Source of the DNA: Chiloscyllium plagiosum
Lineage: Eukaryota
Length of the DNA: 64,000 bases
Direction: 5' to 3'
NCBI RefSeq assembly: GCF_004010195.1
Contig: NC_057758.1
Span: 2,516,205 to 2,580,204 of the forward strand
How positions within the stretch are numbered: the first letter of the stretch is position 1; the number at the start of each line of letters is the position of its first letter. Of this stretch, positions 1 through 64,000 are shown one piece after another. The notes under the pieces are model-generated. The model searched no databases, was not told where the DNA came from, and worked only from the letters and a program-made list of their open reading frames with translations. The position numbers and the translations under genes were made by a program.

Positions 1-159
1 CTGAAAAAAATGAGAATAGGCAAAGAGAAAGAGAGCACGTGGGCAGGAGAGAGATTGGCAGACATATAAAGCAACAAAGAGAGAGATGCAGATAGAGTAG
101 AAAATAAAGAGAGACAGAAAGACAGAGCGATATGAGAAAGTCAGGTTGACGGCACAGCT

Positions 160-628
160 AAAGAGTGGGGGCAAAGAGTACAATAGGTGGATGGGAGTGG
201 GGATGAAGGTGATAGGTTAGAGAGGAGGTTGGCGCGGATAGGTGGGAAGGAAGATTGGCAGGTAGGTCAGAGAATGTAACAAGTAAAGTTAAAAGAAAGG
301 GAGAGGATGGGAGTATGTGACAAGTAAAAGCTGAAAGAAAGGAAGGGGATGCAAGTGAGTTAAGAGCTTCACGGCAGAGGAGATGACCTGGGGGTTGCGA
401 TGAGAGAGAGAGACTCACTGAGATTCTTGTAGAGAGAGGAGGAGAACTCTTTCAAGGTAGGCATCCTTGCAAGAGGCTTCACAGTAAGGTTAAAATCAAC
501 TTCGAGAAAATGTGGACTGCAGGTGCGGTAGATCAGAGTCGACAGTGGGATGCTGGAAAAGCACAGTTGGTCAGGCAGCATCCGAGGAGCAGGTGGATCG
601 ACGTTTTGGGCAAAAGCCCTTCATCGAG
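160..628 (-). mobile_element. Penelope-like element terminal fragment
   Basis: Shares the ...ctgcagatgctggagatcagag...ctggaaaagcacagcaggtcaggcagcatcc...gacgtttcgggc...gcccttcatcag terminus with the copies linked to GIY-YIG/RT coding at 15.8 kb and 52.7 kb. Confidence 0.7.
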
Positions 629-774
629 AATGTGTTTGAGTGTGTTTGCGTAGAGGGTGTGGAGTGCTGGGGGTTGGTGCTTCACTGCCCTATGAGCAGT
701 TAGGGCTGAGCAATAAATGCTGGCATAGTCAGTGACACTCACATTCCATTTTGGTATTTTTCCTGAAAAAAATG

Positions 775-2580
775 GCAGATAACGACAGACAGAGACACAG
801 AAGGGCAGATAGTGACCCAGTGACAGAAAGAGAGAGAGCGAGAGAGAGAGAGAGAGAATTGTCTGAATAAGGAGCGGAAAACATAATGAGTGAGAGAGCA
901 TCTCTGACAGAGGCTGAAAGAATGTGGCAGAGAACAGCAGAGAGACAGAGCAACAAAGATGGAGAGAGGGATAACAACTGAGGGAGAGAGAGAGGAAGAA
1001 AGGAAATGAAACACAGAGTGTGCAGTGGAAAAAACGAAGAGATAGGGAGAGAGTAAAAGGTATAGACAGAGAGAATGTGACACAGAGAGGCAGGCAGAGA
1101 AAGACAGCCAGAGACAAACAGACAGACGGAGAGTGACAGAGAGTGACAGCGTGGGAAAGATAAAGAGAGAGAAAGAGATCGATGGAGCGACAGTGACAGA
1201 TAGAGGTAAACAGACAGACAGAGACAAAAAGACAAACAGCAGGATAGAGAGTAAGGAAGGGAGAGAGTGATTGTCAGACAGAAAGGACGGACAATAAGGA
1301 ATGGAAGAGGGAAACACAGGAAGACAGAAAGAGAGAAACTGACAGAGAGAGAAAAAGAGAAATAAAGATGGCAACTGTGTCGCCAAGAATTACAGAGAAA
1401 GAATGAGAAAAGCAGAGAGATAGATAGAACAATGCAGAGAAACTGAGAACGGCAAAGTGAGAGGGAAGAAGACTCATCAAAGGAATGAAAAAAAAGAAAA
1501 CTGGAATGAGAGCGATAGAGAGAAAGAGAAAGTGGTAGTGAGATAGGAAACATCGAAAGAGAGCCAGCGACAGAGTGGAAGAGACAGAAATAGGTAAAGA
1601 TAAAGTGGAGATGGAAAAAGAGAAAAAGAGAAACAGAGTGAGAAAATGAAAGTGATAGAAAGGGAGTGACAGTGTAATTTGTAGAAAAAAGAGAGAAACA
1701 GAGAGGGGTTAGAGAGAAAGAGGGATAATTAAAGTCTAGGAGAAAGACAGCCATACAGAAAGAGAGACCAAGAGAGAGACAGACAGAGACAGAAAGATTA
1801 TCAGAAGAAGAGAGCATATGGAGAGAGAGTGAGAGAGTCAGACAGGAAAATAAACAAGGAACACAACATGGGCGGCACGGTGGCACAGTGGTTAGCACTG
1901 TTGCCTCACAGCGCCAGAGACCTGGGTTCATTTCCCGCCTCAGGCGACTGACTGTGTGGATTCTGCACATTCTCCCCGTGTCTGTGTGGGTTTCCTCCGG
2001 GTGCTCTGGTTTCCTCCCACAGTCCAAAGATGTGCAGGTCAGGTGGATTGGCCATGCTAAATTGCCCGTAGGGGTAAATGTAGGGGTATGGGTGGGTTGC
2101 GCTACGGCGGGTCGGTGTGGACTTGTTGGGCCGAAGGGCCTGTTTCCACACTGTAATGTAATCTAATCTAACCTAAAAACATAGAGAGTGGGGAAACAGA
2201 GACAGAGAAAAGCGGAGAGACAGTGAGTGACAGAAAGATAAAATTAGGAAAGACAGTGAGTGAAGTGCAGAGAGTGAAAGAGGTGAGAAAATCTCAACGA
2301 CAGAATAACAAAGACAGGTTGAGAGAGCAAAAGAGTGATTGTCAGAGATGACGAGAATAGAGATTGAAAGAGTGAAAGAAAGACCAAGAGTGACCACGAA
2401 AGAAATAGTGAGACAGCGAACAATAGGAAGAGCCAAACTAAGGGAGGAAGAAGGAAACAGAAACCAAAAGGAAAGCTAAGAGGAAGTGAGAGAGACATTA
2501 ATGGAGGGAGTGAAGTCGAAAGGGTGAGAGATACACTGCGGACCATACCGAGGGAATGTAGCAGAGACAGAGAGGGGAAC
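775..2580. repeat. GA-rich low-complexity/degenerate microsatellite tract, interrupted by a SINE
   Basis: Purine-only runs (gaga/caga). These generate the spurious SL-rich minus-strand ORFs. Confidence 0.9.
1870..2170 (+). mobile_element. HE1-like tRNA-derived V-SINE, full length
   Basis: gggcggcacggtggcacagtggttagcactg (A box), gggttc (B box), central tgcacattctccccgtgtctg domain, CR1-like 3' end and (taatc)n tail. Confidence 0.9.
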
Positions 2581-2779
2581 ACAGATAATATCTGACCGAC
2601 ATGTAAAGATTTACCACGGGTGCAGGAGTCCTCCATTTCTGTTTCTTCAGCAGCAGCAGCTTGCACAAGGGGCCTGCCGGGAGCGGTGGGTCACTGATTA
2701 GTGCTTTTAAATTTGAAGTCAGAGAGCAGAGGTTTCTGGGAAAGGAGGGATTTCTTATTGCTATACAAGCCTGTTCAAC

Positions 2780-3290
2780 TATTCAGTAGTGGTCTGTGGC
2801 CTAACACCATATTGCTGTATTTGGCTCATGTCCCTTAATACCTTTACTTCACAAAATATTATCTGTTATTATACTTAACAACTGATCCAGCATCCACTGC
2901 TGTTTGTGGAAGACAGTTCAAAACATCTACCACCATGTGTGGGTCAGAGTGCTTCCGAACATCTCACATGAAAGCTGTGGCCTTAATTCTCAGATGATGT
3001 TCCATCATTCTGAACTTGTTAATGAATGGAAATAGATTGCCCTTATCTATCTTGTCTTTTCCTGTTAATTTCTTGAAGACTTCGATCAGGTCATCCCCTT
3101 AATTTCTAAATTCTCTAGAAAACCATCTTAACTTGTATAATCTCTTCTCATAATGTAACCTCCAAAGTTCAATCATTCTTGTAAAACGACATGATACTTC
3201 CACGAAGACTGATGTATCCTTCACAAGGTCTTGCGCCCAGATCTGCTCACAGTCCTTCAAGTGGGGTCTAACCAGAGCTTTGGAAAAGGG
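2780..3290 (-). mobile_element. Old CR1 LINE 3' fragment
   Basis: Minus strand encodes KALVRPHLKDCEQIW, a degenerate form of the CR1 LVRPHLEYCVQFW motif. Confidence 0.7.
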
Positions 3291-3499
3291 CTTGTCTTCC
3301 ATCTCTTTATCCTCACTAATTCGTTCCCAAGACTCCACTTTCTGCAGGGCTAACACGTTGTGAACCTCTGTAATGCGCAAAGAAACATTTCCGGTTCCTC
3401 AACCCCCCCCCCCCCCCATCCTATACTATCGATCGGCCCAAATGAGAGAATAGTTTATGAACACAAAGCCTCTGGTGCGTTGTTAAACATTAGCCCACA

Positions 3500-3614
3500 G
3501 TGCAACCAATCTCCTCTGTGTGGGTGAATTTGATAATTAACTAGCTGAGCTTCTCTGTGCTCATATAAAACGCTACTGCAAACGTAACATGAGTCCTTGT
3601 GCCTCTGAAGAGCC
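3500..3614 (+). promoter_or_regulatory. Putative TATA/CCAAT core promoter of the defensin-like gene
   Basis: CCAAT at 3506-3510 and TATAAAA at 3564-3570, in non-repetitive sequence just upstream of the ATG at 3615. Confidence 0.6.
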
Positions 3615-3714
3615 ATGTGGATAACAAGGGAAGCTATCTTCTTGATACTGGGAGCCCTGCTGCTCGCACAGTCGATTGCTGATTCAGATGATCATTTCAG
3701 CGCAAATATGATCG
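3615..3714 (+). CDS. Exon 1 of candidate beta-defensin precursor: signal peptide + acidic propiece (MWITREAIFLILGALLLAQSIA-DSDDHFSANMI, phase-1 end)
   Basis: GCC-ATG start at 3615, about 45 nt after TATAAAA (3564-3570). Hydrophobic core AIFLILGALLLA with a plausible S-I-A cleavage site. Donor CG|GTGGGT at 3715 is phase 1, matching the acceptor at 6494. Confidence 0.75.
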
Positions 3715-3972
3715 GTGGGTACATCCCTCAGTAATACCATGCGAGAGCCTATCATGCTGTGCTGCCTCGATCACTGACCCCCACATCCCATCAGAAGGCA
3801 ATCCTCATCAATTGTCAATATTTTCTGTCAGTTCAGTTTGATTGTCCTTCCTTTACTTTCTCCTTGCGAGGAAAGGTGCTTTGACATTCTAGATAAAGGT
3901 TATGCCACTGGTGTTAAGACACAGATAGTAAGGTGTTAGGACTGGCTTGTGAGACAGAATAGCCACCATAAC

Positions 3973-4545
3973 CCGTTATGGAACAGGCCAGACACCCGCA
4001 AAATATTTCTGGAAGGTTAGGTAGGCCCTAACTTTTTCTCATTTTAAAGCAGATGTGAAATGGATAGTCCAAGTGTGATGCAGCTGGTCAAACCATCGGC
4101 TTTAAGCAAAACACGATTTATTTCAGGGCTACTGTTGAAACACAAACAAAAGAAATTAGGATTTAGAATAACTTAACTATTTGAAAACTGAATTGACTCA
4201 ATACCACAACCTAACTAATCAGCTGTTCCAATTCCGGCAACATCACATAAACACATGACTTGGTAAAAGGAAAATGCAAACACAGGAGATACTTCAGACA
4301 ATGTCAGCCAGGGATTAACAGCTGAGGTGTGGCACTTGTTTTGTACTGTAGCATCTTCTTCCTGCTATCAGCTACTTCTCTACTACAACTACACCAAACT
4401 AGAAAAAACAACCTGAACTGGGAGAAATAGCCACCCCCTTTCCATTGTTAACTTAAGCTCTTTTTGAGGCATTTCTGGACATCTACTTTTACGACCTCTC
4501 TTAACACAACCCAAGGACAAAACAACCTTGTTAAAATGTCGTCAG
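3973..4545 (-). mobile_element. Solo-LTR-like sequence inside the defensin intron
   Basis: Similar to the reverse complement of 53990-54793 (gttatggaacaggccagac vs gtctggtccataaca; tgaactgggagaaatagccacccccttt vs aaggggagtggccagttcttccagctca). Confidence 0.55.
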
Positions 4546-5559
4546 AAAAACTTCTTCTCTCCCCACAAAACCCAAACAGACTGAGCTAAGATTTGCACTT
4601 ACTGAAATGATTGGGAGATGATAGCATATGTGTTATATCCCTACGTGTGTTCGAATGTAATGGGCCCGGCTCCAACATTTACTGCCAGTCCGTAGTTGCC
4701 CCCTTTGGAAAGTGGTGTAATCTGCTGTTTTGAGCTGCTACCGTCCGTGTGCTGTAGGTTAACTCAACATGCCCGGAGGGAGGGAATTCCAGGATTTTGA
4801 CCCAACCACAGTGAAGAACTTGTGGATATATTTCCAACTCAGGATTGTATGTGGCTTGGGGAAGCAGAGGGGCAGGGTTGAAAGGGAGAATAGACAATGT
4901 AGACAAGAGGCGGAGTTAACAATGTGCGGCAGTTCAGCGACAAAGGGGCAATAAATGAGCAGTACAGGTTCCTTAAAAATAAGGATGGGTTAACAGTCTG
5001 AAAACTGGATGTGTAATAATATGATTGGATAGTATAATATTGTGGGTTACCTTGATTGAGATTGGACATTATACTCATATGAACTCAGCTGGAATCTGAA
5101 CTAAGCAAACACCATTCAGTAAAGACACGACAGAATAATGTACAACTCTTTTTAATTAGAAAATATTATTTAAGCAATAGTCAATGGACGGGTCTTATCC
5201 ACAAACATCTGGGATGAAACATTTGTGATTGAGATAAAGCTTTGAGCTGTAACTGAAACAAGGGTGCGTATTTCACCCATGTATGCATGAAATTATGTTT
5301 ATAAAATGTCTGGAGTCCCATCGGCCCTCATGTTGAGACAAAGGTTTTAATGCCCCATCGTTTACAGAGTGGATCTTGCAGGGGATCTGCATCCATGTAT
5401 CTGATGCCGTTATCCCCTGGTGAATGCGGGTCTTTGCGGAAAAGGGGCCGAGAGTGTGGTGCTGCAAAAACACAGCAGGTCAGGCAGCACCCAAAGAGCA
5501 GGGCAATCGACGTTTTGGTCAGAGGCTCTTCATCAGGAATGGGAATAAAGAATGCAAGT

Positions 5560-6140
5560 CAGGAGGTTTTTGCTATAACACGCGGTAATTGTGCGACCCC
5601 AGCTGGAATACTGTGAATATGTTAGGGTCTCTCTATCTAAAGAAAAGAAAGATTGGCATTGGAGACAGTTCAGAGAATGTTCATTCGGGTGATCCTGGAT
5701 ATGGAGAGTCATATGGTGAGAGTTTCAGTAGGGCCTGCCTCATTGGAATTGAGAAGAATGAGACACAGTCTTATTGAAATATGCAATATTGTGAGAGGAT
5801 TTTACAGGGTAGATGAGTAGTTGTTCTTTCCCATTGTGAGAGAGGCAAGGTGCAAAAGGCATCATCTCAGAATAAAGGGTCACCTATTAAAGACAGAGAT
5901 GAGAAAGATTTCCTCTCTCAGAGGGTGGTGGATGCGTGGATTTCTTTAACCAAAGAGGGCTATCAAGGATGGTTCGTTAATTATATATTCAAGGCTGAGA
6001 CATACAGATTTGAATCTGGAATGTAATCGAGGGTTATGGAGAAGAGGGAAGTACATGGAATTGCAGATGATCAGATCCTCATTGAATGGACGAGCAGATG
6101 CAAGGGGCTGAATGGCCTATTTCTCCTCCTGTCACTTATG
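5560..6140 (+). mobile_element. CR1 LINE 3' fragment
   Basis: Degenerate RPQLEYC motif and the 3' UTR ending gggctgaatggcctatttctcctcct. Confidence 0.7.
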
Positions 6141-6493
6141 GTAGACGTTCACAGCCGACTCTGAACTCAGTTACGTTTTTATTTCCTCATGGGATGTGGC
6201 GTGGCTGGCTGGATAATGCTTGATGGGCCAAATGGCCTATTTCTCATCTTCTGTTCAGCACCTGCTGTTTGCCTGTTGCGCCCCTGGGAGGAGGGACGCG
6301 TGGAGTAATTTTGAGGGATCCTAATCCTGACTGCTGCCTTGATACCACTCTTGCCCTGGTTAGTATCACCAGGCAGGGAGGGTAGGACTGAGACTTCCAA
6401 GCCTGTTCCTACTTCCACACCCTGCCCTCCCGTATCTCACCCCCCTCTTCCTTGAGACGCAGCTCAGTGAAATCTCCTTCCCTTGCCTTTCAG

Positions 6494-6612
6494 ACAACCT
6501 GTTCGAATGTCGTAAAATTGGTGGAGCATGTCGTGAGAAACCATGCAGTAAGAAGCATCCGGAGGTCTCCAGTCTATGTCTGCATGGAAGACACTGCTGC
6601 AAGTTCCATTGA
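6494..6612 (+). CDS. Exon 2 of candidate beta-defensin: (D)NLFECRKIGGACREKPCSKKHPEVSSLCLHGRHCCKFH*
   Basis: Strong acceptor ccttcccttgcctttcag|AC. Six cysteines spaced C-X6-C-X4-C-X10-C-X5-CC, with G-G-x-C at Cys2 and G-R-H-C-C-K near the end. Stop TGA at 6610-6612. Confidence 0.85.
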
Positions 6613-6869
6613 TCGACACCGCTGGGGTTCACAGAGGGCACCGCCATGCAAGACCAGGACCTCCTCCTGCCAGCAATTCCAATAGAAGCTTTGATCGGCA
6701 GTGGAGGGTGTGGGGCATAGGACCTTGTTCGTGGGAGGAGGAGTGTGAATGGGAACAGAGGACGCTGCAGTGATTGAAACCTCGCCCTGTTTTCTCTTTG
6801 TATGGGGAAAAAGGAAAGAGGGGAGGCCACGTGACGGAATATCAGCCTGGGACTGTTTAAAGCAGAATC

Positions 6870-7800
6870 AGCGAAAATAGGAGCAGCAGTCGGTCACCTG
6901 GCATTTCAAACCTGCTTTCTATTCAGCATTATCATGGCTGATCATCCAACGCGTCCCCTGTTCTCACTTTCTCCCCCATCCCATCTGCATCCTTTATCTC
7001 AAATGACTACGTCTAACTGCTGTTTGGAAATATTCAATAATTTGTCCTTGACTGCTTTCTGAGGCAGAGAATTCCACAGGCTCCCCACTCTCCCGTTTCT
7101 CCTCATCTTAGCCCTAGTTCGGATCTTTTGACAGTGCCCCTTCATTCCGTACTCCATGATCAGCGGGAACATCCTTCCTGCATTTATCTGTCCAGTCCTG
7201 TTCGAATTTTAGCAGTTTCTATGAGATCCCCCTTCATTCTTCTAGGTTCCAGTGTATAGAGCCTTAAGCAATCCAGTTTCTCTTCATACATCAGTCCTGC
7301 CATCTCAGGAATCAGCCTGGGAAAACTTTGTTGCACTCCTTCAATCGCCAGAACATTCTTTCTCGGATGAAGAGCCAAAACTGGATCCAACAATTCAGGT
7401 GTGGTTTCATCCTGTATGCTTGCAGCAAGATCTTCCTGCTCCCGTACTCGAATCTTTTTGCTATGAAGGTCAACATCCCATTTGCCTTCTTCACCACCAG
7501 TTGCACCTGCAATGCATATCTTCAGTGACCATTGTACAAGAACACCTAGTCGTCTTTGCATCTTCCCCTTTTTCCAATCTATCACCATTTCGATAATGAT
7601 TTACTTCCCCATTTTTGCTCCCAAAGTGAATAGTCTCATATTTTATCCACTTTTTATTGCATCTGCCTTGCATATATGCCCACTCACTCAACTCGTCCCA
7701 ATCACGCTGAAGCATCTCTTCTCACAGCTCACCCTCCCATCCAGCTTTGTGTCATATGCAAACTTGGAGATATCACATTTAGTTCGCTCACAAACATCAT
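6870..7800 (-). mobile_element. CR1 LINE ORF2 3' fragment
   Basis: ISKFAYDTKLDGRVSC, VVKKANGMLTFIAKRFEY and RRMKGDLIET in shifting frames. Confidence 0.85.
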
Positions 7801-8284
7801 TATTGTGACTAGCTGGCGTCCCGGCACTGAATGTTGATAATGGGCCAGGATGGGAGGAAAAGTGCTCAAGGAACCCTTCAGCTCCCTTCAGTACTTTCAA
7901 TCTCAATGTTATATGGGGGTGAGGGGGGGGAGGTGATGTGAATGGGGATGTCTGTTTTTCTAATTAAAACTTGCATGAAATCTGAACTGCTCCTTCGTAA
8001 TAAATTTAATAAACTCACTAAATTACCCTTACTGGTATTCCAGTGTATATTTCAGTCAACTTTGGTCCCAAACCATAGCAATATAACAGTGTGGATATGT
8101 ATGTGAGTTTCTCACATTGTGTGATGGGGAGGGAGGTGTGCCAGAGACTTCCAGTGTTCCTTAACGAAACTGTGTGGGGTTGTGTTTGTGACTTTGTGTG
8201 CAAGTGTGTGCATGTGGGTGAGAGAGTGTGGCTGTGAGAAACAATTGATGCAATTGTGAGTGAATTTGTTTGATTTAATTCCCG

Positions 8285-8520
8285 GGGTCAATTCCCGCCT
8301 CAGACGACTGACTGTGTGGAGTTTGCACATTCTCCCCATGTCTGCGTGGGTCTCCTCTGGGTGCTCTGGTTTCCTCCCACAGTCCAAAAATGTGTCGATT
8401 AGGTGAATTGGCCAGGCTAAATTACCCTTAGTGTTAGGTGTAGGAGAATGGGTCTGGGTGGGTGGCGGGTCGGTATGGACTTGTTGGGCCGAAGGGCCTG
8501 TTTCCACACTGTAAGTAATC
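8285..8520 (+). mobile_element. HE1-like SINE, 5' truncated
   Basis: Same body and tail as 1870-2170. Confidence 0.85.
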
Positions 8521-9057
8521 GAATATGTGTCATCGTGTGAGTTTGTAATTGTGTGGTTGTAATTGCACGCGTGTGAGAATGTGGTTGTGAGATTATGTCG
8601 ACGTGATTTGTGTGTGAATGCATTAGTGTGATTAGATAAGATTTTTTTTTCCTTGGAGACTCACCCTCCGCTCTCAATCTTTGAAACTCCGGTGAATACA
8701 GTCCCCACGGATCCAGTATCCATTCTACCCATTCCAAGAATCCGTCTGGTTAGCAGTTGCTGTAACCCTTCCTTTGCCAGAACAATCTTCCTCAGATGAG
8801 GAGACCCAAACTGCATTCCAGATGTGGTCTTACCGTTTACAATCGCAGCAATAACTTCCTACTCTTGTGATCAAATCTTCCCATGACAAAGACCGATTCG
8901 GCGGATGTGTGGAAGGTTTGGAAACAATTGCAATAAAATGCACTCAGACATGGGTGCACACCGATCAACCTGTCGCAGGCGTCTGTGAGATTTTGTGCAT
9001 GCGTGAACATGTTGGTAAAATGTGTGTATGTCTGAGTGTATGTCCGTGAAGTGCATG

Positions 9058-9072
9058 CAGCGCCCTCTGCAG
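9058..9072 (-). promoter_or_regulatory. Possible CTCF site
   Basis: CTGCAGAGGGCGCTG on the minus strand resembles the CTCF core. It lies in unique sequence about 2.4 kb downstream of the defensin-like gene. Motif match only. Confidence 0.35.
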
Positions 9073-9929
9073 AGTCCTCATGCAGAAAATTTCAGAGCTT
9101 CATGGTGTGTGGCTCTCCCACAACTACAGCCCACAACCTCACGGTCTGATCTATACTTCACCCCTGAACGTTCAGGATCCAGTGAGGACGATCCATGCTA
9201 AAGCCATCGTCCAATCCCTGATTTGGGCCCATTACCAGACTGTGAACTGCTAGGATATTATCGGGAGGAGGCCAGAGCTGAAGCCTTGATGAAAGTGTAA
9301 TTGAAATGTTCTGGCTTATACCCTTCACTCAGTAAGAAAAGGTCTAAGATTTCCTTGGACAAGCAAGTTCATTAACAACCCATTTAGACTATGTTGCACC
9401 CACTCCACCCCTACCCGACATGCCCTGGCTTTAAGTTCTCATTCACTCATGTGACTGCTTCGAAGCTCCCTTGAACCACTGCCGTCTGTGAGATGCAGAT
9501 AGATGGACGATCCCCTAGGGATGGAATTCCAGGTCTCTGTCCCAATGGCAGTGAAGATACAGGATATATTACCATGTCAGAATAGTGAGGCTGTTCGAGA
9601 GGAACTTGCAGGTCGTGCTGTTTCCTTGCATCTGCTGCTGTTGTCCTTTTAGATAGAAGTAGTCATCTGTTCGGAAACTGCTGTATGAGGATTTTCGCAA
9701 ACTTGTTAATGATGTTTTTTCTATGTCGCCTTTTTACGTATTCAGTGAGGGATCAGTGTGTTTAGTGGATAGCGCCCACTATCAATATCCAGAGAGTAAC
9801 CATTGAGAGACAATCTCAATATCATCCCCTTAAAATTCAATTGTGTCACCGTTGCTAAATACCACCTTGTAAAATTCCTACAGGATACAATTGAGAGTCA
9901 ACCTGACCATCACGTCTAATGACATTACC

Positions 9930-10570
9930 GTCAAACAATACTTCTCTAATATCAACATTCTGGTGACTACCATTGAGAGGATATCTAATCATCACCATCT
10001 CAAAACACTCCCACTGTCCACATCCTGGGTTTTGCGATTGAACCAGATACTCAGCTGGACCAGCCATATGAACACATTGGCTACAAGGGCAGCTCAGAGG
10101 TTAGGAATCCTGCAGCGAGTAACTTACCTCCTGTGTCTCCCCAAAGCCTGTCCACCATCAACAAGGCACCAGTCAGGACTTTGATCGAACTCTCGCCACT
10201 TCCCTGGATGGGTACAGCTCCTGTAACACTCGTGTTCAATACCATCCAGGACAAAGCAGCCCGCTTGGTGGGCACCAAATTGTCAAACATCCACTCGCTG
10301 CTCAGTAGCAGCCATGCGTACCATCTACAAAATGCACTGCAGAAATTCAGCAAGCTTTCTTGGACAGCAACTTCTGAAACCACGACTACTTCCATCCAGA
10401 AACACAGGGTCAGCACACATATGGAAACACTACCCCTTGCAGGTTCACCTCCAAACTGTACAGCATCCTGACTTGAAAAGATATTGTCGTTCCTAAAGTG
10501 TTCTTGGTCAAAATTCTGGAACTCCCTCCCTAAGGACATTATGAGTCTACCTGCAGCACATGGTATTCAG
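9930..10570 (+). mobile_element. CR1/L2-type LINE 3' fragment (second family)
   Basis: LSWTSHMNTLATRAAQRLGILQRV and STINKAPVR...TIQDKAARLVG. Confidence 0.75.
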
Positions 10571-10757
10571 CATCAAAAACGATACTTCATATTTATCAAT
10601 CCAACAGATTTTAAGATTCAAGGTCTCTCAATGTATGGCGAGAGCTTTAATGCCTCTAAACTTGTGCTGTCGCTGTTCTGGGAGTGTTTGATAGGGATTG
10701 GATACAGGAAGCTTCACCTTGCATTAAAAGAGTAGAGGAGGGGCTCATTTCTTTTAA

Positions 10758-11065
10758 AGATTAGATTCCCTACAGTGTGGAAACAGGCCCTTCGGCCCAA
10801 CAAGCCCTCACCGACCCTCTGAAGAGTAACCCACGCAGACCCGTTTCCCTCTGACTAATGCACCTAACACAATTGGCAATTCAGCACGGCCAATTCACCT
10901 GACCGATACATCTTTCAACTGTGGGAGGGAACTAGAGCACCCAGAGGAAACACACGAAGACATAGGGAGAATGTGCAGACTCCACACAGGCAGCCACCCG
11001 AAGCTGGAATCGAACCTGCATTGCTGGTGCAGTGAGACAGCAATGCTAACCACTGAGCCACCACA
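10758..11065 (-). mobile_element. HE1-like SINE
   Basis: Reverse complement of the SINE consensus with an agattagatt tail. Confidence 0.85.
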
Positions 11066-11375
11066 CTACCTATTTCCTAGCAGGTACAAGCCAAGACAAC
11101 ATTTCTCATGAGAAATGGCCAACCTGTTGTACGGAATTCTGTTGATCAAAGCTCTGTATAATTAATTACAAGCAGAAGAACGCAACACAGGGAGTCACAG
11201 CACGGCTGCTATTTGACTGCAGGAGCCATCACAGAACTAGGACACGATCTGCGTCGGGAATCATTATGTAACCCTCACCTTAACCTCCTTCCTCCTATCG
11301 TATTCCCAACGCCCCTCCCCCAAGTCCCTCCTCCCTATCTTTTATTTTAGCCTGCTTGGCACACCCTCCTCATTC

Positions 11376-11403
11376 CTGAAGAAGGGCTTGTGCCCGAAAT
11401 GTC
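11376..11403 (+). ncRNA. Minimal type I hammerhead ribozyme core in a Penelope terminus (11270-11500)
   Basis: CTGAAGA-a-GGGC ttgt GCCC-GAAA-tg-TC: conserved CUGANGA and GAAA boxes, 4-bp stem II and a UC cleavage site. Confidence 0.6.
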
Positions 11404-11789
11404 GATTCTCCTGTTCCTTTGATGCTGCCTGACCTGCTGCACTTTTCCAGCAACACTTTTTTAAGCTCTGATCTCCAGCATCTGCAGCCCTCACTTTCTC
11501 CTAGCTTCAGGTGAGAGGCAAAATATTTAAAAGGGACCTCAGGGCCAACTTTTTCAAGCAGAGGGTGGTGCGTGTGTGGAATGAACTGCCAGAGGAAGTG
11601 TTGGAGGCTAGTCCAATTACAATATTTAAAAGACATCTAGATGGATATATTGGGAGGCAGGGTTTAATGGGGTATGGGACAAAGGCTGGCACATTGCACG
11701 AGATTAATTAAGGATGTGTGGTCGGCATGAATGAGTTGGACTGAAGAGATTGTTTCCGAGTTGCAACATTTTTCTTAACTCTGTGACTG

Positions 11790-12990
11790 CCATCTGATTG
11801 AGCTGTGAACCGATAAAACAGCACAGCACAGGGAACGAGTTACGTATTGCACTCTGATTGAGAAACACATTTGCAAAACAATAAACTGGGGACCGAGGGG
11901 ATTAAACAGATTTATACCTAATACAACAAGAAGGATGAGCGATATTTTGATCGAGAGCTTGATAATTTGTATAACATATAGTGAAGCGAGGGTTACAAAC
12001 TGCATTAGGATCAAGGGATTTACATATAAAACAAAATATACTGGGAAGCGTGTTACAGACTGCACTTTGATCGAAGAATCTCTGTATAAATCAAAGGAGT
12101 GAGTTACAGATTGCACTGATCAAGGCGATTACGTATAAAAAAAGTACTGGGTAGTGAGTTACAGACTACATTTTGATCAAGACATTAATGTACAACACAA
12201 GATTTCCTCGGGATTCAGTTAGGGACGACACTTTGAATGGGGGGATCTTATGCAAAACACCAAAATCGGTGCAGAGTATTACAGACTGCCCTGATATATA
12301 AAATGATTTATATATAAAGCAACCAATACTGAGCAGACAGTTCCACACTGCACTTTCATTAAGCGTTTTATATAGTGAATAAAATATACTTGTCAATGAG
12401 TTGCAGAATGGAGGAATTGAGGACTGCAGATGCTGGAGAATCAGAGTCAAAAAGTGTGTCGCTGGGAAAACCCAGCAGATTACGTAGCATTTTGATTGTC
12501 AACGATTTGGGCATAAGCCCTTCATCAGGAATGTTGCAGTTGTAGACTTCGCTCTATTATAGAATCGCGACGGTGCAGATGGAGACCGTTTAAGTGTCTG
12601 CACCTACCCTCCAAAAAACATCCAACTTGACACATCCCATCCCCTTAACAGCACATTAACTACAGCTTGTCCATCTAGCCTGTACATCCCTGACATTATG
12701 GGGCAATGGACCTAAACTGCACATCTTTGGACTGTAGGAGGAAACTGACTCAGCTGGCAGAAACCCAGACATGACACACAGGTTGAACTCTGATCAAGTC
12801 GTTACAGATAAAGCAACAAATATTGGACGGTGTGTTGCAGACTGCACTGTGATGGAAGGGTTTATATATAAAACAGCACAGACTGCACAGTGAGGTATAG
12901 CCCAAACTCTGGTCGAGGGGTTGAAAGATAAAACAGCATACACTAGGGACTGAGTTCCAGCCCTGCAGTCTGATCACGAGGAGTATACAA
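11790..12990 (+). repeat. Degenerate ~58-bp minisatellite (gagtgagttacagactgcactttgatc...tataaaac...atactgg), interrupted by Penelope and SINE fragments
   Basis: Recurring gagttacagactgcact(c/t)tgatc motif about every 55-60 bp. Confidence 0.7.
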
Positions 12991-13269
12991 CAGCAACAGC
13001 TTCCTGTTCAGTTACTGAGAAGCGGAGCCTGCATAGAGGTCAGCCAAACGGCAGAAGGAGCACAGCAGAGCGGAGCTGAATCAAGTGGCCAAGCTCCAGA
13101 GGTGACATCACAGCTGCAAATGTAACTGCTGTCGAGCCAGATCAAGAGACTGAGCGAAGAGAACTCGGAGAGAGGTAGAGCTTAAAGTAGCTTACTTTTG
13201 TGGTGTGCAGTTTTTGCTGAAAATAGAGAGGCAGAGTGAGAAATCTGATTATGATGAGAAGTGGGAAAG

Positions 13270-14960
13270 GTTGTGTAATTGGTTCCTAGTTTATAGTTTG
13301 CAGATGTCATGGCTCAAAATGGCAGGAGAGCTCGTTCCTGTGGAATATTCCTTCTGGAAAATCAAGACACTTCCAGTCTCCATGGTGAAAACGTAGGCAG
13401 GCATTGTATTCAGCTGCAGCTTCTGATCTGCTGCATGGAATGCATGAAACTATGAATGGACTCACTATGGAGCAGCCATGAGGCTGAGAATGGCGTACTT
13501 AGCGCATTTAGTGATGTGGTCACCCCATCAGGAAGAGCTACACAAATACAGGAGAGTTCAGTGACTCCCAGGAAGACAGCTAATTGTGGGCAGGCAGCGC
13601 AATCTGTGGCTATTCCCCTCTCAAACAGGCAAACCATTTTGGATTTTTTTTTTGGGGGGGGGGCGAAAATGGCCTCTCAGGGGAAATCAGCAGCAGTCAG
13701 GTCAGTGGTCCCATGATTGGCACTGTTGCACAGCAGGAAGGGTCAAAGTGTAGGCGACCACTAGTGGTACAGTACATTCAGGGTCACAGACAGGTGTTTC
13801 TGTGGCCCCGAGGGAGACTCCAGGATGGTGCCAGGATCAAGGATGCCTTGAAGCGGGCACAGGGCAAACGGCAGAAGGAGCACAGCAGAGCGGAGCTGAA
13901 TCAAGTGGCCAAGCTCCAGAGGTGACATCACAGCTGCAAATGTAACTGCTGTCGAGCCAGATCAAGAGACTGAGCGAAGAGAACTCGGAGAGAGGTAGAG
14001 CTTAAAGTAGCTTACTTTTGTGGTGTGCAGTTTTTGCTGAAAATAGAGAGGCAGAGTGAGAAATCTGATTATGATGAGAAGTGGGAAACAATCTGTGGCA
14101 CAGCGGCCACAGATTGCGCTGCCTGCCCACAATTAGCTGTCTTCCTGGGAGTCACTGAACTCTCCTGTATTTGTGTAGCTCTTCCTGATGGGGTGACCAC
14201 ATCACTAAATGCGCTAAGTACGCCATTCTCAGCCTCATGGCTGCTCCATAGTGAAAGAAGGCGGTGAGCAGACAGTGGTACCAATGATATAGACGGAGAG
14301 AGTGAGAGAGATGATGTCCTGCAAAGGGGATTTAAGGAGTTAGCCAGGAAGCTGAAAAGCAGGGTGGTATTCTCTGGATTACACCCTGTGCTTCATGCCG
14401 GTGAGACTAAGAATAGCAAGGTAATACAGTTAAATATATGGTTCAATAGCTGGTCTCGGATGGACGGCTTTAGTTACCTGTATTAGTGGGATATCGTCTA
14501 GGGCAAGTAGGATGGGTGCAACAAGGACAGGTTGCATCTGAACTAGAGGGCACAAATACCTTGCAAATGGATATGCTATTGCCTCTTGACAGGGTTTAAA
14601 CTAGTGGCCTAGAGGGATAGGAAACAGAGCAGTAGGTCAGTGCCTGAAGTGATTCAGAAGGTCGATGTTAAGTCAAGAAAGACTAACAGGAAGATCGGTC
14701 AGGGCCAGGTTAATCAAGACAGCAGGACTGGCAGTCTGAAGTGAGTTTATTTTAATGAAATGAGTATAACAGGTAAAGCAGATGAGCTCAGAGCCTGCAG
14801 TAATACATGGAACTACAATCTGATAGTCATTTCAGAAATGTGGTTTAGAAAAGGGCAGGACTGAATTGTCAACTTTCCAAGGTTTGTTGTTTCATTTGAG
14901 ACAGAGAGGGTTGTAAAAGATAGAGAGGGAGTTGCATTACAGCGAGGCCATATGACTATA
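13270..14960 (+). mobile_element. CR1 5' region (ORF1 esterase-like remnant and start of ORF2), internally rearranged
   Basis: GTND-like ggtaccaatgatatagac, D-x-L-H-L-N-like gacaggttgcatctgaac, and an endonuclease start (KADELRA...SEMWF). Contains the duplication/inversion described in findings. Confidence 0.65.
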
Positions 14961-15799
14961 TCTTAGGGATGAAAAAAATGCAATTACTTTAATAGTTTAA
15001 ACAGATATGTTAGATCATCCAAAGATGTGGATGACACAGTGGTTAGCATTACCGAATCACAATGCCAGGGACCTGTGTTTGATTGGGAGACAGTGAGAAC
15101 TGGAGATTAGAATCGACTGTGGAGTGCTGGAAAAGCACAGCAGGTCGGGCAGCATCCGAGTAGCAGGAGAAACGACGTTTCAGGCATAAGGCCTTCAGCC
15201 TGTTCGATTCTCCTGCTTCTCAGATGCTGCCTAACCTGCTTTGTTCTTTCAGTACCCCACTCTCGACCTGTGTATGATTCCACCCTTTGGTGATTGGTCG
15301 TGTGGAGTTTGCATATTCTCCCCGTGTTTCTGCCAGGAGCTCGAGTTTCCTCCCACAATCCAAAGATGCGCCAGCTAGGTGATTAAGCCAAACTACGTTG
15401 CTCTGAAGTGTTCAGGGATGTGCAGACTGGGTAGATTAGCCACGGGAAATGTGCGATTCTGGACTGAGTCTGGTTCGGATGCACTTTCGATGCACTTTCG
15501 AGAGTCTGAGCAGCCACGGTGGTCAAATGGCCTCTTTCTGCACTGCAGGGATCCTGTGTTAAAAAAAAGGGGGGTGTTGTGGTGGTTGATAATAAACCCC
15601 CCACGATTGACAAGGATTCCCTTCGCGCCAGTGGCTCTGATGAGGATTTCTTGAAACAGAACGCAGAGAGCCCATTTTAGAGCATTTTGGGGAACGGTGA
15701 TCATCTTATGTAAGCTTTAATATAGTTATGGATAAGGTTAAGACTCGGTTCTCGGGTTAAAGCGCGAAAGTGGAGCAAGGCTAGACACCACAGTCAAGA

Positions 15800-16630
15800 T
15801 TGTGGTGCTGGAAAAGCACAGCAGGTCACGCAGCATCCGAGGAGCAGGGAAATCGACTTTTCAGCCAAAAGCATTTCTTCAGGAATGAGTCAGGGAGGCT
15901 CGGGGGTGAAGAGATAAATGGGAGCGTGTAGGGATAGGGGAAAGGTAGCTGAGAGTGCAATAGGTGGATGGAGGTGGGGATAGAGGTGATGGTTGGGAGG
16001 GGAGTGTTGAGCAGAGAGGGAGGAAGGAAGATGGACAAATGGGACAGTCATGAGGATGGTGCTGAGCTGGAAGGTTGGAACTGGGGTAAGGGAAGAGATG
16101 GGGAAATGAGGGAACTGGTGGCATGGGGTTGTAGAGTCCCGAGGTGGAAGATAAGGTGCTCTTCCTCCAGGCATCGGGTGGTAACGGAATGGTGATGGGG
16201 GAAGCCCAGGAACTGCATGTCCTTGGCAGAGTGAGAGGGTGAGTTAAAGTGTTTGGCCACAGGGCAGTGGGGTTGATTGGTGCATGTGTGCAGGGATGCT
16301 CTCTGAAGTGCTCTGGAAGAACACATCCTGTCTCCCCAATGTAGGGCAGACCGCATCAGGAGCAACGGATACAGTAAATGACATGTGTAGAAATGCAGGT
16401 GAAACTTTGATGGATGTGGAAGGCTCTTTTGGGGCCTTGGATAGTGGATGAGTGGGGAGGTCTGGGCGCAGGCTTTGCACTTCCTGTGATGGCAGAGACA
16501 GGTGTCGGGAGGGGAGGGTGGATTGTTAGGGGGCGTGGACCTGACGAGGTAATTGTGGAGGGAACGGTCTTTACGAAAAGTGGAAATGGGTGGGGAGGGA
16601 AATATATTTCTGGTGGTGGGGTTCGTCACC
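15800..16630 (-). mobile_element. Penelope-like element, GIY-YIG endonuclease region + terminus (degenerate)
   Basis: FPSPPISTFRKDRSLHNYLVRS, CHHRKCKAC, IYCIRCS*CGLPYIGET, VAKHFNSPSH and EEEHLIFHLGTLQP. Confidence 0.85.
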
Positions 16631-18815
16631 TAGATACAACAGTGTTAAGCAAGAACTAGGTGTTTGAGCGTAAACCCACATCTGACATGTGGGGGTGTTT
16701 TAAAGTCCGGCTGATTGGACTTTAGGACTAGCATGTTCCTGTGAGGATGAAAGATAAGATTGGTAAGCTTTGGGAATCTTGAATGACAGACATATTGAAA
16801 GGATGGTCAAGAAGAAAAAGGAAGCATCTGCAATGTTTATAAAATTGAAATCAAATAACACCCTGAGGAGCTGCAGAGAAGAACATAAACAAGAAATTAG
16901 GAAGTCTGGAAATGGTCATGAAATTTCCTTGACAAGTAGGATTAAGGACAATCTCAAGAAATTTTCTACATACAACAGTTGCAAGAGGGGAACTAAAGAA
17001 AGAGTAGGTCCACTCAACAACAAAGGAAGGAATTTAGCGTAGAGCCAGAGGAAGTGGGAGAAGTCCTTAATGAGTACTTCGCATTTGTATTTGGAGAAAG
17101 TGAGGACTGCAGATGCTGGAGATCAGAGCTGAAAAATGTGTTGCTGGAAAAGCGCAGCAGGTCAGGCAGCATCCAAGGAGCTGGAGAATCGACGTTTCGG
17201 GCATAAGCCCTTCAAGGGCTTATGCCCGAAACGTCGATTCTCCTGCTCTTTGGATGCTGCCTGACCTGCTGCGCTTTTCCAGCAACACATTTTTCAGCGC
17301 ATTTGTATTTGGTAAGGATAAAAACATGGGTAATGGTAAGGTTATGGGGTGGTGGATATGTTGATATTCTGGTGCATGTCGATATTAAGGGGGAGGTGAT
17401 GTTCAATGTCTTGATACACATTAAGGTAGTTAAGTCCCTCAGGATCTGATGGGACCTGTCCCAAAATACTGAAGGAAGTAAGGGGAGAGATTGCTGGGGC
17501 CTTGAGAGAGAATTTCTAGCGACAGCCGAGATCCCAGAAACCTAGAGATTAGAGAATTTTGATCTTTTGTTCAAGAAAGGCAACAAGGAGACCCTGAACA
17601 TTACAGGTTGACAAACTTTACGTCAGTGGTAAGGAAATTATTGGGGAAGCTTCTTAGACATTGGATTTACTTGCATTTCGAGAACAATGGACAGAGGAGA
17701 TCATCAGAAAGTAAGCAGAAATTACTGGAAAAACTCAGTAGGTCAGGCAGCATCTGTGAAGAGAAATCAGAGTTAAAATTTCAAATCTGGTGATCCTTTC
17801 TTACATATATTCAGCACGGTTTTATGCAGGGGAGGTCTGTCACACAGACTTTAGATTTTCTGAGGAAATGACAAAGATGATGAATGAGAGCAGAACAGTG
17901 GATGTTGTATAGATGGATTTTACTGAAAAATGTGACAAGATCCCTCATGATGGGCTGATCCAGAGGATTAAGTAGCATGGGATCTATGCTGAGTTCGCAA
18001 GTTGGATGCAAACTTGATTTGATCATAGCAGAAAGGGCAGTTTTGGAGGAGTATTTATCCGATTAGAGGTCTGTGACCAGTGGAGTTTCGTGAAGTTCAG
18101 TGCTGGAATCTGTAATGTTTGTTATATAAATGAATGAAAATGCAGGAGATCTGATTAGTAAGTTTACAAGGTTTTTGGGTAGTGACGATGGTTATCAAGG
18201 GATACAGCAGGGTATAGACCATTTGGAAAGTTGGGCAGAGATATGGCAGATGGAGTTTAATCCAGACAAATGTGAGGAGATGCATTTTGGGAAGTCAAAC
18301 GTAAGAGGAAAGTATACAGTAAATGGTAAAACTCTGAAGAGCATTAGTCACTGAATGTAGCAACGTAAGTTGATGATGGCATGTTTGCCTTCATCAGTTA
18401 GGGTATTTTTTTTCTTGGCAAGTCATGTTGCAGGTGTATAAAGTTTTAGTTCGGTCACCTTTGGAGTATTGTGTGCAGTTCTGGTAATGATTAGATTCCT
18501 CACAGTATGGAAACAGGCCTAACAAGTCCAGACCAACCCTCCACAGAGTAGCCCACCCAGACTCATGCGCCTACCCTTGATTAAGGCACCTAACACTATA
18601 CGCAATTTAGCGAGGCCAATTCACCTCAACTACACATTCGTGGGAGGAAACCAGAACAGACACAGAAGGAATGTACAAACTGCACACGGTCAGCCAAGAT
18701 GGGAGTCGAACCTGGCTCCCTAGCGCCACTGGGCCATCATGCCACCCTGGCCATTGCATTGTATGAAGTATGTGAACGCTTTGGACAGGGTGCAAAAGAA
18801 TTTTATCAGAAGGTG
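16630..18815 (+). mobile_element. CR1 LINE ORF2, decayed, with nested Penelope palindrome and SINE insertions
   Basis: LTNFTSVVRKLL, VDVVxMDF and WAEIWQMEFNPDKCEEMHFG. Confidence 0.85.
17095..17298. mobile_element. Young palindromic Penelope-terminus insertion with target-site duplication
   Basis: Inverted arms of about 85 bp centred on gcccttc|aagggc (about 17212). gcatttgtatttgg flanks both sides (17081-17094 and 17299-17312). Confidence 0.85.
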
Positions 18816-20125
18816 TACCCCTGTCATGGATGAACTGGATGCATTGCCGATTGCCAACGAGCTGAGGAAAGCAATCAACGATCTGCCCACTGGAAAGGTA
18901 CCAGGTTTGGATGGCATTCCATCAGAGGCCAAAAGGTGTGCAAAGAGCATCCTGCTGAGCCGCCTGTATGAATGACTATGCCAATCCTGGAAAGAGGGAA
19001 CTATGCCACAAGACATGACAGACTGCAACCTTGTCACCTTACATAAGAACAAAAGGGACAGAAGCGACTGTAACAACTACTGTAACAAATCTCTTTGCTG
19101 GGATCATTGGGAAGATCTTTGCCCACGAGGTCCTGAACAGACTGCAGAAGATCTCCGAAAGGGTATATCACCAGACTCAGTGCAGTTTCAGATCAGAACA
19201 CTCCACAATCGACGTGATCCTTTCCCTTCAACAGCTACAAGCGAAATGCAGACAGCAAAGACAACCACTCTACGTTGCCTTCATTGACCTGACAAGGGCC
19301 TTCGCACTTGTGAGCAGAGGCGGCCTGTTCAAAAACTTCACCAGCATTGGTTATATCCCGAGGTTCCTCAGGATAGTTCAGTCATTCCACACAGACATGC
19401 TGGGCGTTGTTCAGTTTGACGGATCGTCTTTGGAGGTCTTCTGCACTTGCAGTGGTGTGAAGCAGGGCCGTGTGTTTGCCCCCACCCTGTTCGGCATCCT
19501 CTTCACAGTCATGCTGAAGCACAGCTTTGGAACATCAACTAATGGTGTCTACCTCCACAAGAGATCGGGTGGGAGGCTGTTCAGTCTGTCCCGGCTGAGG
19601 GTGAAAAACAAGGTTCGTGAAGCACTCATCAGGGACATGTCCGCTTGCAGACGACGCAGCATTGGCAACACACTCAGAAGAGCAACTGCAACGCCTCATG
19701 GACAGCTTCTCAAGTGCCTGCCAGTACCACAGCTTCACCATCAGCCTGAAGAGGGTCAACGTGTTGTGTCAAGACATTGAGCAGCCCCTGCCATTACCAT
19801 CAACAACAATGCGCTGGAGGAACTCCACGAGTTTACATACCTTGACTCCACGATCACAGACATTCTCTCTCTCTCATCTCAGAGATCAATACACCAATCA
19901 GACAAGCAGCCTCAACATTCGTCAGGCTGACAAAGCAAGTCTGAGCGAGCAGAGAATTGATGACGCGCGCCAAGGTTGCAGACTACAGTGCCTGCATCCT
20001 CAGCACAGCGCTTTATATCAGAATGAACTGAAGCCTCGACTCAAAGCCTTCCACCTTCGCACCCTGAGGTACATCCTGGACATCATGTGGACTGACCGAG
20101 TCACCAGCAATGAGATCCTGGCCGG
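18815..20125 (+). mobile_element. RTE-clade LINE RT fragment (frameshifted)
   Basis: GKVPGLDGIPSE, QCSFRSEHSTIDVILSLQQLQAKCRQQRQPLYVAFIDLTRAF, GVKQGRVFAPTLF and LADDAAL. Confidence 0.88.
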
Positions 20126-20814
20126 GTTTTTATGTGCAAATCAAGGAGTTTGAGAATTCTACATACTTCTGTTAAAATTACTTCAATTGTAGTGTCGCTT
20201 CCAGGAATGTGTGAGGGGGACATCTCGATTTCCCCAGCGAGTTGATGGAGCTGAGCAAGGAGCAGGAGGCGGGGAGGGTAGAGGACCAGCGAGTCAGAGA
20301 CAGGGGAGGGTGGCAAGAGTGAAAAAGGCAAACCAGGAGTGGGGGTCGCTGGTTAGAGAGGTTGGGTGAAGGTCAAGAGGTGGAGGCAGAGAGCCAAGAG
20401 AGGGAAAGGGGTTTGCGATCCAAGATGGGGAGGGGTGGAAGCCTAATTGGTGAAGCGGTTGGGTTGTGCTGGGACCAGGGAGGGGCGTTCCTGGTGCGAA
20501 GATGGGAAGGGACGGCGAGTCAAGAGGGATAGGAATGGGGTTGGGGAGGGGTTGGTAGCGGCCGAGGTAGCAGGTGGAAGGGGTAGGGAGAGGAGGAGAA
20601 GAGGGTGGAGGGTCAGTGCTGCATGAGGGACTTACCCATCAGTCACAATTGGGCACGTTGAAGATCCTGTGGCATTTGACTCATGGCCGGTGCATACAGG
20701 GTCAAACAGCTCAAAATCATTGTCAGTGTCACTGCTGAGCTCAAGCTGGAGACAGGGCGATAATAACAGGCTCTACACCAACAAGATCAACACCCACACG
20801 ATCAGATAGGACCA

Positions 20815-21515
20815 ATGGACTGAGGAGTGGCGGATGGAGTTTAATTTTTAAATGTAACGTGCTCTATTTTGCTACAGCAAACCTGAACAGTACTTGCACA
20901 GCTAATGTTAGGGCCTTGGGGAGTATTACCAAATAGAGAGACACAAGGGATGCAGGTGCATAGCTTCGTGAAAGTGGAGTAGCAGGTGGTGAAGAAGGTA
21001 TTTCACACAATTTCTTTCATTGGTCATAACATTGAGCATAGGAATTGGGATGCCATGTCGTCACTGCACAGGACATTGGTTAGACCACTGTTAGAATTCT
21101 GCAAGGCAATGCTAATCTCCCAGCAATAGGAAGGATGTTGTGAAACTTGAGAAGTTGCAGAAAAGATTTACAATGGGGTATTGCCGGGGTTGGCCGGCTT
21201 GAACTATACGGAGCGGCTGGCTATTTTTCCTGGGACATCTGAGGCTGATGGGTGACCTTACAGAAGTTCATAAAATTGTGAGGGGCATGGATAGGGTGAA
21301 GAGGTAAGGTAGTCCAATACTAGAGGGCATAGGTTTAAGGTGAGAGTAAAAAGATTTCAATGGGACCGAAGTGGCACATTTTTTCATACAGACGATGGTG
21401 GGTGAATTGAATGAGCTGCGAGAGGAAGTGGTGGAAGCTGGTACAATTACAATAATTAAAAGGGATTCCGGATGGGACATGAATGGGAAAGGGTTGGAGG
21501 AATATGGGTCAAAAA
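20815..21515 (+). mobile_element. CR1 LINE 3' fragment
   Basis: EEWRMEFN, RTLVRPLLEF and FFIQTMVGELNELREEVV. Confidence 0.8.
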
Positions 21516-22547
21516 TTGATTCTTCCCCACACACAATCATTCACTCACTGACACAAAACATAACAGAAATACATTCACTTCTTACTTTTTCTTTCGTTAA
21601 TTTTTAAACTTTTGTCATCATTTCTCCCCTTTTGGCCAGGAGGCCTGTCAATCGCGCCCTGTCCCTTATTTCTAGATGGATAGGTCCTCCATCCATCATA
21701 AGATCCCGCCTATGCTCACCCCACACCACCCCTCCCCCCCCCCCCCCCCCGCCCCCCACACACACCCTCGGATTGGTCGCCTCGCTTGTTCAATTGCCAC
21801 CATGCCCCCGCTTTCTGATTGGTGCGTTTCTATGTCCATCGACTTGCCATGCGCAATCATTCCATTTACCTGGCCCTCTCCATTATCTATCAACATTCAC
21901 CCTCCCAGCCAGACAGTCGTTGAAAATTTGGTTTGTCCAGGGAGAAAGTAAGGACTGCAGATGCTGGAGATCAGAGTCGAGAGTGGGGTGCTGGACAAGC
22001 ACAGCAGGTCAGGCAGCATCCAGTCCGACTTCTTCTGTCGGATTGTTCTTCTCTCTCTTTAGGCTCTATTCCCTACCTATCGTTTACTTCTTACACCTTC
22101 CCCCACGCTATCTTCTGCAGGCACACTGACATTTTCCTGGCTATCATCAGTTGTGAGGAAGGGTCACCGGACCGGGAACATTATCTTTAATTTCTCTTAA
22201 CAGATGCTGCCAGAACTGATTTTCCGGCAACTTCTGTCTTTGTTGCACATGTGTATGAACATGGTCTATCCTGTCCCACTCTCCTATTGGTCCATATGTC
22301 TATCCACTTAAATGTCCCGCTCACACCGCATCGGATTGGCCCACTCACCGTCCATCAAAATGTTAAACTCGCTCCTGCTTTCCGGTTGTTGCAATACCAT
22401 GTACATCGCCTGAATCCTTCCTCCAATTCGCCTTCACCACAGTCCATCGTGGTATCCAGCCCGTTGACTCGAAACCTGGCCGTCTAATGACCCAGTGGAA
22501 ATTCGCACACCACCAGGTTATAGTGCAACAAGTTTATTTGGAAGTAT

Positions 22548-22576
22548 TAGCTTTCGGAGCGCTGCTCCTTCATCAG
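22548..22576 (-). ncRNA. Minimal hammerhead ribozyme core of a second Penelope family (element about 22495-22800)
   Basis: Minus strand reads CTGATGA-a-GGAGC agc GCTCC-GAAA-gc-TA, with a 5-bp stem II and palindromic AGCT in place of stem III. Confidence 0.65.
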
Positions 22577-22799
22577 GTAGCTGTGGAGCAGGATCATATA
22601 ACATCGAATTTACAGCAAAAGGTAACATTGTCCTGCAACTGAACTAATTTCTTGAACAAACCCAGATTGGTGTGAAATCTTTAATCTTTTAGAAGGGTTG
22701 TAGATTTCCATTCAATAATATGTAAATCCCAGAGCTTCTTTTAACTCACATTCTCGAGAATACCTTAAGGTTTCATTAAAAAAAAGTGACATCTCACAG

Positions 22800-25700
22800 T
22801 TAAGAGCATGGGACTGGGATGCCATAGCAGTTACAGACACGTGGCTCAGGGATGGACGTTACTGGAAGCGTAATGTTCAAAGATACAAATGCAGTAGGAA
22901 GGATAGAAAGTGGATGGTGGTAAGAGAGAAGGAGAGTGGCGTTTTTGATAAAGGAATGCATTACTGCTGTACACAGGGAGGATATTTTAGGGAACATATC
23001 CAGGAAAATTATTTGGGGGGAACTAAGAAATAAGAAAGGAATAATCACGTAATTTGGAAATTGCGAATATATTTACCAGAACATTTCAGTTATCTGTAAG
23101 AATAATAGCGTGGTTATGGTAGGGGACCTTAATTTTCCAAACATAGACTGGGACTGCCATAGTGTTAAGGGTTCAGGCGGAGAGGACTTTGCTAAGTGTG
23201 CACAAGAATATTGTGTGCTTCAGTATGTTAATATTCCTACTACAGAAAATGTAGAGGAATTTGACCTACTGGGGGGAAATAACGCAGGGCAGGTGACTGA
23301 AATGTCAGAGGGGGAGCAATTTGCGGCCAACTAACAATTCTGTTCGTTTTTGATGGAAAAGGGTAGACCAGATCGAAAAGTTGTAGTTCTAAATTTCTTT
23401 ACTCAGCGAGTCGTGAGTTCATGGAATGCCCTGCCAGCAGCAGTGGTGGACTCTCCCTCTTTATGGGCATTTAAACGGGCATTGGATAGGCATATGGAGG
23501 ATAATGGGCTAGTGTAGGTTAAATGGGCTCGGATCGGCGCAACATCGAGGGCCAAAGGGCCTGTACTGCGCTGTATGTTTCTATGTTCTATGTAAATTGG
23601 AGGAATACTAATTTTGACGGTACTAGACATAACTTTCAAAAGCTGACTGGGGACTGATGATGAGAAGCAAAGGGACAGCTGGGAAAAGGGAAGCCTTCAA
23701 AAATGAGATAACGAGAGTCCAGAGACAGTTTATTCCTGTTAGGATGAAAGGTAAGGCTGGTAGGTGTGGGGAATTCTGAATGGCCATAGACATTGAGGTT
23801 TTCATTAAGAAAAAGGCGGAAGCATATGTCAGGTATAGATTAGATTCTCTAGAATGTGGAAACAGGCCCTTCAGCCGCACCGACCCTCCAAAGAGTAACC
23901 CACCCAAACCCATTTCCCTCTGACTAATGCAACAAACACTATGGGCAATTTACCATGGCCAATTCATCTGACCTGCACATCTTTGTGACTGTGAGAGGAA
24001 ACTGGAGCACCCAGAGGAAACCCACGCAGACACGGGGAGAATGTGCAAACTCCACACAGACAGTGGCCCGAGGCTGGAATCGAACCTGAGACGGTGAGGC
24101 AGCAGTGCTAACCGCTGAGCCACCGTGCCGCAATATAGATAGATAGGAGAGAATTCTATCGAGTGAATCGTAGGACATTATAAACACAGTAGGAGTGTAC
24201 TTAAGAGGGAATTCAGGAGGGAAAGAAGACGGCATGAGATAGCTTTGGCAAATAAGGAGAATCCAAAGGGTTCTTACAAAAATATTATAGACTAAAGGGT
24301 AACCAGGGAGAGAATAGTGCCCTCTCAAAAATCAGCAAGGCAACCTATGTGTGGAGTCGCAGGCGATTCAGGAGATACTAAAAGAATATTTTGCTTCAGT
24401 ATATATTGTGGAGAAGGACATGGAAGATACAGAATGTGAGAAAATTGAAGGTGGTATCTTGAAAAATTTCCATATTACAGAGGAGGAGGTGCTGAATGTT
24501 TTGAAATGCATAAAAGTGAATAAATCCCCAGCACCTCATCAGCTGTAACCGAGAACTCTATGGGAAGCTAGGAAAGTGAATGCAGGGCCCTTTGCTGAGA
24601 TATTTGGATCATCGGTAGTCACAGGTGAGGTGCCAGAACACTGGAGATTGACAACCGGTGCCACTATTTAAGAAAGGTGGTAAGGAAAAGCCAATGACCT
24701 CTAGACCAGTGAGCCTGACATCGGTGATGGACATGCTGTTGGAGGGAATCCTAAGGTACAGGATTTACATGTATTTGAAAAGGCAAGAACTGATTAGGGA
24801 TAGTCAGAATGGTTTTGGGCGTGGCAAAACATATCTCACGAGCTTGATTGAGTTTTTTTGAATAAATAACAATGACGATTGATGAAAGCAGAGCAGTGGA
24901 TGTGATCTGTGTGGACTTCAGTAAGGCACTCGACAAGGTACCCATGGGAGACTAGTTAGCAAGGTTAGGTCTCATGGAATACAGTGAGAACTAGCCATTT
25001 GGATACAGAACTGATTAGAAGGTAGAAGGCAGAGTGTGGTGGTGGAGGGCAGCTTATCAGACTGGAGACCAGTGGTGTCCCATAAGGATCCGTACAGCGT
25101 CCATGCTTTTTGTCATTCATATGAATGATTTAGTTAGTAAGTTTGCTGATGTCATCAGAATTGGTGGTGTAATGGATAGCGAAGAAGGTTACCTCAGAGT
25201 ACAAAGGAATCTTGATCAGATGGATCAATGTGCTGAAGAGTGGCAGATGGTGTTTAGTTGAGCTACGTGCAAGGTGCTGCATTTTGGAAAATCACATCAG
25301 AGTAGGACTTATACACTTGAGGAGTGTTGCTGAACAAAGAGACCTCGAAGTGCAGTTCATAATTCCTTGAAAGTAGAATCGCAGGTAGATGGGATAGTGA
25401 AAAAGGCGTTTGATATGCATTCCTTTCTAGGACAACGAATTGAGTATAGGAGTTGGGAGGTCATGTTGTGACTGTACACAACATTGGTTAGGCAACTTTT
25501 GAAATGTTGCATGCAATTCTGGTCTCCTTCCTATCGGAAGGATGTTGTGAAACTTGAAAAGGTTAAGAAAAGATTCACAAGGATGTTGTCAGGGTTGGAG
25601 GATTTAAGCTATATGGATAGGCTAAGCAGTTTGGGGCTGTTTTCTGTTTAGCGTCAGAGGCTGGGGAGCGAACTTCTTGAGGTTTATAAAATCTTGACGG

Positions 25701-26040
25701 GCGTGGATAGGATAAATAGACATGGTCTTTCCCCTGGGTTGGGGGAGTTGTGAGGGCATAGGTTTAGAGAAAGATCTAAAAGGGACCTAAGGGACAACGT
25801 TTTCACGCAGAGTCTTCTGCATGTACGGAATGACTTGCCAGAGGAAGTTTTGGAGGCTGAATTAATTGCAGCATTTAAATTGCATCTGGATGGGTATATG
25901 AATAGGAAGGGTTTGGCGGGATATGGCCCATGTGCTGGCAAATGGATTTAGGTTAGCTTCGGATTTAGGTTAGCTTCGGATATCTGGTCGGCATGGATGA
26001 GTTGGACCGAATTGTCTATTTCCGTGCTATACATCTCCAT
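22800..26040 (+). mobile_element. Near-complete decayed CR1 ORF2 + 3' end, with nested CR1 tail (about 23395-23590) and SINE (about 23835-24130)
   Basis: IAVTDTW, VGDLNFPNIDW, PLFKKGGKEKPMTSRPVSLTS, SKFAD and RQLLKCCMQFWSP. Confidence 0.88.
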
Positions 26041-26539
26041 GAGTCTATCTCAGCCCAGACAGTGCATTAAAGGTTGTGAGGTTAGAATCCGTCTGCATCC
26101 AATCTTGAGGCAGACTGTGTCCATTTCCAAAGTCGGAGTTATAAAATGTTATATGGATTGACTGCCTGCAGATTGTGCAATCTTTGAACAAAATAGCATG
26201 TGTCTGCAAATGCAAATTCATCCCATAGACATATATGTGCATGTACGTGCATGAGAGAGGAAGTGAGTGTGCATGTGATGGAATGTGTGTTTCCTCATGT
26301 TCAAGCTTAGTAGAGGGTGGGGGTGAGTGTGACCGGGTATAAGCCTTTGTGAGCATGTGCGTGGGGTGTATCTGTATGTTTCTGCAGAAATGCAAGAAAG
26401 ATCACACACACACTCTCTTCTGCAGAAATGCAAGAAAGATCACACACACACTCTCCCTCTCTCTGACACACACACACACACACACATTNNNNNNNACACA
26501 TAGTCACACTCTCTCACACACACACACACAGAATCCCAA

Positions 26540-26833
26540 TAGTGTGGGAACAGGCCATTTGTCCCAACAAGTCCCCACCGACACTCCAAAGAGTCCGACC
26601 CATTCCCCTATCCAATTATTTCCCAATTCCCCTGATTAATGCACTTCAGCTACACATCCCTGATCACTATGGCCAATTCACCTAACCTGCACATCTTTGG
26701 AGTGTGGGAGGAAGCCAAAGTACCCGGAGAAAACCCATGTAAGCACAGGGAGAAGGTGCCAACTCCACACAGACAGTCGCCCAAGGCTGGAATCAAGCTT
26801 GGGTCCCGGGCACAGTGAGCCACCGTGCTGCCC
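26540..26833 (-). mobile_element. HE1-like SINE within a (CA)n/Penelope-associated region
   Basis: SINE body in reverse orientation. Confidence 0.75.
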
Positions 26834-27409
26834 GCTTAGACTCCATCACATTCACTCACAAACTCTACCAAGCACACACACATGCAAACACATACTCTCT
26901 CATGTGCACTCACATTCACAAACTCAGATGTATACACTCTCTGTCTCGCTCTTATACACACACATACACATGTTTATGCGGTGAATTAGCATTTACTGAA
27001 CTGTATTTGTAGATACATTCTATTTTGCTCAAAAAGTACACAATCTGAAGGCAGTCAGTCCATGTAAGATTTCATAAATTGTAACTTTGGAAATACAACC
27101 AGTCTGACTCAAGATTGGGATACACACAGACTCTAATCTCACAGCTTTAATACATTGCTAAGATGTCACTTTTCTTTATTAATCTTACATTATCTCGAAA
27201 ATGTGACTTAAAAGAAGTTCTGGGATTTACACATTAATGAAACGAAATCTGCAACACATTCTAAAAGATGAAAGACGTAACAGCAATCTAGGTTTGTTTA
27301 ACATATCGTTTCAGTTGCATGACGCTGGAATCTGTTTGCTATAAACTCTGTGTTTTATGATTCTGCTTCACAGTTACCCGATGAAGGAGCAGCGCTTTGG
27401 AAGCTAATT

Positions 27410-28600
27410 CAAAGAACAAAGAAAATTATTGCAAAAACAAGGACCTCCGGCCCTCCAATCCTGCGCCGATCCAGATCATCTATGTAACCCTGTCACCTAT
27501 TTTCTATGTATCAATATCCCTCTGCTCCCTTCCCATTCATGTAGATGTCTAGATATATCTGAAACGACGTTGTCATGTTCGCCTCTACCATGTCTGCTGG
27601 CAATGCATTCCTGGCACCCATAAGAACGTCTCCATAAAGAACTTTCCATGCATATCTCCCTTCAAAGTTTCCCCTCTCAGCTTGAACGTCTTGCCATCCA
27701 CTCTGCCTAGGGGTCTCATGATTTTGCAAACGTCAATCAGGTTCCCCTGCAAACTCCGTCTTTGTAGTGAAAATAATCCTAATCTGCTCAAACTCGCTTC
27801 ATGGCTGGCGCCCTCCATACTAGGCAACATTTGGTGAACCTTCTCTGCATCCTCTTCAAAGCATCCACATTTTTTTGGTAATGAGGCGATCAGAACTGTA
27901 CGCAGAATTCCAACGGGCCAAAGTTTTATACAACTGTAACGTCCCCTGCCAACCATTGCACTGAATGCTCCGTCCGATCAAGGAAAGCATGCTGTATGTC
28001 TTCCTGGCCACTCTATCGACCTGAGTTGCCACCTTCACGGAACAATGGACCCGAACATGGAGGTTTCTCTGTACATCAATTTCCCCAGGGCTTTTCCATT
28101 TACCATATTGTTCGCTCTTGAATTGGGTCTTCCAAAATGCATCACCTTGTATTTGTCCGGATTGAACTCCATCTGTGAACTCCAACCAGTTCTTTATCCA
28201 TCTAGCTAGTATAGCCTGGACCTCGCACTACTTCACGTTCTATCAGCCTACCATGGGGAACCTTCTCAAACGCCTTACAGAAGTCCATGTACATGACAAT
28301 TACAGCCTTCCCTCATCAATCAACTTTGTCACTTCCTCAAATAATTCTATTACGTTGGTAAGACATGACATTCCCTGCTCAACACCTATCACTTTTGCCT
28401 ATCACTGATAAGCCCATTTTCTTCCAAATGGGAATTGATCTTATCCCTCAATATCTTCTCCAGCAACTTCCCTACTACTGACGTCAGGCTCACTGGTCTA
28501 CAATTACTTGGGTTATCTCTGCTGCCCTTCTTAAGCAAGGGGACAATATTAACAATTCTCCAGTCCTCGGGACCTCACCCGTGTTCAACAATGGTGCAAA
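27410..28600 (-). mobile_element. CR1 LINE 3' part with internal deletion
   Basis: VKVATQVDRVARKTYSML, LSRLGLFSLQRRSLQGNLI and a (ttctttg)n-type tail. Confidence 0.85.
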
Positions 28601-28889
28601 TAAACTTGTTGCGCTAAAGCCTGGTGTTGTGTGATTCTTAACTTTGGCAACCACAATCCGACACGGGCACCTCCACATCGTGTCTAATAGCCCAACTGCC
28701 TTGAATTCAGCATTCGAATGTGCTGGACTGGTCAATCCCCACAGTTCCCGTCTACTCTTATCATTTTTATGTGTGAGAAGATGTGGATCAAGACCTCTCA
28801 TTATTGCCTGTTGGCCTGAACTACTAGGAGCGCACTCGGCTATTGGGCAATCCGCCAGTCCCACACTGTCCCCAGAGACTTCTGCTCGT

Positions 28890-29817
28890 TTTCTTTTGTT
28901 TTTTTTGTGTGCAGGTGTGAGACACAGTGAAAGACACAAAGTGCACGAATCTTTATTCAAATTCCACCACCAGGAAGATAGGAAAGTGGCCAGTGACAAA
29001 CAGTGCCCTTCACATCAAAGGGCAGTGATGTGTGATCAAAACAGTGAAGGGGAGGGTAGGGACTAAATCAAAATAGAGTTGGAGGGAGAAATAATGCACT
29101 CCACTCCCTGCGGCGCCCCAGGAGCAGGCCCACGAGGAGGTCTTCAGACCTGCCCTCCTTCCTCCGTACCGGGTGCCCAAAGATCAGGAGCGTGGGACTG
29201 AAGTGCAACCAAAAGCAGAGGAGGAGGTTTTTCAGGAAATCAAAAAGGGAGTGCAAACGCCCACACCCAACATACACGTGGTCCACAGACTCCACAGCGC
29301 CACAGAACAAGCAGTTGGGCTGGGAGTCCATGAACCACCGCAATCTGCGGTTGCAGGGGACTGCTGCGTGCAGCACCCTCCACCCCAGATCCCCGAGAGA
29401 AAGGGGGAGACTCCCACGTAGAGAGCCCTCTACTGGGGATCCCCACTGCCCGGTGGCAAATGGGCACGCCAAGGCGTGTCCGGACGGTGGATGAGGGAGA
29501 AGAGGTGGACGGTGTGCAGCAGCTGTCTATACAGAGCACACCAACTAGGAGGAGGCTCGACATAAAGGTATCGCCGCAAGGTCTGAAGGCGGAACGTCAT
29601 GACCTGGGTGCGGACGCACACCAGCGACTGACCGCCCTCCTCAATAGGGAGACTCAGAACGTGCGCAGCGACCCAGTGCATCTTTTTGTCCCAGAAGAAG
29701 TCGACCAACGCTCTCTGGATGTCAGCGACAAAGCCAGGAGAAGGGACCAAAGTGACCAGCCGGTACCACAGCATGGCGGCCACCAGCTGGTTTATGACCA
29801 GCACTCGACTCCTGTAA
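28890..29817 (-). mobile_element. 5'-truncated Tx1-clade (L1-like) LINE with target-site duplication
   Basis: VINQLVAAMLWY...FFW...LSLPIEEGGQ and the zf-RVT-like WRVLH...CLFCGAVESVDHVYVGC; AATAAA and A-rich tail; TSD agacttctgctcgt at 28876-28889 and 29818-29831. Confidence 0.88.
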
Positions 29818-30424
29818 AGACTTCTGCTCGTCCATCAGGGAGAACACAATTAATTGGCCGATGGATTGCTGTTAATCACCTGCCTAGCCCGCCATGAACT
29901 CATTTCATTGGCTATTCTGTTCTCTGCCCACCTCCTCTTGGCCCAACCAGTGAACACTCACATCTCAGGCCTACAACTCTCCATCTCTCCATTGGCTTGT
30001 CCTTTCACAGTTAGGTTACCACTCTCTCCCTAATTAATGGCCCATTGCAGTTTCAATCCCAAAACCCTCCTCACTCTTCACCGATACATTGCCCTGCCAT
30101 GTGCTCTTGCATTGGACAGTTTCTCATTTCCCTACCTCATTCCACCATCCGTCATTGGCTGTTGTGCTTGCCATTCAGGTTTCCAACAGGCAGGGAACCC
30201 ATTGTTCAAAGAGTCGTGTGTTTCCGTTGGCTCATGGTCGTCAGTCATATCGTATTCCACACCGATTTGTTCCAAGGACAACAGCCAATTGCCACATCAT
30301 GCCTTTTCTTCACTGAGGGTTCCGCACCCCTGAGAAATCTGATTGGTCTGACATCTCCCGAAATTTTGGACTTTTACCATAAAGAGGCAGATCCCGCTCT
30401 TAAAGTGCCCTCCATCGAATTCAG

Positions 30425-30630
30425 AAAGTTAAACATCACACAACACCAGGTTATAATCCAACAGATTTATGTGGAAGCACTAGCTTCGGAGCGTTGCTCC
30501 TTCATCAGTACTTACCTGATGAAGTGGCAGTACTCCTAAAGCTGCTGCTTCCATATAAACCTGTTGGACTATAACCTGGTGTGTGCCTTTTAACTTTATC
30601 CACCCCAGTCCAACACTGGCTCCTCCACAT
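30425..30630. mobile_element. Palindromic Penelope terminus (second family) with two degenerate hammerhead cores
   Basis: acaccaggttataatccaacag...ttcatcag followed by ctgatgaa...ctgttggactataacctggtgt. Confidence 0.75.
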
Positions 30631-30729
30631 AATGGAAATTAGAAAGGATTTTATGTTTTAGGAGGTGTGGGGAGGTGGGTCAGAGCGCTGGCGAAGAGGA
30701 AAGGACCACCCTAAAGTTGAAGCATTGTC

Positions 30730-31160
30730 TTAGAGGCGTAGAGATGTACAGCACGGAAACAGATCCTGCAGTCCAACTCGTCCATGCTGACCAGATGTCC
30801 TAAACTAATCCAGTCCCATTTGCCAGCACTTGACCTATAACCTTCGAAATCCTTCCAGTTCATGTACCCATCAAGATGACTTTTAAATACTGCAAATGTA
30901 CGAGCCTCCACCACTTCCTCTGCAGCTTTCATACAGGCACCACCCTCTGCATGAAAATGTTGCTCCTTATGTCCCTTTGATATCATTCCCCTTTCACCTT
31001 AAACGTATGCCCTCTAGTTCTGGACTCCCCCACCTCAGGGGATAGACTGTCTATTTACTCTATAAACCTCTATAAAGTCACCCCTCAGCCTCAAACACTC
31101 CAGGGAACACAGCCCCAGCCTATTCAGCATCCTCCTACAGCTCAAATCCTCCAATCCTGG
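30730..31160 (-). mobile_element. CR1 3' end
   Basis: EEVVEARTFAVFKSHLDGYM plus the shared 3' tail. Confidence 0.8.
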
Positions 31161-31239
31161 CTTGGAGGCACCAGTGTTGGACTGGGGTGTACAAAGTTAA
31201 ACATCACACAACACCAGGTTATAGTCCAACAGGTTGTTC

Positions 31240-32545
31240 ACAGCAAACTGCCTGGCTTTCAGGGCAACACCATGCAACCTTGTCATGGTAAACGCTGCAA
31301 AACGTGTCAGAGTTTCGACATGGATACCAACATTACACATGGAGACACCTCCCATCATGCACGTGGCAGGTACTCATGTGACTCGGCCAAAATTGTCTAT
31401 CTCATATGCTGCAGGCAAAGATGCCCTGAGGCATGGTACGTTGGTAAGACTGAACAGAGGCTACAGCAACGGATGAGTGGACACCACACAACAATCAACA
31501 GACAGAAGTGTTCCCTCCCAGTTGGTCCGGGACATTCGATCTCGGACCTTGGGGTCATCATCCTCCAAGGCGGACGTCGGGACAGACAACAATGGAAAGT
31601 GGCTGAGCAGAGGCTGATAACCAAGTTCGGTATCAATGGAGATGGCCTCAACCGGTTTATGTCACCCAACAGGTGACCCCACTGCACCCCACACACATAC
31701 ACACACACCACACACTCACAAGTGCACACACACAGACACTCCTACAGACACACACACACGCTCCTACTGACCAATACAATCAAGCAGACCCTTTTTCACA
31801 CACAGGTTCCCTCTCATACAGTCGACACACACAGACACTCCTACAGACACACACACACGCTCCTACTGACCAATACAATCAAGCAGACCCTTTTTCACAC
31901 ACAGGTTCCCTCTCATACAGTCACACGTGCACTCCCAAACTCACACAAGCACGCTCTCACAGATTTACACCCCTTTATACTCACACTGACACACATACAG
32001 ATACACGCAATCTCTCACAGGCATTCATACCCGCCCCCTCCCCCGCATACACACACCCACATGCACGTGCGCGCAAACACACACATAAGTTTGTGGTGTC
32101 AATTTGTCCTTGCAGCATTACCTTCTATTTTGCCCGAAAACTGCTCAAATCCAAGTAAGATTCTGTAAATCCCTTTTTTAGATTAGAATCAGTCTGAACA
32201 TTGTGGCAGCCACTCACAGGGCAACTCCCACCTTCAACGCATTACGTAGGCCAACATGACACCTATGGTTAAAGTTCACTTGAGAATGCAACTTCAGGGA
32301 AGTTCAGGAATTTGCCTCTGAAAGAATTGGAACCAACATGCCCATTCTAAAAGATGAGAGACTTAACAAAAAATCCGGGTCCTTTTCAATATATAATTTC
32401 AGTTACATCACACTGTAACATTTTGCTATAAATTCTGTGTCCTCCGATCTTCTACTCCACAATCACCTGATGGAGCTGTGCTCCAAAAGCCAGTGCTTCC
32501 AAATAAACCTGTTGGAATGTAACCTGGTGTTGTGTGATTTGTAAC
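31240..32545 (+). mobile_element. Penelope-like element (second family), GIY-YIG region and 3' terminus
   Basis: PCHGKRCKTC...IVYLICCRQRCPEAWYVGKTEQRLQQRMSGH...AEQRLITKF...DGLN, followed by a CA-rich region and a degenerate hammerhead near 32465. Confidence 0.85.
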
Positions 32546-32549
32546 TTGG

Positions 32550-34090
32550 TCCAACCCTCGCAACATCCTTGTAAATCTTTTTCTGAACCCTTTCAAATTT
32601 CACAACATTCTTCCGATAGGAAAGAGAGCAGAATTGCATGCAATATTCCAAAAGTGACATAACCAATGTCCAGCACACCCACAATATGACTTCGCAACTC
32701 TGATACTCTGACCAATAAAGGAAAGCATACCAACGCTTTCTTCACTATCCTATATACCTACTACTCTACTTTTAATGATCTATGAACCTGTACTCCATGG
32801 TCTCTTTGTTCAGTGTTACTATTACTATTACTATTAAGTGTATATGTCCTGCTCTGATTTGCTTTTCCAAAATGCAGCACCTCACATTTATCTAAATTAA
32901 ACTCCATCTGCCACCCCTCAGCACATTGGTCCATCTGATGAAGATCCCTTTGTACTCTCAGGAAACATTATTCCGCTACACCTCCAATTTTGGTGATATA
33001 TGCAAACTTATGAACTGAACATGCTTATGTTCACATTTATATAAATGACAAAAAGTAGTGGACCCAGTACCGAATCTTGTGGCATTCCACTCGTCACAGG
33101 CCTCCAGTCTGAAAAGCAACCTTCCACCACCACTGTCTGCCTTCTACCTTTGAGCCAGATCTGTATCCAAATGGCTAATTCTCCCTGTATTCCATGAGAT
33201 CTAATCTTGCAAACCAGTCTCCCTGGGTAACCTTGTTGAACGCCTTACTAAAGTCCATATAGATCACATCTACCGTTCTTCCTTCATTAATCCTCTTTGT
33301 TACTTCTTCAAAAAGCTCAATCAAGTTCGTGAGACATGATTTCCCACACACAAAGCCATGCTGACTATCCTTAGCCAGTCGTTGCCTTTCCAAATGCCTG
33401 TCGCTCAGGATTCCTTCCAACAACTTGCCCACCACCGACGTCAGGATCACCAGTCTAAAGTTCCCTGGCCTTTCTTTACCACTTTTCTTAAATAGTGGCA
33501 CCACGTTAACCAACTTCCAGTCTTGCAGCACCTCACCAGTGACTATTGATGATACAAACATCTCAATAAGAGGACAAGCAATCACTTCCCTAGATTCCCA
33601 CAGTGTTCTAGGATACGCCTGATCAGGTCCTGGGGATTTATCCATTTTTATGCGTTTTACGGCATCCAGCACTTCCTCCTCTGTAATATGGACATTTTTC
33701 AAGATGGCACCATCGATTTCCCGACATTCTAGATCTTCCATGTCCTTCTCCACAGTGAACACTGATGCAAAATATTTGTTTAGTATCTCGCTCATTTCCT
33801 GGGGCTTTATGCGTAGGCTGCATATATTTGCTTCGCTGATCTTTGAGGGGGCCGTATTCTCTCCTTAGTTACTTTTTTGCTCTTAATGTATTTGTAAAAA
33901 ACCTTTCGATTCTCCTTAACCCTATATGCCAAAGCTATCTCATATCCGCTTTTCACCCTTCTGATTTCCTTCTTAAGTATACCCCTACTGCCTTTATACT
34001 CTTCCAATGTTTCTCTCGATCTCTCCTGTCTATACCTGATATATACTTCCTTCTTTTCTCTTAACCAAATCCTCAATTTCTCTGGTTATC
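32550..34090 (-). mobile_element. CR1 LINE ORF2 RT region
   Basis: 206-aa ORF 33175-33795: KSPGPDQAYPR...QHGFVCGKSCLTNLIELFEEVT...[14 protein letters not shown]. Confidence 0.92.
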
Positions 34091-35684
34091 CCGGTCTGCC
34101 TCAGAAAAAGGCTGCATCAAATCTGCGCACAGCTAGATCCCATAAAGGCCGGTGGCAGAGGCGGGAAGATGGGCACCAACATGTTTCCAAACAGGGGAAG
34201 GCTGGAACAATCCCAGATCCACCTCTCGTCTAAAGTGGTGTGTGTCAATGCACCAGACAGACTGTTTGATCACTCCCTATCCACGTTCATCTGACAACCC
34301 AATTGAAATAAATTCTGGAAATCCCATCATTCACAACAGGAACAGGGACTGATCCCCCGCACCCACTTCCCCATCATCCCCTATACTATCTGCAATCTAC
34401 AAGAGAGTGAGCAATCTCTGTATATGTTTCAAGTTTGGGGCCTGTGTGCAACAGCATGACAGGTGAGGAAGGAGGAAAGGGACAGACAGGGGTAGTCTGG
34501 ACTCAACTATTGAACTGTTGCTTTCTCTCTTACCAACTAACCCCTTATCCTCTCACATCTTGCATTCATTGAGACAATTTGCAAGAATATCAATTTAACG
34601 GGGGCAGGGGGAATATAGTTATTCTGCAGGAGGGACGGGTTCCAGTGATCACAAAGAAGACACAGAGACTCACAGAGTGCGGAGTGTCAAGGAGCTGACT
34701 GATGTAACTTCAGTTTTCAGGGACAATTGGAGGTAGGCACCCAATACTGGCTTTGTAAACATTTCAGAAATCTTTGTTCTGACATGCTCCCTGTGTCAAA
34801 CTAAAACAAATACATCACACTGTGCACCTTTATAATTTGAATATGTGTTTGATCTGCTCATCACTTTCTGAAGTTGGTGCTGCCTCACAGTCTGTGGAGA
34901 TTCCCACCGACTGACTTTGCTCACCTTTGCTCCCAGGGAACAAAAATCTTTAGTCTTTGTCTGGATAATCAATGATAAACTTTGTACACCCTAGTCCGAC
35001 ATCTCCAATGATAATGGATAAATTAAAACATTCAGTAAGTAGTTCAAAAATGAAAGGCACCGCCTTTTACAATGTTAAACAAAAACAAACTTTATTGTGC
35101 AAATGAAAAATTAAACCAAGAAGCATCCTAATACCAGAATCGTAAATATCAGTGTAATGCCTTGAATTCAATGCCACTTTTACAGAACAAGATTTCCCTT
35201 ATTTCATGAAATCTTGAAGCTTCATTCACTTTCTTCAGGGACCAGCCTAAAGTATGCCAGAGCCCACTGGAATTTAAATCGATTTCTGCCCAGTTTCTCA
35301 TTCTGATTGCTAAGATTGTCAGGGCTCTTTCGCTCTCGAATTGTTCTATTCTCTGTGTTGTCAGAGCTGATTAGATAAAAGCAGTTTGTCTGTCAAAAGA
35401 CCTGGAACCCTGTCAAACCTGGCTACAATCTTCATTGATGATAATAATCTGATACATTTTTATACTCAGGGGATGATTTGATTTCTCATCTTTTTTTTAA
35501 GAAAAATTGTAATCTTTCAATTTTTTTGCCTGATTCCCATTCAGAAGAAAATACTGTTTAACTCAGTCATGTCAACAGTTTCCTCAATTTGGATTTTTAG
35601 TTTTCTTTCTAACATGTTGACTCTTCCTTATCATGCTGAGGTTTAAAATACTCATTTGTGAAGCGGTAATTTGAAGTGTAATAT

Positions 35685-35998
35685 GATTAGGTTAGATTAC
35701 TTACAGTGTGGAAACAGGCCCTTCGGCCCAACAAGTCCACGCCAACCCTCCGAAGAGCAACACACCCAGACCCATTCCCCTATATTTACCCCTTCACCTA
35801 ACACTATGGGCAATTTAGCATGGCAAATTCACCTGACCTGCACATCATTGGACTGATGGAGGAATCCGGAGCACCCAGACGAAACCCACGCAGACACGAG
35901 GACAATGTGCACACAGACAGTCACCCGAGGCTGGAATTGAACCTGGAACCTTGGTGCTGTGAGGCAGCAGGGCTAACCACTAAGCCCTCCATGCCACC
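35685..35998 (-). mobile_element. HE1-like SINE
   Basis: Reverse-complement SINE body and tail. Confidence 0.85.
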
Positions 35999-36399
35999 CA
36001 TATGACATGGCCTTTTCCCACACTGCAGGGATTCGAGGAAATTTATCTGTTGTACTCTGCATTGTCTTAGCACTGGCATGCAGACTTCAAGATTGATGTT
36101 ATTCATACATAGCTGCAAATGCCTTTGTTTATTCTGTTGAAAATATGACGCTTGAGATTCAGCAGGGAATGGATGTAAGTTTGCTCACTGAGCTGGAAGG
36201 TTTCCTTTCAAGAAAACGAACCTTCTCGCTCAGCGAGCAAACTTACATCCGGAATCTCAACCTGAGCTACCAGTCTTCTCAAAACTCGCTATTCTGCAGG
36301 TAGTTCGACAGATTCTGAGCTGTCCATTACTGGCGTAAATTCTTTACTTTTCCTTTGTTTCAATCAGTTCCATGTTCAGCTGGATTCCAAATGGTGAGG

Positions 36400-36890
36400 T
36401 GCTCTCACTCTCAGGAGTACATTTGCAGATGGCACCAAAATTGGAGGTGTAGTAGAAAGTGAAGAAGGCTGAATAAGCTGGGGCTGTCTTCTGTGTAGGG
36501 TTGGAGGCTGAGGCGTGACCATATAGAGGTTTACAAAATTCTGAGGGCCATGGATTGGGTAAATAGACAAAGTTTTTCCCCTGGGTTGGGGGAGTCCAGG
36601 ACTGGAGGACTTAGATTTATGATGAGAGGGGAAAGATTTAAAAGGGATCTGAAGAGCAACGTTTTCACACAGAAAGTGGTTTGTGTATGGAATGAGCTGC
36701 CAGAGAAGCAGTGGAGGTTAGTACAATTACAAGACTTAAAAGGCAGCTGGATGGGTACATCAATAGGAAGGGTTTACAGGGATATATGCCAAGTGATGGA
36801 AAATGGGACGAGATTAATTTAGGATAACCAGTCAGCATGGACGAATTGGATTGAAGGATCTGTTTCCCTGCTGTACATCTCCATGATTCT
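36400..36890 (+). mobile_element. CR1 3' fragment with internal deletion
   Basis: FADGTKIGG joined directly to the 3' LRRDHIEVYKIL...FTQKVVCVWNELP region. Confidence 0.8.
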
Positions 36891-38557
36891 ATGAGTAACT
36901 TCTGAACTGTGGCTCCCCATCCAAGATTGTGAAAACAGTAAACTGCCTGTGAAATCATTTCCCTGAGTTGAATCCATATGATACATGAGTAACATAGACC
37001 CAAAACCAACAATAAGAGTGCAGTTTCGATTCACTCTTAACAAGAGACAATAAACAAATGAGCACACCATTCCACCCATCAGATCTGTTCAGTAATTTAA
37101 TGGGGTCACTGTTGATCTGATCATCCTCAATCCCCTTTTTCCTGTGACCACTGATCGCCTTCCTCAATAAAAATCTGTCTATTGCAGCCTTCCATATACT
37201 TCATAATCCAACCTCAACAGGCCTCAGTGGGGAAGAATTCCAGACTCAATAGCCTCGAGAAGAAATCCTTCCTCATGTCTGTCATAAATAAGTGACCAAA
37301 TATTCTTAGATTACACCGTGCTCCAAGACACTCCACGAGGGGAAACAACTTTTCTGCAGCTACTCTGTCAAATCCCCTAATAATCATGCGTGTTCCACAA
37401 AAGGTCATGTATCATTCTCCTAAGTGCCAAAGTGTATAGTCCCAACCTATTTATCATTTCCTCTCTATAGTCCCTCCATAGCTGGTATCAGACTAATGAA
37501 CGCACTCTGGCCTCCAATGCCAATGTACCTTTCCTTTGATCAGGGGTCCAAAATTATCCACATTGTTCTGGTTATGCTCTGACAACTACCATTCACATAC
37601 ATTCTCCACAATAACCTGTATTAATGAATAAAACTTCTGGAAAAGGTCCAAAGATATTCCCAATAAGGTTTAGCTGAGCCAGCAACACAGAACAAAAGGC
37701 TTTATTTGGCATTCTTGGAGTCACTTTCCCGAAAATATAAATGCTTCAGAATCCCTGACATATATTTTCACTCGTGGTAAACGCATTAGAAAGGATGGGT
37801 TTCTCAGAAGCTTCCCTCCTCGGTGTTACATTCCCTGGAGAAACACCAGCCGCTTTTATCAACACTGATTTACACCTTGATAATCAGCGTGTTGCTCTAA
37901 CTGTCCCACCCAATGACAGTGAGAACATATGAGTTTTACTGACTCAGTTCCGTCTTCTGCACCATCCTTTGGACCAGCCTGGGGACACAGCTTCGAGGGT
38001 TCAGACAGGAACATGGAGTGGAGATGACAATTCGATCAATCACAATCTTATCATTTGGTGAGGCAGTTTCAAAGGGCTGAATGGCCTTCCTGCCCCTCAT
38101 TCACATGACAGCTTCCTGCCACCGTAAGACTTACTGCTTTTCGCTCAGTCTCACTGAAGATTTCTTCCTCCAGCTCCAAGCTCAGCAAGCCTTCTGGTTT
38201 CATTTCCCCTCAGCAATTCCAAATGAGCTGCCAACTTTACAAATTCACAAGTACCTTCTTTGAGAAGCACCCACATCAATTAAACAAAACAACTACTGAA
38301 CATGACCATCTGCATGCCAATGTAGCATGGTATTGGAGAAAATGAAATGCAAACTGAAGACCTGGCTTTGAAACATTGCTTTCATTTAAGGATTTATATA
38401 GAATTTGAAGCATCCGCACTGGTAGCAAAGTGGTGAGATGGCCAATCAAGCAGAAAGAAACCTTTTGAGCCTCCCACTTCACCCACTGACAGAATGAACA
38501 TGGTTTACTCCTGAACATGGTAAGCAGCAGCACTAACAGCAGAACAGACTCCTGCAG

Positions 38558-39733
38558 TCATTTGTGAACTCGCTGGTGTTCCTGCAGGCTGGACAATCGA
38601 GTGAATCCCTTTGCACACCGAGAGCAGGTGAAAGGCCTCTCTCCAGTGTGAACGCGCTGGTGTCTCTTCAGGTTGGATAATTGAGTGAATCCCTTCCCGC
38701 ACTGAAAGCAGGTGAATGGCCTCTCCCCAGTGTGAACTCGCTGGTGTGCTTGCAGGTTGGATAAGTGAGAGAATCCCTTCCCACACTGAGAGCAGGTGAA
38801 TGGCCTCTCCCCGGTGTGAACTCGCTGGTGTCTCTGCAGGTTGGATAATCGAGTAAATTCCTTCCCACACTGAGAGCAGGCATATGGCCTCTCCCCAGTG
38901 TGAACCTGCTGGTGTGTTTGCAGGTTGGATAAGTGAGAGAATCCCTTCCCACACAGAGAGCAAATGAATGGCTTCTCCCTGGTGTGGACTCGTTGGTGTG
39001 CTTGCAGATGGGATGAACATGTGAATCCCTTCCCACACTGAGAACAGGTGAATGGCCTCTCCCCAGTGTGAACTCGCTGGTGTACCTGCAGGTGGGATGA
39101 CTGTGTAAATCCCTTCCCGCACTGAGAACAGGTGAATGGCCTCTCTCCAGTGTGAACCCGCTGGTGAGCTTGCAGGTTGGATAACTGCGTGAATCCCCTC
39201 CCGCACTGAGAACAGACAAAAGGCCTCTCCCCGGTGTGAACTCGTTCATGTTGCAACAGGGTGTGCGAATCAGTGAATCCCTTCCCACACTGAGAGCAGG
39301 AGAATGGCCTCTCCCCAGTGTGAATACGTTGGTGAATAACCAAGCCAGACGACTGAGCAAATCCTTTCCCACACTCACAGCAAGTATACGGTCTCTCCCT
39401 AGTGTGAACTTGCTTGTGTCTCAATAGGTTTGCTGAATTGGTGAATCCCTTCGCACAATCCAAGCAGGGGAATACCTTTTTCCACGTGTGAATAAGCTTG
39501 TGTGTCAGTTGGGTAGATATATCAGCAAGTCCCTTCCTACAGTCAGACATGAATGGCCTGCCCACAGCATGAACTTGCTGCACTGTCAGCAGATTAGAGA
39601 TAGCACTGAATCCTTTCTCACACAGAAAACAGATGAACGGTCTCTCCCCAGTATGTCTGTGCTCATGAATCTCAAATGCAGATGGGTAATGGAATCCCTT
39701 TCTACAGTGCCCACATTTCCAGGATTTATTCAT
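38558..39733 (-). CDS. Poly-C2H2 zinc-finger protein, 391 aa (14 finger units, 12 canonical; no KRAB/SCAN/BTB domain visible)
   Basis: Uninterrupted ORF with repeated CxxC-x12-H-x3-H and TGERPF linkers. Units 2 and 3 are degenerate (H->V; missing first Cys). Confidence 0.92.
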   Translation of the reverse strand: MNKSWKCGHCRKGFHYPSAFEIHEHRHTGERPFICFLCEKGFSAISNLLTVQQVHAVGRPFMSDCRKGLADISTQLTHKLIHTWKKVFPCLDCAKGFTNSANLLRHKQVHTRERPYTCCECGKGFAQSSGLVIHQRIHTGERPFSCSQCGKGFTDSHTLLQHERVHTGERPFVCSQCGRGFTQLSNLQAHQRVHTGERPFTCSQCGKGFTQSSHLQVHQRVHTGERPFTCSQCGKGFTCSSHLQAHQRVHTREKPFICSLCGKGFSHLSNLQTHQQVHTGERPYACSQCGKEFTRLSNLQRHQRVHTGERPFTCSQCGKGFSHLSNLQAHQRVHTGERPFTCFQCGKGFTQLSNLKRHQRVHTGERPFTCSRCAKGFTRLSSLQEHQRVHK

Positions 39734-40254
39734 GGAGAGACTTTTCTCATTCCCTCTCCAGTTTTAATAATCAGTTGAAACCTTGTCCACACCCAAAACA
39801 TATGAATAGTCTCTCTCTGCTGTGAATTGTGCAATCATTTTTGCAGGCTGTTTTGCTGGTTAATGCTTTTTTCACTGTCGGTATGCTGAAATATTCGCAA
39901 TCAGGTATGCATGTGCATCACAATGCTTTACCAGTCAAATTGACTTTTAAAACCTTGGAAGCAGACAGAACAGAGAAACATTTCTCCCTCCGCAGTGAAA
40001 GGTCCATGACGTTCAGATCCTCGTTAGTTTTAGATTTCTTTCTTCAAATCCTTCCCTTCTTCTATCCTGCAAAAGCATTTTTAGAAGTCATAAATATCTC
40101 AGTGCAAGATAAAAATTCAAAAGAAAATATTATAAAAATATTGCTAATTCATGCTAATTGATAGATTTCTATTCACAATTGGTGCAGATTCAATGTGCCA
40201 AACAGCTTATTTTATGCTGCATTGCTGAATGCTTGTTCTTCAGGATATATTAGA

Positions 40255-40620
40255 GTCATAGAGATGTACAGCACGAAAACAGACCCTTCGGTCTAACCAG
40301 TCCATGCCGACCAGATTTCCCAAACCTAAACTAGTTCCACCTGCCAGCAATCGGCCCATATCCCTGTAAACCCTTCCTATTCATGTCTCCATCCAGATGT
40401 CTTTTAAACGTTCTAACTGTACCAGCCTCCACCACTTCCTCTTACAGCTCATTCCATACATGTACCACCCTCTGTGTGAAAATGTTGCCCCTTACGTCTC
40501 TTTTAAATCTTTCCCCTCTCACCCTTAACCTATGCCCTCGAGTTCTGGACTCCCCACCCCAGGGAAAAGACTGTCTATTTATTCTATCCATGCCCCTCAT
40601 AATTTTGTAAACCTCTATTA
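40255..40620 (-). mobile_element. CR1 3' end in the ZNF intron
   Basis: EVYKIMRGMDR...GHRLRVRGERFKRDVRGNIFTQRVVHVWNEL. Confidence 0.85.
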
Positions 40621-41550
40621 CTCGACCAAAACTATTCAGATTAACTGGACCACAATCTAATGAAAGACACAAGGAGATGTAAGAGAGAATATTACTTTGG
40701 CATCAATTGGAGACATCCTGAAAATTTTCATATATGAGGAAGCATTAAGCATGTGTCAAACAGTTGATTCAAAACCAAATGGGCAGTTGAGGGAAATAAA
40801 CTTGCTGTATATCAGAGATACAGAGAAAGACTGAGAGTGACTGGATTGTTCAAGAGTTGGCACAGCTTCAAATTGCCAAAATGATCCCTATGCCTTAATG
40901 AATCCAAAACTGAAATGTTACATTTCGCGGTAAGACCCTCATACAAGAGTGGAAACAACACGTGAATGTTATAACAGTGTGATAATATCAAATATGTACA
41001 CAATAACAACACTGGGCACAGCTCAATCACATATTAATTTAATGCCTCATCACATGTCAGCTCTTCGCTGGAAATCACCCCTTTTAATTATGAATAATAA
41101 AAAAAAGACATCATTCTGTTAGCCAGAAAAACAAGTGTGTCGAGTTGAGAGTGTGTTGCTGGAAAAGCACATTCGGTCAGGCAGCATCTGAGAAGCAGGA
41201 AAATCGACGTTTCGGGCAATTCCTGATGAAGGGCTCTTTCGATTTTCCTGCTCCTAGGATGCTGCCTGACCTGCTGTGCTTTTCCAGCAACATACACTCT
41301 CAACTCTGTTCTCCAGCATCTGCAGATCTCACTGTCTCCAACTAAGGGTGCCGAGCTGAGTGAGTAAAAGATGTCACAAACAAAAATGCAAATGGCTGGA
41401 CAAACTCAGCAGGTCTGCCAACATCAGTGGAGAGAAATCAAGAGTTTACGGTTCGGGTCGAGTGACCCTTCCTCAGCACAGTAAACGACGTCACCTTCTT
41501 TTACAGAGTGGAAGACCTGGGCCCACCTTTCCCTGGATTCACTTCCTTAC

Positions 41551-41770
41551 CGTTCAATTCTTGCAAGTCAACAATTTAACCCCGAATGAGAAAAGGACTG
41601 AAAAGTAGTGGAATGATCACGCATGATGGGCAGAGCATGATGTTTCAGTTTGGGTGAAGCTCAATCTTCATTCAGACAGAGATGAGGAGTAGCAGCAACT
41701 TCTCCGGGCAGGAATGAACAGCTTCAGAACACAGTGGCTAACATCCGCATTCAGACAATAGGGGACCGCC
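41551..41770 (-). other. Probable non-coding first exon of the zinc-finger gene (intron 40067-41550)
   Basis: Minus-strand donor GAACG|GTAAGG at 41550 and acceptor tgcttttgcag|G at 40067/40066, upstream of the ZNF ORF. The 5' boundary is inferred from the adjacent promoter motifs. Confidence 0.5.
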
Positions 41771-41960
41771 GATTGGCTGGAGGACGAGCTGGCTTCCGGT
41801 CCTCCGAGTTTCCATTGGCCAACAGTGAAGTCCTTCAATTGATGGCGCACGGTCTTTCGCACCACGTGCGCCATCTGCCATCCCCTCCCCCAAACCCACC
41901 CAGCCCCACAAGATGCGGCCAATAGAGTGGTTTCAATAGCGCAATGCATTGTGGTCCCAC
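41765..41960 (-). promoter_or_regulatory. TATA-less promoter of the zinc-finger gene (NF-Y, ETS, YY1-like, ZNF143/Staf-like motifs)
   Basis: ATTGG near 41772 and 41814, CCAAT near 41919, CTTCCGG near 41793, CAAGATGCGGC near 41908, and GACCACAATGCATTGCGC on the minus strand (41939-41956) resembling the Staf/ZNF143 site. Locally CpG-rich. Confidence 0.6.
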
Positions 41961-42569
41961 TCGCTACCATGTCACAGTGGGAGCCTAATTTACAACTTTG
42001 CGAGAAAAGGATGCAAATTCGATATGCTGCACCAGAATACCCTCAAACAACGAGTCATTTCATTTGCTTGTTAAAGTCCCGCGTTCTTAACAAAAGAACT
42101 TGTTAAATTCAGGCTTAAAGATTCTGATATAAAAACAGAAATTGCTGGAAAAAGTTTAACGTGTTGGGCAGCATCTATGGACAGACATCAGACTGAACAT
42201 TCGTGTTCTGAGGAAAGGTCGCTCGAACTGAAATGTTGACTCTGATCTCTCTGTACAGATACTGCCAGACCTGCTGAGCTTTTCCAGCCATTTTTCTTTT
42301 TGTTTCTGATTTACATCATCCGCAGTTCTTTCGATATTTACTAAAGATTTAGATGCCCGGCTGGAAAAAGGGCAAAACATGAGGTGAAACAAAACCCAAG
42401 ATTCTATTGTAATTTATGAAGACGATGTGAGGTGTATTCAAAATCAGCAATGCAGGAAATCATAAGTGAGAGAATAAAATATTTTCCAATGCATAAAAAA
42501 TTGTAAAGTGTGGTGTTTCTCAGCAGAAATAAAAAAAAGCTTTAATTTAAATGGGGAGATGCTGCAAGG

Positions 42570-44845
42570 AGAGTTAGGGAAACGATTGCAGAGCCCTTTG
42601 CTGAGAGATTTGTCACATCAATAGTTACAGGTGAGATGTCAGACAACTGGAATTGGCTAACATGGTGGCCACTATTTAAGAAAGATGGGAAGGAAAAGTC
42701 AGGGAACTATAGACCAGGGACTCTGACATCAGTGGTGGACAAGCAGGAGGCCGGAAAACACAGCAAGCCAGGCAGCATCAGAACGTAGAGATTTTGGGTG
42801 TAGCCCTTCTTCCCGAAACATTCACTTCTGCACCTCCTGTTGCTGCCTTTAGATTAGATTAAGATTACTTACAGTATGGAAACAGGCCCTTTGGCCCAAC
42901 AAGTCCACACCGCCAAAGCGTATACCACCCAGACCCATACTCCTACATTTACCTCTTCACCTAACACTGACATGGCCAATTCACCTAACCTGCACATTTT
43001 TTGACTGTGGGAGGAAACCGGAGCACCCGGAGAAAACCAATGCAGACACGGGGAGAATGTGCAAACTCCACACAGAGAGTCGCCTGAGGCGGGAATTGAA
43101 CCCGGGTCTCTTGGCGCTGTGAGGCAGCAGTGCTAACCACTGTACCACCGTGCTGCCCACCGTGCCACCTTGCCTTCTTCTAGCCAACTGCTTCTCTACC
43201 TTGGATTCCAGCATCTGCAGGGTTTTTTTTATGTCTCTGACATCAGTGGTGGGCAGGTTGTTGGAGGAAATCCTGGGGAACATGTTTTACATGTATTTGG
43301 AAAGGCAAGGACGGATTGTGGATAGTCAACAAAGGTTTGTGCATGGAAATCTTTCCTTACTAACTTAATTTAGCTTTTTTGAAGAAGTTACAGAGAGGAT
43401 TGCTGAGGGCAGAGCGGTGGACATGATCTATATGGACTTCAGTAAGATTGCTCATGGTAGACCAGATAGCAAGGTTAGATGACATGAAGTACAAAGAGAA
43501 CTAGCCAATTTGATACAGATCTGGTTCGAAGGTTGTGGTGGAGGGTTGCTTTTCAGACTGGAGGCGTGTGACCAGTGGTGTACTACAAGAATTGACAGTG
43601 GTTCCATTGCTTTATGCAATTTATATAAATGATTTGGGTGTGAAAAGAGGAGGTATGTTTCGTGAGTTTGCAGATGACACCAAAATTGAAGGTGAACCGG
43701 ACAGTGAAGAAGATTACCTAAGAGCATGGTGAGATCTTGATCAATTGGGCCAATGGTCCGAGCAGTGGCAGATGGAGTTTAATTTTGATAAATGTGAGGT
43801 GCTGCATTTTGGAATGGCAGGACAGGACTTAGAAACTTGATAGTAGGATCCTGGGGAGTGTTGCTGAACAAGGCTGTGCTAGGTGGCATGGTGGCACAGT
43901 TGTTAGCACTGCTGCCTTACAGAGCCAGAACCGGTTTCAATTCCCGCCTCGGGCAACTACCTGTGTGGAATTTGCACATTCTCCGGTTGCTCCGGTTTCC
44001 ACCCACAGCCCAAAAATGTGCAGGGTAGCTGAATTGGCCAGGCTAAATTGCCCATAGTGTTAGGTGAAGGGCTAACTGTAGGGGAATGGGACTGGGTGGG
44101 TTGCTCTTCGGAGGGTCGGTGCAGACAAGTTGGGCCAAAGGGCCTGTTTCCTCACCGTAAGCCATCTAATCAATAAAAAGGATACCTTGGAGTGCAGCTT
44201 CTTACTTACTTGGAAGTGGAATCGCAGGTCTACAGGGTATTGAAGAAGTCAGTATTCAGTATAGAGGTTGGGAGATCATGTTGGGGTTGTACAGGATATT
44301 GGTTAGGTACTATTGTAATACTGCCTGCAATTCTGGTCTCCCTGCTATAGGAAAGATGTCGTGAAACTTGAAAGAGTTCGGAAAAAATCTACACTGATCA
44401 GAGGGTTTCAGCTATAGGGAGAGGCTGAATGCAACAGCCTGGGGCTATTTTCCCTGAAGTGTCGGAGATTGAGGGGTGACATTTTAGAGGTTTAGAAAAT
44501 CATGATGGGCATGAAAAGGGTAAACAGGCAAGGTCTTTGCCTCAGGTTAGGATACTCCAAAATTACAGGTCATAGGTTTAAGATGTGAGGAGACAGATTC
44601 AAAAGTGACGTAAGCAGCAATGTTTTCATGCAGAGGGTGATGCGTGTATGGAATGAGCTGCCAGACGAAGTGGTAGATGCTAGTACAATTACAACAAATA
44701 CAAGGTATCTCGATGCCAGTATGAATAGGATGGTCTTAGAGGGATATTGGCGTAATGCTGGAAAATGGGACTAGGCTTATTTCGGATATCTAGTCAGTTG
44801 TACCGAAGGGCCTGTTGGTGTGCTGTACGTCTTTATGACTCTATA
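42570..44845 (+). mobile_element. CR1 ORF2 3' half with nested Penelope fragment and two SINEs (about 42850-43170, 43880-44170)
   Basis: SLTSVVGRLLEEIL, VTSGVLQE...YINDL...FADDTKIEG and the 3' tail. Confidence 0.85.
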
Positions 44846-45129
44846 AGTCTGAGGTACAGAGGGAACTATGTGTCCTTGGAGATTAATCACATTGAGTTAG
44901 TCTACAGAAATAGTGAGTGAATGGAAATGCAAAGAAATTGTGTTTCTTTTTTCTCATGCTTTCATCGGAAGTGGGACTCACAGGCTGGCCACACGATATC
45001 CTCTGTTCCTAACAGCCCGAGGGAAAATGGTAACGTTTTGACCTGTTGCACGCCATGAAAATGACGGAATTCCAGAGTCTGATTCCTTTGGAAAACAGGA
45101 AGCAGTAGTAATTAAACTGTGGGGTTAAA

Positions 45130-47800
45130 GGGAAGGTTTAAACTAGATTGGCAAGGGGTGGGATCCTTAACAACAGGGAGGCAAGTGCGAGGTTGGAAGG
45201 AGATACAGTAATAGAAAAGTGAAGGGACAGTTCAGGCTGGAACACAGAAGGGAGTAAGGAAAGTCTGTTGGATTTAATTGTATGTATTTCTAATGCAAAG
45301 GCCTGATATGTCAGGTCGATGAACTCAAGGCGTGGATAGGTACACTGGGATATTAGATTACAGAAACATGGCGAAGGTCAGGACAGGACAGGCAGTTCAA
45401 TATACCAGTGTACAGGTGCTTCAGTTGCGACAGTGCAGGTAGAAAGAATGGAAGAGGAGTTGCATTTTTGATTAAGGCAAGGATCACATTGGTAATCAGA
45501 GACTAAATAAGTGAGACTTTATGGGAGGAGCTAAGAAACAAGAAGGGGATGGTGACGTTATTGATGTTTTACTATAGGCCCCAAAGAGTCAATGGGAATT
45601 AGAGGAACAAATATACAGGGAGATTGGGCAGACTTGCTGGAACAATATGGTTGTCATAGTAGGGGATTTTAATTTTCTTAACATGGACTGGGGCTGCTAT
45701 GGCTTAGCTGAGATGGAATTTGTTAAGTCTGTTCAGGAAAGTTTCCTCAAGCAGTATATAGAGAGTCCTACCCTGGAAGTGGCAAAACCCGATCTATTCT
45801 TTGGAAATAATGCAGGAGAGGTAACTGACGTAAAAGTAGGGGGAGCACTTTGGTACCAGTGATCATAGTTCTATTAATTTTAAAATAGTTATGGAGAAGG
45901 AAAAAAAACTGGTCCACAAGTTCATAGTCTAATTTGGGGCCAATGAAATTTTGATGAAATTAGACAGGAGTTTGCAGGGGGAGATTGGAGTAGTTTGTTT
46001 TGCAGGCAAAGGGACTTCTGACAATTGAGAGGCCTTTAAAAGTGAGGTAGTTAGCATTCAAAGTCTATATGTTCCTGTGAGGGTAAAAGGCAAATTCGAC
46101 AGGAATAGGAAACCCTAGATGACAAAAGGTAACAAGGCCTTAACCAGCAGAAAAAGGAGGTATGGCTCAGGTACAGGTTGTTGGGATCAAGAGTTCCCTG
46201 GAGTTATGTAAAGGATACAGGAGTTTATTGAAAAAGAGAATCAGGAGGGCGAAAAGGAGGCACGAGATAGCCTTGGCTGAGAAGATTGAGGTGAATCCAA
46301 GGAGGTCCTTGAAATATATTCACGGAGGAAAAAAGTAACGAGAGAAAGAAGTGGACACCTCAAGGACCAAAGTGGGCATGTGTGTGTAGAACCGCAGGGG
46401 GTGGGCGAGGTTCTCAACTCATATTTCTCCTCTGTGTTTACCGTGTAAAAAGACATAAAGACTTGGGAACTTTGGGAATGTAGTTGTCATGTCTTGAGCG
46501 AAGTCCATCTCACAGTAAAGGAGTGTTGCATGAATTAGAATGTATAAATGTGGTGAAATCTCCTTGTCCTGACCAGATACATCCACAAACACTGCTAGGG
46601 AGGAAATTGTGGGGGCCTTGGCTCATATTTGTGCATCATTATTAGCCACGGGTGAGGGCCTGTAAGACTACGGGGTCACGAATGTTGTGCGCTTATTCAA
46701 GAAGGGTTGCAAAGAAAAATCTGAGAAGTGTGTTCAAGTGAGCCTCACCTCTGTGTGAGGTAAGTTACTTGAGAAGTTTCTCAGAGAAAGTTATCCATGC
46801 ATTTCTAAAGTCAGCTTGGTTTTGTGCGCGAGATATCATGCCTTACAAATCCATTAGAGTACTTTGATGAAAGTGACAAAGGCAGTTGACCAGGGCAGTG
46901 CAGTAGACGTAATCTATGTGGATTTCAATAAGGCCGTTGCGATGGTTCTACATGGTCGGCGACTCTGACAGCTTAGATCGCATGGAATCCAGAAGGAAGT
47001 GCAAATTGAATACACAATTAGCTTGATTGTAGTAAGCAGAGGGTAACAGTGGAAGGATGCGTGTCAGACGAGAAGCTTGTGACTACTGGAGTGCCTTCGA
47101 AGTAGGTACTGGGCCCATTGCTGTTTGTTATCTATGTCAATGATTTCGATGAAAATGTAAGCGGCATGATTTGTAAGTTTAGAGATGACAGTAAAAAAGG
47201 AGTTATCGTGGACAGTGAGGAAGGTTATCAGAAATTACAGCCGAACCTTGATTAGCTGGGGAACGGAAATGGAAGTTTAATATAGATAAGTGTGAGGTCT
47301 TACATTTTGGAAAGTCAAATCAAGGTCGGAGTTTTATGTGAATGGTACGGCCTTCAGGAAGGTAGTGGAACAGAGGCATCCTAGAGTTCAGGTGAATGGT
47401 TCTCTGCAAGTGGAGTCACAGGGAGGCAGGATAGTGAAGGCGGTTTTTGGTGCACTGGCCTTCATCAGTCAGGGCATTGAGTAAAGAAGTTGGGAAGTTT
47501 TGTTGCAGTTAGACAGGATGTTGGTGAGGCCGTACATGGAGTATTGTGTTCAGTTTTGGTCACCTTGCTTTGGGAAGAATGTTATTAAACTGGAAAGAGC
47601 GCAGAATAAACTTACAAAGATGTTGCCAGGACTCAAGGCTCAAGTAATAGGGACAGTTTGGACAAACCAAAACTTTATTCTTTAGAGTATAGGAGATCGA
47701 AGTGGGATCCTATAGAACTCTTTAAGATCATGGAGGAATGGATAGGGTGAGCACACTTAGTCTTTTTCCCAGGGTTGGGAATTCGAGGACTAGTGGCCAT
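45130..47800 (+). mobile_element. Long decayed CR1 ORF2
   Basis: VIVGDFNFLNMDW and MLVRPYMEYCVQFWSP. Confidence 0.85.
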
Positions 47801-49196
47801 TAGGTGGTAAGGTAACCACCTAAAATGCATTTGCTGGCAGTTCATTCCACATGCATGCCACCCTCTGCGTAAAAGAAAGTTGCCTCTCAGGTTTCCTTTG
47901 ATCCTTTCCCCTCTAAGCTTAAACTGATTTGATTAGATTAATTTAATCTAATCAGTTTAAGTTTAGAGGGGAAAGGATCAAAGGAAACCTGAGAGGCAAC
48001 TTTCTTTTACGCAGAGGGTGGCATGCATGTGGAATGAACTGCCAGCAAATGCATTTTAGGTGGTTACCTTACCACCTAATGGCCACTAGTCCTCGAATTC
48101 CCAACCCTGGGAAAAAGACTAAGTGTGCTCACCCTATCCATTCCTCCATGATCTTAAAGAGTTCTATAGGATCCCACTTCGATCTCCTATACTCTAAAGA
48201 ATAAAGTTTTGGTTTGTCCAAACTGTCCCTATTACTTGAGCCTTGAGTCCTGGCAACATCTTTGTAAGTTTATTCTGCGCTCTTTCCAGTTTAATAACAT
48301 TCTTCCCAAAGCAAGGTGACCAAAACTGAACACAATACTCCATGTACGGCCTCACCAACATCCTGTCTAACTGCAACAAAACTTCCCAACTTCTTTACTC
48401 AATGCCCTGACTGATGAAGGCCAGTGCACCAAAAACCGCCTTCACTATCCTGCCTCCCTGTGACTCCACTTGCAGAGAACCATTCACCTGAACTCTAGGA
48501 TGCCTCTGTTCCACTACCTTCCTGAAGGCCGTACCATTCACATAAAACTCCGACCTTGATTTGACTTTCCAAAATGTAAGACCTCACACTTATCTATATT
48601 AAACTTCCATTTCCGTTCCCCAGCTAATCAAGGTTCGGCTGTAATTTCTGATAACCTTCCTCACTGTCCACGATAACTCCTTTTTTACTGTCATCTCTAA
48701 ACTTACAAATCATGCCGCTTACATTTTCATCGAAATCATTGACATAGATAACAAACAGCAATGGGCCCAGTACCTACTTCGAAGGCACTCCAGTAGTCAC
48801 AAGCTTCTCGTCTGACACGCATCCTTCCACTGTTACCCTCTGCTTACTACAATCAAGCTAATTGTGTATTCAATTTGCACTTCCTTCTGGATTCCATGCG
48901 ATCTAAGCTGTCAGAGTCGCCGACCATGTAGAACCATCGCAACGGCCTTATTGAAATCCACATAGATTACGTCTACTGCACTGCCCTGGTCAACTGCCTT
49001 TGTCACTTTCATCAAAGTACTCTAATGGATTTGTAAGGCATGATATCTCGCGCACAAAACCAAGCTGACTTTAGAAATGCATGGATAACTTTCTCTGAGA
49101 AACTTCTCAAGTAACTTACCTCACACAGAGGTGAGGCTCACTTGAACACACTTCTCAGATTTTTCTTTGCAACCCTTCTTGAATAAGCGCACAACA
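46683..49196. repeat. About 2.5-kb near-perfect palindrome (inverted duplication) centred at 47942
   Basis: Mirror ORFs 47500-47685(+) and 48194-48379(-) are identical. The arms match out to tgttgtgcgcttattc (46683) and gaataagcgcacaaca (49196). Confidence 0.97.
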
Positions 49197-50670
49197 CACT
49201 AAATACCCTGACTGAGGAAGGCCAGTGTACCAAAAGCCACCTTCACTACCCAGCTTACCTGCGACTCCTCTTGCAGACAAACGTGCACCTGAACTCCAAA
49301 GTCCATCTCTACCACTCCTTGAGGCCCTACTGTTCACCATGAAACTCCTACCTTGATTTGACTTTTCAAAATGCAAGACCTGACACGTATCTATATTAAA
49401 ATCCATTTCCCATTTCTCTGCCCACTTCCTCAGCTGATTAAGGCCCACCTGCAATTTCTGAGAACCTTCCTCACTGTCCATGATAACGCCTATTTTAGTG
49501 TCACCTGCAAACTTAATAACCACGCCTTTTACATTCTCATCCAAGTCATTGATATCGATAAAAATAACAACTGGCCCAACCCCGATCCCTGAGGCAGACC
49601 ACAAGTCACAGGCCTTCAATGCAACAAGCATCCTTCCACTATCACCCTTTGCTTCCTACCATCAAGCCGAATGTGTATTCAATTTGCCAGCTTCCCCGGA
49701 TTGCATGTGATCTAACCTTCGAGAGCAGCCTACCATATGAAACCTTATCAAAGGCGTTACTGAAATCCATATCAACTACGCCTACCACCCTGCGCTCGTC
49801 AACCTTCATCAAAGAATTCTCACAAATTTGTAAGCCATGGTTTCCCACGCACAAAGCTATGCTGACTATTCCTAATCAAACCTTTTCTTTCCAAATATAT
49901 GCATATCTTATCTCTTAGAATCTTCTCAAGTAACTTACCTAGCACATAGTTTAGGCTCACTGATCAACAGTTCCCAGATTTTTCTTTGCAGCCCTTCTTG
50001 AATAAGGCCACAATTCGCTCCCGCCCAGTCTTCTAGGACCTCACCTGTAGCTAACGGTGATGCGAAAGTATGAGCCAGAGCCCCCACAATTGCTTCCCTA
50101 GCCTCTGGCAGTGTTCTTGGATATATCTGGTCAGGACAAGGAGATTACTCATGTTCATAAATTCTAATACATGAAACACCTCCTCTACACTGTTGTGAAC
50201 TGCCCTCACGTTATGACCACTAAATTCCCGAATCTACATGTCTTTCTGCTCGATAAAGCCAGAGAAGCTAAATTAGCTTAGATTCCCTTCATTATGGAAA
50301 CAGGTCCTTCGGCCCAACAAGTTCACACTGACTCTCTGAAAAGTAACCTGCCCAGACCCACTCCCCTATTCTATATTTGCCATTGACACTATGGGGCAAT
50401 TTATCATGGTCAATTTACCCTAAAGTGCACATTTTGGATTGTGGGAGAAAAACTGGAGCACTCAGAGGAAACACAGGGAGAATGTGCAAACTCCACACAG
50501 TCACCCGAGGTTGGAATCAAACCCGTGTCCCTGGCGCTGTGAGGCAGCAGTGCTAACTACTGAGTCAGCATGCCGCCCCAGATATTGTTTGAGAACCTCG
50601 CACATCTCCTGTAGTTCAACACATACATGTCTACTTTGGTCTTGAGGGGTCCTATTCTCTCTGTAATTTT
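49197..50670 (-). mobile_element. CR1 ORF2 fragment with nested SINE (about 50275-50578)
   Basis: IFIDINDLDENV...KFAGDTKIG and VDMDFSNAFDKV. Confidence 0.85.
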
Positions 50671-51069
50671 TTTTCTTAAATTTAATCAAATAGAGATGAG
50701 GGTGTTTGTGCTTTACGTCCAGTACACAGGCTCATGTGTACGCCTGGAGAGAATTCATCATGCCTTTTTGAACACCTATATGTCCCCAGGTCGTCGCTCA
50801 AACAGACCACTGCTCACAAATTCAAGCAGCTCTTCGCTGCTGGATTTCAGTTTCCTGCTCCGAGTTCGGGCAGAGCTTTGTGTCATCCTGCAACTTGATG
50901 GGGCACCAGCGTGGGGCACCAGCGCTCCCAACAGTCGGATTCTGCTGGTGACGCTGTTGTGGGTCACCCCCAGGACTGAACCTCCTGCCTGTTCTGACAC
51001 TGGGTGCAGTGGGAGAGTCAGTGGGCTTTTTTTTTGTTTTGTGCTAGACTGTACCACCATCCCCTCAAC

Positions 51070-51540
51070 CCCACGGTGGCTCAGAGGCAGCACGGTGGTT
51101 CTGTGATTTTGCATTTGATGCCTCATGGCGACAGGGATCCATGTTTGATTCCACGTTCAGTGCGACTGCCTGTGTAGAATTTGCATGTTCTCCCCCTATG
51201 TCCGCATGAGTTTCCTCCGGGTGCTCCGGGTCCTCCCACAATCTGAAGATGTGCAGCTTAGAGTGGATTGGCCGTGCTAAATTGTCCCACAGTATTCAGG
51301 GGTGTGTAGGCTAGGTGCATTAGTCTAGATTAGAGTGGTGTTGGAAAAGCACAGCAGGTCAGGCAGCATCGGAGGAGCAGGAAAATCGGCATTTCGGGCA
51401 AAAGCCCTCCAGCAGGGTTAGGTGTATTAGACATGATAGAGTAATGGGTTGGGGAATGGGTCTGGGTGGGTTTCTCCTTGGAGGGTCGGTGTGGACTTGT
51501 TAGACTGAAGGGCTGTTTCTACACTATAGGGATTCTATGA
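51070..51540 (+). mobile_element. HE1-like SINE with a nested Penelope terminal fragment
   Basis: SINE head, body and tail, interrupted at about 51325-51415. Confidence 0.75.
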
Positions 51541-52437
51541 TTCCAATTGGGAAAACCAGGATTAATCATTGCAAATTTAGGAAAGGCATCTTCATCTCTC
51601 TTTCTGTCTCTCTTCTCAATGGTACTCTCTAATGCTACTGCTGAAGAATCTCACTTAAGTAATAGCATCAGAATGCAAGATTCAGCAGCAAGACTGGGGA
51701 ATTCAACCCCTTGCTTTGACATCTCTTACCACCATGGCTGATCTCATCTAGGCCTCAACTCTACTCTTCAACCAGTTACTGATTAAAAATCTGTCTCTAT
51801 CATCCTTTAATTTATTCAATGTCCTGTCATCCACCACACTCTAGGGAAATGGATTCCATCGTGGGTGGTGGGCGTTTGGAACGCATTGCCAGCAGAGGTG
51901 GTAGAGGCAGGCACGGTAGATTCATGATTGGACAGATGCATGAGTAGGTGGGGAGCCGAGCGATACAGATGCTTAGGAATTGACCAACAGTTTTATACAG
52001 TACAGTTGGATTGGCTCAGGCTTGGAAGGCTGAAGGGCCTGTTCCTGGGCTGTAAATTTTCACAACTGAGAGTGTGGTGCTGGAAAAGCCCAGCAGGTCA
52101 AGCAGCATCCAAGGAGCACAAACCCTACATCAGGAATGAGACTTCCTCCATCGTTTGACCACCACCTGAATGAATAACTCCTCCTCATCAGTCTTCTAAA
52201 TCTGATACCTCGTAGCCTCATTTTTATTGTCTCATGCGATATGGGGATTGTGGGTTTGGTAGGTATCTGTGATGAATTCCCAATTGCCCTTGAGAAGGTG
52301 GGATGAGCTGTTTTCTTGAACTGCTGCAGTGCACCCAAAATACCTTTGGGGGGGATTGGGTTCCAACACGTTCACCCAGCCACAGAGAAGGAATGGCAAT
52401 TTCTATCTATCTATCTGTCTGTGTATCTATCTGTGTG

Positions 52438-52472
<35 letters not shown>

Positions 52473-52704
52473 TATATATTATACACACACATGCACACAT
52501 ATATGTCCAAGTCAGGATTGCAAATGACAAATGACTTGGAGCGGAATTTACAGGGGGTGATATTCCCATGCATCTGCTGTCTTTATCCTTCCAGATTTCA
52601 AAGGTCATGGGTTTAGAAGTTGCTGTCTGAGGATCTTTGGTGAATTTCTGCCGTGCTAATGTTGCTAAGGCTGCACCTATCCAGGCACATGGGGCGTATG
52701 GCAA

Positions 52705-53785
52705 CAAATGTACTATAAACCTACCGACTCCCACAGCTACCTAGACTACACCTCCTCCCACCCTGCCCGCTGTAAAAACGCCATCCCATATTCCCAATTC
52801 CTTCACCTCCGCCGCATCTGCTCCCAGGAGGACTAGTTCCAATACCGAACAACCCAGATGGCCTCCTTCTTCAAAGACCGCAATTTCCCCCCAGACGTGA
52901 TCGACGATGCTCTACACCGCATCTCCTCCACTTCCCGCTTCTCCGCCCTTGAGCCCCGCCCCTTCAATCGCCACCAGGACAGAACCCCACTGGTCCTCAC
53001 CTACCACCCCACCAACCTCCATACACATCATATCNNNNNNNNNNNNNNNNNNNNNNNNNNNNNNNNNNNNNNNNNNNNNNNNNNNNNNNNNNNNNNNNNN
53101 NNNNNNNNNNNNNNNNNNNNNNNNNNNNNNNNNNNNNNNNNNNNNNNNNNNNNNNNNNNNNNNNNNNNNNNNNNNNNNNNNNNNNNNNNNNNNNNNNNNN
53201 NNNNNNNNNNNNNNNNNNNNNNNNNNNNNNNNNNNNNNNNNNNNNNNNNNNNNNNNNNNNNNNNNNNNNNNNNNNNNNNNNNNNNNNNNNNNNNNNNNNN
53301 NNNNNNNNNNNNNNNNNNNNNNNNNNNNNNNNNNNNNNNNNNNNNNNNNNNNNNNNNNNNNNNNNNNNNNNNNNNNNNNNNNNNNNNNNNNNNNNNNNNN
53401 NNNNNNNNNNNNNNNNNNNNNNNNNNNNNNNNNNNNNNNNNNNNNNNNNNNNNNNNNNNNNNNNNNNNNNNNNNNNNNNNNNNNNNNNNNNNNNNNCTCT
53501 AACTCAGCACCACCTTCCGAACCTGCAATCTTCTTCCTGACTTCTCCGCGCCCACCCCCACTCCAGCCTATCACCCTCACCTTAACCTCCTTCCACCTAT
53601 CGCATTTCCAACGCCCCTCCCCCAAGTCCCTCCTCCCTATCTTTTATCTTAGCTCATTCCTGAAGAAGGGCTCATGCCTGAAACGTCGATTCTCCTGTTC
53701 CTTGGATGCTGCTTGACCTGCTGCGCTTTTCCAGCAACACATTTTCAGCTCTGATCTCCAGCATCTGCAGTCCTCACTTTCTCCT
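52705..53785 (+). mobile_element. Penelope-like element: RT C-terminal region, assembly gap, 3' terminus
   Basis: YKPTDSHSYLDYTSSHPARCKNAIPYSQFL...RRICS...MASFFKDRNFP. Confidence 0.9.
53660..53687 (+). ncRNA. Minimal type I hammerhead ribozyme core
   Basis: CTGAAGA-a-GGGC tcat GCCT-GAAA-cg-TC with palindromic ACGT; all core nucleotides intact. Confidence 0.65.
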
Positions 53786-53989
53786 AACAAATGTCTGAAA
53801 GGCAACAATACCCCCAGGAAAGAAATCTCTCTCTTTCTGTGTCTTGCTCTCTTTCTCCCTCTCTCTCTCTCTCTCTCTTTTTCCTGACTGTCTCAAGCGC
53901 TGAGTCACTCTTCCACTTGTAATGATGCTTCTGCTTGAACAAGACTATGTGGTCCTCGCTTTTTTTTTGTAAGGAGGTCTTAAGGGCAA

Positions 53990-54793
53990 GGGTTCAAAAA
54001 TGTCTACTTTAAGAAAATTTTTAAGTTTTAAAAAAGCACACTTGCACACAGAAAGGGGAGTGGCCAGTTCTTCCAGCTCAGCTTCTCTCTGGTTTGGTTT
54101 GATTTCAGCAGGCAGTCAGTTTTGAAGCTGCTGGACCCAAAGAAGCAGGTCCATGCTGATCCTCCCTCTCTCTTGTAAGACCCTGGGCTCGATTTTACTT
54201 TTTTTCTTGCCAAGGGGTGTTTAGATTAGATTAGATTCCCTACAGTGTGGAAACAGGCCCTTCGGCCCAACAAGTCCACACTGGCCCTCCAAAGAGCAAC
54301 CCACCCAGACCCATTCCCCTACGTTCACCTCTGACTAATGCCCCTAACACTGTGGGCAATTTAGCATGGCCAATTCACCTCACCTGCACATCATTGGACT
54401 GTGGGAGGAAACCCATGCAGGCACAGGGAGAATGGGCAAACTCCACACTGACAGTCACCTGCGGTGGGAATTGAACCCGGGTCCCTGGCGATGTGAGGCA
54501 GCAGTGCTAACCATTGAGCCGTGCCGCCCCAAACGCAGAATTTTTGCAAGCATTTGGAACAGCATCATTAAGGTCAGGTAATCTGTCAGGTTTTCGGTTC
54601 CATTGATCTGTATTCTCTTCTCGTTTGTTTGTGTTTCATTCAGTCATCGAGCAAAAAATATTAAAACTAAGCGGTTGGGCCAACTGCATTACTCCTGGAA
54701 TAGCCACCCTACGCCTCCTTAAAACACCTAACAACGTTAGAGTCTGTTCCATTTTCTTGAAATGTTTTAAGGGGGTCTGGTCTGGTCCATAAC
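53990..54793 (+). mobile_element. Solo-LTR-like sequence with nested SINE (about 54222-54530)
   Basis: Ends in ...ggtccATAACA, the inverse of the TGTTATG start at 56129. Homologous to 3973-4545. Confidence 0.55.
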
Positions 54794-57700
54794 ACTCTTT
54801 TTGTCTCTCTTTCCCCTGTCTGTCTCAATCATGAAGTGTCCCTCACTCACTATTTCTATCTCTCACACTCTCTCTCTTTCCNNNNNNNNNNNNNNNNNNN
54901 NNNNNNNNNNNNNNNNNNNNNNNNNNNNNNNNNNNNNNNNNNNNNNNNNNNNNNNNNNNNNNNNNNNNNNNNNNNNNNNNNNNNNNNNNNNNNNNNNNNN
55001 NNNNNNNNNNNNNNNNNNNNNNNNNNNNNNNNNNNNNNNNNNNNNNNNNNNNNNNNNNNNNNNNNNNNNNNNNNNNNNNNNNNNNNNNNNNNNNNNNNNN
55101 NNNNNNNNNNNNNNNNNNNNNNNNNNNNNNNNNNNNNNNNNNNNNNNNNNNNNNNNNNNNNNNNNNNNNNNNNNNNNNNNNNNNNNNNNNNNNNNNNNNN
55201 NNNNNNNNNNNNNNNNNNNNNNNNNNNNNNNNNNNNNNNNNNNNNNNNNNNNNNNNNNNNNNNNNNNNNNNNNNNNNNNNNNNNNNNNNNNNNNNNNNNN
55301 NNNNNNNNNNNNNNNNNNNNNNNNNNNNNNNNNNNNNNNNNNNNNNNNNNNNNNNNNNNNNNNNNNNNNNNNNNNNNNNNNCGCAGACACGGGGAGAATG
55401 TGCAAACTCCACACAGGCAGTTGCCTGATGCGGGAATTGAACCAGTTGTGAGGCAGCAGTGCTTACCACTGTGCCACCGTGGTCGGCGCAAAGGTGAGGG
55501 CAAATGTGGTGTGGGGGTTGACTGTAGGGTATGTGCTAAGGAGTGAAACTCATGGTATGAGAGTGTGTATGTGAGTGAGGGTGACAGTGGAAGATTATGT
55601 AGGGGAGTAAACGTGACAGTGGGGTTGTGTGCTGCGGAATTAGATTGATGGTGCACGAGTGTGCGGAGAAGTGAGCTTGACGGTGGTAGGGTGTACATGT
55701 GGCACTGAGCTTGACGGTAGGGGAGTGTGGAAGGGAGGGTTAGTGACAGTGGGGCTGTATGCGGGGGAGTAGGGTTACTGTTTGGGAGTCTCCAGGGGGG
55801 TGAAGCTGACCATGGGGTCGTCTGTGGGGGTGCGAGCTTGATGGTCCGGGTGTTTGCGGGGAAGTGAGCTTGATGGTTTTGGAATTGTGGGGAGTGAGCT
55901 TCACAATTGGTTGTGTGCTGAGGGTGTGTGTGACAATGGGGTAGCGTGAGCTGGAGTGAGCTTGACTGTTGCATAGACTGTGGGTAAGTGAGTGTGACGG
56001 TTGTGGAGTGTTTGGGAGAGTGGCAGTGATAGTGGGGAAGTGTGTGGGGCAGTGAGCATGACAGTGCAGGAGTGTGTGAGTGAGTGAGCATGTTGGTAGG
56101 TGAATGGGTAAGGAGTTAGAGCATGTGCTGTTATGAAGATGTGATTGTCATTTACCTTGAAGATAATTATAAAACAACAAAACTACCTGACAGAAGCAAG
56201 TGTTCCAAAAAGAAAATATAATGCAGCATTTGGTCAAAACATTTGACAGGCATCTTGCCTGGAAAGGATGAAACAGATTTTAATTAGGCCAATGAGTTTA
56301 AATTATGCACAGAAAAATACCAAACTTCAATCCAGTTTGTATTTAGTCTATTGACAATCTGAAAGTCCAATGACACAATCCGCTGCATTCGGTTTGTAAG
56401 ACCAGAGAAGATTGAACAGTTGGAGGAGAACTGCCAAGCCACCAGTTTGGAAAAGACTGTCCGAAAAACAGTCTCTTAAAGGTATGTATTTCGATGAGTA
56501 ACCTTAGAGGTAGAATCCCCAAGAAGAAGAAAAGAAGACCGAAATGCAAAGAAGAATGAAACCTGCCTGGTTCCGAGAAATGAAGTTTTGATTGTAAATC
56601 GTAATCTGGAGTTTTATCGACTAGCATTATAGAACGGCAGATAAAAGATAAGTTCGAGGAAGGAGTTGTAAATACTTGTTAGCTAATTATCCTCGGTAAT
56701 ACTTTAAGAAATAAAGTTGAACTAGTTCTTGGACCATCGAATGTTCACAGAGTACTGCAGGGAATAACTCTTTTCTGCGTTGCTGCTTTTAAATTAGCAG
56801 AGGGGTTTACGTGGTGCCGTTCGTTTGGCGCTCGGGGCCATGATTTGAACTGGTTTAGACTGATTTGAATATATTTGGTGGTTCGAAAAGTCACACCAGA
56901 TTTAAATACTTGCAGCCTAGTGTCCTGAACCTTTAAAGAAAATATAGCTGAGACAATATATTTCATTTCGGCGACTTGTGGTTGGTTAAATTAAAAGTGA
57001 GAAAAATGGTTTTTAAAATTGCAACAGAGTTTGGGAATTTGAAGATAATTGTCAAATATTCCACAAAGTTTAAAAGAAAAGAAAAAGGTCATACTTTTAG
57101 AATTAGCAAATAAGTTAGATTTGGGTTTAACCAAGGAGACAATTAAAGCTGAAATTGTAAGGGATTTACTCAAACACTTAGTTGCGTCATGGAAACAGAC
57201 AAGTGCATTAGATGTAGAACAAACTTAAATTACAATTAAGGAAAATGAGTTATAAGATAAAAAGAGAAAAATGAAAGAGAGAGAGAGAAAGGGAAAGAGA
57301 GCGAAGAAAGGGAGAGAGAAAGAGAAAGAGAGAAGCAAAGGAGAGAGTANNNNNNNNNNNNNNNNNNNNNNNNNNNNNNNNNNAGGGTAGAGAGTGAGGG
57401 GTAGAGGAAAAAGAAAGAGAGATAAATTTCTTACGTGACCAAAATATGAGAGAACATGAACTTGAGGATTTGCAAAATAGTCAGCAATGTCCAGTTAACA
57501 GGATGGAGGTGAAAAGAAAAGATAGAGATTTACATAAATATGTCAAAGCTCTGTCACATTTTGATGAGAACGACGGTGAACACTTCTATATTAAATTTGA
57601 AATCTTGCTCAGGCAGGTGGTGTGGTCCGAAGATTTATGGGGAATGCGAGATTCGACTCAACTGGTAGGTAGAGCCATTGAGTTATTTACCGTGCTGTCA

Positions 57701-58429
57701 GATGAGGTGTCAAGATATAAATCGGTAAATCAAGCTATTTTATGCGTTCATGAATTGGTTCCAGAAGCATATAGACAACTGCTGAGAAACACAAAGAAGG
57801 AACCAGATCAGATTATGTTCATTTCGAAAGAATTAAACATAGTCATTTTGATCGATGGGTGCGTGTTTTGAAAGTACATAAGACTTTGAGGCTCGAAGAG
57901 AGATTATTCTGCTGGAGCAGTTTAAAAACTCTTTTCCAGAGATGGTAAGAATTCACATGGAGAACATGCGCTTCAGGAAGTGAGAAGGGCAGCAGAATTA
58001 GTGAATGAGTACATGTTGGAGCATAAAAAAAGCGTCTGGCCAGAAATTCTTCCTATGGGGGATAAAAGTTGGGCGAATAGGAGAACCTACACTATCAAAC
58101 GATGAGTAGACAGCACTAGTAAGAATTTACCACAGGATTGCAAAAGAAGGTGAAGGTTGTGGACAGGAGGTGAGAAGCCCCACTTGTTCCCACTGTGATA
58201 AAGTGGCACACGGAAAGTCTCAGTGCGGGTCGTTAAAGAGAGATACTCTGAGAAAAGATGTGGTTAAATAATCCACGCCAGTCGTATTAGTGAAGGTAAT
58301 AAAGGAGACACAAAGAAGAGCCGATGACCTGCAGGAGAGTGCACATGCAGGGGCTGGATATGTAGTTACTACCTGAACTCCACAACGAATCCGGTTCTAT
58401 GTATGAAGTTTATTGTTATTTTTGTTTTA

Positions 58430-60209
58430 AAAGTAGACATTTATTCTTATGTAAAAAGCAAGAAGGGAACCAGAGAAAGGCTTGGTTCGTGAAAGGATAA
58501 GGAAGGAAGATTGTGTGTTGAACCTGAGAAAATGGGTGAGATTCTCAATGGTTAGTTTGCAACAGTGTTCTCTGAGGAACAGGAAGAGATGAATGCGGAA
58601 ATTAGAGATAGAAGTGTGTTTTGTCTGGATCACGTTGACATAAGGACGGGGTGTTGCGTAGGATAATGGTTATTAATCGCCAGAACCGGATGGGATCTAT
58701 CCAAGCTGAGGGCGGCGAGGGAGAAAGTATTTGGGGCCCTGACAGATACCTTTGTAGCATCCTTACACATAGGCGAGGTGCCAGATGCCTGCAGGGTCGT
58801 TCATGTTGTCCCCCTGTACAGGAGGAGTGGTAGCGCTATTCCAGGTAACTACAAACCAGTGAACCTAATGGCAGTGGTGGGAAAGTTGCTGGAGAAGGTA
58901 CTGAAGGATAAAATCTATATTTGGAAAAGATGGGCTTATCAGTGATATGTAATATGATTTTGTGCGGGGGAGATCGTGCCTTACCAACGTAATAGAGTTC
59001 TTTGAGGATGTGCCCAAGTTGATAAACAAAGAAAGGGCTGTAATGTCATACGCATGAACTTTAGTAAGGCGTTTGATAAGGTTCCCCATCGTAAAGAAAT
59101 GGAGGAAGTGAAGTCACATGGTGTGCAGGGTGGTCCGGCTAGGTGGATAAAGAATTTGTTGTGTAACAGGAGACAGAGAGTAGTTAAAGGGAGTTTCTTG
59201 AAATGGAGAAATGTGACCAGTGGTGTTCCACGGGGATCAATACTGGGGCCACTGTTGTTTGTAAAATAAATAAATGATCTGTAAGATGGTATTGCTTGTT
59301 AATCAGTAAATTTGCAGATGACACGACGATTGATGAAGTAGCAGAAAGCAAAGGGGACTCTCAAAGAATATACGAGCATATAGATAGATGGGAGAGTTGA
59401 GCGGAGAAGTGGCAGATGGAGTTCAATCCAGGCAAATAAGAGGTGATGCATTTTGTGAAGTCTAATTCTAGAGTGAACTATAATATAAACGGAAGTGCCT
59501 TGGGAAAAGTTGATGAGCAGCAAGATCTGGGTTTCAGGTACTCTAAGGTGGCTGCACAGCTGGTTAGAATGGTTAAGAAGGCATATGGAGTGTTTGTCTA
59601 CGTCAGACGTGGTATTGAGTATAAGAGCTGTCACGATATGTTGAAATTGTAGAAGTGTTTGGTTCGGTTGCATTTAGAATCCAGTCTGCAGTTCTGGTCG
59701 CCACATTACCAAAAGAATGTAGACGCTTTGGAGAGCGTGCGAAGAGGGTTTAGGAGGTTGTTGCCTGGTATGGAAGGTGATAGCTATAAGAGAGGTCCAG
59801 TCGATTAGCATTGTTTTCATTAGAGCAAAGGAGTTTGAGGGGGCACCAGATTGAGATCTACAAAATCATGAACAGTATAGACAGGGTAGATAGAGTTAAG
59901 ATTTTTTCCCCGGGGTGAGGGATTTAGTAATGAGAAATCACGCGTTTACGTGAGAGGTGAAAAGTTCAAGGGGGATATACGGGCAAGTAGTTTACATAAA
60001 GGGTGGTAGGTGCCTGGAACTCGTTCCCAGCAGAGATAGTAGGGGCAGGCACGGTATATTCATTTAAGGTGCCTCTGGACAGATGCATGAGTAGGTGGGG
60101 AGCAGAGGGATACAGAATTGCGCGATAGATTTATACAGTTGATTTGTATTGGATCAGGCTTGGAGGGCCGAAGGGTCTGTTCCTGGGTTGTAAATGTTCT
60201 TTGTTCTTT
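58430..60209 (+). mobile_element. CR1 LINE inserted between Gypsy gag and protease
   Basis: MNFSKAFDKVPH...VTSGVPRGSILGPLLF and the 3' tail gttctttgttctt. Confidence 0.88.
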
Positions 60210-62240
60210 ACTCAGAAAGCACAGCCAGAGAAAAACAAGCAGTTACAATTTTGAAAGATATAGGATCTAACCAGTTGCTGATAATAAGAAATGAGCGAAT
60301 TTGAACTCTTTTTGATCAGTTACCCGAGGGTGGGGCAATTTGTGGGATGGATGGACAGAAATTTAGCATCTCCCTCTGTAAAATCAGGTTGGCGTGCTAA
60401 CTCCAGACTGGGGAAGTTACAGTGCCAGTGAATGACCGAGTGTCATTTCCAGCAATTCAGTTTGTTCTTTGGAAATATTTGGCTGGACCCAAGGTGGGAG
60501 TAACATCCCTTGTTGTGGAGAAGCGCAAGGAAGACCAAGAAACCGATGAGTTAAAACAGAAATATTCTGTCATTTTCTCCAACTGTAAACTGAAAACATT
60601 CCACTATCTTCAATCACAGCACGAAGTGAAAATGAAAGATAAAGGTGAAGGAGTTGCGTTTCAGTTAGCCGATACCCTGTTTGACATAATGGTGCAGGAC
60701 AGACCTGAAGAGGCAGAGGGTCAGAGAGAAGTTTCTAGAATTGAAAGACGAAGCGACTTGCAACAGCAAGACAAGGCAACAAAAATATATGCATTATGCA
60801 TACTCTGAAGATTAGGCAGAGAATATTCTGGAGCGTTACTATCTGAAAGATAGGATCCGAAGCAGAAATGGAGACGAGGATAAAGGCATCCCATCCGTAC
60901 TGTTCACGATTAGTGATGCCCCAAACGAATCTTCTCATCTCACTCCCTTTGTGTTAATATTCCATCATGATATGAGCGGCTCTTTGAAATTAATTAAAGA
61001 AAAATGGACGCGTTGGACCGAAGGGTCTGTTTCCATGCTGTACATCTCTATGGCTCTATGACTCTAACATCAAAGTCGTAGATCTCACACCTAGATTATG
61101 TGTCAGAGGTGAGGGAGAAATAAATAGAGTAGGTGAGTTAGCTGAACAGCACCTGAAGAGTGCACAGTCCAGAAGGAAACAGGTGGCAGATAAAAGCTCT
61201 GAGACTCGGATTTATTCCCGAGGGGAAAACGTGTTAGTATTATTAGCAGTGATAGGAAATTGCTTCAAAAACAGGTTTTGCGGTCCTTATCAAACTGAGA
61301 AAAAGTTGAGTCAGGTGAATTATTTAGTAATGATGACAGATAGAAAAGAAAGATATCGAGTATGTCGTGTTGACATGTTGAAACCGTATTATACGAGAGA
61401 GAAAGAAATGGAGAAGCAGGTATTAGCTACTGCCACGCAGAATGAGGAATCAAATCCAGGTGATGTGGATTTAATGTGCTTCCAAAAAGATTTTAAAACG
61501 AAGAGGTCCTTGAGGAGTGGAATGGCTTAGTAAGCTATCTGTCTCTGGAGTATAGAAAACATTGAAAGATTTGTTACAGCAGTATAAGGACATAGGTAAG
61601 AATCAGCTGGGGAGGAGTAATGCTTTTGTACATAGTAAACGTAGAGAGTACTGCTCCGATAAAAGCAACGCCCCTATCAGCTTAAACATTTCAAAGCTAG
61701 ACAGGTCCAGATGAAGGTGGAGGCCATGCTCAACGAGGACATCATCGAACTAAACCAGAGAAAATGGAGTTCCCCGATCATCTCAGTTACCAAACCGGAC
61801 GGGACTGAATGACTGCGTGGATTACTGGAAGGTCAACGCCATTACAAAATTCGACTCATATCCAATTCCCAGATTGGCAGACTTTGTCGAGAAAGTTGGA
61901 TAAGCCAATTACATCATCAAGTTAGACTGAATGCGTGGTTACTGGCAGGTACCTTTATCAGAGTCTCAAAATACATTTACGTGTTTTCAACACCAAATGG
62001 GCTATATCCGTTTAAAGTAAAGCCCTTTGGAATGGGAAACACACCCGCCACTCTCCAGAGGTGCGTTAACAGAGTTGTGTTAATGGGGTAACAAAGTGTG
62101 CATCCTATTTGGACGGTATAGTGATTTTAACAAGTCTCAAAAAGATCACATGGGACAGTTGACAAAGCTCTTTGAATGACGACCAGAAGAAAAACTGGTG
62201 ATTAACTTAAATAAAGCTGAATTCGCGAGAGAGAGGGGAT

Positions 62241-62495
62241 GTTTAGATTAGATTACTTACAGTGTAGAAACAGGCCCTTCGGCCCAACAAGTGCACACCG
62301 ACCCGCAGCGCACCCAGACCCATTCCCCTCACACTACGGGCAATTTAACATGCCCAATTCACCAAACCTGCACATTTTTGGACTGTGGGAGGAAACCGGA
62401 GCACCCGGAGAAAACCCACGCAGACACGGGGAGAATGTGCAAACTCCACTCAGACAGTTGCCTGAGGCGGGAATTGAACCACTCAGCCGCCGTGC
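62241..62495 (-). mobile_element. HE1-like SINE inserted in the Gypsy RT
   Basis: Reverse-complement SINE with a ttagattagatt tail. Confidence 0.85.
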
Positions 62496-63699
62496 CACGC
62501 ACGGGGCATAACAGACGCCTTGGGGCATAACATCAGCCATGGAAAGTTGAACCAAGAGAACGTAAAGGTAAAGGCCACGGAGGATTTTCCAGGACCAACC
62601 TCGATGAAAGGTGTTTTGATTCTTTGGACGAAGCGGAATCTATCAGAAGTTTGTTACAAACTTCAGCAGTGCAGCAGCACTGTTATCTGATTTGCTGAAG
62701 AAGCACACAATGCTTCAGCGGACAGAACAATGTCAGAAGGCATTCGACCGTTTGAAAGCCAAACTAACCCCCAAACCAATTTTGACTACACCAATTTTGT
62801 CATAACCTTTTAAAGTCGCCAACCATACTGGAGGCATAGGAGTTGGAGCTGTACTCTTGCAAGAAAATGAGGATGGGATTGACCTGCCAGTTGTTTACTT
62901 TTCGAAGAAGGTCAACATCTAACAGAGGAAATTCTCTACAAACTGTTGAGTTTGGTACTGACCTCATAACATTTTAATTTTTAATATCACAATCAGTGTA
63001 CACGGATCACAATTCGGTTATATTCTTTGGACTCACACTGTGTTCCTTCATCCCTCTCTCTCTCTGTCTGTTGTCTCTCTACCTCACAGTTTCTCTCTGC
63101 CAAACCTTCCACCTCTATCTTCCTCTCCTTACCTTGTTTGAGGTTTTCATTCTTTCTAACTCTACTTTCACTCTGCCTCTGTCTATCTTTGTCTATCTCT
63201 CTGCACCTATCACTTTCGCTTTTGTCTCGTTCTCACATCCCCATGTTAGTGCATCCTCTCTATCCATTCTTTTTCTCATCATTCTCCGTCAATCTTTAAC
63301 TGTCCCCACTTTCTGTATCTCAGATACTTCCTGTCATTATTGCTTATATTTTGCTCTCGCCCTCTCTCTTTTGTCAGGACCGCTTTCTTCAATTGTCTGC
63401 ACTTTTCGATTCTGAAGTGAAATAAAAGAAACAAAGTCGTTTTAAACAATATAAATGTGTGGAAAGAACTGGTCCATATTTTAAAAACTTTCAACATGGT
63501 ATTGACTCAAAACGCTGCTTGCACAGCTACTGAATGGAGCAACAGTTGCCTTGGTGGTCTGCCGGGCGGGTACCGTCGTGTTCAAATGACCTAGATCAAA
63601 GAGACGTCGGAGAACATTTTCATTTCTCCGTGAAAGCGCAGTGGCACGCAAAGACAATAATAAAAAGAAGGTGTTTGTATGTAGTCATTTATTCGTCAA

Positions 63700-64000
63700 G
63701 GCAATTAATGTTGAGTATAGGGTTTGGGAGGTTATGCTCTGGCTGTACAGAACATCGGTTAGACTACATTTCGAACACTGTTTTCCTTCTGTAGGAAATA
63801 TGCATTATAATTTGAATGTATGTAGAAAAGATTTACAAAAATGCTGCTGGGTTTTGAATTTTTGAGCTTTCAGGGGAGGCTGAATAGGCTGGGATTATTT
63901 TCTCTGGAGCATTGGAGACTGCGGGGTGACTTTACAGAAATTTATAAATTACGTGCAATTTGGATAAAGTGAATAGTCTTTTTTCCCGGTGTACGGGAAT
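63700..64000 (+). mobile_element. CR1 3' fragment running off the window
   Basis: VMLWLYRTSVRLHFEHC and LNRLGLFSLE. Confidence 0.8.

Follow-up and report, generated by a model that had tools for sequence, protein, structure and literature searches.

Gene structure and sequence signals

The window, that is the whole 64-kb stretch of DNA analysed here, contains two short coding exons on its forward strand (3615-3714 and 6494-6612), which probably make up a single-copy, two-exon gene of the beta-defensin family with a TATA promoter inherited in common with its paralogs. The features of the locus are the following.

3530..3541, + strand: conserved upstream promoter element of the TGAT-N-ATTAAC type, 20 nt 5' of the TATA motif
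3564..3570, + strand: TATA box TATAAAA, 51 nt 5' of the ATG, aligning with the TATA motifs of paralogs L037, L035 and L038
3589..3624, + strand: upstream ATG, out of frame, opening an 11-codon mini-ORF; a caveat to the gene model, probably at or before the transcription start
3615..3714, + strand: coding part of exon 1, with the signal peptide, the start of the acidic propiece and one base of a split codon (translation P0001)
3715..6493, + strand: phase-1 intron, GT..AG, 2,779 nt, with high-copy repeats throughout (donor and acceptor read in the sequence)
6494..6612, + strand: coding part of exon 2, with the propiece end, the six-Cys beta-defensin domain (6/4/10/5) and TGA at 6610-6612 (translation P0002)
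7963..7968, + strand: candidate distal poly(A) signal ATTAAA, 1,351 nt 3' of the stop codon and the first canonical signal there

A previous, sequence-only reading of this DNA had given the TATAAAA at 3564, the ATG at 3615, the 33-codon exon, the phase-1 GT at 3715, the acceptor at 6493 and the 119-nt exon ending in TGA, and all of these coordinates were reproduced. It had also called the start a Kozak ATG; the context indeed has G at -3, but T instead of G at +4. Exon 1 consists of 33 codons and one additional G, followed by a donor (TCG/GTGGGT at 3715) that is only moderate in strength. The acceptor, a pyrimidine tract with CAG, ends at 6493, 14 nt before Cys1, and with the donor lying after 3n+1 bases this places a phase-1 intron directly before the Cys domain. 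The codon split across the junction (G/AC) encodes D, exon 2 runs for 119 nt up to its TGA, and the primary product has 72 residues, 38 of them in the exon 2 peptide P0002; the peptides of the two exons were analysed separately. P0002 contains eight K/R, three E and four H, has Cys spacings of 6/4/10/5 and carries the GGAC motif at Cys2, in agreement with the counts given before. Relative to the TATA box, the expected transcription start would fall near 3590-3597, at about the upstream ATG at 3589.

Exon 1 would encode an N-terminal secretory signal peptide of about residues 1-22 that ends in SIA, as judged by a heuristic in which the best 10-residue hydropathy is 3.22, an Arg stands in the n-region, and S-I-A lies ahead of an acidic propiece. 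The layout of this exon agrees with that of the signal exons of five paralogs. A protein search with the exon-1 peptide detected no paralog, and the relatives of exon 1 were found by position and layout only. Following the -3/-1 rule, the signal peptide would probably be cleaved after SIA. Next would come a short acidic propiece with five D residues, about 11 residues of which are supplied by exon 1, and last the 38-residue cationic domain, with a net charge of about +5 in addition to its four His.

Splicing and genomic context of the exons

When a broad six-Cys regular expression was run through all six frames of the 64-kb window, exon 2 was the sole match; the same expression in 100 shuffles gave a mean of 0.02 matches (maximum 2). 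In a scan of window positions 1-6493 for an ATG, a hydrophobic core and a phase-1 GT, 3615-3714 was again the only match, against a mean of 0.33 in 200 shuffles, or 0.03 when the donor was to be equally good, with a donor matrix that is approximate. The exon 2 frame has no in-frame ATG upstream and must therefore be spliced, and a single-exon reading of exon 2 was dropped for this reason.

The exons had previously been described as sitting among transposon debris. The intron is full of high-copy repeats, seen as peaks in the DNA depth profile, and both exons themselves show single-copy depth. Four sequencing samples are DNA, because their contigs span the exon-intron borders. The contigs of three other DNA samples keep the frame intact and differ by a synonymous variant at 6513 and an A-to-T substitution at 3666, within the signal peptide, and this level of exon polymorphism (2 variants in 219 nt) is not below that of the surrounding unique DNA. 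An antisense ORF at 6369-6893 (175 aa) was dismissed as a gene, as it has no Pfam family and an odd composition.

A large family of paralogs in the same genome

The sequence-only reading described a hidden gene and missed that it does not stand alone. Two single-protein searches of the genome found about 109 matching places, concentrated on one 10-Mb contig, the one that carries the window gene and 25 of these places. An identical 6/4/10/5 six-Cys frame is intact in 24 of the 31 loci examined, and in 22 of these 24 an AG is placed exactly 14 nt ahead of Cys1, that is, in phase 1. Fifteen members align without a gap and with all six Cys invariant, and the comparison of P0002 with the profile of the 14 other members by hhalign gave a probability of 97.9% (E 4.9e-13). 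All 14 other members have Glu at alignment position 21, which is absent from the window gene, and the window gene keeps the family motif GGxCRxxPC. Two coding exons are also present in the five paralogs whose exon 1 was located, and both the signal exons and the promoter module are homologous between the window gene and its paralogs. The window gene is likely to be single-copy and divergent within a family that has expanded strongly.

The promoter is likely to be common by descent to the gene and its paralogs as well. The upstream element may resemble an HNF1 site, and its ATTAAC core is invariant in five of six aligned family promoters, the sixth having AGTAAC. One copy of the pattern ATTAAC-N16-26-ATAWA is present in the window, against an expectation of 0.47 for 64 kb, and the pattern is also found upstream, in gene orientation, at five of eight paralog loci. 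At the other end of the gene, no AATAAA or ATTAAA is found in the window for 1,351 nt 3' of the stop codon, whereas such a signal lies no more than 260 nt past the stop in 21 of the 22 paralog rows having enough flank, two of these rows representing a single locus; the poly(A) signal of the paralogs lies about 130 nt past the stop. In the alignment with the paralog on contig C18, an AATAAA that closes the collinear block stands opposite the ATTAAA at 7963, a candidate signal that makes a long 3' UTR (about 1.4 kb) possible. The missing proximal signal and the out-of-frame ATG at 3589 are both features on which the sequence-only reading was silent.

Relationship to beta-defensins

The beta-defensin framework permits the spacings C-x(4-8)-C-x(3-6)-C-x(9-13)-C-x(4-7)-CC, and the six-Cys array of the window gene falls within these ranges, with G-x-C before Cys2. 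The Pfam family PF00711 matches the window peptide over essentially the full profile (positions 3-36 of 36), and paralog exons score 24.1 and 22.4 bits against a gathering cut-off of 21 bits, but the window peptide itself stays below that cut-off with 16 bits (E 0.012). Among the 15 members, four are matched at E up to 0.1 (best E 8.9e-6). Membership in PF00711 would thus be reached transitively, via the paralogs and not directly, through matches that are consistent but individually weak. In a sequence search of the PDB, the top five of seven matches to the window peptide are beta-defensins, and with the family profile each of the nine matches is either a beta-defensin or platypus DLP-1. In the ESM Atlas, the closest two clusters are both Defensin_beta.

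A representative protein search with P0002 returned one match, a 1,892-aa protein (E 5.5e-4), which was rejected as a relative because it has no aligned stretch. Searches for homologous proteins (among longer proteins, among those of near length, and with a 13-member family alignment) gave no candidate; these searches are word-based and weak for a 40-residue query.

In the AF2 model of the domain (pLDDT 84.7), a helix spans residues 5-8, and there are strands at 10-13 and 33-36. The predicted fold of the 38 residues is a small beta-sheet with a short helix at its N-terminal side, stabilised by three disulfides; by analogy with the family, these would pair C1-C5, C2-C4 and C3-C6. Two fold searches put beta-defensins first. 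In Foldseek, ranks 1-24 are all beta-defensins or a defensin-like peptide (hBD-1 with TM 0.69/0.72 and probability 0.99), with E-values of 0.05 or weaker throughout. In VIA-align wide, only 33 of 48,161 chains reach Z >=2, with hBD-2 first (Z 4.0, rmsd 2.2 A, 36 residues). Such scores (E >=0.05, Z <=4) are not strong, though they are usual for 38 residues. The assignment to beta-defensins in the sequence-only reading is supported by the acceptor position and phase of the paralogs, the signal exons, the promoters, the hhalign match, the paralogs above the Pfam cut-off and the predicted fold.

Comparison with known defensins

The closest likeness is with the beta-defensins of tetrapods. Those with solved structures, such as hBD-1, hBD-2, hBD-3, DEFB106, avian AvBD2/3/7 and crocodile CpoBD13, have the same six-Cys framework, in which Cys2 is preceded by G-x and the terminal CC is followed by basic residues, and the cationic mature domain and the predicted fold are alike. 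In both cases the signal peptide has an exon of its own and a phase-1 intron directly precedes the Cys domain. Mammalian two-exon beta-defensin genes carry the whole Cys domain on one exon, and so does the window gene. Many paralogs clustered in one chromosome region are another common trait. Cys4 comes one residue later in the window peptide, with spacings of 10/5 compared to 9/6 in the aligned human chains. Unlike the tetrapod genes, the window gene belongs to a cartilaginous fish, scores below the Pfam cut-off, has a putative 3' UTR of about 1.4 kb and has the family-specific TGAT-N-ATTAAC element in its promoter.

Teleost beta-defensins belong to the same family and have the same general precursor plan of a signal peptide followed by the six-Cys domain. 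Among the vertebrate beta-defensins that the consulted reviews name, those of teleosts are the most basal. Their genes have three exons and two introns, according to the part of PMC4690011 that was consulted. This structure is not matched here, where a single exon holds the whole Cys domain together with the stop codon and there are two coding exons in total.

The big defensins of invertebrates and amphioxus have a C-terminal domain with the same cysteine array and a phase-1 intron just before it, which the sections available of PMC7203481 use as an argument for common ancestry. Both the array and the intron position are those of the window gene, and an oyster big defensin is among the weak fold matches (Z 2.4). 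The hydrophobic globular N-terminal domain of big defensins is absent here, as the 33 residues of exon 1 comprise a signal and a short acidic stretch, and the scan for signal-like exons in window positions 1-6493 gave no other candidate for a further upstream coding exon. Crotamine, platypus DLP-1/2 and sea-anemone peptides are of the same fold and disulfide-rich size class (Z 2.2-3.9). These toxins with a beta-defensin fold score no better than host-defence defensins, and nothing ties the window gene to venom.

Functional gene or silent copy

A true family member can look intact and still be a silent or decaying copy, no longer properly expressed and on its way to becoming a pseudogene, for example by loss of its proximal poly(A) signal. 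For the window gene this is unlikely, although it is the most probable of the alternatives. The absence of a poly(A) signal for 1,351 nt, against 21 of 22 paralog rows with one in at most 260 nt, would fit such a copy, and so would an exon polymorphism that is not below the surrounding unique DNA and a Pfam score under the cut-off. The closest relative of the window gene and its sole close paralog, on contig C18, is clearly degenerate: Cys4 is gone, and so is one of the two cysteines of CC. Between the two, the exon differs at about 36% of 114 nt, no less than the flanks (30-34%). The NG86 ratio is 0.19, but because synonymous sites are saturated, dN/dS in this comparison is uninformative on selection. 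Against a silent copy, the window gene has an open frame with all six Cys, and its two splice sites, TATA box and conserved upstream element are intact as well; the distal ATTAAA at 7963 with its aligned AATAAA in the paralog makes a long 3' UTR possible. The window gene also retains GGxCRxxPC, whereas the C18 paralog has lost three of the four non-Cys positions of this motif. The chance that all six Cys codons survived without constraint is roughly estimated at about 3%, on the assumption of about 20% neutral change per site on the lineage. With the six Cys and GGxCRxxPC kept beside a degenerate paralog, the history of the window gene looks constrained.

If the gene is functional, as we consider probable, the secreted peptide would by analogy with other beta-defensins most likely serve in host defence, through damage to microbial envelopes and/or signalling to immune cells. 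Crotamine, the platypus defensin-like peptides and some mammalian beta-defensins are precedents for other main roles of such a peptide, whether toxin-like, as a receptor ligand (chemokine- or melanocortin-type) or reproductive. A role of this kind is quite improbable for the window gene. Crotamine, platypus DLPs and sea-anemone peptides do appear among the fold-search matches, the family is diverse and of very large size, as seen elsewhere together with functional diversification, and the subfamily of the window gene departs from the conserved Glu. However, no feature of the sequence indicates any particular non-defence function, the best structural matches are host-defence defensins, and a net positive charge, an acidic propiece and a TATA promoter of epithelial type are usual for host-defence beta-defensins. 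That two short open frames in repeat-rich DNA were paired by chance, with no gene present, is barely credible: both exons are short and each database match is weak by itself, but by the shuffles a six-Cys frame is expected 0.02 times and a signal exon 0.03-0.33 times, many paralogs have the acceptor position, signal-exon layout and promoter in common with the window gene, the hhalign E-value against the paralog profile is 4.9e-13, and both exons lie in single-copy DNA outside repeats.

Novelty and significance

No shark beta-defensin was found in the protein collections searched, and none of a shark, ray or chimaera in the literature searched, which was covered at abstract level with subscription journals outside its scope. 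In the sections consulted, reviews trace vertebrate beta-defensins back as far as teleosts and name none from sharks or rays (PMC7203481, PMC6795676, PMC12734493). It is worth noting that beta-defensins in cartilaginous fish are expected from the distribution of the family, and will not be very surprising to a specialist.

A wider proposal can be put forward only tentatively: cartilaginous fishes may have a greatly expanded beta-defensin repertoire, largely unannotated and undescribed, in which exon 2 exists in about a hundred copies and at least 10 sequence types across several megabases of a single chromosome, with 6/4/10/5 spacing in every copy, two exons with the ancestral phase-1 intron and a shared TGAT-N-ATTAAC and TATA module. 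Within it, the window gene would represent a divergent lineage that is functional and single-copy. If this is true, both the two-exon architecture and the clustered expansion would go back to the base of the jawed vertebrates, and the third exon of teleosts would be derived. A well-supported family in cartilaginous fish would bridge the invertebrate big defensins and the beta-defensins of bony vertebrates, would make the mammalian-like two-exon structure old, and would show short two-exon immune genes to be overlooked by automated annotation. Under the same proposal, the window peptide may be active in shark body fluids, which are rich in salt and urea and in which typical beta-defensins lose activity. 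Shark peptides would also be natural subjects for testing how defensins perform when salt and urea are high.

Gene structure

The gene under study consists of two coding exons on the forward strand.

Coding parts of the gene in the window
3615-3714, plus strand: coding part of exon 1, translated as P0001 (33 aa)
6494-6612, plus strand: coding part of exon 2, translated as P0002 (38 aa)

All elements named in an earlier sequence-only reading are present where it placed them. These are TATAAAA at 3564, a Kozak ATG at 3615 (with G at -3, and T instead of G at +4), 33 codons and a single further G (to 3714), then the donor GTGGGT, a pyrimidine-rich tract closing in CAG at the acceptor position 6493, and an exon 2 of 119 nt with its TGA stop at 6610-6612. 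The counts made for the mature part were also right (8 K/R, 3 E, 4 H, and a spacing of 6/4/10/5 residues between successive Cys). The codon split across the intron, G then AC, encodes Asp. Judging from the depth of resequencing contigs, both exons are single-copy, and high-copy repeats are found in the intron and the 3' flank. An out-of-frame ATG at 3589, about where transcription is expected to start, counts as a caution. A single-exon reading of exon 2 was rejected: its frame stays open upstream of the acceptor without a Met, so a single-exon gene is impossible. A 175-codon stop-to-stop frame antisense to exon 2 (6369-6893, minus strand) matches no Pfam family and abounds in Pro, Arg and Ser; it is taken as chance.

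A large paralog family

The window corresponds to C49:2516205-2580204 of a 3.56-Gb assembly. Three Na,K-ATPase beta-subunit exons from this genome all have 2zxe_B/3a3y_B as their first PDB match, the beta-1 exon at 140.5 bits compared with at most 131 for the other beta-1 chains. These two entries are the enzyme of the shark rectal gland and the chains scoring lower are mammalian, which fits a cartilaginous fish but falls short of proof. The genome was queried with P0002, the Pfam Defensin_beta profile PF00711 and two paralog peptides, and the merged matches of these four queries fall in 109 distinct places: 25 on contig C49 (1.29-8.0 Mb), 6 on C46 (3.84-4.40 Mb), 3 on C50 and 64 on small unplaced contigs, among others. 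Many of the matches on small contigs are probably duplicate haplotype pieces, and the weakest of the 109 may be due to chance. This is a very large beta-defensin-like family, with copies concentrated on C49, the 10-Mb contig that holds the window.

The exact 6/4/10/5 spacing in an intact frame was found in 24 of the 31 loci examined, representing at least ten sequence types. Of these 24, 22 agree with the window gene in both position and phase of the acceptor, with a pyrimidine tract and then an AG exactly 14 nt ahead of the Cys1 codon; of the other two, one has its AG 8 nt before Cys1 (also phase 1) and one has AC instead of AG. At locus L031 (C49:3715107-3715202) the six-Cys frame is intact and the acceptor AG has become AC, and this is probably a disabled copy. 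Fifteen members align without gaps over 38 residues, with six invariant Cys and the consensus GGxCRxxPC, which P0002 fits fully. By hhalign, P0002 matches the remaining 14 at a probability of 97.9% (E 4.9e-13). Glu at alignment position 21 occurs in all 14 other members and is absent from P0002, which instead has Glu at 23, as does its close paralog on contig C18; the missing Glu 21 counts as a further caution. One family type (loci L020, L021, L022, L026 and L033, at C49:7.84-7.85 Mb, C49:5.61 Mb and on small contigs) has an exon-2 frame that runs 18 to about 60 residues past the CC pair, with a hydrophobic tail after CCRAKE, and might encode defensins with a C-terminal extension.

A protein search with P0001 returned nothing beyond P0001 itself. 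A scan for signal exons (ATG, then an uncharged hydrophobic core, then a phase-1 GT), was applied to the upstream DNA of eight paralogs, over as much as 10 kb each. It found such an exon for five, separated from exon 2 by introns of roughly 0.8 to 6.8 kb. These five have one layout, consisting of M, a hydrophobic core, [A/V][Q/E]-x2-3-A-[D/E], a short charged propiece and the phase-1 GT, and exon 1 of the window gene has AQSIAD at the corresponding point. The 150 nt 5' of the ATG can be aligned across all six genes, which have in common a TGAT-N-ATTAAC element, presumably resembling an HNF1 site, situated some 20-30 nt 5' of the TATA motif. In the window the pattern ATTAAC-N16-26-ATAWA has a single occurrence (3536-3569), against 0.47 expected per 64 kb, and it lies upstream and gene-oriented in five of the eight paralog loci. 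This promoter module is common to members whose peptides are only 20-35% identical.

Promoter modules (in the paralog loci: ATTAAC, then a TATA motif 16-26 nt on)
Window 3530-3570, plus strand: TGAT-N-ATTAAC and TATA, shared with paralogs
L035:8327-8360: paralog module
L042:8776-8806: paralog module
L036:1739-1772, minus strand: paralog module
L037:3472-3505, minus strand: paralog module
L038:1087-1117, minus strand: paralog module

Relationship to beta-defensins

Taken alone, the sequence of P0002 is a weak but coherent beta-defensin match. The alignment with PF00711 spans 3-36 of the 36 profile positions (E 0.012) and scores 16 bits, below the 21-bit cut-off. A PDB sequence search gave seven matches, of which the best five are hBD-3, hBD-2, an hBD chimera and DEFB106 (E 0.27-0.86) and the other two Nab2 zinc fingers (E > 5). 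In the ESM Atlas the two nearest clusters are Defensin_beta (scores 0.85 and 0.79), which serves as a lead only. The link becomes stronger with the paralogs and the family profile. Paralog exons reach 24.1 and 22.4 bits against PF00711 in the genome scan, 4 of the 15 members match PF00711 (E <= 0.1, best 8.9e-6) and 3 match PF13841, and the nine PDB sequences found with the family profile at E <= 1 are all avian, penguin or human beta-defensins or platypus DLP-1. By sequence comparison, Defensin_beta membership is shown at the level of the family and reaches P0002 by way of its paralogs.

The predicted structure agrees with this. An AF2 model of P0002 from a 15-row alignment has a mean pLDDT of 84.7 and a pTM of 0.52, and Foldseek ranks 1-24 are all beta-defensins or defensin-like peptides, the best being hBD-1 (TM 0.69/0.72, probability 0.99, E only 0.05). 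Against the full set of 48,161 representative chains, the model reaches Z >= 2 with only 33. Nearly all of these are defensins (beta-, alpha- or big) or toxins sharing the fold, and hBD-2 comes first (Z 4.0, rmsd 2.2 A over 36 residues). Such low scores are normal for a domain so small, and the model-based comparison would not be convincing alone. Together these results support the earlier interpretation that the window gene belongs to the beta-defensin family.

By the same sequence and fold tests the gene is of one family with tetrapod beta-defensins and would work in a like manner, with Cys4 displaced by one residue when compared with the human chains among the PDB sequence matches. Teleost beta-defensin genes are described as three-exon in the relevant part of PMC4690011, whereas the window gene has two coding exons. 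Big defensins, as outlined in PMC7203481, share the phase-1 intron but differ in having an extra N-terminal domain.

Beta-defensins are expected in the cartilaginous-fish lineage. For antimicrobial peptides of these fishes, section 14 of a 2019 fish-immunity review names only transferrin, squalamine and kenojeinin (PMC6795676), and a table in a 2025 review gives kenojeinin I alone (PMC12734493). A full-text literature search, extending to listings and abstracts outside subscription journals, found no paper describing a shark, ray or chimaera beta-defensin. Among 13 family members, none has three 5-residue words in common with any protein of 11-81 residues in a collection of 5.8 billion clusters. 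By literature and protein-cluster search the family is a new large branch of beta-defensins, for which genome annotations may already carry models.

Function

It is probable that this is a functional beta-defensin gene. The reading frame and all six Cys are preserved, as are the two splice sites and the two promoter elements, and contigs of three other DNA samples cover exon 2 with no frame change, which favours function. Two variants fall in the exons, 6513 T>G (CGT to CGG, read as synonymous) and 3666 G>A, which changes Ala18 of the signal peptide to Thr.

That the copy is intact but silent is rather unlikely, and further observations call for caution. AATAAA or ATTAAA lies within 260 nt of the stop in 21 of 22 paralog rows, mostly at 106-139 (among those having 200 nt or more of flank, one locus being counted twice, as L019 and L041). 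In the window gene neither follows the stop until ATTAAA at 7963, 1,351 nt downstream. This ATTAAA aligns with the AATAAA of the sole close paralog of exon 2, at the end of a collinear block, a weak hint that this subfamily might be characterised by a long 3' UTR. Another caution is that paralog itself (L003/L015, C18:2262666-2262779), which is degenerate. It has 47% residue identity to P0002, has lost Cys4 and a Cys of the CC pair, and departs from the consensus at three of the four non-Cys positions; no exon-1 homologue was seen. Its collinearity with window 6024-7912 comes with 66-70% nucleotide identity. A copy on contig C99977 (L004/L016, 15787-15900) is probably an assembly duplicate, since its alignment figures are identical. 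Divergence between the window gene and the C18 paralog is about as high in the exon (36%) as in the flanks (30-34%); the NG86 estimate (dN 0.35, dS 1.88) supports no conclusion on selection because synonymous sites are saturated.

In the functional beta-defensin reading, the signal peptide would be cleaved after SIA, an acidic propiece with five Asp would offset the +5 mature domain, and three disulfides would form in the beta-defensin pattern. The secreted peptide would then act in host defence by attacking membranes or cell walls and/or by immune signalling. A functional peptide with a role other than defence seems improbable. Chance resemblance without a gene can practically be dismissed: a deliberately broad six-Cys expression, run in six frames over the 64-kb window, matches exon 2 alone (shuffle mean 0.02, n=100), and the signal-exon scan of the 6.5 kb upstream has 3615-3714 as its single match (shuffle mean 0.33, n=200, or 0.03 with an equally good donor, the donor matrix being approximate).

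Other features in the window

N runs at 26489-26495, 53035-53496, 54882-55381 and 57350-57383 total 1,003 bases. The two long ones fall in a region that is open in all six frames, and this points to simple repeats around assembly gaps or masked sequence. Retroelement fragments at 19019-19777 (plus strand), 33178-33864 (minus strand) and 60994-61527 (plus strand) match reverse transcriptase RVT_1 (E 2.3e-14 and 2.4e-6) and, weakly, an integrase C-terminal region. A 401-aa open frame at 38561-39763 on the minus strand contains eleven C2H2 zinc fingers (zf-H2C2_2, E 6.9e-90) and is probably the finger exon of a KZNF-like gene.
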